Shown here: positions 1-35,824 of the stretch, piece by piece | Numbering within the stretch: the first letter of the stretch is position 1 | Layout: the number at the start of each line of letters is the position of its first letter | IMG/VR virus record: IMGVR_UViG_3300033616_000003 | Source of the DNA: a virus | Strand: one strand, 5' to 3' | Length of the DNA: 35,824 nt | Made by a program: the position numbers and the translations under genes | Notes under the pieces: generated by a model | What the model saw: the letters and a program-made list of their open reading frames with translations, nothing else | The model's database searches: none | Told to the model about the DNA's origin: nothing

Positions 1-99
1 ATGTAATCCACTTTTCTTCTCCTAAAACCCCAATTTCTGCTATAATTTCATCAACCAAACTTCTTGCAACTCTTGGGTCACGTGTTCCTCTAACAATAA
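1..99. repeat. 99-bp terminal overlap, exact copy of 35726-35824 (circular closure or assembly overlap)
   Basis: Read directly: atgtaatccacttttcttc...cctctaacaataa occurs at both ends. The repeat lies inside a coding sequence. Confidence 0.95.
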
Positions 100-289
100 T
101 TTGCATAGTAGGCTCAAAATAATCTGTTAACCACATATCACGTGGAAAGCCGCCTGTACCTTGCACCATTACAGCAATATCTGGTTCAGCTGGCATATTA
201 TCTTGAAATATGTTACCACTTATGCCAGTTTCGTCATAAATTATGTCTGTTATATTATTTACCAGTCTTTGCATTACTTCATCCAGCAT
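1..289 (-). CDS. 5' part of the tail terminator / tail completion-like protein gene. It wraps the contig junction; the full gene is 35598..35725 joined to 1..289, 138 aa.
   Basis: ATG at 289, one nt after the stop of the upstream gene. My translation is MLDEVMQRLVNNITDIIYDETGISGNIFQDNMPAEPDIAVMVQGTGGFPRDMWLTDYFEPTMQIIVRGTRDPRVARSLVDEIIAEIGVLGEEKWIT, and it continues in frame at 35725. It sits between the gp10-like gene and the major tail gene. Confidence 0.7.
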   Translation of the reverse strand, partial: MLDEVMQRLVNNITDIIYDETGISGNIFQDNMPAEPDIAVMVQGTGGFPRDMWLTDYFEPTMQIIVRGTRDPRVARSLVDEIIAEIGVLGEEKWIT

Positions 290-290
290 A

Positions 291-701
291 TTATCCCTTC
301 TTCATTTCTTCTTTTATCCAACCTTCTATCTTTCCACTCATTGCTTTTGATGTAGTTTCAAGCCACTTGCTTTCTCTACCATTTCTGTAGTTTTTTGATA
401 CTTCGTGAGTTTCAACTGCGTAAGGCGTGTTATATGAGATGTAGAATATCGGCTTTTTGCGAAAATCAAACTTGAAATTATGCTTTGGCCATTGTTCATT
501 TTCAGCTTGATTATACACAGTTTTTGGCATACCACTTAATCCATCTTGAGTTACAACTCCACTTCGCTCAAGCGTTCCTGTATCATGCGGTACTTTCTTA
601 TTAGACTCGGTTAATATTGATTCAGCAGCTCTCCAAGTGGCTCTGCCTGCTTTTTCTAATTGTTCATCGACTACATCATCAAACCAGTTGAACTTTGCCA
701 T
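291..701 (-). CDS. HK97 gp10-like head-tail joining / tail component protein
   Basis: The N-terminus MAKFNWFDDVVDEQLEKAGRATWRAAESILTESNKKVPHDTGTLERSG is typical of the HK97 gp10 family. Position in the connector module fits. Confidence 0.7.
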   Translation of the reverse strand: MAKFNWFDDVVDEQLEKAGRATWRAAESILTESNKKVPHDTGTLERSGVVTQDGLSGMPKTVYNQAENEQWPKHNFKFDFRKKPIFYISYNTPYAVETHEVSKNYRNGRESKWLETTSKAMSGKIEGWIKEEMKKG

Positions 702-709
702 ATAATCAC

Positions 710-1027
710 CTACCTCAACATTATCTCTACATTTGATAAGTTGCCAGTTAGTGCATTGTCATATCTGTTGACTGCAATCACTTCTAATGGTTTGCTTGTC
801 CATTCAAAGCTAACTTCTGATTGTTCTTTAGGTTTGATGTCAGCAGAAGTATGCAACTGTGAAGGTGATGTAATTTCATTTCCTTCCTCATCAAAGGTTA
901 TTTTTTTCTTATGCACAAAATAGCAGTCTATGTCATAAGTGTCACCCCAGACTGGGCCATAAGCACCCTCGCCAAGATAAGGTTTAATAGTAGCTGTATG
1001 TGGCTGTACAATTTTGGGTAGTTTCAT
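710..1027 (-). CDS. head closure / minor capsid-connector protein
   Basis: 105-aa ORF with a 4-nt ATGA overlap with the upstream connector gene. Its place in the head-tail joining cluster supports the call. Confidence 0.55.
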   Translation of the reverse strand: MKLPKIVQPHTATIKPYLGEGAYGPVWGDTYDIDCYFVHKKKITFDEEGNEITSPSQLHTSADIKPKEQSEVSFEWTSKPLEVIAVNRYDNALTGNLSNVEIMLR

Positions 1028-1377
1028 CGTGCATCAACACCTCTATTGAGATATCCGGCTAATAATAATAATTGCCTAGCTCTCGGTGCTAACTCTGGAG
1101 GACCACCTTGTCCCGCTTGCCCCGCATTACTAGCCTGAAAGGGACCAATCTGTATGCTGCTAAAAAATTGTTGCGTATTAAACTCATCGAATTGACTCCA
1201 CCATTCATACTGCCTTACAGTAGCTTTAGATGCTGTTTCTCCGGCAATTATCCTACCTAATGTGTAATAGTCTATCAACTCGCTTGCTCGCTCTAATAAC
1301 CTATTAGCGTCGTCTGGTAGGTCTGATTCTAACACACCTAGATAATCAGCTAATTCTGTTAATGTTGCATATGCCAT
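1024..1377 (-). CDS. gp6-like head-tail connector (adaptor) protein
   Basis: MAYATLTELADYLGV...DDANRLLERASELID resembles the N-terminus of phage gp6-like head-tail connector proteins. Confidence 0.65.
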   Translation of the reverse strand: MAYATLTELADYLGVLESDLPDDANRLLERASELIDYYTLGRIIAGETASKATVRQYEWWSQFDEFNTQQFFSSIQIGPFQASNAGQAGQGGPPELAPRARQLLLLAGYLNRGVDAR

Positions 1378-1385
1378 TTTATCAC

Positions 1386-1793
1386 CTAACCTTCAATTTC
1401 TATATAATTAACCGACACAAATACTTTGTTTGTTCCGGTAGTAGTAGTTAATGTTAGTGGTTGGTCAACTGCGCCTGTTCCACTTTTGACTTGTGGAGCA
1501 AAACGATTATTAACACTTGAATATAACCTCGCGACTTTTGCGCCGCCTAAATCTAACTCTACCACTCCAGTTGTAGCATTAGTGTGTATAGCGACATCAG
1601 TTATAATTAGTCTATTACCAGCAGAAGGTGTGATTATTGCTGTATCAGTCTGTGCAGTTGTATATTCTTCTGAAAAGTGAGATTCTATTAATTGAGTTTC
1701 AGTTAATACTGCTTTCCTACCATTTGCTATATTTGTTATTGCTTCTCCATTAATCCAATTATATAGTTTTAATATTGTCTCTCCTACATTCAT
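1386..1793 (-). CDS. hypothetical structural-module protein, beta-rich and Thr-rich
   Basis: 135-aa ORF between the capsid and connector genes. I recognised no motif. Confidence 0.5.
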   Translation of the reverse strand: MNVGETILKLYNWINGEAITNIANGRKAVLTETQLIESHFSEEYTTAQTDTAIITPSAGNRLIITDVAIHTNATTGVVELDLGGAKVARLYSSVNNRFAPQVKSGTGAVDQPLTLTTTTGTNKVFVSVNYIEIEG

Positions 1794-2018
1794 TTACTTC
1801 ACCTTCTCAATTTCAGCTGTCAATTCATCCTTATTTAATTTGTAGTAACCAGTTAATCCTTCTTCTTTAGCAATTTCTCTTAATTCATCAACTGTTTTAT
1901 CTGCCAATTCTTCTTTCTCTTCAACTTCCTCTACAATTTCATATCCTTGCTGCTTGAATTTGGTGTCAAAGGCACGCTCTGACACGTGCCGTGTAACACC
2001 GCCTCTTCTAATTTTCAT
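1794..2018 (-). CDS. small protein with a Rho-N / SAP-like helix-extended-helix motif
   Basis: TVDELREIAKEEGLTGYYKLNKDELTAEIEK resembles the Rho termination factor N-terminal motif. Such genes are common just downstream of capsid genes. Confidence 0.55.
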   Translation of the reverse strand: MKIRRGGVTRHVSERAFDTKFKQQGYEIVEEVEEKEELADKTVDELREIAKEEGLTGYYKLNKDELTAEIEKVK

Positions 2019-2030
2019 TAATTATCACCC

Positions 2031-2924
2031 TTACACTATAGCTGTAGCTTTTGTGTGAGCATAGATTCCAACAGTCTTATTATCTGGAATAAAGATGTCG
2101 TGATATACTCTAGACTGCATTAACCATCCATCTGTGCTCTGGTTAGTATCTGGGTCAAATACTTTAAGTTGTCTTTGCTTCACAATTGGAAGTACAGCTG
2201 CATCGTGCACTAACAGGAAGTTAAGTTCATAATCTGTTCCACCAGTAGTTGCAGAATATCCAAAAGTAGTACTACCATCGTTGAGTGTAATTCCAGTATA
2301 AAATCTACCTTGTGGGACTTTGACTACTGGGATATTATCATAAGTATCAAATGTTCTGTCACCAATATCCATTACATCTCTCTGGAATAAGTCAGAGTTG
2401 CGAACATCAGAATATATCTGTGGTGTCATGAATAGACGCATCCCTTCTTTGTTGACTTCATTATCCTCAAGTTCAACAATAGCAGCATCAATAGCTTCTA
2501 CTGCATTAGTTTTATCTAAATCAGCATTAACAGTTGTTCCTGCATTAGAAGCAATTTGAGCATATCTATAAGCGTCTAATTCCGGTACAACTTCCTGCTT
2601 GGAAAATTGACTGGCTGTAAATGTAAATACGCTGTCTAATGCTTGTAAATTATCTTGTCTATCAATTGTGAACTGAACACCTCTGTCTTGTGTCAATGTG
2701 TGAGTTTCCCAATTAAAGTTAACAGAACCTGTAGGATAACCTGTCGCTCTGTCATAGTCACCTAAACCATCTAATGCAATTTTAGGAAGCAATACTTCGC
2801 CTGCATTCTGCCCATTTCTAATTAATTCTTGTGGAATGCTCAATACGTCGGAAGTTAATCCTCTTTTGTAAACCTCATCTAAATAAGTTGTATATTTTTT
2901 TGCTAGTGCAATACTATTAGCCAT
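2031..2924 (-). CDS. major capsid protein
   Basis: 297-aa ORF directly after the scaffold gene, with RBS aaaggagaga upstream. Size and position are typical of HK97-fold capsid proteins in SPP1-like head modules. Confidence 0.75.
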   Translation of the reverse strand: MANSIALAKKYTTYLDEVYKRGLTSDVLSIPQELIRNGQNAGEVLLPKIALDGLGDYDRATGYPTGSVNFNWETHTLTQDRGVQFTIDRQDNLQALDSVFTFTASQFSKQEVVPELDAYRYAQIASNAGTTVNADLDKTNAVEAIDAAIVELEDNEVNKEGMRLFMTPQIYSDVRNSDLFQRDVMDIGDRTFDTYDNIPVVKVPQGRFYTGITLNDGSTTFGYSATTGGTDYELNFLLVHDAAVLPIVKQRQLKVFDPDTNQSTDGWLMQSRVYHDIFIPDNKTVGIYAHTKATAIV

Positions 2925-2951
2925 TTAAAATCTCTCCTTTATAATTTTTAA

Positions 2952-3533
2952 TTAAAATGTAAATTTATCAGCCATTTTTTTGGCCCAATCTTCGTTGCTG
3001 TCTTGTGATGTAGTTTCCTTTGAAGAATTGAAGTCACCTGCTGTTTTCCCACTAGATGCTTTTTCTTCGCCAAAGTAGAAACTCTTATTTTCTTTTGCGC
3101 CTGTTACCAACTCATCAACACCTTTGACTTCTTCACCATCAACTTCTAACTGTTCAATCTTATCTGACATAGCTTTTAGGAAGTCATCAAGCGCTTCTTT
3201 TCTGATACCTTCAGCAATTGCTTTAACTTTAACCTCTGATTTTTTAATGAATTCCTTATTCCTGTTTTCAAGTTGTTCTTTTTCTTCATTAAGCCGCTTT
3301 TTAATTTCTTCTGGATCATCCATATCTTCGATTTTATCCTGCAAATCTTTCAGCTGGTCATTAAGTTTATTTTTCTCATCAACCACCTCTTTAAATCTCC
3401 AATAAGGTATCATTTTTTGTTCATTTACTTCATCCTGTTGAGTTTTATCTTCCTTTTCTGTTTTATCGACTTCTTCAGCTGTCGCTTCCTCAACTTTTTC
3501 TTCTTGTTCTACTTTTCCTTTTTCATCAGCCAT
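2952..3533 (-). CDS. capsid scaffolding protein
   Basis: 193 aa, extremely E/K/D-rich with coiled-coil character. It sits between the gp7-like gene and the capsid gene. Confidence 0.7.
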   Translation of the reverse strand: MADEKGKVEQEEKVEEATAEEVDKTEKEDKTQQDEVNEQKMIPYWRFKEVVDEKNKLNDQLKDLQDKIEDMDDPEEIKKRLNEEKEQLENRNKEFIKKSEVKVKAIAEGIRKEALDDFLKAMSDKIEQLEVDGEEVKGVDELVTGAKENKSFYFGEEKASSGKTAGDFNSSKETTSQDSNEDWAKKMADKFTF

Positions 3534-3583
3534 TATAATTCCTCCTTAGTATTTTACATCTTTAACGCAGATGATACGTAATG

Positions 3584-4639
3584 TTATCTCGCAGTTTTTA
3601 TGCTTTCTCGCTCATATTTTCTATACATTCCGGTTTTTTCTGTATGCTCTCTAAGTTTACCTTGCCACTTACGTATATAATTTTTAGCCTTCTTAGCTTC
3701 ATCATCAGTCATTGCAGCAACCTCTCTGCGTTTCCATTTACGTACATTTCTTTCCATATAGCGTTGAGTTTGTCTTTCTTCATAATTATCTGTGCTATCA
3801 ACTGGCTCTGGTTTAGTAGTTAACCCTTCCACCCATAATGTAGTGTTGTGAGTGCAGTTGGCGTGCCAGAGCCCGTCTGCTTCTGCTTCACTAACAGAAG
3901 GATAATCTTCACTTCTGCCACTTATACTTAATATCCTACCTTCCCACGGGTCGCATATTGGACAGCTTTCGGCATGAGCTGATACAACTACCAAGTCTTC
4001 ACCATTTTGCTGAAATCTATTTAATGAGCCATCTATTCTTGCTCTAGCAGCTGTGGTCCTTGTTGCCATTTCCGCATAAGTTTTGAGATTCCAGCTTCTA
4101 CCTGATTTATCGACAAATCCGCTAACTCCTCTGTTAGCAAACTCGTTCAGTACTCTCTGTGCACCCTCAACTCTTGTTCCGCTGCCAGTTAGGACAGTGT
4201 TAACTCCTCTGCTGACAGCTTGTCTATACACATCATCAGCCTGTCTTATCATTCGTAAGTGTGTACCCTGCAAATTACCTTTGAGTGCTTTAGTATAATT
4301 AGCAACTGTAGCTTCATCAATCTTGCCAAAATCAGTTGTTATTTCATTAATATTATATACTTTTCGCAAATCAGCAATAGCATCTTTTGAACCTTGATTA
4401 TATAATTCCTGTATAATAGGCTGTAATTCTTTTTCTGTGTAATTGTCCAGTTTAGCTTTAATCTGCTTTTCAACACCACTCCTTAATGTTTGCAGTTCTC
4501 TCAACTTTCTAATTTCCCATTGTTCAATAGTTAGTGTTTTATCTTTCTTCAACCTGTTAGCAATCCGCTGAATAATATCTCTTTCAGCTTGAGCATATAC
4601 TCTACCAACTTTTAATGTTAAATCATCAATTTTAGCCAT
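3584..4639 (-). CDS. minor head protein, SPP1 gp7 / Mu F-like
   Basis: It follows the portal region. The C-terminal part carries ESCPICDPWEGRI...HANCTHN, typical of the Mu F/gp7 head morphogenesis family. Confidence 0.75.
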   Translation of the reverse strand: MAKIDDLTLKVGRVYAQAERDIIQRIANRLKKDKTLTIEQWEIRKLRELQTLRSGVEKQIKAKLDNYTEKELQPIIQELYNQGSKDAIADLRKVYNINEITTDFGKIDEATVANYTKALKGNLQGTHLRMIRQADDVYRQAVSRGVNTVLTGSGTRVEGAQRVLNEFANRGVSGFVDKSGRSWNLKTYAEMATRTTAARARIDGSLNRFQQNGEDLVVVSAHAESCPICDPWEGRILSISGRSEDYPSVSEAEADGLWHANCTHNTTLWVEGLTTKPEPVDSTDNYEERQTQRYMERNVRKWKRREVAAMTDDEAKKAKNYIRKWQGKLREHTEKTGMYRKYERESIKTAR

Positions 4640-4643
4640 TTAA

Positions 4644-4913
4644 TCACACTTTTTCATAAGTTTTGTGAAATATATCAGGTTTGCAAGGATAAAATTCGCC
4701 ATTAACACCTTTGATAATATAATCTCCAACATTAGCTCTCATAACCCCTTCTAAAGTAGGTATAACAACTTCTCCTAGCTGTTTATTACTATAATCAATA
4801 TAAGCATCCTTACAATCCTTCATAAAAGTTTCAGTAATTAAATTATTAGCCCCATTCCATTCAACAGCCTCAATTACAACTGGTTTTTTTCTGTATTTAG
4901 AAATTTTTAACAC
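4644..4913 (-). CDS. hypothetical protein
   Basis: 89-aa ORF between the portal and gp7-like genes. The start is uncertain: a GTG directly abuts the G-rich RBS. Confidence 0.5.
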   Translation of the reverse strand: MLKISKYRKKPVVIEAVEWNGANNLITETFMKDCKDAYIDYSNKQLGEVVIPTLEGVMRANVGDYIIKGVNGEFYPCKPDIFHKTYEKV

Positions 4914-4919
4914 CCCCTT

Positions 4920-6422
4920 CTAAACTAAATCGTCTGGCTCATTAACTGCCATTCCATTTTCCTGCATTATGCGATTAACTTCATTTTCAACTTGTTTTTC
5001 ATTCCATTCTGGATGTAGTTGTCTAACAGTAGTGTCAATACTCATTGCTTTAGCTTGCACAAGCTTGTTAATGCTGTCAGCTTTCTGCATTGGATCAGTT
5101 TGCACACTATCTTGAATGTTAACCTGAACCTTATAATCAGCATTGTTGCTACCAAAAGCGTAATTGTCAACTTGCAGCATCCAGTAAAACATATCCTCTA
5201 ATGTAGAAGTCCAATATTTAGCTTTTTTAGCAGAAGTCTTAAATGATTTACTCTGCTGCTGTTTAATTTCAGTTGCTGTTGCATTGCTTGTGCTATCACC
5301 TAAGCCAAAACTAGCTGGTGAATATCCTGCACCACTATATGCCTGTTTCATCAACTCTTTTGCTGTGTCATAATGTTGCTGTGCTCTAATATCAAACTGC
5401 ACATTGTCAATAGAGTTATTTTCTTCTCCTGCTGGTCCTTGATTAAGTGCTACAAATACTTCCTTGTCCATATCATGATATAAGTTGCCATTGTTATCAG
5501 TTTCCAGCATATATTCTGGCACAATAATTCTTCCTCTTGCTATGCGTAAATCTCTCACCCAATTAGTGTAAGTTTCATCAATAGCATCCATTAATCCAAT
5601 TATACCCTGCAAATCACTCTCACCTAATGCAGAACCTCTCCACAACCTGTTAGGCTTCTTATTAGGCACATACCAAGCTAATAGGCTGTCTAGTCCATGC
5701 TCAATAACTTCTTCCATTCCTGCTGTATCTGGATGTTGCTCAAGTGGAATCTTAGTACCTAACTTTGTCATTGTGCCTTTGTATAGCTCATTAAGTATTA
5801 CACCTTTGCCGTTATCATCTTTTGTTCTAGTTTCAACTAAGCGATAATATACATTGTTGTCGGGATGATCAATAACTTTGAAGAATTTAACACTCTGAAG
5901 AAATCCCCACTTAAACTCCCACATTGCATTGTCTGGCTGTACCATTATTGGAATAGGAAAGTCTTTTACATCAGCATCCCAGTCTAGCTTAACAAATACA
6001 CCGCCCATTGCTGAGGTAGTTTCTGCACCTTCTAATAACCTACTATACACATCACCTTCTTCAATGATAATGTTAAGCCTATCTTGAGCATCCGTTGCAT
6101 CACTTGCTGCTGTTTCCTCGTGTGCTTCTGGTATCTTAACATCTGGCATTTCTGAAAATAAGAAGTCTGCTGATGTTGAAGCAATATCGCCTGCTATCGG
6201 CACATGTAACATTGTTGACCTATCGTTGTGAATATCCTTCTCCCAGAACAACCCCTGCTTTTCTAAGTTGTAATCATTAACTGTATACTGCTGATAAGTG
6301 TCAACTCCTAAGTAGTAGTTTAATAATTCTTCAGAAGAACCACTCCACCACGCAGCATATTCTCCGTATTTTTCATGATACTTAAAATATTTTTTATTCC
6401 ATTGTTGCAAATGTTTCACCAC
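4920..6422 (-). CDS. portal protein
   Basis: 500-aa ORF immediately downstream of the large terminase. Size and order are canonical for an SPP1 gp6-like portal. Confidence 0.8.
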   Translation of the reverse strand: MVKHLQQWNKKYFKYHEKYGEYAAWWSGSSEELLNYYLGVDTYQQYTVNDYNLEKQGLFWEKDIHNDRSTMLHVPIAGDIASTSADFLFSEMPDVKIPEAHEETAASDATDAQDRLNIIIEEGDVYSRLLEGAETTSAMGGVFVKLDWDADVKDFPIPIMVQPDNAMWEFKWGFLQSVKFFKVIDHPDNNVYYRLVETRTKDDNGKGVILNELYKGTMTKLGTKIPLEQHPDTAGMEEVIEHGLDSLLAWYVPNKKPNRLWRGSALGESDLQGIIGLMDAIDETYTNWVRDLRIARGRIIVPEYMLETDNNGNLYHDMDKEVFVALNQGPAGEENNSIDNVQFDIRAQQHYDTAKELMKQAYSGAGYSPASFGLGDSTSNATATEIKQQQSKSFKTSAKKAKYWTSTLEDMFYWMLQVDNYAFGSNNADYKVQVNIQDSVQTDPMQKADSINKLVQAKAMSIDTTVRQLHPEWNEKQVENEVNRIMQENGMAVNEPDDLV

Positions 6423-6428
6423 CTTTCT

Positions 6429-7709
6429 CTAGTGTATCAATTTCTTGTAAACTCTCGGTGTACTATTAACTACATATCTAATTAAATCCATAATATGGTC
6501 ATTATCTTTAATAACAGTATCTTTTCCTTTAGCAGCTGCCTTCTCATCCCAACGATAAGAATGGAATTCCTCTTGAGCCTTATCATTATGCTTTAACACT
6601 TGAAACTTATTAAGCGTAATCAAATTACTAACCTTTTCTATACCCTCATTGACACTATTGTTAGCTTTAGCGATTCGCTTAAATGCTGGAAACTCATGTC
6701 TGTGCTGATATAACTCAACTCTGAAGCTTTTAGCACTGGGGTCAATAAATATCCACTTAGGATTGATATCATGCTTAGTTATAAAGTTTTGCAAGTCTTT
6801 TCTATACTGGCTGTTAGCCTTGTCAGTTCCCTCTCTACCGCTGTGATAGTAAGTGTTAAGTAAATACATCCTATTGTCACTCCCTATTCCTATATGCCCA
6901 AACGCTGTCGGATTAGCCGCACCATAATCAACGCCGATGAATTCTTGTACAATATCTACATTATTTGGTACTTTGTCAATTATATTATCATCATTGAAAG
7001 AAGGATAAACCAATCCCTCTGCAACTACCCATAATCCTCTAATATATCTATCATAATAAACACCAGAATACATACGCTTGTATCTGTCAATAATTTTTTG
7101 CGATAATGTTAAGTTATCAGCCATTGTAAAGTGTAAATGGTATATTCTTTTTTCTTCTTTCTTGTCAATCCACTCTTTCTTAAGAAAATGATAAGGTGAA
7201 TCCGGATTACTATTAAACCAATGACGGCTTCCTTCTACTGAACATCTAGCAACCATCTCATTCACAAAGTTTTCAGGAAACAATTCTACCTGGTCCGCAA
7301 AACTTCCAGCAGCTGTTAATCCCTGTAATGTATCTTTGCTGCTAACATTATTAGCTCCATATAAATAGTAATAATTTGTGCCAATTTCAATGCGTGGCTC
7401 TTCGGTTGATCGAATATGATTAAATTTTAAACCTTTAGCATTTAATATTTTCTTCATAGGATTGAGCACATTTTTTGTTAAAGCTCCCATTGACTTACCT
7501 GCTATGATAAAGTTTTGATTATCAAAGTTAGCAATGGACCAGTCAATAAATCCGCAAATCATCGCAACTGTCTTACCTGCTCTAATACTACCATCAGCTA
7601 TTACTATATCCTTATCAGAATGCGGTGAATTATTCATCCACCAACTAAGTAGCTTAACCTGCTTATCTGAAAAAGGTTGAAACTTAAATTGTGCTTTGTT
7701 ATTTCTCAT
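6429..7709 (-). CDS. terL: terminase large subunit (PBSX/Terminase_3-like)
   Basis: Walker A-like DGSIRAGKT is near the N-terminus, and the C-terminal half looks nuclease-like. 426 aa, between TerS and the portal. Confidence 0.85.
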   Translation of the reverse strand: MRNNKAQFKFQPFSDKQVKLLSWWMNNSPHSDKDIVIADGSIRAGKTVAMICGFIDWSIANFDNQNFIIAGKSMGALTKNVLNPMKKILNAKGLKFNHIRSTEEPRIEIGTNYYYLYGANNVSSKDTLQGLTAAGSFADQVELFPENFVNEMVARCSVEGSRHWFNSNPDSPYHFLKKEWIDKKEEKRIYHLHFTMADNLTLSQKIIDRYKRMYSGVYYDRYIRGLWVVAEGLVYPSFNDDNIIDKVPNNVDIVQEFIGVDYGAANPTAFGHIGIGSDNRMYLLNTYYHSGREGTDKANSQYRKDLQNFITKHDINPKWIFIDPSAKSFRVELYQHRHEFPAFKRIAKANNSVNEGIEKVSNLITLNKFQVLKHNDKAQEEFHSYRWDEKAAAKGKDTVIKDNDHIMDLIRYVVNSTPRVYKKLIH

Positions 7710-7728
7710 ATTGCACCAACTTTATTTA

Positions 7729-7890
7729 TCAATATCGTTTCATGTTTCTAATTGTATCTCTTATTACATTTTTATTAGTTGCCTCTAATTTAGCTTCATA
7801 CCATTCATCAGTTTCATAATATTTAATAACAGTTTGTTTAACATCACCAATTTCAGTTATAATTTCTTTTTTGACTAATTTAATCTTCAT
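7729..7890 (-). CDS. small hypothetical protein between terS and terL
   Basis: I place the start at the ATG at 7890, preceded by gggaggg. The longer track ORF (to 7941) would lie inside terS. Confidence 0.45.
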   Translation of the reverse strand: MKIKLVKKEIITEIGDVKQTVIKYYETDEWYEAKLEATNKNVIRDTIRNMKRY

Positions 7891-8404
7891 CGCCCTCCCA
7901 TATTTCCTCACTTCTACCTCTAATCGCATCAATGTAAACATCTACATCTACACTATCTGGAGCTTCATCATTCTCAACTTGATATTTCAACTTAAGTAAT
8001 TGAGTTTTCTTACCCTGCACTCTAGTTAAGGCCTCTTCAATATTAGAGGTATTTTCAGCCTCAACAGATTGATTAATCCTCTGCATCATCCTTCTTATTC
8101 TAATCTCAATCAACTTAATATCATCATCAATTAAATCTATAACTTCATGCTTAACTTTAGGTAATAATTGCTGTTCTTCATCTGTTAAAGTATCCATCCA
8201 TATAGTTTCATATTCACCTGTGGATACAGCGTTTTTATTCTTCTTCATATTCTCTGGCTTCGGACCAGTTGACTTGCCACCATGCAACTTACACCTACCT
8301 TTTCCAGCGTGAGACGTTCCCCAGCCTTTAGGCCTGCGGCAAGGTGTGCCCGCTCTAGTAGTAGCACCACAATGTTTATCTTTATCATAGACTTTGTTTT
8401 CCAT
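7880..8404 (-). CDS. terS: terminase small subunit
   Basis: The N-terminal basic Cys/His-rich motif CGATTRAGTPCRRPKGWGTSHAGKGRCKLHGGKSTGP is typical of one small-terminase family. RBS gaggtgg is present, and terL follows directly. Confidence 0.7.
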   Translation of the reverse strand: MENKVYDKDKHCGATTRAGTPCRRPKGWGTSHAGKGRCKLHGGKSTGPKPENMKKNKNAVSTGEYETIWMDTLTDEEQQLLPKVKHEVIDLIDDDIKLIEIRIRRMMQRINQSVEAENTSNIEEALTRVQGKKTQLLKLKYQVENDEAPDSVDVDVYIDAIRGRSEEIWEGDED

Positions 8405-8419
8405 ATCACCACCTCAATT

Positions 8420-8581
8420 CTAAACTTTTATTAAATAAATTATATCTAATTCAGCAACATAACTATCTATTTTGTATTTGCAATCTTCTTTTAAACTATT
8501 AAATCCCCCATCATTTCTAATAAAAATTTGGCTGCTAGAAGGTTTTTCTTTTAAAATTTGCTCTCTAGTATATTTTTTCAT
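8420..8581 (-). CDS. small hypothetical protein (53 aa, not in the ORF track)
   Basis: My translation is MKKYTREQILKEKPSSSQIFIRNDGGFNSLKEDCKYKIDSYVAELDIIYLIKV. It has an ATGA overlap with the upstream ORF. Confidence 0.45.
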   Translation of the reverse strand: MKKYTREQILKEKPSSSQIFIRNDGGFNSLKEDCKYKIDSYVAELDIIYLIKV

Positions 8582-8736
8582 TTTATATCATGCCTATCCT
8601 TTAGTGCTTCAACATATGTTGAGATTTCTTTTAATAGTTTCTTTTCTTGCTTGATATCTTTATCGGAAGCACCATCTCTTGTAATATAATATTGCAAAGC
8701 GTGTTTAATTATCTGTTGTTCAGTATAGTTTGTCAT
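8578..8736 (-). CDS. small hypothetical protein (52 aa, not in the ORF track)
   Basis: My translation is MTNYTEQQIIKHALQYYITRDGASDKDIKQEKKLLKEISTYVEALKDRHDIK. RBS gaggtgg lies 7 nt upstream. Confidence 0.5.
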   Translation of the reverse strand: MTNYTEQQIIKHALQYYITRDGASDKDIKQEKKLLKEISTYVEALKDRHDIK

Positions 8737-8798
8737 CTCAATCCACCTCACTATAATGTGCCAACCCTAAATCAACTATCTGATGCTTGATTATATCG

Positions 8799-9677
8799 TT
8801 ATGATAAATCTGCATAATAATCAATTTCTTCCATCTGATTATCAACTTTACAATTAGCAATCCACTTTTCCATATTCTCAAATTGGAATAAATACATAAT
8901 TGTAGCTTTAAAGTTACCATCAACCTGTCCTGTCATAAAATTATTAGCTGCAATATTATCAATAGCTTGCTTAATCTCATCAACCGAAAAGTCGTCTAGC
9001 ATATCTCTAATTTTACCTCTACGCTTAGATGTCAACTTTCTAGGTTGGAAGTAGTCTTCCACAGCTAACTTGTAATATTCCCATATGTCGAATACCACTT
9101 TATTAGCTTGTTTATTGAAAGCCCCATCATCACCATTAGGTTTATTCTCTGTAGTAGTCTCTGTAGTACTCTCTGTAATAGGATAATCTTGCTTTTCCTT
9201 ATCTCTTAGTAATTCATCATTTCCCTTACTCTTAGTAATTGTACTTTTCCCAATTAGGTCTGGATGGTAAACTTTTAATAAATCATAATTTAATTTTTCC
9301 CAGTTGATAAACCAATAAGTAACCCTATCGCTATCTGTATAATATATAACATAAGCATCTTCTTCATTCTCAATTTTATTCTTATTCTTACCTCTTTTAT
9401 AACCAATCTTTTTAATAGCTGTATTAAATTCACTTCTACTAAATCCTAATTCTTCTAACCAGCTGTCTCCCTCTTTATACCAATCGTGTGTACAAGGTGC
9501 AATAAATTTGAAAAACTTACCATCTTTTTTGATGTCCCAATACATCGCTTGTTGCAGTAAAATTGTTGCTGTAACCTTACCAGTTATTTTATTTAACTTT
9601 TTACGATAAGGTATAGTTTCTTTATCCTCTGACATTGTCATCGCTATTCCATTTGGTCGACCATAACCTGTACTCAT
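8799..9677 (-). CDS. replication initiator/organizer-like protein (wHTH-like N-domain plus conserved phage C-terminal domain); paralog-like to 20053..20847
   Basis: The N-terminal ILLQQAMYWD...EELGFSRSEFNTAIKKIG looks wHTH-like. The C-terminal KRRGKIRDMLDDFSVDEIKQAIDNIAANNFMTG resembles the conserved phage C-terminus seen in DnaD-type replication proteins. It ends QMEEIDYYADLS. RBS acggagg is present. Confidence 0.5.
   Translation of the reverse strand: MSTGYGRPNGIAMTMSEDKETIPYRKKLNKITGKVTATILLQQAMYWDIKKDGKFFKFIAPCTHDWYKEGDSWLEELGFSRSEFNTAIKKIGYKRGKNKNKIENEEDAYVIYYTDSDRVTYWFINWEKLNYDLLKVYHPDLIGKSTITKSKGNDELLRDKEKQDYPITESTTETTTENKPNGDDGAFNKQANKVVFDIWEYYKLAVEDYFQPRKLTSKRRGKIRDMLDDFSVDEIKQAIDNIAANNFMTGQVDGNFKATIMYLFQFENMEKWIANCKVDNQMEEIDYYADLS
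9146..9181. repeat. three tandem 12-bp repeats (tctctgtagtag / tctctgtagtac / tctctgtaatag) inside gene 8799..9677
   Basis: Read directly. On the coding strand they encode the TESTTETTTE linker. Confidence 0.85.
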
Positions 9678-9710
9678 TTAATTTAATACCTCCGTTTAGT
9701 ATTTATCCGT

Positions 9711-9785
9711 AAAAAAATAATAGTGAGCAATCCATTACGGATTATGGAGTTTCGATGCTGATAGCTAGTCAACATCTAGCTCACT
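9711..9785 (-). terminator. putative leader terminator/attenuator: AGUGAGC...GCUCACU stem followed by AUUAUUUUUUU
   Basis: On the minus-strand transcript a 7-bp stem (9779-9785 with 9722-9728) is followed by a U-run (9711-9721). Competing pairings exist (see findings). Confidence 0.35.
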
Positions 9786-9808
9786 TTAAACTTTATTCCT
9801 ACACTATA

Positions 9809-9837
9809 ATTATACCACCCAACCAACAATAAGTCAA
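9809..9837 (-). promoter_or_regulatory. sigma-A/sigma-70-type promoter, TTGACT-17-TATAAT
   Basis: The -35 is at 9832-9837 and the -10 at 9809-9814 on the minus strand. Spacing was counted by hand. Confidence 0.6.
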
Positions 9838-9851
9838 GGGTATTTTGAAAT

Positions 9852-9926
9852 TGGCGGGAATAAAGAGAATTGAACTCTCATCTTTAGCTTGACAGGCTAA
9901 CGTCATCACCATTAGACCATATTCCC
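9852..9926 (-). tRNA. tRNA-Asp (anticodon GTC), CCA encoded
   Basis: Hand-folded cloverleaf. Acceptor GGGAATA/TATTCCC, anticodon stem TTAGC/GCTAA with loop CTGTCAA, T-arm GAGAG-TTCAATT-CTCTT, discriminator G plus CCA. Confidence 0.85.
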
Positions 9927-9930
9927 ATAT

Positions 9931-10008
9931 TGGTACCCCAGACAGGACTCGAACCTGCAATTTCCAGAGTGAAAATCTGGTGGCTTAACTCTTTTCGCCT
10001 ACTGGGGC
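9931..10008 (-). tRNA. tRNA-Glu (anticodon TTC), CCA encoded, atypical D-arm
   Basis: Acceptor GCCCCAG/CTGGGGT (G1:U72), anticodon stem CCAGA/TCTGG with loop TTTTCAC, T-arm GCAGG-TTCGAGT-CCTGT. The D-stem has only 3 bp, and its 12-nt loop lacks the usual GG. Confidence 0.75.
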
Positions 10009-10012
10009 AAAT

Positions 10013-10088
10013 TGGCAGTAAAGGTAGGACTCGAACCTACAACCTTCCGGGTAACAGCCGACTGCTCTACCATTTGAGCTACTCTACT
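10013..10088 (-). tRNA. tRNA-Asn (anticodon GTT), CCA encoded
   Basis: Acceptor AGTAGAG/CTTTACT, D-arm GCTC-AAATGGTA-GAGC, anticodon loop CTGTTAC, T-arm GTAGG-TTCGAGT-CCTAC. Confidence 0.85.
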
Positions 10089-10103
10089 ATAATTAACTTA
10101 ATA

Positions 10104-10446
10104 CTCCACTCATACCTAGCTTTATTCTTTAATTTTCGCTAAGCTACAACTATCATTTTAAGCCTCTTAACTTTCAGTATAAGTGGAAGATTAAATTAAT
10201 TTAGTAGCTGATAGTTTTACTTCCGTCAGCTGCAGAAGATAACGGATAAAGACACCCGGCAGATACTGAGTGCTACCTTTTATCCTCCCACTTAATCTAT
10301 TAAGCAATACCATCTGCCATAGCATTGCACAAGTGGTAACATATATATTATAAGAGGGAAGCCTTCTTAGAAGGCTATATGGTCCCGCGTGAGATAGCTG
10401 CCCTCTTAACGACGTTAATAACCTCCGCATATACTAATATATGCAG
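10104..10446 (-). ncRNA. candidate structured non-coding RNA, unclassified GC-rich intergenic island next to the tRNA cluster
   Basis: No credible ORF. About 43 percent G+C by hand count over 10221-10420, against an AT-rich background. Multiple nested helices form on the minus-strand transcript (details in findings). Confidence 0.5.
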
Positions 10447-10452
10447 ATGATC

Positions 10453-10617
10453 TTACATTTTAAAATGACTCTCTCTTTTAGTTTCAGCAAAAATTTCTAA
10501 ACTTTCATCACTTTTTCTACTATGTTCCATTATACAAAGTATGCACAAATTATAATCTAACATCTTATCTGTTGCACCTTCGCTGGCGAATTCAGCCCCA
10601 CATCGTTGGCATTTCAT
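10453..10617 (-). CDS. small zinc-ribbon-like protein (54 aa, not in the ORF track)
   Basis: My translation is MKCQRCGAEFASEGATDKMLDYNLCILCIMEHSRKSDESLEIFAETKRESHFKM, with CxxC...CxxC. It has an ATGA overlap with the upstream gene. Confidence 0.5.
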   Translation of the reverse strand: MKCQRCGAEFASEGATDKMLDYNLCILCIMEHSRKSDESLEIFAETKRESHFKM

Positions 10618-11138
10618 CTAATTCCCAACTTCTTATCCAGCATTAACCGGTCCACTTCTTCCACTTCTATATCCTTATCTAACATTTCAGCATATAGTAT
10701 CTCATCAGACTGCCCACTGCTTAAAAAGCCATCATATTGGATAAATACGCAGGTGTCTGCCCTCTCTATCATCTGATAACACTCATACATTATAGCATCT
10801 CTCATATCGTCTGTATCGAAGTATGAGAAGCTGTGTAAAGGTGATAGGATTAATGCTTCTGGATTAACTTCTCTAATCTCTTTAGCTATAAAATCAACTC
10901 TCAACTTATTAATTTTTGGATCATCAGCAAAAGGATGAGATAAGAAAATTAATTCATAACCTCTCATTTCTTTTTTAATGTCATCATAATCTATCATTTC
11001 CAATATTTTATCATTATTAATATCTAAATCATCGTTTTGATGAATATCATCTAGGTTTTTCATTTTCCTTGATTGTAACTCTGGCATTTCTAAAATTTCT
11101 TCTACTTTTAAACATTCTCCATTGCAATGGTCACACAT
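10614..11138 (-). CDS. nucleoside 2-deoxyribosyltransferase-like / DUF4406-like protein with an N-terminal Cys cluster
   Basis: The core has ELIFLSHPF ... ILSPLH ... CVFIQYDGFLSSGQSDEILYAE. This resembles the Rossmann-like NDT/DUF4406 pattern (SxG..E..yA). A 60-aa N-terminal extension begins MCDHCNGEC. Confidence 0.45.
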   Translation of the reverse strand: MCDHCNGECLKVEEILEMPELQSRKMKNLDDIHQNDDLDINNDKILEMIDYDDIKKEMRGYELIFLSHPFADDPKINKLRVDFIAKEIREVNPEALILSPLHSFSYFDTDDMRDAIMYECYQMIERADTCVFIQYDGFLSSGQSDEILYAEMLDKDIEVEEVDRLMLDKKLGIR

Positions 11139-11149
11139 TTCATCATCCC

Positions 11150-12178
11150 CTAATAGTTTTCTACCTTGTATTCTCTACTTAAGTTATAATCATATTTGCC
11201 ATTTTTGAAGTTAACTATACCATAACCATACTCCCACTTGTTACCTTTAGCATCTTTGTTGCGGAATTCTACATCCTTATCTTCTATACAACCAAACTCA
11301 TAGCCGTATCTGCCAAATGCTTCAGCATTGCCTAACCTGTGAGTGTGCCCTATACCAACAGCTTCAAAGTTAGCAAACTCTTTCTCGTGCCTGCGTTTGA
11401 TAAGATGCTTAATGACATTCTCAACTGATCGCATAGTTACTTTTGAGTATCTGGAAGGGTGCGCAAATACAAAATCACCAAGCTGCATAAACCAATGATT
11501 AACATATTCCACATTGTCAAAATATCTAACTATTTCGGTAAGTGGTTTGTGCTTCTCCATTAAGAATCCGTTAAATCCAGTTACAATTTTATTCTTAAAG
11601 TATCTAGTCAATCTGTATTCGTGATTTCCGTTAATGATGTAAACTTTCTCAAATATACTTGCCAACTTATTCATTATCTTATAACCCATTTTGTATTCAT
11701 CGCTAACATCTATATTTTTGGATTGCCCGTAGAATGAAATGGAATCATAATCTAAATAATCACCAGCAATAACTAATATATCTGCATCTTGATGCTGGTG
11801 AATAATAGCTTCCAACACATTAATATTAGCTTTAGGAATGTGCAAATCATTAATAACCAACACTTTAACTTCTTTGTTGCCATAATCTTTTTCAAATTGT
11901 TTCATAACCTGCTTAATATGTTCTTTTTCTTCTTTATATACAGAGTCTAAATCCTCATCATATAAGTCTGCAAATATACCCTTGCCTCGCTTATTAGGAA
12001 TATAATCTATAATAGGACTTCTTCTTATTCTATTTCTGGTAGAGTCTAATGTAAACTCTTTAACTTCTCCGTATTCTTCGTTTAAAACTTCATTAATTGC
12101 TGAATAATTGTTGCCATACTTGTCATATAAATCAGCTAATTTCTTTTCTACCTTAGGATGGTCATCCCATCTAAACAT
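11150..12178 (-). CDS. calcineurin-like metallophosphoesterase
   Basis: Ordered motifs VINDLHIP, AGDYLDYD, GNHE and GHTH match the binuclear metallophosphoesterase signature. About 100 aa of N-terminal extension precede them. Confidence 0.7.
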   Translation of the reverse strand: MFRWDDHPKVEKKLADLYDKYGNNYSAINEVLNEEYGEVKEFTLDSTRNRIRRSPIIDYIPNKRGKGIFADLYDEDLDSVYKEEKEHIKQVMKQFEKDYGNKEVKVLVINDLHIPKANINVLEAIIHQHQDADILVIAGDYLDYDSISFYGQSKNIDVSDEYKMGYKIMNKLASIFEKVYIINGNHEYRLTRYFKNKIVTGFNGFLMEKHKPLTEIVRYFDNVEYVNHWFMQLGDFVFAHPSRYSKVTMRSVENVIKHLIKRRHEKEFANFEAVGIGHTHRLGNAEAFGRYGYEFGCIEDKDVEFRNKDAKGNKWEYGYGIVNFKNGKYDYNLSREYKVENY

Positions 12179-12191
12179 ATATTACCCCTCT

Positions 12192-12401
12192 CTAAATTAT
12201 GTCTTTCCAAAAATAAATTAATCCGCCAATTATAATATATAACCAACTTATTAAAGTGTTAATTATTGCCAAAGGAATTGCCGATTTAGGCATTTGGTAA
12301 TCCCTAACACTATTTTTAGCATCTTTATAATGTAAACTAAAAAGTATAACATTATGAATAACACCTAACAAATAAACAAAAATTAAAATGTTAATTAACA
12401 T
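12192..12401 (-). CDS. small membrane protein (two predicted TM helices)
   Basis: It has hydrophobic stretches LINILIFVYLLGVI and IPLAIINTLISWLYIIIGGLIYF. Confidence 0.5.
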   Translation of the reverse strand: MLINILIFVYLLGVIHNVILFSLHYKDAKNSVRDYQMPKSAIPLAIINTLISWLYIIIGGLIYFWKDII

Positions 12402-12414
12402 ATATTACCCCTCT

Positions 12415-12594
12415 CTATAAAACTGTGCCTATAATCTGCCAACTGTCATTAATTTTTGTATAAATGTGAATTGCACCATAACTTTCAACTTGTTCAGTTT
12501 TAAGCCAACCATTGTAATACCCTTGTAAGTGCTCTGGAAAGTTTCTTTTAATATATTGAATAACATTATAATCATCTCGCTGATAATCATACAT
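12415..12594 (-). CDS. small hypothetical protein (59 aa, not in the ORF track)
   Basis: My translation is MYDYQRDDYNVIQYIKRNFPEHLQGYYNGWLKTEQVESYGAIHIYTKINDSWQIIGTVL. RBS aaggag lies 8 nt upstream. Confidence 0.55.
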   Translation of the reverse strand: MYDYQRDDYNVIQYIKRNFPEHLQGYYNGWLKTEQVESYGAIHIYTKINDSWQIIGTVL

Positions 12595-12622
12595 ATTGTA
12601 GACTCCTTAAAGTGGTATTATT

Positions 12623-12674
12623 AGCAGGACAGCCAATTTGTAAAGATTTACTCTTATCAATTTGCCGCCCTGCT
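12623..12674 (-). promoter_or_regulatory. long imperfect hairpin in the 5' leader of the 12594 operon
   Basis: The arms AGCAGGGCGGCAAATTG and CAAATTGGCTGTCCTGCT pair over about 17 positions, with G:U pairs and one mismatch, around a 17-nt loop. The hairpin lies between the promoter and the RBS. Confidence 0.5.
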
Positions 12675-12725
12675 GAAAGGGGGAATAAAATGAAAAGTTT
12701 ACATAACTATTCACTCTATATCTTT

Positions 12726-12754
12726 ATTATACACCATAAACCCCAAATTATCAA
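12726..12754 (-). promoter_or_regulatory. sigma-A-type promoter, TTGATA-17-TATAAT
   Basis: The -35 is at 12749-12754 and the -10 at 12726-12731 on the minus strand. Spacing was counted by hand. Confidence 0.6.
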
Positions 12755-12758
12755 GCTA

Positions 12759-12780
12759 AAACTGCAATCAAACTGCAATC
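12759..12780. repeat. perfect tandem duplication of the 11-mer aaactgcaatc, immediately upstream of the -35
   Basis: Read directly. It overlaps the stop codon of the ArpU-like gene. I saw this 11-mer nowhere else in the window. Confidence 0.85.
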
Positions 12781-13133
12781 ATTTCAAATTTATTAATTAA
12801 TTTTTCATAAGCATCTAATTTAATCGTAAAATAGCTTCTCTCTGATTTTTCCCATTCCTCCATTTCGATTATTTCATTATCTGGTACACTACCTGGTGTC
12901 CACTTACGCAAATAAGGCTCTAATTCCAGATTATACAGCTGTGTAATAATAAATAACTCATCATCATTTAAGGTTATTAACATTTTATCAACAGTATCCA
13001 CAAAGTTTTTCTTCTGCTGCAAGTTGACTTCTTTATCTTTGAAAATATCATCAAACTTTTCATAAATTGTAATGTAATCACAATAGTTAATATATTGCTT
13101 TAATACTTTATCGACCAATTTCTTATCCATCAT
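12768..13133 (-). CDS. ArpU/RinA-like (sigma region-4-like) transcriptional regulator
   Basis: LNDDELFIITQLYNLE ... SERSYFTIKLDAYEKLINKF resembles the HTH of ArpU/RinA late-gene activators. I set the start at ATG 13133, which has an ATGA overlap with the upstream gene. Confidence 0.45.
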   Translation of the reverse strand: MMDKKLVDKVLKQYINYCDYITIYEKFDDIFKDKEVNLQQKKNFVDTVDKMLITLNDDELFIITQLYNLELEPYLRKWTPGSVPDNEIIEMEEWEKSERSYFTIKLDAYEKLINKFEMIAV

Positions 13134-13378
13134 AATCCCTTCTTCCACATTTTTTCGCACAACTTTATGTTCTCTATCGGATCAAGTCTATCCTCACACT
13201 TCTCGCAGTCTAAACTATCAACTCTATCATCCTTAACATTGCACCACTCCACGCAATGTTTAATATAGATATTAGCACACTTTTTATGGCTTGTAATCGA
13301 TTTGTGGAAGTGGCACAACCCTTTGTTAGTGGTTAAGTTGTCGCAACTGTTTGCTGTGCATTCTGTGTAATTATTCAT
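13130..13378 (-). CDS. Cys/His-rich small protein (putative zinc-binding)
   Basis: 82 aa carrying 12 Cys and several His (CTANSCD, CHFH, KKC, HCVEWC, CEKCED). Confidence 0.5.
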   Translation of the reverse strand: MNNYTECTANSCDNLTTNKGLCHFHKSITSHKKCANIYIKHCVEWCNVKDDRVDSLDCEKCEDRLDPIENIKLCEKMWKKGL

Positions 13379-13937
13379 ACACTATTTCTGCAATGGTTTC
13401 TGGAAAAACTAAATCAACAGCACCTTTTATTTTTCCATCCAACAACCTAACAACATATATTTTGCTTTCTCTTTCTTCATCATAATGCACACCAATTACT
13501 TCGTGTTCAGCTTTCCCTTTTTGTCTAAACTTATCCCCAACTTCTAATTCATCTGGCTTTTTGAGTGGCGATAGCTTGTCTTCTTTAACAACTGCCACTC
13601 TATGGTACCCTTTTTTTATAAAGGAAATTCCATATTTATTCCAATCAACATCATCTTTCTTGTCAGCTATACCCCAAATTTCAGCTTTATAATGAGTTCC
13701 GTCATAATATCTAAAATCTACAGGTTCACCAACTTCAAACTTATTAGCTGGTTTAGGATTTTTTGATACTGGTCTAAACAAATTCAAATCATACCAATAT
13801 TCATCATTAGTTTCTTCTAATTTAACATCTTCTCCTCTTAACGCTTTTACAGTGTAAATAGAATTTTTTCTAACATTATTGTGGTTTTCCCAAAACCTTT
13901 CAACTTTCATTCCAACCTTACAATTTTCTGGTTTCAT
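13371..13937 (-). CDS. hypothetical protein with three SH3/Tudor-like internal repeats
   Basis: There are three modules, each starting with a (K/E)VG(M/E/D)xV/F motif (KVGMKVE, EVGEPVDF, EVGDKFRQ). RBS aaggagga is present. Confidence 0.5.
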   Translation of the reverse strand: MKPENCKVGMKVERFWENHNNVRKNSIYTVKALRGEDVKLEETNDEYWYDLNLFRPVSKNPKPANKFEVGEPVDFRYYDGTHYKAEIWGIADKKDDVDWNKYGISFIKKGYHRVAVVKEDKLSPLKKPDELEVGDKFRQKGKAEHEVIGVHYDEERESKIYVVRLLDGKIKGAVDLVFPETIAEIVYE

Positions 13938-13979
13938 TATTTTTCCTCCTTTATCTTAATATCAGAAGCTATACCCCAA

Positions 13980-14162
13980 TCAGCTTTCATTTATATCTAT
14001 TTTAGTTGCACCAATTATTGAATAAACACCAGTTACTAAATATAATATATTTCTAATTATATCGTATTTTATTAATTCCCAAAAAGCAACTCCAACTAAT
14101 GCCACTCCAGCAAAAATTAATAACCAAAAGAATATTAAATTAAATATCCGCTTTTCTTTCAT
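13980..14162 (-). CDS. small membrane protein (two TM helices)
   Basis: It has hydrophobic stretches IFNLIFFWLLIFAGVALVGVAFW and ILYLVTGVYSIIGA. Confidence 0.45.
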   Translation of the reverse strand: MKEKRIFNLIFFWLLIFAGVALVGVAFWELIKYDIIRNILYLVTGVYSIIGATKIDINES

Positions 14163-14424
14163 TTAATCTTTCCTCCAATCTATTTATTTTTCCTTCATAA
14201 TGTTTAGTTATTTCTTCTTCAGCAACTTCGCCGTAGAATTCTACCATTTGTTCAATCATAATTTGCACATCTGCTATTTCTTCATACATAGCATTTGGAT
14301 TGCCTGTTCTATGCAATTTTGATACAGCTTGTATTAACTCTGCACACTCTTCCATTAACATTATTGATTGAGCGTTAAATCCCCACTTTTGTAATGCTTT
14401 ATTATATATTTGCTTTCTTTTCAT
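14140..14424 (-). CDS. MazG-like nucleotide pyrophosphohydrolase
   Basis: EECAELIQAVSKLHR and EEIADVQIMIEQM match the MazG EExxE / acidic helix motifs. I moved the start to ATG 14424, behind aaggagga. Confidence 0.65.
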   Translation of the reverse strand: MKRKQIYNKALQKWGFNAQSIMLMEECAELIQAVSKLHRTGNPNAMYEEIADVQIMIEQMVEFYGEVAEEEITKHYEGKINRLEERLNERKADI

Positions 14425-14740
14425 TGTTATCCTCCTTAGCTGCATAAGCTATAATTGAATAACCTGCAATATCTTTATTAGGGTCTTCATCCATCAAGTC
14501 ACCTTTAGGATTGCTAAATATCCTCGCTTGCTTATCTATTACCCTTGCCTGCCTTGCTATAACATCTATCATTTCTTCTGGTATAGTGTATGTTCCATCA
14601 TTATTGCTGTAAGGTTCTAGAAACACCTTTAATATGCGTTCTGTGTTGTTGATGCTATTTCCATACGCTTGGTTTTTCCTATCGACTAAACTTCCTATTT
14701 GAATAGCTATTTTTTCATATTTTCCTTTTTGTTGGTTCAT
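14402..14740 (-). CDS. DUF1599/MazG-related all-alpha protein (tentative)
   Basis: DRKNQAYGNS ... IDVIARQARVIDKQARI resembles the DUF1599 pattern (KN.DYG ... R..DK..R). RBS ggaggaggg is present. Confidence 0.4.
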   Translation of the reverse strand: MNQQKGKYEKIAIQIGSLVDRKNQAYGNSINNTERILKVFLEPYSNNDGTYTIPEEMIDVIARQARVIDKQARIFSNPKGDLMDEDPNKDIAGYSIIAYAAKEDNNEKKANI

Positions 14741-14862
14741 TTATTCCCTCCTCCGATAATTTAACATCTATATCTTCCGCTAAACTAATCGCATAATCAT
14801 AAATAAACATATTACCAGTTTGGTCTGCAATAAAGCTAGAAACTAAAAACATAAATCTTAAT

Positions 14863-15336
14863 TTAAGTATTGTCATTATCTTCCCTCCAATGATGCAAAC
14901 AAGTATAAGCTATTGCTATTGCGTCAGCTTCATCTTTCTGTACATTTTCAATGCCATACTTGCTGCACACTAATTGATTAATATCATCTTTGCTGGCTCT
15001 ACCATCTCCTGTAAATATCTTTTTAATATGAGCCGGTGCATATCCTCCTATTTCAACCTTGCCGTTCATCAGCATTACAGTTCTGTATATTCCTAAAAAG
15101 TTTGATGTGCTTCTCAAAGTCTTTCTATTAGGACCATAAGGTTTTTCAAATCCAAAGTAATCAAAATCTTTCTCACATAACTCATTAAAAAATTTGATGA
15201 CATTTGTATCTCTATCTGTGCCAGTTTTCTTAAATATAAAATCACCGCTATCTATCAACTTATCATTTTCTGATATTATCGCCCACCCACAATGATTGCT
15301 TGTAGTTATGCCCGGATCAATCGATAGTATATTCAA
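14863..15336 (-). CDS. ruvC: RuvC-like Holliday junction resolvase
   Basis: ILSIDPGITTSN at the N-terminus and DEADAIAIAY near the C-terminus are typical RuvC-fold catalytic motifs. The start is TTG behind aaaagggtga. Confidence 0.7.
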   Translation of the reverse strand: MNILSIDPGITTSNHCGWAIISENDKLIDSGDFIFKKTGTDRDTNVIKFFNELCEKDFDYFGFEKPYGPNRKTLRSTSNFLGIYRTVMLMNGKVEIGGYAPAHIKKIFTGDGRASKDDINQLVCSKYGIENVQKDEADAIAIAYTCLHHWREDNDNT

Positions 15337-15355
15337 TTAATCACCCTTTTAAATT

Positions 15356-15404
15356 GAGAAGCAAGGCAATGTCTAACTGCTAGCCTCACAGTACCTCACT
15401 TCTC
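15356..15404 (-). other. strong 11-bp stem-loop in the ssb-ruvC intergenic region
   Basis: On the minus-strand RNA, GAGAAGUGAGG pairs with CCUUGCUUCUC (two G:U pairs) around a 27-nt loop. The segment is locally about 50 percent G+C. No U-tract follows. Confidence 0.5.
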
Positions 15405-15451
15405 TGTCGGCTAAAAATCTAATAAAAATTAAATGTCGGTATTTAGTCTAA

Positions 15452-15832
15452 TTAAAAACTATCATTAAAATCATCAAAGTCGTCAATTACTTCATTTGAA
15501 TCTCGTTGAGTATCTTTAGCAAAATCTAAAAATCTAACATTATCAGCATTCACTTCTGGATTAATATATTTTCTGCCATCACTTTCTGACTTTCTAATTT
15601 GCAATTGACCATCAATGCCAACTAATCTTCCTTTTCCTAAATGTTTGGCACAATTTTCGGCAAGTCCTCTCCAAGTTACAATATTAATGAAATCTGTGTC
15701 AGTTTCGCCATTCTTTTTAGTATAATTTCTATCAACTGCAATTGTGAAGTTGCAAACTGGTGTGCCTGAATTAGTCATTCTCAATTCTGGATTCCTTGTC
15801 AACCTTCCAATTAATACAATTCTATTTAACAT
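15452..15832 (-). CDS. ssb: single-stranded DNA-binding protein
   Basis: MLNRIVLIGRLTRNPELR is an OB-fold N-terminus, and the protein has an acidic tail ending DDFDDFNDSF. Confidence 0.9.
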   Translation of the reverse strand: MLNRIVLIGRLTRNPELRMTNSGTPVCNFTIAVDRNYTKKNGETDTDFINIVTWRGLAENCAKHLGKGRLVGIDGQLQIRKSESDGRKYINPEVNADNVRFLDFAKDTQRDSNEVIDDFDDFNDSF

Positions 15833-15843
15833 TTAACCACTCC

Positions 15844-16140
15844 TTAATTATTTGATAACCACTCTATATACTCATCAATAGTTTCAAAAACAAATACATC
15901 TAATCTATTAAAATGATTAATTGCATCATCAATTAAACCTGTTATATTATGATTCGAACCATTAAACCATACATCACCTTGAAGTCTAACAAAAGCAAAA
16001 GCATCTTCCTCAAAATCAACTTTAGAAAGTTTATAAATATCTCCACTTTCATCTTTGATAGCAATAATATAACAATTTTCTTTAAATATTCTACCTGCTG
16101 TTACTGAATCAACATTTCTTCTAGTAGTTACTTTTAACAT
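15844..16140 (-). CDS. hypothetical protein
   Basis: 98-aa ORF with RBS aggagggga upstream. I recognised no motif. Confidence 0.5.
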   Translation of the reverse strand: MLKVTTRRNVDSVTAGRIFKENCYIIAIKDESGDIYKLSKVDFEEDAFAFVRLQGDVWFNGSNHNITGLIDDAINHFNRLDVFVFETIDEYIEWLSNN

Positions 16141-16154
16141 TTAATCCCCTCCTA

Positions 16155-16787
16155 TTATCTAACTGGACAAATACCACTTTCACAGCCTTCTCCTAAATCC
16201 CTCTCAACATCATCTGGATTTAAATTTACATCTACACTAACATTATTTTCAATTTTAGTATTTTTGACAATAACTTCTTCGCTTTTGTTAGCCACTACAC
16301 CTTTGCTGTTCTGATATTTGCCATTGTACTCTTGTTCAACTGGACTGCTCAACTTATACAATACCAACTGTGCTATTCTTGCACCTTCTTTTAACTGAAT
16401 AACATTGTCGCTGTTATTAACTATCTCAAGTGTTATATTCCCCTTAAATCCAGCGTCTATCCATCCAGCAGTCAAATGTACCTCTAAGCCCATTCGTGCG
16501 ATAGATGACCTTCCTGTGACTTCTCCAACTAAGTGTGCTGGAATGTTAACCCATTCTGCTGTACTTGCTAATACAAAATCATTTGGCTGTAATTTGTAAT
16601 CTTCTACTGCCACCTCAAAAGTTTTGACTTCTTCATGTACTGTATATTCCCTGCCACTTGTGGGGATAAGTAGTTTATCCCCTAAAGTTAAATCTAAGCT
16701 GCAAGGTTGCAAATTACTTTTTATAAAAGGTTCAACTATACTATGTTCAACGACTTCTGCTTTGAAATCTTTATCTGATAATATCAA
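16155..16787 (-). CDS. dcd: dCTP deaminase (Dcd/dUTPase superfamily) with a C-terminal extension
   Basis: SLDLTLG, GRSSIARMGLEVHLTAGWIDAGFKGNITLEIVN and NGKYQNSKG match Dcd signatures. The start is TTG behind gggagga. There are about 40 extra C-terminal residues ending GEGCESGICPVR. Confidence 0.75.
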   Translation of the reverse strand: MILSDKDFKAEVVEHSIVEPFIKSNLQPCSLDLTLGDKLLIPTSGREYTVHEEVKTFEVAVEDYKLQPNDFVLASTAEWVNIPAHLVGEVTGRSSIARMGLEVHLTAGWIDAGFKGNITLEIVNNSDNVIQLKEGARIAQLVLYKLSSPVEQEYNGKYQNSKGVVANKSEEVIVKNTKIENNVSVDVNLNPDDVERDLGEGCESGICPVR

Positions 16788-16903
16788 ATTTTATCCTCCC
16801 TCTCTGCTCTCTCGTCTACCCACACAAAACACATTTCATGCATACCGTCAATTTCTTTTTCATCCGGCTTGATTTCTTGTTTGCACTTTTTGCATTTATT
16901 CAT
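16784..16903 (-). CDS. Cys-containing microprotein (39 aa, not in the ORF track)
   Basis: My translation is MNKCKKCKQEIKPDEKEIDGMHEMCFVWVDERAEREDKI. Overlapping start/stop signals couple it to both neighbouring genes. Confidence 0.4.
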   Translation of the reverse strand: MNKCKKCKQEIKPDEKEIDGMHEMCFVWVDERAEREDKI

Positions 16904-17066
16904 TCCACATAACCTCTGCAATTGCCCCTAAATTATGAACAACACATTCTTCAGTATCTTTGTCAAACCAAGCACAATTTTCTTTTTCACATTTATACTC
17001 TTTATTATTAGTAATATTATCAGCATTTATATTTTTATTATTAAACTTCAAAGGACATATTATCAT
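16896..17066 (-). CDS. Cys-containing small protein (56 aa, not in the ORF track)
   Basis: My translation is MIICPLKFNNKNINADNITNNKEYKCEKENCAWFDKDTEECVVHNLGAIAEVMWNE. It starts 2 nt after the upstream stop codon. Confidence 0.4.
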   Translation of the reverse strand: MIICPLKFNNKNINADNITNNKEYKCEKENCAWFDKDTEECVVHNLGAIAEVMWNE

Positions 17067-17067
17067 T

Positions 17068-17256
17068 TTATAACCCCTTTCTAATTTTAAGCAACCATTC
17101 AGCTGGCTTGTCAGTTAACTTTTCCATTGCTTCAAAAAACTTGATTACAAAATTAGGCAGCTTTTTAGGATATCGCTTGCTGGTGATAGCTTGGTATTGG
17201 TCGGGATAGTCAGTTTTTAATTCTTCTTCAATGGAAACTTTCAACACTTTCATCAC
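17068..17256 (-). CDS. small hypothetical protein
   Basis: 62-aa ORF behind aggagg. The exact start codon is ambiguous (GTG, ATG or GTG within 12 nt). Confidence 0.5.
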   Translation of the reverse strand: MMKVLKVSIEEELKTDYPDQYQAITSKRYPKKLPNFVIKFFEAMEKLTDKPAEWLLKIRKGL

Positions 17257-17267
17257 CTCCTAATTAT

Positions 17268-17296
17268 ATTATATAGCACATATTCCAATAAGTCAA
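17268..17296 (-). promoter_or_regulatory. possible promoter, TTGACT-17-TATAAT
   Basis: The hexamers and spacing are perfect or near-perfect. However, the predicted start site falls on the downstream Shine-Dalgarno sequence, so function is doubtful. Confidence 0.35.
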
Positions 17297-17309
17297 GCTA
17301 TTTTAATAA

Positions 17310-18641
17310 TTATTTTCTCAATATTTCAATTTTATTTTTCATTCCCATATCCAACTCATAACCATCCTCCCAACGAACAATATCTTTGTAGAAATACATC
17401 TTGCAGACACCTGTCCCCGATGTTCTTCCTTTCTCCTGTATCATCTCGCCTAATACTCTATTCCCTCTAGTTTTGTTCTGTTTTTCAATAGACTTTTCTT
17501 CTAAATAATCCGGTCTGTGCAACAACCATATTTCATCAGCTGTTTCCTCAATTTCACCGCCACCTCTCATATCGCTCATTTGTGGTCGCTTGCCTTCTTT
17601 GTGATTACTTCTTGTCAACTGCGAAACTAGAATAATCGGCACATTAAGCTGTAATGCAAGACTTCTAAGGCTTCGACATATACCACCTATTTCTCGCACC
17701 ATATTAGCTCTCTTGTCATATCCTATATTTTGCAGATAATCTACAACTATCACATCGAGTTGGCCCATATCCTTGTTAATTTTTCTGCAAACAGCTGCGA
17801 TGTCATCAACATTCATATTTCTTTTTTCGCTGATGAATAAGTTTTTCTCATACTTATCTAATATATTATAAGCATTAGCAATAGCATTTTGTTGAACCTC
17901 TGATAATTTTTGAGCCTTGTCATAGTCATTAGCAGGCACACAACTTTCGCTAACTATTAAGCGATCAACCACTTCTTTTGCGTCCATTTCAAGCGATATC
18001 ATAGCTGCTTTGCCACCATTGAATAATATATTTCTCATCACCTTAATCGCAAAAGCTGTCTTACCTACCGACGAGTTAGCTCCTAATACCGTAAGGTGTT
18101 TTCGCTTAAGTCCGCCCCACTTGTTGTCTATCTGATACAATCCAGTCTTAACGCTATCATCACCTTCACCTTCTAATCGCTCCACATAGTTGCCATACGC
18201 CTTGATTAGAGCATCGCCAAGCAGGTAGTTAGTTTCGTCATTATCCAGCTCTGAAGTAACTTTAAATATCATTTCTTGCGATTTGTGTAGATACTCGTCA
18301 ATATCTAAATCTTTCTTTTTTGCTAAGTTATAAATATCTTTGCTGACACTTTTTAGATTGTGTCTAATATAATTTTTGTGCAGCAAATTTAAACTATCAT
18401 CAAACTCGTGAAATAAGTCTTTTTCTGGCAGTTCGTCAGCAGCAACTTCTACTTCAGTCGCTAGCTTAACTATGCTTAACTGTTCGTTATTATTCCTTTT
18501 TTTAACTATCCAATTATATATTTTCTTCATCTTATTATCAGTAAAATAATTAGGTTTACATTTTTGTATTAAATCATCAGCTAACTCTGGATCAGCAAGT
18601 GTCGCAGCTATCACATTTTTTTCTAACTCAACTTGATTCAA
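17310..18641 (-). CDS. dnaB: DnaB-type replicative helicase
   Basis: Walker A GANSSVGKTAFA, Walker B-like LDVIVVDYLQ and ILVSQLTR are present. Length and the N-terminal domain are typical of DnaB. Confidence 0.85.
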   Translation of the reverse strand: MNQVELEKNVIAATLADPELADDLIQKCKPNYFTDNKMKKIYNWIVKKRNNNEQLSIVKLATEVEVAADELPEKDLFHEFDDSLNLLHKNYIRHNLKSVSKDIYNLAKKKDLDIDEYLHKSQEMIFKVTSELDNDETNYLLGDALIKAYGNYVERLEGEGDDSVKTGLYQIDNKWGGLKRKHLTVLGANSSVGKTAFAIKVMRNILFNGGKAAMISLEMDAKEVVDRLIVSESCVPANDYDKAQKLSEVQQNAIANAYNILDKYEKNLFISEKRNMNVDDIAAVCRKINKDMGQLDVIVVDYLQNIGYDKRANMVREIGGICRSLRSLALQLNVPIILVSQLTRSNHKEGKRPQMSDMRGGGEIEETADEIWLLHRPDYLEEKSIEKQNKTRGNRVLGEMIQEKGRTSGTGVCKMYFYKDIVRWEDGYELDMGMKNKIEILRK

Positions 18642-18643
18642 AC

Positions 18644-19138
18644 CTATTCCCCCTCATAATATTCGCATTCATCTAGATTATAATCAAATCTGCATCTACC
18701 TACACTACATATTCTACAAAATTCATCTCTAACATTTTTAGGTTCTTCACCGGTGAATTTTGACCTGTATTCTGTAAATGATCCAAACTCTTTTTTGAAA
18801 AAATATAGTGATGGATATTCTATCATTTTTTCTTTAGCAAAATCAACTATACCTTTATAATCTAATATCCCATTTTTAATACACTTTAAAGTTACATAAT
18901 TTATCTCATCAATATCAAATTTATCATGAAAATTGGTTGATTGTTTTTTAAGTTTATCTTCTCCAAAAACTTCAATTATCATATTATTCCAACTATCATA
19001 TACTTTGTAGATAGTATGCAGGCTTGGATATTTATCATTATGTGCTGAAAAATCTTGAAATTTTACACTTGAAAAACTATTCATTTCCTTTTTAGCTTTT
19101 ATAATGGCTTTTGGAATATTATCCTTATTCCATTGCAA
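18644..19138 (-). CDS. protein with two homing-endonuclease-associated-type repeats and a C-terminal Cys cluster
   Basis: YPSLHTIYKVYDSWNNMI and YPSLYFFKKEFGSFTEY resemble the P-S-x-x-x-I/F-x-x-x-F-G-S-W repeat. The C-terminus has CRICSVGRCRFDYNLDEC. TTG start. Confidence 0.4.
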   Translation of the reverse strand: MQWNKDNIPKAIIKAKKEMNSFSSVKFQDFSAHNDKYPSLHTIYKVYDSWNNMIIEVFGEDKLKKQSTNFHDKFDIDEINYVTLKCIKNGILDYKGIVDFAKEKMIEYPSLYFFKKEFGSFTEYRSKFTGEEPKNVRDEFCRICSVGRCRFDYNLDECEYYEGE

Positions 19139-19169
19139 GTTATCACTTCCTTTCTAAGTATAGCATAAA

Positions 19170-19358
19170 TTATTTATTTTGTCTAATTGTAAATTCTAAT
19201 GCTTCTTTAGCGATTAAGTTATAATTATCAGTTATAAATTTATCAATAACTTCTTCATCAACGCCACAATCTTTCAACTTATTAGCCGTTCTTATAATAT
19301 CTAATTTATAATCATCCCACCACTTATAAAACTCAACATGTACTTCTGGTAATTCCAT
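19170..19358 (-). CDS. small hypothetical protein
   Basis: 62-aa ORF, tightly packed with its neighbours. Confidence 0.45.
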   Translation of the reverse strand: MELPEVHVEFYKWWDDYKLDIIRTANKLKDCGVDEEVIDKFITDNYNLIAKEALEFTIRQNK

Positions 19359-19372
19359 TTTTATATCCCCCT

Positions 19373-19852
19373 TTAATTTTCAACTGGATTAATAACTTTA
19401 TCATTATCAATAATAAATGGCTCACCCTGCTTATAATTGCTATATGTGCCGTGTATTACAAAGCCCGCCATATAACTAACACCTCTACTTGCATCACTCT
19501 GGCATATCTTTTTGGCCTTCTCCAGTGATATATTCTCATTACATAATTGCTTTGAACCTCTAGCCCCACGTTTGCTGAAAATGAATACATCATAAGTCTG
19601 CTGGTTAAGATATTTATTAATTATTTGCTTGCCAAAGTTCCCTCTAACATTTGCAATATCTATTTCATCATCAATTGCAATATAATTATTCTTAATCGCC
19701 CACTTTACTAAAAATCTATCTGGATCATTATAAGTTTCGGCTTCTTTTAAATAAGTTTCAACCTTAGTTTTAGCTAGCAATTTACCACCTCTTTCTAGTA
19801 AGCAGTTTATAGTGTTGCTTAGCACTTGCTTGTTATTGATTAGCTTTTTCAA
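19373..19852 (-). CDS. hypothetical protein
   Basis: 159-aa ORF. The TTG start overlaps the preceding 43-aa ORF, so the true start is uncertain. Confidence 0.45.
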   Translation of the reverse strand: MKKLINNKQVLSNTINCLLERGGKLLAKTKVETYLKEAETYNDPDRFLVKWAIKNNYIAIDDEIDIANVRGNFGKQIINKYLNQQTYDVFIFSKRGARGSKQLCNENISLEKAKKICQSDASRGVSYMAGFVIHGTYSNYKQGEPFIIDNDKVINPVEN

Positions 19853-19964
19853 TTATAGCTTGCTTCTTTTCTTTATTCTTAATATAACCACCTGTATCTA
19901 AACATTTAACTTTATTGCCATTAACCTCAAAATATAATCCATTAAAAAATACTTTACTTTTCAT
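19833..19964 (-). CDS. small hypothetical protein (43 aa, not in the ORF track)
   Basis: My translation is MKSKVFFNGLYFEVNGNKVKCLDTGGYIKNKEKKQAIIEKANQ. RBS gaggggg lies 7 nt upstream. Confidence 0.45.
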   Translation of the reverse strand: MKSKVFFNGLYFEVNGNKVKCLDTGGYIKNKEKKQAIIEKANQ

Positions 19965-20010
19965 TTTTATTCCCCCTCAATTTATTGCGTTTTCCTCATC
20001 TGTTAATACT

Positions 20011-20039
20011 ATTATATATGATAAAACACAACTTGTCAG
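20011..20039 (-). promoter_or_regulatory. sigma-A-type promoter, cTGACA-17-TATAAT
   Basis: The -35 is at 20034-20039 and the -10 at 20011-20016 on the minus strand. Confidence 0.5.
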
Positions 20040-20052
20040 GGGAATATTATAA

Positions 20053-20847
20053 TTAATTCAAATCTGCATAATAATCTATTTTTTCTTCCATCTGCTTAGG
20101 CGAGTAACCTTGATCCTCTTTCATTCTAGTTTCTAATTTAACAGCTTGTTTCCTCAACTTTCCAGCTGATAATATATTCTTATACCAGAAATCATCCTCC
20201 TGACACCAATCAATTATCTCCTTAATTTCATCCCAACTATATCCACTATCCCCACCAACTGTGCCTAATCTATGAAGACGGTCCATTGCTAACGACCAAC
20301 TTTGCATCTGCTTAGGCGAGTCTTTAGGAACAGGCTGGTTAGGGATGTTAGACTTAATTTTCTTTTTGAGATACATTGCTAACTGATAAGGTTTGCTGTT
20401 TTTATCAAATTTAACTTTATTGTTCTGACTTTTAGAGTCGGAACAAGAAGTATTACTTTGTTTATTAGTTCTTTGTTCAATGTGTTCTTTATTTATATCC
20501 CCCTTTTCCACCTTTGGATTATCCACACTTGGTTTTTCTAAGTCTGGATTTTCTAACTGTGGAGTTTCATAAACTTCATACTCATGAACAAACTTTCCTT
20601 CATCATTTTTATACTTTCTATAAACTATATAACCAGCTTCTTTTAATTCTTTAATGCCGCTTCTAAGTGATGTTATACCATCGCTGGCGTGTCTTTTGAT
20701 CTCGCTAGTCTTAACCTCCCAGTCTGGTGGCAATGATAATAAATAGACAAGTATTCCTCTAGCTTTCCAACTAAGACCATCGTCTTGCAATGTATTATTA
20801 TCTAATACTGTAAAATTATCTTCTTTTTTGTTGCGATATACGCCCAT
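20053..20847 (-). CDS. DnaD-like replication initiator / replisome organizer
   Basis: The N-terminal wHTH-like segment is FTVLDNNTLQDDGLSWKARGILVYLLSLPPDWEVKTSEIKRHASDGITSLRSGIKELKEAGYI. It has a C-terminal helical domain and ends QMEEKIDYYADLN. Confidence 0.6.
   Translation of the reverse strand: MGVYRNKKEDNFTVLDNNTLQDDGLSWKARGILVYLLSLPPDWEVKTSEIKRHASDGITSLRSGIKELKEAGYIVYRKYKNDEGKFVHEYEVYETPQLENPDLEKPSVDNPKVEKGDINKEHIEQRTNKQSNTSCSDSKSQNNKVKFDKNSKPYQLAMYLKKKIKSNIPNQPVPKDSPKQMQSWSLAMDRLHRLGTVGGDSGYSWDEIKEIIDWCQEDDFWYKNILSAGKLRKQAVKLETRMKEDQGYSPKQMEEKIDYYADLN
20497..20571. repeat. degenerate 15-bp periodic repeats inside the organizer gene (for example acttggtttttctaa / gtctggattttctaa)
   Basis: Read directly. 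They encode the linker PQLENPDLEKPSVDNPKVEKGD. The two central units match at 11 of 15 positions. Confidence 0.6.
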
Positions 20848-21386
20848 TAAATCACTTCCTCATGTTCAGCTTCATTTTTAATATAATTTACATCATTTTT
20901 ATCTAATCTAAACCACTCACCATTAACTCTTTTATTTTCGAATTTATTATGAAGAAATTTTTCTAACTTATAAATAGCTTTGTGTTTTATTTTATTTTCA
21001 ACAGTTATATTAAATGGAAGTTTTGGAGTTAATTGATTAAGCCTTTTATCCATATTAGTGGTAACTCCGATTTTATAAATATTATCTTCTTTAGATTTCA
21101 ACAAATAAACTATTCCCTCTTTATATTTTGTTTTATTTTTATTTCTATTGACAGCGTCTTCATATGTTTTATTGACAAACTCTCTAGCTTCATTATTTTC
21201 GTTTTTAATATAATCTTCATCAGCTAATTCTAAATATTTCTGCATTTCTTTAATCATTTCTTTTACCTCTGTTTTTGGTGGCATCTCTAAACCACCATTG
21301 ATAAATACTTTAACTTTTTCACCTTCGATTGAAATTTCTTTAACCATAAACGGCATATGCTCTCTAAAATATTTCACACTTATCAC
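20847..21386 (-). CDS. T5orf172 / GIY-YIG-like domain protein
   Basis: GIVYLLKSKEDNIYKIGVTTNMDKRLNQL ... NGEWFRL matches the T5orf172 (MUG113-like) pattern in the C-terminal half. Confidence 0.6.
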   Translation of the reverse strand: MISVKYFREHMPFMVKEISIEGEKVKVFINGGLEMPPKTEVKEMIKEMQKYLELADEDYIKNENNEAREFVNKTYEDAVNRNKNKTKYKEGIVYLLKSKEDNIYKIGVTTNMDKRLNQLTPKLPFNITVENKIKHKAIYKLEKFLHNKFENKRVNGEWFRLDKNDVNYIKNEAEHEEVI

Positions 21387-21394
21387 TCCATTTT

Positions 21395-21556
21395 TTAATA
21401 TTTTATTTCTTCTAAATATTCGTCTAGATCGTCTTCTTTAATTCTAAATCCTTTACCAACTTTGTAAGCATCAATCTTTCTTTCTCTAATGTATCTTCTA
21501 ACTGTATCTGGATGCAAATCTAATATTTTTGCAACTTCCTCAACTTTATAAAACAT
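21395..21556 (-). CDS. small HTH DNA-binding protein (excisionase/MerR-type HTH_17; 53 aa, not in the ORF track)
   Basis: My translation is MFYKVEEVAKILDLHPDTVRRYIRERKIDAYKVGKGFRIKEDDLDEYLEEIKY. RBS gaggggaggg is present. Confidence 0.65.
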   Translation of the reverse strand: MFYKVEEVAKILDLHPDTVRRYIRERKIDAYKVGKGFRIKEDDLDEYLEEIKY

Positions 21557-21580
21557 CTCTTTCCCTCCCCTCTACTTTAT

Positions 21581-21608
21581 ATTATATCATATAATCTTAT
21601 ATTATCAA
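21581..21608 (-). promoter_or_regulatory. sigma-A-type promoter, TTGATA-16-TGaTATAAT (extended -10)
   Basis: The -35 is at 21603-21608 and the -10 at 21581-21586 on the minus strand. Confidence 0.5.
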
Positions 21609-21633
21609 GTGATAAGTGCATGAATAATGCAAT

Positions 21634-22098
21634 TTATTTTAATAGTTTTCTATCCAACTCATTACAACACTTTCTAACCAACTTTTTAATCTGCTTGTAA
21701 TCCTCTCTACCACCCTTAAAATCCTTAGCTAACTCTATACATTTATCCTCTAATTCATCTGGATATTCAAAGTAAAACTTTAACTCTCTTTGCTGTTGTC
21801 TATTTAAGCCGTCTAATAGCCTTTTAATTGCCTTTTTAGCTTTCAGTAGGTGTTTATACCTTCGTTCAGCGTGAAGCCTTAAATCGGCTATCATAATTGC
21901 TATATCTCCAGTTTCATTATAACTTGTATTTTGCTGCATGTAGATAGATTCATAATCTATTGCTTTAGATGTGTTATAAGTTTCTTCAGAATAACCAGTT
22001 TTCCATTTACTTTTATACATTCTTATTAACCTGTCTAATTGATTAGAATAATATAATTTTAATATTTTTTCTGGGTAAAATTCATCGACTACATTCAT
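21634..22098 (-). CDS. hypothetical protein, possibly sigma region-4-like
   Basis: 154 aa. LNRQQQRELKFYF is weakly reminiscent of sigma region 4 / RinA-type proteins. Confidence 0.35.
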   Translation of the reverse strand: MNVVDEFYPEKILKLYYSNQLDRLIRMYKSKWKTGYSEETYNTSKAIDYESIYMQQNTSYNETGDIAIMIADLRLHAERRYKHLLKAKKAIKRLLDGLNRQQQRELKFYFEYPDELEDKCIELAKDFKGGREDYKQIKKLVRKCCNELDRKLLK

Positions 22099-22516
22099 TT
22101 ACATCACCTAACAATTCTGGATTTTCATATTTATTGCCAATCACTTCTAACTCTGCATATGATATTGTTGTATAATTATAAAGAGATTTACCTTTCCCAC
22201 CGCTACAGGACCAATGATAATTTTCAAAACTAATCTCAGCATAAAAAGGTTCTTGGTTATACATATATTTTGGGGCTATAAATTTATTTATATCTATTTT
22301 AACTATATCCCCTTCATATATCCCTTTGCCATTTTTATCTTTTAAACCTGTGTATTGTAACAGTTCTACGTTTTTACTTATTCCCAATTCTTTTATATAA
22401 TCATTATCTATATAGATTTGACCATATTTTATAGAAAAATTTAAATCTATTTTATGCCACATTTTTTTATTATCTTTATCCCACACCCTAAATTTAATTT
22501 CTCTCATTATTTTCAC
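22082..22516 (-). CDS. YopX-family protein
   Basis: IKFRVWDKDNKKMW ... LLQYTGLKDKNGKGIYEGDIV is the classic YopX signature. The true start is probably ATG 22507. Confidence 0.75.
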   Translation of the reverse strand: MKIMREIKFRVWDKDNKKMWHKIDLNFSIKYGQIYIDNDYIKELGISKNVELLQYTGLKDKNGKGIYEGDIVKIDINKFIAPKYMYNQEPFYAEISFENYHWSCSGGKGKSLYNYTTISYAELEVIGNKYENPELLGDVNECSR

Positions 22517-22576
22517 ACTCCCATTTAATTAACCATCTAGCTGCTACTTTACTAGTATATCCAGCTACTGTATATC

Positions 22577-22726
22577 TCATACTTTCATCACCCTTATCTG
22601 CTCATAATAATCATAAAATTTAGATTCTATTTCCTCTATTCTGTGTTGATCGTCAACTACACACTTTACAAATTTTCGTGGTTTCTTAAGTAAATCGCAA
22701 GTTTGCTGAATAGAAAGGTGAGCCAT
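22577..22726 (-). CDS. small hypothetical protein (49 aa, not in the ORF track)
   Basis: My translation is MAHLSIQQTCDLLKKPRKFVKCVVDDQHRIEEIESKFYDYYEQIRVMKV. It has a TAATG overlap with the upstream gene. Confidence 0.4.
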   Translation of the reverse strand: MAHLSIQQTCDLLKKPRKFVKCVVDDQHRIEEIESKFYDYYEQIRVMKV

Positions 22727-23463
22727 TAACCCACCTCCTCATTTAACTTTTCTAGTAATTCTTTGGCTTGTTCTTTTGATAATCTAGCAATATCTTTACC
22801 GCTGTGATAACCATTTTTCTTAAGAAAGTCAATTATAATTTGTTTCCCTTTTTCATTTTCAACCCATTCTCTAATTGATGCTATCTGTTTTTTAGTAGCT
22901 TTTTCATCCTTCTTATTACTTCCGGATGAGTTATTATTTTTAGGTTGTTGAATATAACCATTCATTTTATATCTTTCATTTCCATCTTGATCTACGATAA
23001 CTAATTGTGATATTTCATCATCATTGTTATACTCAATTTCTTTAACACTAAACTTAACTTTACTTTTTAGTCTACCTTTATTATCTATTTCATCGCTATT
23101 TAAGTTAACCCAGATAAAAGGTGAAGTATATAGTTCTCTACCTATACCAACATTGGTGCAAGCTCTTTTAAAGCTGTCAGAAGCCTGTCCTTTTTCCTTC
23201 TCTGTCCTACTCTCTGTACCAACATCCTCTTTAGTTACCCATTGTTCTTTTTCGTCATCCCAGACACTAACTTGACAAAATAAACTGCCATTAATTAATT
23301 TATGTTCCCGTTGCCAATTCATCGGGCCAAAAGTTTCATCTAATATTTTCATATCAGCTCTAGCATCTTTATACAATAACATTATAGCACCTTTGCTGCG
23401 TTGGATAATTTGTTGTGGTCTGGTTTCAATCTCATTAGCTTTTAACTTTCTAATCTCCTTCAT
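22726..23463 (-). CDS. Rad52/Sak-like single-strand annealing protein
   Basis: MKILDETFGPMNWQREH ... GQASDSFKRACTNVGIGRELY matches the Rad52/22 family core. Confidence 0.7.
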   Translation of the reverse strand: MKEIRKLKANEIETRPQQIIQRSKGAIMLLYKDARADMKILDETFGPMNWQREHKLINGSLFCQVSVWDDEKEQWVTKEDVGTESRTEKEKGQASDSFKRACTNVGIGRELYTSPFIWVNLNSDEIDNKGRLKSKVKFSVKEIEYNNDDEISQLVIVDQDGNERYKMNGYIQQPKNNNSSGSNKKDEKATKKQIASIREWVENEKGKQIIIDFLKKNGYHSGKDIARLSKEQAKELLEKLNEEVG

Positions 23464-23464
23464 T

Positions 23465-23623
23465 TTATCTATCCCCTTTCAATTTGTGTTCTAAATTCAT
23501 CCTAAGCCAACTTCTGAAAAAATCATCATCTTTCAAAAATAAGTAAATTAAATTTTCAACTTGTCGCTCATTCATTCCATAATCATAAGCTAACTCTGAT
23601 AAGATTAATTGCTTGTTATTCAT
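23465..23623 (-). CDS. small hypothetical protein (52 aa, not in the ORF track)
   Basis: My translation is MNNKQLILSELAYDYGMNERQVENLIYLFLKDDDFFRSWLRMNLEHKLKGDR. It has an ATGA overlap with the upstream gene. Confidence 0.45.
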   Translation of the reverse strand: MNNKQLILSELAYDYGMNERQVENLIYLFLKDDDFFRSWLRMNLEHKLKGDR

Positions 23624-23826
23624 CGCAAATCATCCATCTTTAATTTTCTAGGCTCTAAATCATTAAATAAAAATTCTAATCCATTAACTGTACACAAGCT
23701 ATCCCATATTATTGCTTCTGCTACTTCTTCACATATGTGGTACCTTTTCATTAATGCGTCAACAACACCTTCTTTATTAACTTCCTTGTCAGCTATTTCT
23801 AATTCAAACTTTTCTACACCTTTCAT
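23620..23826 (-). CDS. small hypothetical protein
   Basis: 68-aa ORF behind taggaggga. It is the first gene after the promoter at 23853-23881. Confidence 0.5.
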   Translation of the reverse strand: MKGVEKFELEIADKEVNKEGVVDALMKRYHICEEVAEAIIWDSLCTVNGLEFLFNDLEPRKLKMDDLR

Positions 23827-23852
23827 TTTATCCCTCCTAATATGTTAATACC

Positions 23853-23881
23853 ATTATATCAGTTTAATTTTACTTTGTCAA
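23853..23881 (-). promoter_or_regulatory. consensus sigma-A promoter, TTGACA-17-TGaTATAAT
   Basis: The -35 is at 23876-23881 and overlaps the stop codon of the exonuclease gene. The -10 is at 23853-23858. Confidence 0.65.
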
Positions 23882-24531
23882 CTTTTTCTTTTTAACTTTT
23901 TCTTTAATTCATACACTTCACGCAAATGTTTAAATAACTCAAATTCAGTTTCTAGATTATTTTGCTTCCTAACCTCAAACCCTTCATCATCTGTTCTTCC
24001 TATTCTTAAGATCATAACTTGCTCAACTTCATAATTATTTTCTTCTAATAAGTTTTTATAAGCACCAAGTTGAATGAAATGAGTGTCATAAATAGCTTTA
24101 GAAGTCTTTAAATCAATGAGTGTGTACTTTCCATTAAGTTTAGCATATAAATCGACTGTACCACCGTATTTGTACTTCTTAGAGGACATTCCTTCTTCTA
24201 CAAGTATAGGTTCTAACTCATTCTCATCTACCCAATCCCAAAACTTGATTAATGCGTTTTCAGCTGCGTTAATTTCTTCTGGACTAAAAGGTTCTAAGTC
24301 TGGTTCTTCATCTTTCAACTCACACTCAACCATATAATGGCCAAGTGTTCCAATTTGTGCTGTCTTGTCGACATACTTTTCTACATCAATACCTTTCATT
24401 CCCATCTGCCAGTACCACTTTTTTAAACCGTAACCTTTGTCCATTACACCTAATATAGTTGTAGTTCCCGGCACTCTTTTGCCATCTACATAATATCTAG
24501 TATGTGCTTTAAGATTTTTATATTTTTCCAT
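23878..24531 (-). CDS. PD-(D/E)XK (RecB/lambda-exo-like) exonuclease
   Basis: GTVDLYAK ... LIDLKTSK ... QLGAYK gives the D, D/ExK and QxxxY motifs. I set the start at ATG 24531, behind gaagg. Confidence 0.65.
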   Translation of the reverse strand: MEKYKNLKAHTRYYVDGKRVPGTTTILGVMDKGYGLKKWYWQMGMKGIDVEKYVDKTAQIGTLGHYMVECELKDEEPDLEPFSPEEINAAENALIKFWDWVDENELEPILVEEGMSSKKYKYGGTVDLYAKLNGKYTLIDLKTSKAIYDTHFIQLGAYKNLLEENNYEVEQVMILRIGRTDDEGFEVRKQNNLETEFELFKHLREVYELKKKLKRKS

Positions 24532-24721
24532 TAATATCACCCTTCACTTTTTTGAAATTATAAGAATTATATTTGCCTTCAATTCCCGCAAATTCTAAAT
24601 AAATATTTTCCCCATTATAATAAATATTTTCAATTTGCAATATATCGCCCATATTAATATTATCAAAGATATTAACCATTACTTTTACATAATCTCCAGG
24701 CCTAATTTTATCTTTTTCCAT
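24518..24721 (-). CDS. small hypothetical protein
   Basis: 67-aa ORF with RBS taggaggt upstream. Confidence 0.5.
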   Translation of the reverse strand: MEKDKIRPGDYVKVMVNIFDNINMGDILQIENIYYNGENIYLEFAGIEGKYNSYNFKKVKGDINGKI

Positions 24722-24735
24722 CTTTTAACCTCCTA

Positions 24736-24921
24736 TTATTTATATAATAAATAACTTTTATTTACATGATTGGCTGTTATTTTTATATCTTTATGATATT
24801 TATCAAGATAACTTATTAAATTATTGTATTCTTCGTTAGTTTTAGCATTAACCATTATTTGATTATTTAATTCTGTAAAATCATACTTATATTTATTCAG
24901 CCACTTTTTTATATTTTCCAT
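24736..24921 (-). CDS. small hypothetical protein
   Basis: 61-aa ORF with RBS aaggagggtg upstream. Confidence 0.5.
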   Translation of the reverse strand: MENIKKWLNKYKYDFTELNNQIMVNAKTNEEYNNLISYLDKYHKDIKITANHVNKSYLLYK

Positions 24922-24977
24922 CTTTCACCCTCCTTTTATTATTCTCATCAAATTGATATATACTGCCATCTGGAAAT

Positions 24978-25316
24978 CTAATTTGTGCTATTTTCAATTT
25001 GCTTAACCTCCTCAATTTGTAATCCGGTCCACTCGTCTGGCAAATAATTTTTAGCTATCTCAAATGGATTTTCATTAGTTTGGAAATAAAACACTTCCTG
25101 CTTAAAGCTACTTGTGTATATTGCCCTGTAAAGCTTTCTATTAGCCTTATATTCAGTTTTAAATTGTTCAGTAGCTTCCTGTACCTTTAAGTTAACTTGT
25201 GCCTTTATTTGTGCGTTTATATTAGTCTGTAACTTGTTATATAATTCTACACCTGTGCCAATTGATAATCCTACAATTAAAAATATTAGTAATAAACTAA
25301 TCAGATTTCTTTTCAT
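24978..25316 (-). CDS. membrane-anchored or secreted protein (N-terminal TM/signal anchor)
   Basis: The N-terminus is MKRNLISLLLIFLIVGLSIGTGV. Confidence 0.5.
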   Translation of the reverse strand: MKRNLISLLLIFLIVGLSIGTGVELYNKLQTNINAQIKAQVNLKVQEATEQFKTEYKANRKLYRAIYTSSFKQEVFYFQTNENPFEIAKNYLPDEWTGLQIEEVKQIENSTN

Positions 25317-25434
25317 TTTTATTCTCCTTTAAACTATCTTTCCATGCTTTCCATTGACGCCACATTTCATAGTCTTTCTTTTGTTCTCTTAATTCTTTAT
25401 CATGTAACCAATCTAAGTTGCTGTGTGGTATCAT
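25297..25434 (-). CDS. small Trp-rich basic protein (45 aa)
   Basis: I set the start at ATG 25434, behind taggaggt. The sequence is MIPHSNLDWLHDKELREQKKDYEMWRQWKAWKDSLKENKNEKKSD. Confidence 0.45.
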   Translation of the reverse strand: MIPHSNLDWLHDKELREQKKDYEMWRQWKAWKDSLKENKNEKKSD

Positions 25435-25436
25435 AA

Positions 25437-25679
25437 TTAACCTCCTAATGCTATTATAATTAATGATAATGTTATCCATATCCCAACAACTGTTAATCCT
25501 GCTTTGAGCAATAATTTAATATTTAATAATTCTTTTAACATTTCTTCCACTTCCTTTCTATATAATTCTTTTTCTAATAATTCAGCAACTAATTTATTTC
25601 TGCTAATATTCTTCTCATCTACATAATCCTCTAATCGCTTAACTAAGTCATTTGGTAAAGTTATGTTAATCTGAAACAT
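25437..25679 (-). CDS. ribbon-helix-helix (CopG/Arc-like) protein with a C-terminal transmembrane helix
   Basis: INITLPNDLVKRLEDYVDEKNISRNKLVAELLEKEL fits a beta-alpha-alpha RHH pattern. The C-terminus GLTVVGIWITLSLIIIALGG is hydrophobic. Confidence 0.5.
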   Translation of the reverse strand: MFQINITLPNDLVKRLEDYVDEKNISRNKLVAELLEKELYRKEVEEMLKELLNIKLLLKAGLTVVGIWITLSLIIIALGG

Positions 25680-26041
25680 TACATCACCTCCTTTAATTTA
25701 TAATTGATAGCATCTACACTTTTATATTTAGCCAAAATGTTTTCTATATCTTTATTGTTAATATCCCAGTTAATTGCTGACCAACCTTCATTTAGATATG
25801 TTGCTATTCTGTATGCTAAAACCATTGGTGTAACATTAAAATTAAAATGAGTGTGTGGAATTGAAATACTTTTACCATTCATTAAGCTTACATTAGTTTC
25901 GCCACCATTGTCGCTTAACATATACCACTTATCGTTAACTTTAATTAAGTGTGATCCATCTACCGTTTCATTACTTTCCTGCACTTCTACGAAATACCTT
26001 AAATCCTTAACAACTGCTGAATAATTATTAATTTTAATCAT
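25679..26041 (-). CDS. hypothetical protein
   Basis: 120-aa ORF. It is the second gene of the early operon. Confidence 0.5.
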   Translation of the reverse strand: MIKINNYSAVVKDLRYFVEVQESNETVDGSHLIKVNDKWYMLSDNGGETNVSLMNGKSISIPHTHFNFNVTPMVLAYRIATYLNEGWSAINWDINNKDIENILAKYKSVDAINYKLKEVM

Positions 26042-26056
26042 TTTATTTCCCCCTTT

Positions 26057-26371
26057 TTATAATGATTTTATTTTATTATAGAAATATTCATCATCTTCAT
26101 CAAATTTGTCAATCGTGCCATTATCTATTTCATTATCTATCAATTGATTAAATTTATTGGAATCTATTATTAGAAATTCAATTTCATTTTCTCTGCCAGC
26201 TTCTACAAATAATTCATATCTGTGATTGCCATCTAATATCCAACCATCTTCATCTATAATTACTGGATAATTGCTATTAAAACCTTGTTCTAATATTTCT
26301 TGTGATGCTTTGTAATCACTATTCATGTTAGGATCTAATTTAATTTCAACATCTAATTCTTTAAGTTTCAT
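26057..26371 (-). CDS. ParB N-terminal-domain-like (ParB/Srx nuclease-like) protein
   Basis: PVIIDEDGWILDGNHRY resembles the ParB-N/sulfiredoxin DGxHR motif. I set the start at ATG 26371, behind gaggggga. The track start at 26389 lies too near the predicted transcription start. Confidence 0.55.
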   Translation of the reverse strand: MKLKELDVEIKLDPNMNSDYKASQEILEQGFNSNYPVIIDEDGWILDGNHRYELFVEAGRENEIEFLIIDSNKFNQLIDNEIDNGTIDKFDEDDEYFYNKIKSL

Positions 26372-26403
26372 TTTTGTTCCCCCTCTCATTACCTTGTAAT
26401 ACC

Positions 26404-26432
26404 ATTATACATGATAAATTAGTGTTTGTCAA
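26404..26432 (-). promoter_or_regulatory. perfect consensus sigma-A promoter TTGACA-17-TATAAT (early promoter)
   Basis: The -35 is at 26427-26432 and the -10 at 26404-26409 on the minus strand, directly downstream of the terminator. Confidence 0.7.
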
Positions 26433-26442
26433 GTAAATATGT

Positions 26443-26483
26443 AAATAAAAATAAAAATCCCTACCAGCTATTAACCAGTAGGG
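26443..26483 (-). terminator. Rho-independent terminator ending the late/lysis transcription unit
   Basis: The minus-strand RNA CCCUACUGG-UUAAUAG-CUGGUAGGG forms a hairpin with a CCCUAC/GUAGGG core and inner G:U pairs, followed by AUUUUUAUUUUUAUUU. Confidence 0.75.
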
Positions 26484-26498
26484 AGGAGGGATAACTAT

Positions 26499-26867
26499 TT
26501 ATTTTTGTTCATTTTTGCTTTGTAATTCTTTTCCTAATTGTTCTAATATTGTTCCGATCACAGGCTCAAACTCTTCACCTGGTATCTGCTTCTTAACCTC
26601 ATCAGCAATTCTTTTCCATAGTCTGCCGTCAATGTCTGTGTCCTCAATAATAATCTTAATCACCTGTAAAATAATTTCATTCATAAAATTTTCATCTCCT
26701 TTTTTAAATATGCTTATTATTAAATTTGTCAACCACATCGGAATTTCATCCCTATCCAACTCATCACCATACTTATCCAACATCTCATTAGCCTTTGCAA
26801 TATTTTCATCAATTGCAGGCTGTTCTGGGGTTAGGTCATCACCTCTACTTATAGACAGCCCATTCAT
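26499..26867 (-). CDS. acidic hypothetical protein, last gene before the terminator
   Basis: 122 aa and D/E-rich. It has an ATGA overlap with the upstream holin-like gene. Confidence 0.5.
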   Translation of the reverse strand: MNGLSISRGDDLTPEQPAIDENIAKANEMLDKYGDELDRDEIPMWLTNLIISIFKKGDENFMNEIILQVIKIIIEDTDIDGRLWKRIADEVKKQIPGEEFEPVIGTILEQLGKELQSKNEQK

Positions 26868-27052
26868 TTTCCCAACTTTTTCACAGCATCACCACCGATA
26901 ATTACCACCGCCAGCATTTCAAAAGTTTCAACAGGAATAACATTAAATATTAATAATATGGTTATATAAATTAAAAATGTTAATGCTTCCTGTATTTTAT
27001 TACTTTCAAAAAATGATAACCAATCATTGAAATGTTTTTTAATCCATTTCAT
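26864..27052 (-). CDS. putative holin (small protein with 1-2 TM helices)
   Basis: It has hydrophobic segments ALTFLIYITILLIFNVIPV and MLAVVIIGG and a charged C-terminus. It lies adjacent to the endolysin. Confidence 0.55.
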   Translation of the reverse strand: MKWIKKHFNDWLSFFESNKIQEALTFLIYITILLIFNVIPVETFEMLAVVIIGGDAVKKLGK

Positions 27053-27426
27053 GTTCTATTATCCCAATTTGCAAAATTTTCCCTTACATCAAGATGGATA
27101 AAGCTATTATACAATCCAACGCCTGTAAAGCCTATTTGCCTTGCTATACGTTTAATTTCCTCAATTTGAAGGGGGATAGTGTGTAATGATATGTCAGCTG
27201 CTTTACCATATAGATGTTGACTGTTATCAGCACCTCCTACTTGCTTATTTCTTTCTGGACAACGATAAGCTGAATTAATTATAAGTGGCACATTAAGTCT
27301 ATCTCGCAACAATTGCAACTTTTCAACTAACTCATCATCAACTCTAACGTGCCTGTGATTAGGATGAGTGCACTCAAATTCACTCAAATTGAAATTTTTG
27401 CTTATTTGGAAATTATTGATTGACAT
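27049..27426 (-). CDS. endolysin, peptidase M15 (D-Ala-D-Ala carboxypeptidase-like), single domain
   Basis: SAYRCPERNKQVGGADNSQHLYGKAADI ... IHLD matches the zinc-ligand pattern of the M15 family. It is only 125 aa, with no wall-binding domain. Confidence 0.75.
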   Translation of the reverse strand: MSINNFQISKNFNLSEFECTHPNHRHVRVDDELVEKLQLLRDRLNVPLIINSAYRCPERNKQVGGADNSQHLYGKAADISLHTIPLQIEEIKRIARQIGFTGVGLYNSFIHLDVRENFANWDNRT

Positions 27427-27430
27427 TCAA

Positions 27431-27658
27431 TCACCCTCTTTCATCCTCAGCTAATTTTTCCAATGCATCAAGCCTATCGTGTGCCTTATCAGCACTGTTT
27501 TCTACGTGATACATTCGCTCAATTAATCTATTGTGCTTGTCCTGTTTATCTTCAATATAGCTTAATTTTGTCCAGACTATTCCTGCAAAAAATGCTAAGA
27601 ATATTGCTTGAAATCCTATCTGTAACCAAAATTCTGTTGAGAAGTCCAAAATTATCAC
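27431..27658 (-). CDS. membrane protein of the lysis cassette (N-terminal TM plus coiled coil)
   Basis: WLQIGFQAIFLAFFAGIVW is followed by charged helical sequence. The role (holin, antiholin or spanin-like) is unresolved. Confidence 0.45.
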   Translation of the reverse strand: MIILDFSTEFWLQIGFQAIFLAFFAGIVWTKLSYIEDKQDKHNRLIERMYHVENSADKAHDRLDALEKLAEDERG

Positions 27659-27679
27659 CTTTCCACTACTGTTTTATAT

Positions 27680-28186
27680 TTATGCTGTTCTTACCCACAT
27701 ATACACTGTGATGTATGGTTGAAGATTATTATGGGGTTGATCGCCACCAGTTGAGCCGGTTGTTTTATCAGTTGTATACCTCCCATAACTCTCCCCAGAA
27801 CTAATATTATAATTATTACCACTTTGACTTATATAAGATAAATAAATATCTGTATAAGGGTGATTATGACTAGGCATTTCAGCTTCAGTTAATTGATGCT
27901 CTTTCTCCCCACCAGTTTCTCCAGCTGTATCAAAATCAGCGTCTGTGCTGTCTTGGCTAACTAATACTTTCCCTTGCCCAAATCTTTGCCAGGTGCCAAA
28001 CCCTAATAATGTTGCTGGATTTGTATTTGTATTAGCATTAATATATATACTACCTACTGGCCACATACTTCCAGTTTTAATATTAGTTATATCATTCTCA
28101 TTAGTATCAATTTGCCCATCCATTTTGTCTAAATTTGTTGCGTTAACAGGAGTTGATTCTGTCCAACCAATTGGAGTGTATGCCAT
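27680..28186 (-). CDS. tail fibre protein with a phage tail-collar domain
   Basis: The N-terminus MAYTPIGWTESTPVNATNLDKMDGQI is a typical fibre N-terminus. GGEKEHQLTEAEMPSHNH matches the collar-domain motif. Confidence 0.7.
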   Translation of the reverse strand: MAYTPIGWTESTPVNATNLDKMDGQIDTNENDITNIKTGSMWPVGSIYINANTNTNPATLLGFGTWQRFGQGKVLVSQDSTDADFDTAGETGGEKEHQLTEAEMPSHNHPYTDIYLSYISQSGNNYNISSGESYGRYTTDKTTGSTGGDQPHNNLQPYITVYMWVRTA

Positions 28187-28443
28187 TATACCACCTCAAA
28201 TTCGCTTTTTAATGTTTGATACATTGCCCGTCTAATTTTAACCTCATCTGGAAAATTAAATTTCCACTTAACCTCTGCATTTTCAAAAACTATTTCTGTG
28301 CCTGTATCAACCTCCATTAGTATCATTGGAGTTGTATCAGTTGTTGCGTCAGCATTATATTCTGTTACATACTGGCTAACCTCTGTGCCATCAATTGTTA
28401 TACTTCTTGTTGCTCCACCATCTTGTATTCTAACAGTTGCCAT
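28186..28443 (-). CDS. small tail-associated protein
   Basis: 85-aa ORF between the tail-tip and fibre genes. Confidence 0.45.
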   Translation of the reverse strand: MATVRIQDGGATRSITIDGTEVSQYVTEYNADATTDTTPMILMEVDTGTEIVFENAEVKWKFNFPDEVKIRRAMYQTLKSEFEVV

Positions 28444-28457
28444 CTAATCACCTTCCT

Positions 28458-31400
28458 TTAATATGCCCAACTATAATCTGAGCGTGATATTTGCAGTGCT
28501 TCGGTTTCCTTTTTAATCAAGTCATACGGTTGTTTGTCAATTAATACACCTGTGCCTATTTGCTCTGTTGCTCTAAATCCACCTATCCAGCCAAAGTGTG
28601 TTATATTTTCATTAGCACTATTAGGACCAAGATAAGTTAGTGTATCAACTCTATCAGCTGTGTTAACATCCTGTTGTGTGTATTCCTGCCTGCCTAGCTC
28701 TGTATCACCGTTAAACCAAGCTATATGTGTTACTCTATGCTGTGGCTCAAAGTTAGGCGTATATGTGCCGTCTGCCTGCCAGGTGCCATCTGCTTTGAGT
28801 TGTCTAAATATATTAGGATTTTCAGCATAAGTCCAAGTTTTGCTGAAATCGATAGGAATGATTAATATTTCAGTTTCACCTATTCCTTCGCTGACTACTA
28901 ATTCTGCACGCTTAGTTAATTCCATGAAAAACTCTTCCCATGTGCGATGCTTAGGGCCTTTTACTGCTGAAATATCATAGAATATTTGACCATTTTCATC
29001 AAAAGTAGATGTTTTTGTTATTAGTAATTTTTCGCCATCTACTATATCCATTGCATCAAGGTTTCTAACTGTTATCAACTGTCCAGCTTTGAGCCCACTT
29101 CTTCTAGTTTGAAACTTCAACTCTTTGCTGTCCACACCGTACTTTTGTATTTTCTTATTTCCTATTTCTATTGCAGCTTCTCTACCTTCAACATTCCCGA
29201 CAGTTATCGCATCTTCAACTATTCCACTTGTGCCGTCAATGTCAGCTTGTTTGCTTATCAGATTAGGGTCATAAGTTTGTGCTACAATCTTAAACTGCCC
29301 AATAAATGTACATCTAACTCTATCATTGCTGGTTAATCTACTTTCAGCGTTATCGTGTGTGATAATATCAGACTCTTTCTCCCAATACCATTGGAATCCA
29401 TCATCCACACCTTTTCTACCAACAGTTTGTGTCTGCCAAGCACCACCATTAATGCTAATCTCAATTGTTGGTTCCTCTGCAATTGGAAAACTAACAGGGA
29501 AAGCTTTTTTATCACCATCTCCACGCTCAACATCAACCTGCTCCTCTGTGATACCAATTGGGCCTTTGACAAGTTGTTGATTGCGATAGAGTGGATTGCC
29601 CGTCTTAGCAGTCGGCAGCCCTCTAATATATTGTGGCTCTAACTGCCAGTCAGCAGGCTCACTATCTCTACTTTTGAAATGCAACACTTTATCAGAGTCT
29701 ATTTTCCACCAAAAGTTCATCTTATCTGCTACAGATGAAATTAATTGTTCTGTTGGCACAAAGTTAGCTCTAGTTTCAAGTATTTCTTGCCCATCTTCTA
29801 TTGATTGATTGCCAGTTAACACTTCAATATTAGCTTCATCAAAAGTAGGTGTTATACTTGTGTCTGATGTGTTAAGTGTAGTTTTATATTTCAATTCTAC
29901 ATTAGTTAAATCATTCGGTAAATTAGGAATAGGTTGCCCATTTGTTGCTGTATCCCAAGTTACACCATCATCTGTGCTAGTTTCAACTGTGATAGATGTA
30001 TTAGTTGGTGCGGTTTCCTGCCAACTTATTGTGCTACCTCCATCTTCAACAGCAGGTGATAAGTCAAAAGGCTTACTTATGCGATAACCAGTTGTTTCGT
30101 AAGCTGATACTACCTCTACTTCTAAACTCTCTAATCTAGGTGTAACAGTTGTATCAGTAGTTGACAGCACCTGTCTCACATCAAGAGTAGTTGGGTCAGA
30201 AGGTAGGTTAGGTATAGCACCACCGTTAGTTGCTGTCTGCCAGGTTGAGCCACCATCTACGCTAGTTTCTATTGTAATAGTTTGAGAGTTGAGAGTTTCC
30301 TGCCAACTTATACTGCTACTTTCAACATTTCCTACCGCTGATATATCAAGTTGTGGTGATTGGCGTGTGCCATTAAAAGGGAGATAAAAATCATCTTTAT
30401 CTTCTTTAAATAATATAGCATCAAAATATGACTCTCCAAAACCATAAATTCCCATTTCACCACTTGTATACTGAGTATCATTAACACTTAATTGAGATAA
30501 CAAATTATAATTTTCATCATATAAGTTAGCTATTATTGTGGTGCTTGTTGCTTTTATTTCAACAATATAAATAGTGTTTGTATTAATTGTTACATTTGTA
30601 TCTTCTGCTAATAATGTACCAGCGCCTGCTCCACCCCTTAATTGAAAACCTATACCTGTATATGCTATTGCTACATAACCATCTTCTGTATCGTGATTAA
30701 AACAAAAAGCAACTCCTGCTGAATTAGTGCCTCCTTCGATTAATTTCACATAAGTAGCTATGCCACCTCTCGAGCGTGCAACACTTCCACCTGTTAAAGT
30801 CCTATCACCAACATCAGGAACTCCACTATCAGAGTGGAAACCATAAATACCAAAAATTGCAGAAGTTGTATCTACTGTACCCGAGAAACTTCCTGTCGTT
30901 AAAGGTGATGTCGTCCCATCTTCAAAGCCTTCAAATATTCCTTGGGGTTGTGCTAACTGTAAATTATCATTAACTGCCTCTACATCAGTCAGCGTTCCTT
31001 CTGAAAAACTAGCATTATCATTGTCAATATCAGTTATATCTTCATCTATTTTATCTAATCTCAAACTATCATTTTCAGCTACTACATTTGATAATGTGCC
31101 AGTTGAGAAATCTGCTGTTGTAGTTTCAACAAAATTTAAATCTTTATTGTAATACACACCCTCCTCAACAAGTTTTTGGTCAACTATATCTTTGATTATA
31201 TCTCCTGCTAACTTATTCCTTGCTGCATAGCTTATCCTTCTCTTATCAGCTAGATAATGCATATCAATACAAACTATATCGTGCATATATGCGTTAGCTT
31301 GCCTGCTTGCCAGAGGATGCTTATCGCTAGTTTCAAGGAAACCTGCAAATATTTGCTCATCATTATTTTTGTCGTCTATTATTGTAACAGGTTGACCTTT

Positions 31401-31529
31401 TTTGAAAGTATATTCATTTTGTTTGTCGGGAATGGAAAATGAACAGGTGGCACGCATCTCAATAGTGTCCTCTGCTTGAAAAGTGTTAATTTTGATGCTG
31501 TAAGTTGTTCCGCCTATAATTGCTTTCAT
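28458..31529 (-). CDS. large tail-tip / distal tail protein with an inserted lectin-like module and duplicated beta-sandwich domains (putative receptor binding)
   Basis: 1023-aa ORF directly after the tape measure gene. It contains internal repeats (residues about 385-474 and 481-571, and 139-160 and 173-194) and a ConA/LamG-like stretch at residues about 195-375. Confidence 0.65.
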   Translation of the reverse strand: MKAIIGGTTYSIKINTFQAEDTIEMRATCSFSIPDKQNEYTFKKGQPVTIIDDKNNDEQIFAGFLETSDKHPLASRQANAYMHDIVCIDMHYLADKRRISYAARNKLAGDIIKDIVDQKLVEEGVYYNKDLNFVETTTADFSTGTLSNVVAENDSLRLDKIDEDITDIDNDNASFSEGTLTDVEAVNDNLQLAQPQGIFEGFEDGTTSPLTTGSFSGTVDTTSAIFGIYGFHSDSGVPDVGDRTLTGGSVARSRGGIATYVKLIEGGTNSAGVAFCFNHDTEDGYVAIAYTGIGFQLRGGAGAGTLLAEDTNVTINTNTIYIVEIKATSTTIIANLYDENYNLLSQLSVNDTQYTSGEMGIYGFGESYFDAILFKEDKDDFYLPFNGTRQSPQLDISAVGNVESSSISWQETLNSQTITIETSVDGGSTWQTATNGGAIPNLPSDPTTLDVRQVLSTTDTTVTPRLESLEVEVVSAYETTGYRISKPFDLSPAVEDGGSTISWQETAPTNTSITVETSTDDGVTWDTATNGQPIPNLPNDLTNVELKYKTTLNTSDTSITPTFDEANIEVLTGNQSIEDGQEILETRANFVPTEQLISSVADKMNFWWKIDSDKVLHFKSRDSEPADWQLEPQYIRGLPTAKTGNPLYRNQQLVKGPIGITEEQVDVERGDGDKKAFPVSFPIAEEPTIEISINGGAWQTQTVGRKGVDDGFQWYWEKESDIITHDNAESRLTSNDRVRCTFIGQFKIVAQTYDPNLISKQADIDGTSGIVEDAITVGNVEGREAAIEIGNKKIQKYGVDSKELKFQTRRSGLKAGQLITVRNLDAMDIVDGEKLLITKTSTFDENGQIFYDISAVKGPKHRTWEEFFMELTKRAELVVSEGIGETEILIIPIDFSKTWTYAENPNIFRQLKADGTWQADGTYTPNFEPQHRVTHIAWFNGDTELGRQEYTQQDVNTADRVDTLTYLGPNSANENITHFGWIGGFRATEQIGTGVLIDKQPYDLIKKETEALQISRSDYSWAY

Positions 31530-34213
31530 TAGAATCTAGCACCACCTTTTATTCTTATACTGTCCACTAGAGGTTGTTTGACGGCTTGTGCGATGGTTTT
31601 TCCATCTAAGTTAACACTTATATTAGCTGTGCTGTATCCTCCACCACTAGAGCCTGTGTTTGAGCCTATAGGGGATACTGTTTCACCTGCTTGAGCGAGA
31701 ATAAGCCTTTCTTGTCCTATTGGGCCGGGCACTGTACCACCGTTGTGGAAAATACCACCAAAGAAATCACCGATACCTCCTAGAAGTCCGCCTCCACCGC
31801 CACCTGTAATGAATCCGAATACTTTTGAGGCAGCCATTTCTGCAAGTTTATCCATAACTTTATCAATTACGCTAGACCACATATCACCAAATGCTTCAGT
31901 AACACTTTTTGTACCTTTGAAAATTGACGCAAATGTATTAGCAAATCCATCTTTAATAAAGCTAAACCTTTGATTAAACCTCTCAATAGATTTTTGATTA
32001 TTTTCTGCTTCTAAAGCGTCTATTTTATTATTATAAAATTGTTCAATAGCCCAAGTCGCAGCGTTCTTTTCTTCTGCTTCAGCGATTGCTTTTTCTTTCT
32101 TTTTAATTAACATTTCCATTTCAGTTGCATTTTGTTCAAATAAACGTTGTCCCCACATTTTATTAAATTCTATTCTTTCTTCGTGTTTAGCACGTCTAAT
32201 TTCAGACTTTCTATTTTGTATTTTAATCCATTTTGCTAATTGTTCAGCATTCATTTCTGATATATAGTCAGCTTGTGCTTGCATAGCTTCTTCAGTTGGT
32301 GACATTAAATCAATGCTATTTAAGTTGCCATTAAATTGTCTGGCAAAAGCTTCTCCACCTTTTTTACCTTGTTCTTCACTTTTTTGCACAAAACCTTCAA
32401 ATATTGTTCCTGTTTGAGTGAAGTCGCTAGAACCAGTATCGGTAGACTCTTCGCTGTCGCCACCTGTGTCAATTCCGTCTCCTAAATTTTTTTTAACTTT
32501 ATTTCCTTCGGCATTAATTTCTGAAAATGCTTTAACACCTTTTCTCCTTAATTCATCTAAAGATTGAGAATATTCAGTTGTAGCATTGTTGTTTGTGACA
32601 ATCGTTTCATATAAAGTTTTGCCAGCATCATAAGTATTCATAAAACCATCAACTGCATTGCTCCCAAAATCAGTAACGCTTTCTTTTAAGTTGCTAAACC
32701 CTTTTTCCATATCTAAAGTATTTTTCTTTATTTTGATATTTAATTTATCTTGATCACTTTCCATTTTGTTAATTGCTTCTTCAGAGCTATCTGCAATATT
32801 TTTAAACATATCACCGACACCGGGTAAACCTTCTAATCTTCTAGCTTGCGATAAAATTTTATCTATTGCTTTAGCAAAAAATAAACTCATTCCAATTGTG
32901 CCTTTACCTATTTGAGCAACCACAATATCTAATGAATCTTTAATTATTCCAAAAGAATCGGCTAATATGATTACTGCATCTACTCCAGCAGTCATATAAG
33001 TTTTTAATGCTTGATAAAATATATCTATTGCCTCTTTAGCATAACTTATATTTTCTGTAACAAAATCTAATCTTTCACCTAAACCTTCTATTTTTTCAAT
33101 TACATTTGGCATATTTTCAACAATATATTTAACTAACTTATCAAATGTAGGAGATAATTCTTCACCTACTTTCTCTCTAACTACTTCTATCGCAGAGCCT
33201 AATCGCTCTTGCCAAGTTGCTGAAGTGTCCATCATTGTGTTAAAAGCGTCATCAGTTGCACCTGCTCTATCCTGCATTTCATCTAAGTTTTCCGCAAATG
33301 TTTCAGCACCACTACCAGTTAAGGTTAATGCCGCTTGTCCACCTCTAATATTTTGGAATAAGTTTTGTACTTTAGTATTGCTATCCTCTGCTGCTTGTTC
33401 CATTAATACCATAGCTTCTTGCAGGTTTCCGCCATTCTCAATAAACTCTGTAAATGCTACACCCGCTACATCTTTAAATACATCATAAGCGTTAGTACCT
33501 TCTTTTGACAACTCGTTCATAGCTTGTCTAAGTTGAGTAGTCGCTTCTGTTGTTGGTACACCTTGAGCAGTCATTGTTGCTAACGCTGCACCTACATCTT
33601 CAAAATTAACTCCAACCGCTGCTGCAATTGGTGCTACATCAGATAGACTAGAACCTAATTCATCCATTGTAGTTTTACCAGTTTTTACAGTAGTAAATAA
33701 TATATCTGATACATCTTCAGCATCGCCCACTTCTTTACCATAAGCATTAATAACAGTTGTTAATCCATCTACTGCTGTGTTTAAATCAGTAACTCCACCT
33801 CTAGCAGCTTTTTGTGCTGTTTTAAGAAACTCAAATACATTATCTTCTGGGACACCTGCTGAAATAGCATCATACAAAGCTGGTACTGTTTCGTCAGTAG
33901 TTGTACCCATTTCCATTTTGAATTCCTGCATATCGTCTATCATTTTCTCTTTAGCATCACTTGAAGCATTAGGTAACAATGTAAATACTTCTGACATTTG
34001 TTTTTCCATGCCAGTAAATTGTTTAATGCCATCTGCTGCAACTGCTGCTAATGCTGCACCTGCTGCCGCTGCTCCCGCCACTGCCGCTGTACCGATACCG
34101 CCGAGCATTTTTGAAAACTTGCCAGTGTCTTTTTTAGCTGATGACATATCTTTTTTAAATTTTCTTGTATCTAGTTCTAACGTTTCATATAACTCTGCTA
34201 CTTTTACGGCCAT
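31529..34213 (-). CDS. tape measure protein
   Basis: 894 aa. It has an Ala-rich hydrophobic N-terminal segment, long helical regions and a Gly-rich patch GGGGGLLGGIGDFFGG. It follows the chaperone frameshift pair. Confidence 0.85.
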   Translation of the reverse strand: MAVKVAELYETLELDTRKFKKDMSSAKKDTGKFSKMLGGIGTAAVAGAAAAGAALAAVAADGIKQFTGMEKQMSEVFTLLPNASSDAKEKMIDDMQEFKMEMGTTTDETVPALYDAISAGVPEDNVFEFLKTAQKAARGGVTDLNTAVDGLTTVINAYGKEVGDAEDVSDILFTTVKTGKTTMDELGSSLSDVAPIAAAVGVNFEDVGAALATMTAQGVPTTEATTQLRQAMNELSKEGTNAYDVFKDVAGVAFTEFIENGGNLQEAMVLMEQAAEDSNTKVQNLFQNIRGGQAALTLTGSGAETFAENLDEMQDRAGATDDAFNTMMDTSATWQERLGSAIEVVREKVGEELSPTFDKLVKYIVENMPNVIEKIEGLGERLDFVTENISYAKEAIDIFYQALKTYMTAGVDAVIILADSFGIIKDSLDIVVAQIGKGTIGMSLFFAKAIDKILSQARRLEGLPGVGDMFKNIADSSEEAINKMESDQDKLNIKIKKNTLDMEKGFSNLKESVTDFGSNAVDGFMNTYDAGKTLYETIVTNNNATTEYSQSLDELRRKGVKAFSEINAEGNKVKKNLGDGIDTGGDSEESTDTGSSDFTQTGTIFEGFVQKSEEQGKKGGEAFARQFNGNLNSIDLMSPTEEAMQAQADYISEMNAEQLAKWIKIQNRKSEIRRAKHEERIEFNKMWGQRLFEQNATEMEMLIKKKEKAIAEAEEKNAATWAIEQFYNNKIDALEAENNQKSIERFNQRFSFIKDGFANTFASIFKGTKSVTEAFGDMWSSVIDKVMDKLAEMAASKVFGFITGGGGGGLLGGIGDFFGGIFHNGGTVPGPIGQERLILAQAGETVSPIGSNTGSSGGGYSTANISVNLDGKTIAQAVKQPLVDSIRIKGGARF

Positions 34214-34227
34214 GTTTCACCTACTTT

Positions 34228-34772
34228 CTATAACATACTTAACAATTTGCCTTCTTCATCTTCTACTGGTTTTTCCCCATCAGCTCTGATTGACCTTGCA
34301 AGAGCGGAATCGGCTGACAATGACTTGAGTAAAACATTAAATTTCCTCCAAGTTAAATTATCGGCTTCATCTATTAAATCTATTCTGTACTCTCGCAAAA
34401 AATCAGCTTCTATGAATCCCCATTTTTCTGCGATGGAGAAGGTTGAGCGTTTTTTGTATCATCCTGTTCATCATCTTTGCCATTATATTTATTCCACAGT
34501 TCTGTAATTAGCCATTCTGACTCTTCTACTGTCATTCCTTTTTCAATTAAGTTGTCAAATTGTTCTTCACCTATCATTGCCTGCAAACTTTTCTTAACCT
34601 GCTTAGCTGGCAATTCTTCAACTCCGCCTTCTTCCTGCATTTCTATAATATTCAATACACTGGAAAGAGGAGGGGAAGGTAAAAGTTCTATATCTTCCCC
34701 GAATGCCTTAATTATAATACCTTCTTTTTTTCTCTCTTTTCTAAACTGATCAAAATCTATTGTTTTAGTCAT
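34228..34772 (-). CDS. tail assembly chaperone, -1 frameshift product (GT-like, long form)
   Basis: The slippery heptamer A_AAA_AAC at 34449-34455 lies in the correct zero frame. The -1 frame stays open to TAG at 34228-34230 and reads KKRSTFSIAEKWGFIEADFLREYRIDLIDEADNLTWRKFNVLLKSLSADSALARSIRADGEKPVEDEEGKLLSML. Confidence 0.65.
34410..34772 (-). CDS. tail assembly chaperone (G-like, short form)
   Basis: 120-aa acidic ORF immediately upstream of the tape measure gene. Confidence 0.7.
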   Translation of the reverse strand: MTKTIDFDQFRKERKKEGIIIKAFGEDIELLPSPPLSSVLNIIEMQEEGGVEELPAKQVKKSLQAMIGEEQFDNLIEKGMTVEESEWLITELWNKYNGKDDEQDDTKNAQPSPSQKNGDS

Positions 34773-34793
34773 AATCTATCCCTCCAGATATTT

Positions 34794-35132
34794 TTATAGC
34801 TTTAGTGCAGCAACTGTTACGCTTGTTACTGCATCATAATCTACGCTTACATTTCCATCGGCATCATTAAACCAATCCTGCGAAAATGGGCCAATTATCT
34901 TTTCATCACTCGCTGGTACTGTAACAGTTGGATTACTTAATGTAATATCTATACCACCTATTGTTATTGTCTTTTGTATATTAAGTGTTACATCGTGTGA
35001 AGATGCATCTCCATTCTTTACATATAATAATGTTTTACCATTGTTAACAAAACTATCACCTGCAACATCTGCTGCTGAAAATGAAGGTGTTAACCCTGCT
35101 AAATCAAACTCCTGTAATGTTAAACTTGCCAT
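34794..35132 (-). CDS. hypothetical tail-module protein
   Basis: 112-aa beta-rich ORF between the major tail gene and the chaperone gene. Confidence 0.5.
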   Translation of the reverse strand: MASLTLQEFDLAGLTPSFSAADVAGDSFVNNGKTLLYVKNGDASSHDVTLNIQKTITIGGIDITLSNPTVTVPASDEKIIGPFSQDWFNDADGNVSVDYDAVTSVTVAALKL

Positions 35133-35146
35133 TTAGTTACCTCCTT

Positions 35147-35587
35147 TTATACATTAGGGTCTACATCTAATGAAGCGCCTGTTCTCTCAAACTCAAAACC
35201 CCAACTGGAAGGGTCATTGTTTCCTCCACCAATATCTGCCAAATTAAATGTACCATTAAGCCATTTTTCTCTGCCAGAATTGTCGTGCACTATGTGTAAT
35301 GTGCTTTGCGCTGCTGTCCCTACTGCGTCTGATAGAGTTTCAACTTCTGCCTGCCCTGCATCTTGAGTAGCTCCGTCATAATACTCATAACCTTCTGCTG
35401 AAATTGTTTTAGCCCGCTGTGTTGCTAAGTGTTCAGCCATTCCATTGCTATCAAAAGTTGTAGTGTCTGAACTTTCCTTCTCTGTTGAAATTGTCAGCGT
35501 GTTAATACCTTTTATCGGCACATAAGCTGTTCCGTCATATACTTCAATAGTATAATTTCTTGCTAATACTTTGTTTGTAGCTGCCAT
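35147..35587 (-). CDS. major tail (tube) protein
   Basis: 146 aa. The N-terminus is MAATNKVLARNYTIEVYDGTAYVPIKGINTLTIS. RBS aaggag is present, and the gene lies upstream of the chaperone and tape measure genes. Confidence 0.7.
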   Translation of the reverse strand: MAATNKVLARNYTIEVYDGTAYVPIKGINTLTISTEKESSDTTTFDSNGMAEHLATQRAKTISAEGYEYYDGATQDAGQAEVETLSDAVGTAAQSTLHIVHDNSGREKWLNGTFNLADIGGGNNDPSSWGFEFERTGASLDVDPNV

Positions 35588-35597
35588 TTTAATTAAT

Positions 35598-35824
35598 CAC
35601 TCCTTATATTTTTTTAACTTCCATTTCAAAATTAACTGAAAATCTGTGTCTGTTATTGTCATCTGGCCCGATATATATTCCCTGTGGCTGTATAGCCTGA
35701 CACTTAATAACATACCAGTTACCAGATGTAATCCACTTTTCTTCTCCTAAAACCCCAATTTCTGCTATAATTTCATCAACCAAACTTCTTGCAACTCTTG
35801 GGTCACGTGTTCCTCTAACAATAA
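35598..35824 (-). CDS. 3' part of the wrap-around tail terminator-like gene (35726-35824 duplicates 1-99)
   Basis: The reading frame continues from position 1 and ends ...GPDDNNRHRFQLILKWKLKKYKE with TGA at 35598-35600. Confidence 0.7.
35726..35824. repeat. second copy of the 99-bp terminal overlap
   Basis: It is identical to 1-99. Confidence 0.95.

Follow-up and report, generated by a model that had tools for sequence, protein, structure and literature searches.

What kind of sequence fills a 360-nt gap between a zinc-ribbon ORF and a tRNA cluster in the genome of an uncultured siphovirus? The window analyzed here is the 35,824-nt IMG/VR record IMGVR_UViG_3300033616_000003, and an initial annotation, made from its letters alone, had described the gap as a single unclassified, GC-rich structured RNA. 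Comparison with related loci supports part of that description: the interval 10089-10452 is structured, belongs to the minus strand and has no match in Rfam, but it comprises three separable conserved structured-RNA modules (A, B, and C), not one RNA. The locus is laid out as follows, in the direction of the minus strand.

10453..10617, minus strand: zinc-ribbon ORF (54 aa, CxxC...CxxC), the last protein gene upstream of the RNA island
10351-10452, minus strand: module A, a well-conserved rod hairpin with little covariation
10206..10340, minus strand: module B, a 135-nt RNA with five helices (P1-P5) and two candidate pseudoknots
10091-10201, minus strand: module C, an AU-rich interrupted stalk of ~25 bp that ends 2 nt before tRNA-Asn
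10191..10430, minus strand: spurious ORF of 79 aa with an ATG start, spanning modules A, B, and C
10013-10088, minus strand: tRNA-Asn(GUU), same strand as the modules and immediately downstream
9931-10008, minus strand: tRNA-Glu(UUC), same strand as the modules
9852-9926, minus strand: tRNA-Asp(GUC), same strand as the modules
9809..9837, minus strand: sigma-70-type promoter (TTGACT, 17 nt, TG-n-TATAAT; 11/12 matches), conserved in relatives

Neighboring genes encode a metallophosphoesterase, a deoxyribosyltransferase-like protein, and the zinc-ribbon protein; the ORF for the last (10453..10617) gave no PHROG or Pfam match, and its position is taken by other small ORFs in relatives. The RNA/tRNA island sits where early genes give way to late ones, with the replication module on one side and the packaging module on the other, and the small terminase gene follows 1.4 kb downstream.

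The gap shows no sign of coding for protein. Between the stop at 10453 and tRNA-Asn, the only ORFs of at least 30 aa are 10191..10430 on the minus strand and 9930..10142 on the plus strand, the latter antisense to the tRNAs. An open frame with an ATG start speaks for a real 79-aa protein from 10191..10430, but 1-nt indels break its phase in 7/12 other copies; five of these seven (L002, L005, L009, L071, and L193) carry stops in all three frames, and L178 and L189 are open only in a different phase. Codon-like evolution, which the initial annotation had named as a check, was not found: variable columns fall 17/14/19 across codon positions, with no codon periodicity. The ORF also spans two junctions between modules that occur apart in relatives, and it has no Pfam match. 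We give the protein next to no credence, and the earlier statement that the gap holds no credible gene is borne out by the frameshifts and stops in homologues, the 17/14/19 columns, and the Pfam result.

Base composition differs among the modules. G+C content over 10221-10420 is 43.0%, exactly the earlier hand count, compared with 33.7% for the whole window, and only 4.9% of 200-nt windows are equally G+C-rich. The enrichment is confined to modules A (44.9%) and B (43.0%); the module C span (10089-10205) has 26.5% and the whole of 10104-10446 has 38.2%, so the label GC-rich fits the first two modules and fails for the third.

Folding energies and the base pairs that are kept point to RNA made from the minus strand. 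The minimum free energy of 10089-10452 is -109.2 kcal/mol, compared with -86.4 +/- 5.6 for shuffles (z = -4.07), and z-scores for the minus and plus strands are -2.3/-1.2 for module A, -3.2/-1.4 for B, and -4.65/-2.6 for C. Because G-U pairs are frequent in the conserved helices and z-scores are much stronger on the minus strand, we read the modules as RNA of that strand. Every helix that had been drawn by hand on the minus strand was recovered, namely the hairpins 10425-10446, 10304-10328, and 10220-10238 and the pairings 10401-10408/10351-10358, 10279-10285/10244-10250, and 10177-10186/10104-10113. Covariation of these helices, a second check named at the outset, appears in modules B and C and is almost absent from module A. 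An alternative pairing of module B (10279-10294) with the 5′ strand of module C (10180-10195) is not kept in L002 or L005 and was dismissed.

A feature acting at the DNA level, such as a replication origin, packaging site, or recombination hotspot, might also be sought here given the location between replication and packaging modules and the mosaicism and nearby homing-endonuclease genes of relatives. However, the helices persist by way of G-U pairs, whose counterparts on the opposite strand would be A-C mismatches; indels of one base are offset on both sides of a helix; and folding z-scores are strand-asymmetric. There are no iterons or tandem repeats; the region holds no repeat families beyond chance 10-15-mers, which, with the strand-specific conservation through G-U pairs, led us to reject an iteron-type replication origin. 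We consider a DNA-level role exceedingly improbable.

No described RNA family accounts for the modules. Rfam 15, whose covered families include GOLLD, ROOL, raiA, riboswitches, small ribozymes, tmRNA, RNase P, and 6S, matched only the three tRNAs at the gathering threshold. With the cutoff relaxed to E<=10 over 1 kb, the best non-tRNA matches reached 16-21 bits against thresholds of 45-93, and module B alone, searched at E<=10 with the laxest filters, gave 9.8 bits at best. These three search modes agree with the earlier remark that no known riboswitch or ribozyme core is recognizable. ARAGORN detected no tRNA or tmRNA in 10089-10452, and a literature search for a described RNA of such kind returned analogies only. 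We also rejected a ToxI-like type III antitoxin, which would be a tandem array of ~36-nt repeats beside a toxin endoribonuclease gene: 10089-10452 has no tandem repeats, and the genes nearby are those for the metallophosphoesterase, the deoxyribosyltransferase-like protein, and the zinc-ribbon protein.

Module B has the richest architecture, with the following elements.

10331-10336/10288-10293, minus strand: helix P1, CCACUU with AAGUGG
10322-10328/10304-10310, minus strand: helix P2, up to 10 bp
10279-10285/10244-10250, minus strand: helix P3
10268-10273/10252-10257, minus strand: helix P4
10233-10238/10220-10225, minus strand: helix P5
10258..10318, minus strand: PK1, candidate loop-loop pseudoknot, GGCAGAU (10312-10318, P2 loop) with AUCUGCC (10258-10264, P4 loop)
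10206..10231, minus strand: PK2, candidate H-type pseudoknot, P5 loop AGCUGA (10226-10231) with UCAGCU (10206-10211)

P1 and PK2 had been missed by the initial annotation. In an alignment of 13 distinct copies, which fall into three sequence types plus recombinants, 96.3% of cells are paired, compared with 37-51% when partners are slid. Eight pairs are changed on both sides, a number reached by 0-1/500 shuffles, although such controls overstate the significance because the 13 copies and three types hold little diversity. The compensatory changes lie in four of the five helices (four in P2, two in P3, and one each in P1 and P5); for example, P1 reads CCACAA/UUGUGG in L005 compared with CCACUU/AAGUGG in the window. 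On direct reading, P3 differs in both sequence and length among the three types, and its pairing is always kept. In L178 the two halves of P3 come from different types, which breaks the helix, and this copy may be a chimeric assembly. A covariance model of module B (R1) scores 129-167 bits on all copies and, run over 263 kb of related loci, found no distant homologues.

The two pseudoknots are conserved candidates. The initial annotation had suggested a contact between GGCAG and CUGCC loops, and the complementarity is real and extends over 7 nt, not 5; six of the seven PK1 pairs are invariant and one changes from A-U to G-U, with loops that stay constant while the stems vary. In L005 the complementarity reaches 9 nt (GGCAGGUAA/UUAUCUGCC). 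The strands of PK2 are joined by an A-rich linker, UAAAACUA; 93.6% of its cells are paired, the L002 type uses a different register, and the element is common to module B and an alternative cassette, B′. Both pseudoknots are essentially invariant and so stand as candidates that covariation does not prove. In five relatives (including L004, L005, L010, and L239), tRNA-Thr starts 4 nt after the UCAGCU of PK2.

Module C is dominated by its stalk. The 10-bp long-range helix described earlier exists but is only the core of a ~25-bp stalk that pairs 10176-10201 with 10091-10116, comprises 12 + 13 bp in the window, where a single C is left unpaired, and encloses ~59 nt with small hairpins. Seven of 31 consensus pairs are changed on both sides, and 12 core pairs are never broken in six variants, pair 3 being A-U, G-U, or G-C. 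By direct reading the L002 stalk runs to 24 contiguous bp. In L006 and L007 only the 3′ half of the module remains, so the stalk is not always formable. Across loci module C ends 2-4 nt upstream of tRNA-Asn, and in L005, L010, and L239 it starts right after the CCA of tRNA-Thr.

Helices of this kind recall RNase III stalks. RNase III needs about two helical turns, and the predicted fold of module C offers at least about 20 bp of largely uninterrupted double strand, making it a candidate site. Like the stalks of rRNA operons and the R sites of T7 early mRNA, it is an interrupted helix of ~25 bp that flanks an insert and lies between precursor units; unlike them, it is a candidate site whose outer half is almost pure A-U and of which two relatives keep the 3′ half only.

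Could one or more of the modules, especially module C as a diverged hammerhead, be self-cleaving ribozymes? Theta (minimal HDV-like) ribozymes adjoin viral tRNAs, where they are thought to process the transcript, and thus provide a precedent for small structured RNAs in this position (10.1101/2023.06.13.544163). In relatives, though not in the window, module C carries CUGACGAG and, 35 nt later, UUAACUGCUAGG; both motifs at that spacing retrieve, by eye, ~16 distinct type I hammerheads in other phages, and Rfam misses those hammerheads, so its silence is weak evidence for short motifs. Nevertheless, we think ribozymes very unlikely. Neither the CGAAA core nor stems II and III are present in module C of the clade, where CUGACGAG is instead part of a small hairpin that covaries and has a GACG loop (alignment columns 36-47). 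A model of 14 hammerhead cassettes (R2) scores 9-21 bits on relatives, which come from the two search anchor motifs. Module B matches no ribozyme family, and the modules lack catalytic cores and lie 5′ of tRNAs, not 3′ as in the phage precedents. For module C of the window a hammerhead was rejected, as neither core is present (UUAAGAG and AAAGCUAGG stand at the motif positions) and R2 gives no match.

Module A and the sequence 5′ of it show conservation with few compensatory changes.

10425..10446, minus strand: 9-bp hairpin immediately 3′ of the zinc-ribbon stop codon, followed by GCGGAGGUUAUUAAC; support for it is weak
10351..10408, minus strand: rod-like hairpin of module A, closed by UAAGAGGG/CCCUCUUA (10401-10408 with 10351-10358)

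The interior of the rod, GCUAUCUCACGCGGGACC, is highly conserved. Among 18 consensus pairs in six variants, one is changed on both sides and several shift from G-C to G-U. The inner 7-bp hairpin AGCCUUC/GAAGGCU reported earlier is present, but it is specific to the window and not kept in relatives. Module A is also found in other contexts (L187, L193, and L244). The 3′ flank of the 9-bp hairpin is similar to the 3′ half of P5 together with its tail (CGGAGGUUAAAC), and in L243 and L010 hairpins with different stems precede the same GGAGG motif.

The modules have a narrow distribution and are shuffled within it. Exact-pattern scans place module B in only 13 distinct metagenomic contigs, all from one uncultured siphovirus clade; the specific pattern gave only chance matches in 185,579 species genomes and in metagenomes outside the clade (e.g., pgk genes). 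A loose pattern for the loop-loop motif returned, among the matches listed, clade members and chance matches only, and a search with the P5 pattern mostly returned Walker-A-type coding sequence. When the region and the stretch 8000-13000 were compared by blastn with 50,697 phage records, only tRNAs matched. The clade is tiny (25 protein clusters reached through a 174-aa neighbor protein), with portal identity of <=37% to any INPHARED phage and no cultured relative.

Within the clade, alignments by BLAST and nhmmer are interrupted at two points, q98/99 and q248/249. The combinations found in relatives are A+B, B alone, B+C, and A+B′+C, and the order of A, B, alternative cassettes (B′, D, and E), C, and tRNA genes varies among relatives; L005 and L193 differ by a clean gain or loss of tRNA-Thr exactly at the junction of B and C. 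Module B is absent from some close relatives and is swapped in others for the unrelated B′ with the same 3′ pseudoknot; contigs of 37 kb exist for each of the two. These comparisons show that among related phages the three modules are reassorted like cassettes, each independently of the others, and that module B, to judge from the genomes that lack it, is dispensable. The mosaicism of the relatives is heavy and homing-endonuclease genes lie nearby, the pattern of a recombination hotspot.

How might such cassettes be expressed? In four loci searched for sigma-70-type promoters upstream of the modules, none was convincing, and independent transcription of the modules is therefore not supported. 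The only strong promoter recovered, at 9809..9837 and thus past the tRNAs, closes the island and would drive the next gene, which encodes a 292-aa replication-initiator/DnaD-like protein. Between the upstream ORF and the tRNAs, the terminator search called one site, which lies inside P3 and is no more than chance would give (1 found, 0.8 expected). Neither the hairpin 10425-10446 nor the module C stalk has a U tract after it, and both were rejected as intrinsic terminators.

The location of the island at the early/late boundary, 1.4 kb ahead of the small terminase gene, could instead suggest a cis-regulatory leader (a riboswitch, antiterminator, or translational operator) of the replication-initiator-like and packaging genes. 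In L193 a module C variant directly precedes an ORF, with a 5′ strand that could pair with the start region, and P5/PK2 superficially resembles a preQ1-I pseudoknot with its A-rich tail. We hold a leader to be very improbable, as in the window the next ORF lies beyond three tRNAs and a strong independent promoter, and there is no expression platform, called terminator, or riboswitch match; on direct reading P5 and PK2 abut, with no unpaired residues for a ligand pocket. The preQ1-I assignment itself was rejected: RF00522 gives no match, all but one loop residue is paired in PK2, leaving no pocket, and what follows is module C or a tRNA, with no ORF to control.

On balance we lean toward the interval being the noncoding tail of the early/replication operon, in which independent RNA cassettes and then three tRNAs share one processed precursor. 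The whole stretch would be made by read-through from the upstream genes and cut by host RNA-processing enzymes into stable small RNAs. RNase P would cut at the 5′ end of each tRNA, and the stalk of module C, which would bridge the preceding unit to tRNA-Asn within a few nucleotides, would separate units, probably as a double-stranded, RNase III-type processing site. Module B would be released as a compact, stable RNA of ~135 nt whose two long hairpin arms may be tied by the 7-bp loop-loop contact. Its 3′ end, buried in the H-type pseudoknot with the A-rich strand, should be shielded from 3′ exonucleases; in relatives the RNase P cut at tRNA-Thr would fall 4 nt past the end of that pseudoknot. 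We infer RNase III cleavage, 3′-end protection, and a function in trans from these arrangements. Since module B is dispensable and is absent or replaced by B′ in relatives, we take it as an accessory trans-acting RNA that may bind a host or phage factor.

The modules might alternatively be purely cis-acting parts of the tRNA precursor, that is, leaders or spacers for folding, insulation, or processing that are functionless once cut off. All units are on one strand with linkers of 2-5 nt, module C sits 2-4 nt from tRNA-Asn and directly follows the tRNA-Thr CCA in L005, L010, and L239, and P5/PK2 lies 4 nt before tRNA-Thr in five relatives. Yet many tRNAs of the same arrays are only 4 nt apart, a 135-nt double-pseudoknot fold with invariant loops far exceeds what a spacer needs, and modules occur without a downstream tRNA in L244, L203, L178, and L193, where a promoter or ORF follows directly. 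We judge a spacer role possible but rather unlikely.

Several known systems resemble parts of the processed-precursor arrangement. In eukaryotes, an RNase P cut at the downstream tRNA-like unit mascRNA makes the 3′ end of MALAT1, and a compact A-rich tertiary structure protects it. The 3′ end proposed for module B, likewise made by RNase P and guarded by an A-rich structure, is a mechanistic analogy only; the protecting structure is a triple helix there and an H-type pseudoknot here, and module B of the window is followed by module C, not by a tRNA.

Closer parallels come from phages. From its tRNA region T4 makes RNAC and RNAD, two small non-tRNA RNAs without known role that share the strand of the surrounding tRNA cluster and are produced along with the tRNAs (PMC3014915; PMC9697503). 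The modules share the tRNA-cluster location, the strand, and the lack of an ORF. The comparison is by description only: T4 infects E. coli, and here the phage is an uncultured low-G+C siphovirus whose expression pattern we infer. GOLLD (RF01998) and ROOL (RF03087) are pseudoknot-rich phage and prophage RNAs without known function that often sit beside tRNA islands, and the GOLLD linker sometimes embeds tRNAs, comparable to tRNA-Thr between modules B and C in relatives (PMC12286853; PMC5737381). The initial annotation had drawn this parallel, which is fair as a tRNA-island analogy and does not extend to family membership (PMC12286853; no Rfam match). GOLLD and ROOL are single molecules of 580-800 nt that form 8- to 14-mer cages, whereas the units described here are 60-135 nt long, assort independently, have no Rfam match at E<=10, and show an extremely narrow distribution (13 contigs).

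A bolder and quite unlikely proposal is that B and B′ represent a new class of small phage effector RNA, working as an RNA-only assembly or as a decoy, and that the island is a shufflable library beside counter-defense tRNAs. As an assembly, the GGCAGAU/AUCUGCC loops and the palindromic CAGCUG loop would pair between molecules into rings or cages, as in phi29 pRNA or ROOL/GOLLD. As a decoy, B or B′ would neutralize a host defense or RNA-processing factor.

Phage tRNA islands are increasingly viewed as loci of counter-defense and host takeover, and for decades, to our knowledge, no function has been known for their non-tRNA RNAs (T4 RNAC/RNAD, ROOL, and GOLLD). Module B is a much smaller and more tractable example, with a 135-nt, five-helix, two-pseudoknot model, and the locus offers natural presence/absence and replacement variants in otherwise near-identical phages, together with predicted built-in processing signals. 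If the cassette picture is true, some phages would carry exchangeable noncoding-RNA modules, much like protein moron genes, and the host or phage factor that covaries with B vs. B′ would provide a comparative handle on their function.

All genes of the window, a genome segment from a siphovirus-like phage, lie on the minus strand; among their products are a portal protein, both subunits of the terminase (large and small), a tape-measure protein of the tail, a DnaB-like helicase and a metallophosphoesterase. The feature in the 364-nt interval between tRNA-Asn and a zinc-ribbon ORF stop is real. Its initial annotation as a structured RNA holds in essence, with the correction that the region is composite. 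When aligned to relatives the interval breaks cleanly at two points, and the modules so delimited occur in differing combinations, so the single RNA first proposed gives way to three independently assorting units.

Features of the island (noncoding RNA modules and tRNA genes), minus strand
9852-10088: tRNA-Asp, tRNA-Glu and tRNA-Asn genes
10089-10204: module C, bounds from alignment breaks
10091-10201: module C structure, with stalk 10176-10201 paired to 10091-10116
10205-10354: module B, bounds from alignment breaks
10206-10340: module B structured RNA, five helices (P1-P5) and two candidate pseudoknots
10355-10452: module A, bounds from alignment breaks
10453..10617: 54-aa zinc-ribbon ORF, whose stop codon bounds the RNA interval

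None of 50,697 deposited phage genomes matches the interval at the DNA level, and portal identity to the closest cultured phages is ≤37%. Relatives were found in IMG/VR via two flanking proteins, in JGI metagenomes by an 18-base pattern, and in ENA/Logan assemblies through homologues of a 174-aa neighbour. Their islands are assembled in several ways, and in every case one and the same strong promoter closes them (TTGACT, 17 nt, TGnTATAAT; 9837-9809 in the window).

Order of modules and tRNA genes in related loci (L-numbers)
L004: B, tRNA-Thr
L005: A, B, tRNA-Thr, C, tRNA-Asn
L193: as L005, with tRNA-Thr precisely removed
L002 and L009: B, C, tRNA-Asn
L008: A, B', C, tRNA-Asn
L239: A, B', tRNA-Thr, C
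L244: A, B', D, C, without tRNA
L189: A, B, E, tRNA-Pro, tRNA-Thr

B' (L008 ~795-950; L010 ~5870-6020; L239 4866-5072; L244 4741-4969) is a structured cassette unrelated to B that stands in its place, is closed by GCGCGCGU/ACGCGCGU and ends with the same P5/PK2 element, a 3' hairpin with a candidate H-type pseudoknot. A second unit (ACCUGUGAUAAG...) is added to B' in L010, L239 and L244, and in L244 one B' hairpin loop is enlarged by an inserted hairpin; Rfam gives no match to B' in L138 (same contig as L008). Two further modules are noncoding: D (L244 ~4970-5090; L243 ~2920-3040), closed by GGGGCUA/UAGCCCC, and E (CACCUUCUGAGUGGUG...CACCUUUGAGAUGGUG), which lies downstream of B in L189 and L052 and precedes tRNA-Pro. 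Straight after tRNA-Asn, L243 also carries a ~90-nt sequence (~3570-3660) whose terminal helix of 8 bp (GCCAGCAG/CUGCUGG) precedes AACCA; it resembles a tRNA, and ARAGORN gives no call.

Free-standing GIY-YIG and T5orf172 genes of homing-endonuclease type lie within a few kilobases of the island in relatives (L239 1558-2496 and 3367-3996; L243 815-1414 and 3846-4466; L244 2085-2780 and 5664-6407), surrounding both the island and the metallophosphoesterase gene. These neighbors fit a recombination hotspot at the island; ten window ORFs near it gave no GIY-YIG or T5orf172 PHROG match. The metallophosphoesterase itself (calcineurin-like, 342 aa, 11150-12178, minus strand) is encoded two genes upstream of the island, and in relatives endonuclease genes split or flank its gene. 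A role in RNA end-healing near tRNA genes is conceivable.

The description as G+C-rich holds for 10221-10420, where the original hand count is exact (43.0% vs. 33.7% for the window, a value reached in only 4.9% of 200-nt windows), and fails for the last third (10089-10205, 26.5%). All six proposed helix groups are present, with the coordinates as first given. On the minus strand the whole interval folds much more stably than shuffled controls (z = -4.07), and modules A, B and C score -2.3, -3.2 and -4.65, respectively, vs. -1.2, -1.4 and -2.6 on the plus strand. The only sense-strand ORF (10191..10430) had been dismissed as a gene, and a protein-coding reading is refuted: single-base indels break the window's phase in 7/12 other module B copies (five with stops in all three frames; two, L178 and L189, with an open frame solely in another phase), the variable columns among 13 distinct copies fall 17/14/19 by codon position, the ORF spans both module boundaries, and Pfam gives no match. 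A 70-aa ORF on the plus strand (9930-10142), antisense to tRNA-Glu and tRNA-Asn, is almost certainly spurious.

In an alignment of 13 distinct copies of module B (three sequence types plus recombinants), a model of five helices and two pseudoknots yields standard pairs in 96.3% of cells, vs. 37-51% when 3' partners are slid by 1-3 columns, and just 0-1 of 500 shuffles do as well. Eight pairs change on both sides (four in P2, two in P3, one each in P1 and P5), and direct reading of L005 adds a second compensatory P1 pair (CCACAA/UUGUGG vs. CCACUU/AAGUGG). P3 stays paired despite differing sequence and length in the window (GGAUAAA/UUUAUCC), L002 (GAAUGGGGG/CCUCCAUUC) and L005 (GAAUG(A)GAGAG/UUCUCCAUUC) types. 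The helix is broken in L178 (275-408), which joins a window-type 5' half to an L002-type 3' half and may be a natural recombinant or a chimeric metagenome assembly of co-occurring strains. The P2 loop GGCAGAU (10312-10318) and P4 loop AUCUGCC (10258-10264) are invariant and complementary over 7 nt (9 nt in L005), and UCAGCU (10206-10211), beyond the A-rich linker UAAAACUA, is complementary to the P5 loop AGCUGA (10226-10231). Both are conserved candidate contacts, not proven because they do not vary. A separate 16-nt alternative pairing (10279-10294 with 10180-10195, 81% complementary) joins the P1 3' and P3 5' strands of B to the 5' strand of the C stalk; L002 and L005 do not conserve it. B and C each use a CCACUU/(A or G)AGUGG helix.

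The module B covariance model scores 129-167 bits on all copies and elsewhere finds only the shared P5 element. Module B was not found in 185,579 species (one genome each), and searched alone against Rfam with the laxest filters it has no match, in keeping with its designation as unclassified.

In module C, the 10-bp long-range helix proposed earlier is real and forms only the core of a longer stalk (12 + 13 bp, a single C unpaired). Across 10 variants RNAalifold finds a consensus of 31 pairs, seven changed on both sides, and in a hand-registered count the 12 core pairs are unbroken throughout six variants. One core pair varies among A-U, G-U and G-C; several changes convert C-G to U-G, which would leave mismatches on the other strand. 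In the L005-type variant the core is shortened by two base pairs, missing from both strands, L002 has 24 contiguous pairs, and L006 and L007 retain only the 3' half. These G-U-dependent helices, the strand asymmetry and the lack of iterons contradict a DNA-level element.

Another reading takes the modules as ribozymes. A pattern drawn from relatives' module C (CUGACGAG, 20-50 nt, AACUGCUAGG) retrieved ~16 distinct hammerheads of type I, recognized by eye, in unrelated phages of higher G+C, 40-49% (L209, L211, L212, L214-L216, L219, L222-L224, L226, L227, L229, L232, L235 and L236). Each is intergenic and followed by an invariant AACUGCUAGGAG, with a start codon 6-9 nt later (e.g., L214 6484-6550); L227 has at least four within 2 kb (762-848, 1341-1408, 1691-1757, 2473-2540). 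Rfam reported none of them, whether at its gathering threshold or at E ≤ 5, a caution against relying on it for short motifs. Betaproteobacteria-1 RNA (RF02932) clearly matches two of these contigs (L216 3371-3489, plus strand, 100 bits; L229 10640-10745, minus strand, 79 bits). We reject module C as a hammerhead: in the clade it has neither the CGAAA core nor stems II and III, its CUGACGAG sits in a small covarying hairpin, and a model of the hammerhead cassettes scores only 9-21 bits; the window's own copy has neither hammerhead motif and is not matched by that model. A remote evolutionary link is possible.

Module A forms a rod hairpin with UAAGAGGG/CCCUCUUA as its closing helix. Sequence conservation is strong, but in six variants two-sided change is seen at a single pair, and the inner 7-bp hairpin drawn initially is not kept in relatives; the case for A as a structured RNA is accordingly weak. 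At 10425-10446, the hairpin lacks a U tract and is not called as a terminator.

The modules lie on the gene strand with linkers of only 2-5 nt. The C stalk starts directly after the CCA of tRNA-Thr in L005, L010 and L239; in the window it starts 4 nt past the 3' pseudoknot strand of B. Its end is separated from tRNA-Asn by 2-4 nt. We recognized no sigma-70 promoter directly upstream of the modules at four loci and no terminator before the tRNAs. Read-through would yield one precursor, cut by RNase P at each tRNA and by a double-strand-specific nuclease of RNase III type at the C stalk, releasing B as a stable ~135-nt RNA with its 3' end tucked into the H-type pseudoknot. The region might instead be a leader for late genes, or the modules pure cis-acting tRNA spacers, a reading weakened by four loci that carry modules without a downstream tRNA. 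B is dispensable and is replaced in relatives by B' with the same 3' element, and is therefore read as a probable accessory trans-acting RNA.

In functional terms the closest analogues are RNAC and RNAD, small RNAs with unknown roles that T4 makes from its tRNA region (PMC3014915; PMC9697503). The large ROOL and GOLLD RNAs, which occur near phage tRNA islands and sometimes have tRNAs in the linker (PMC12286853; PMC5737381), are also analogues. The locus is outside both families and differs in its small size, modular assortment and extremely narrow distribution. Module C is a processing-stalk-like spacer and module A a conserved hairpin, and module B is a putative new, rare RNA family, all in a cassette-like noncoding island. 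Few sequences represent module B; the model of its fold is good and can be tested, and the island's cassette behavior is unusual.
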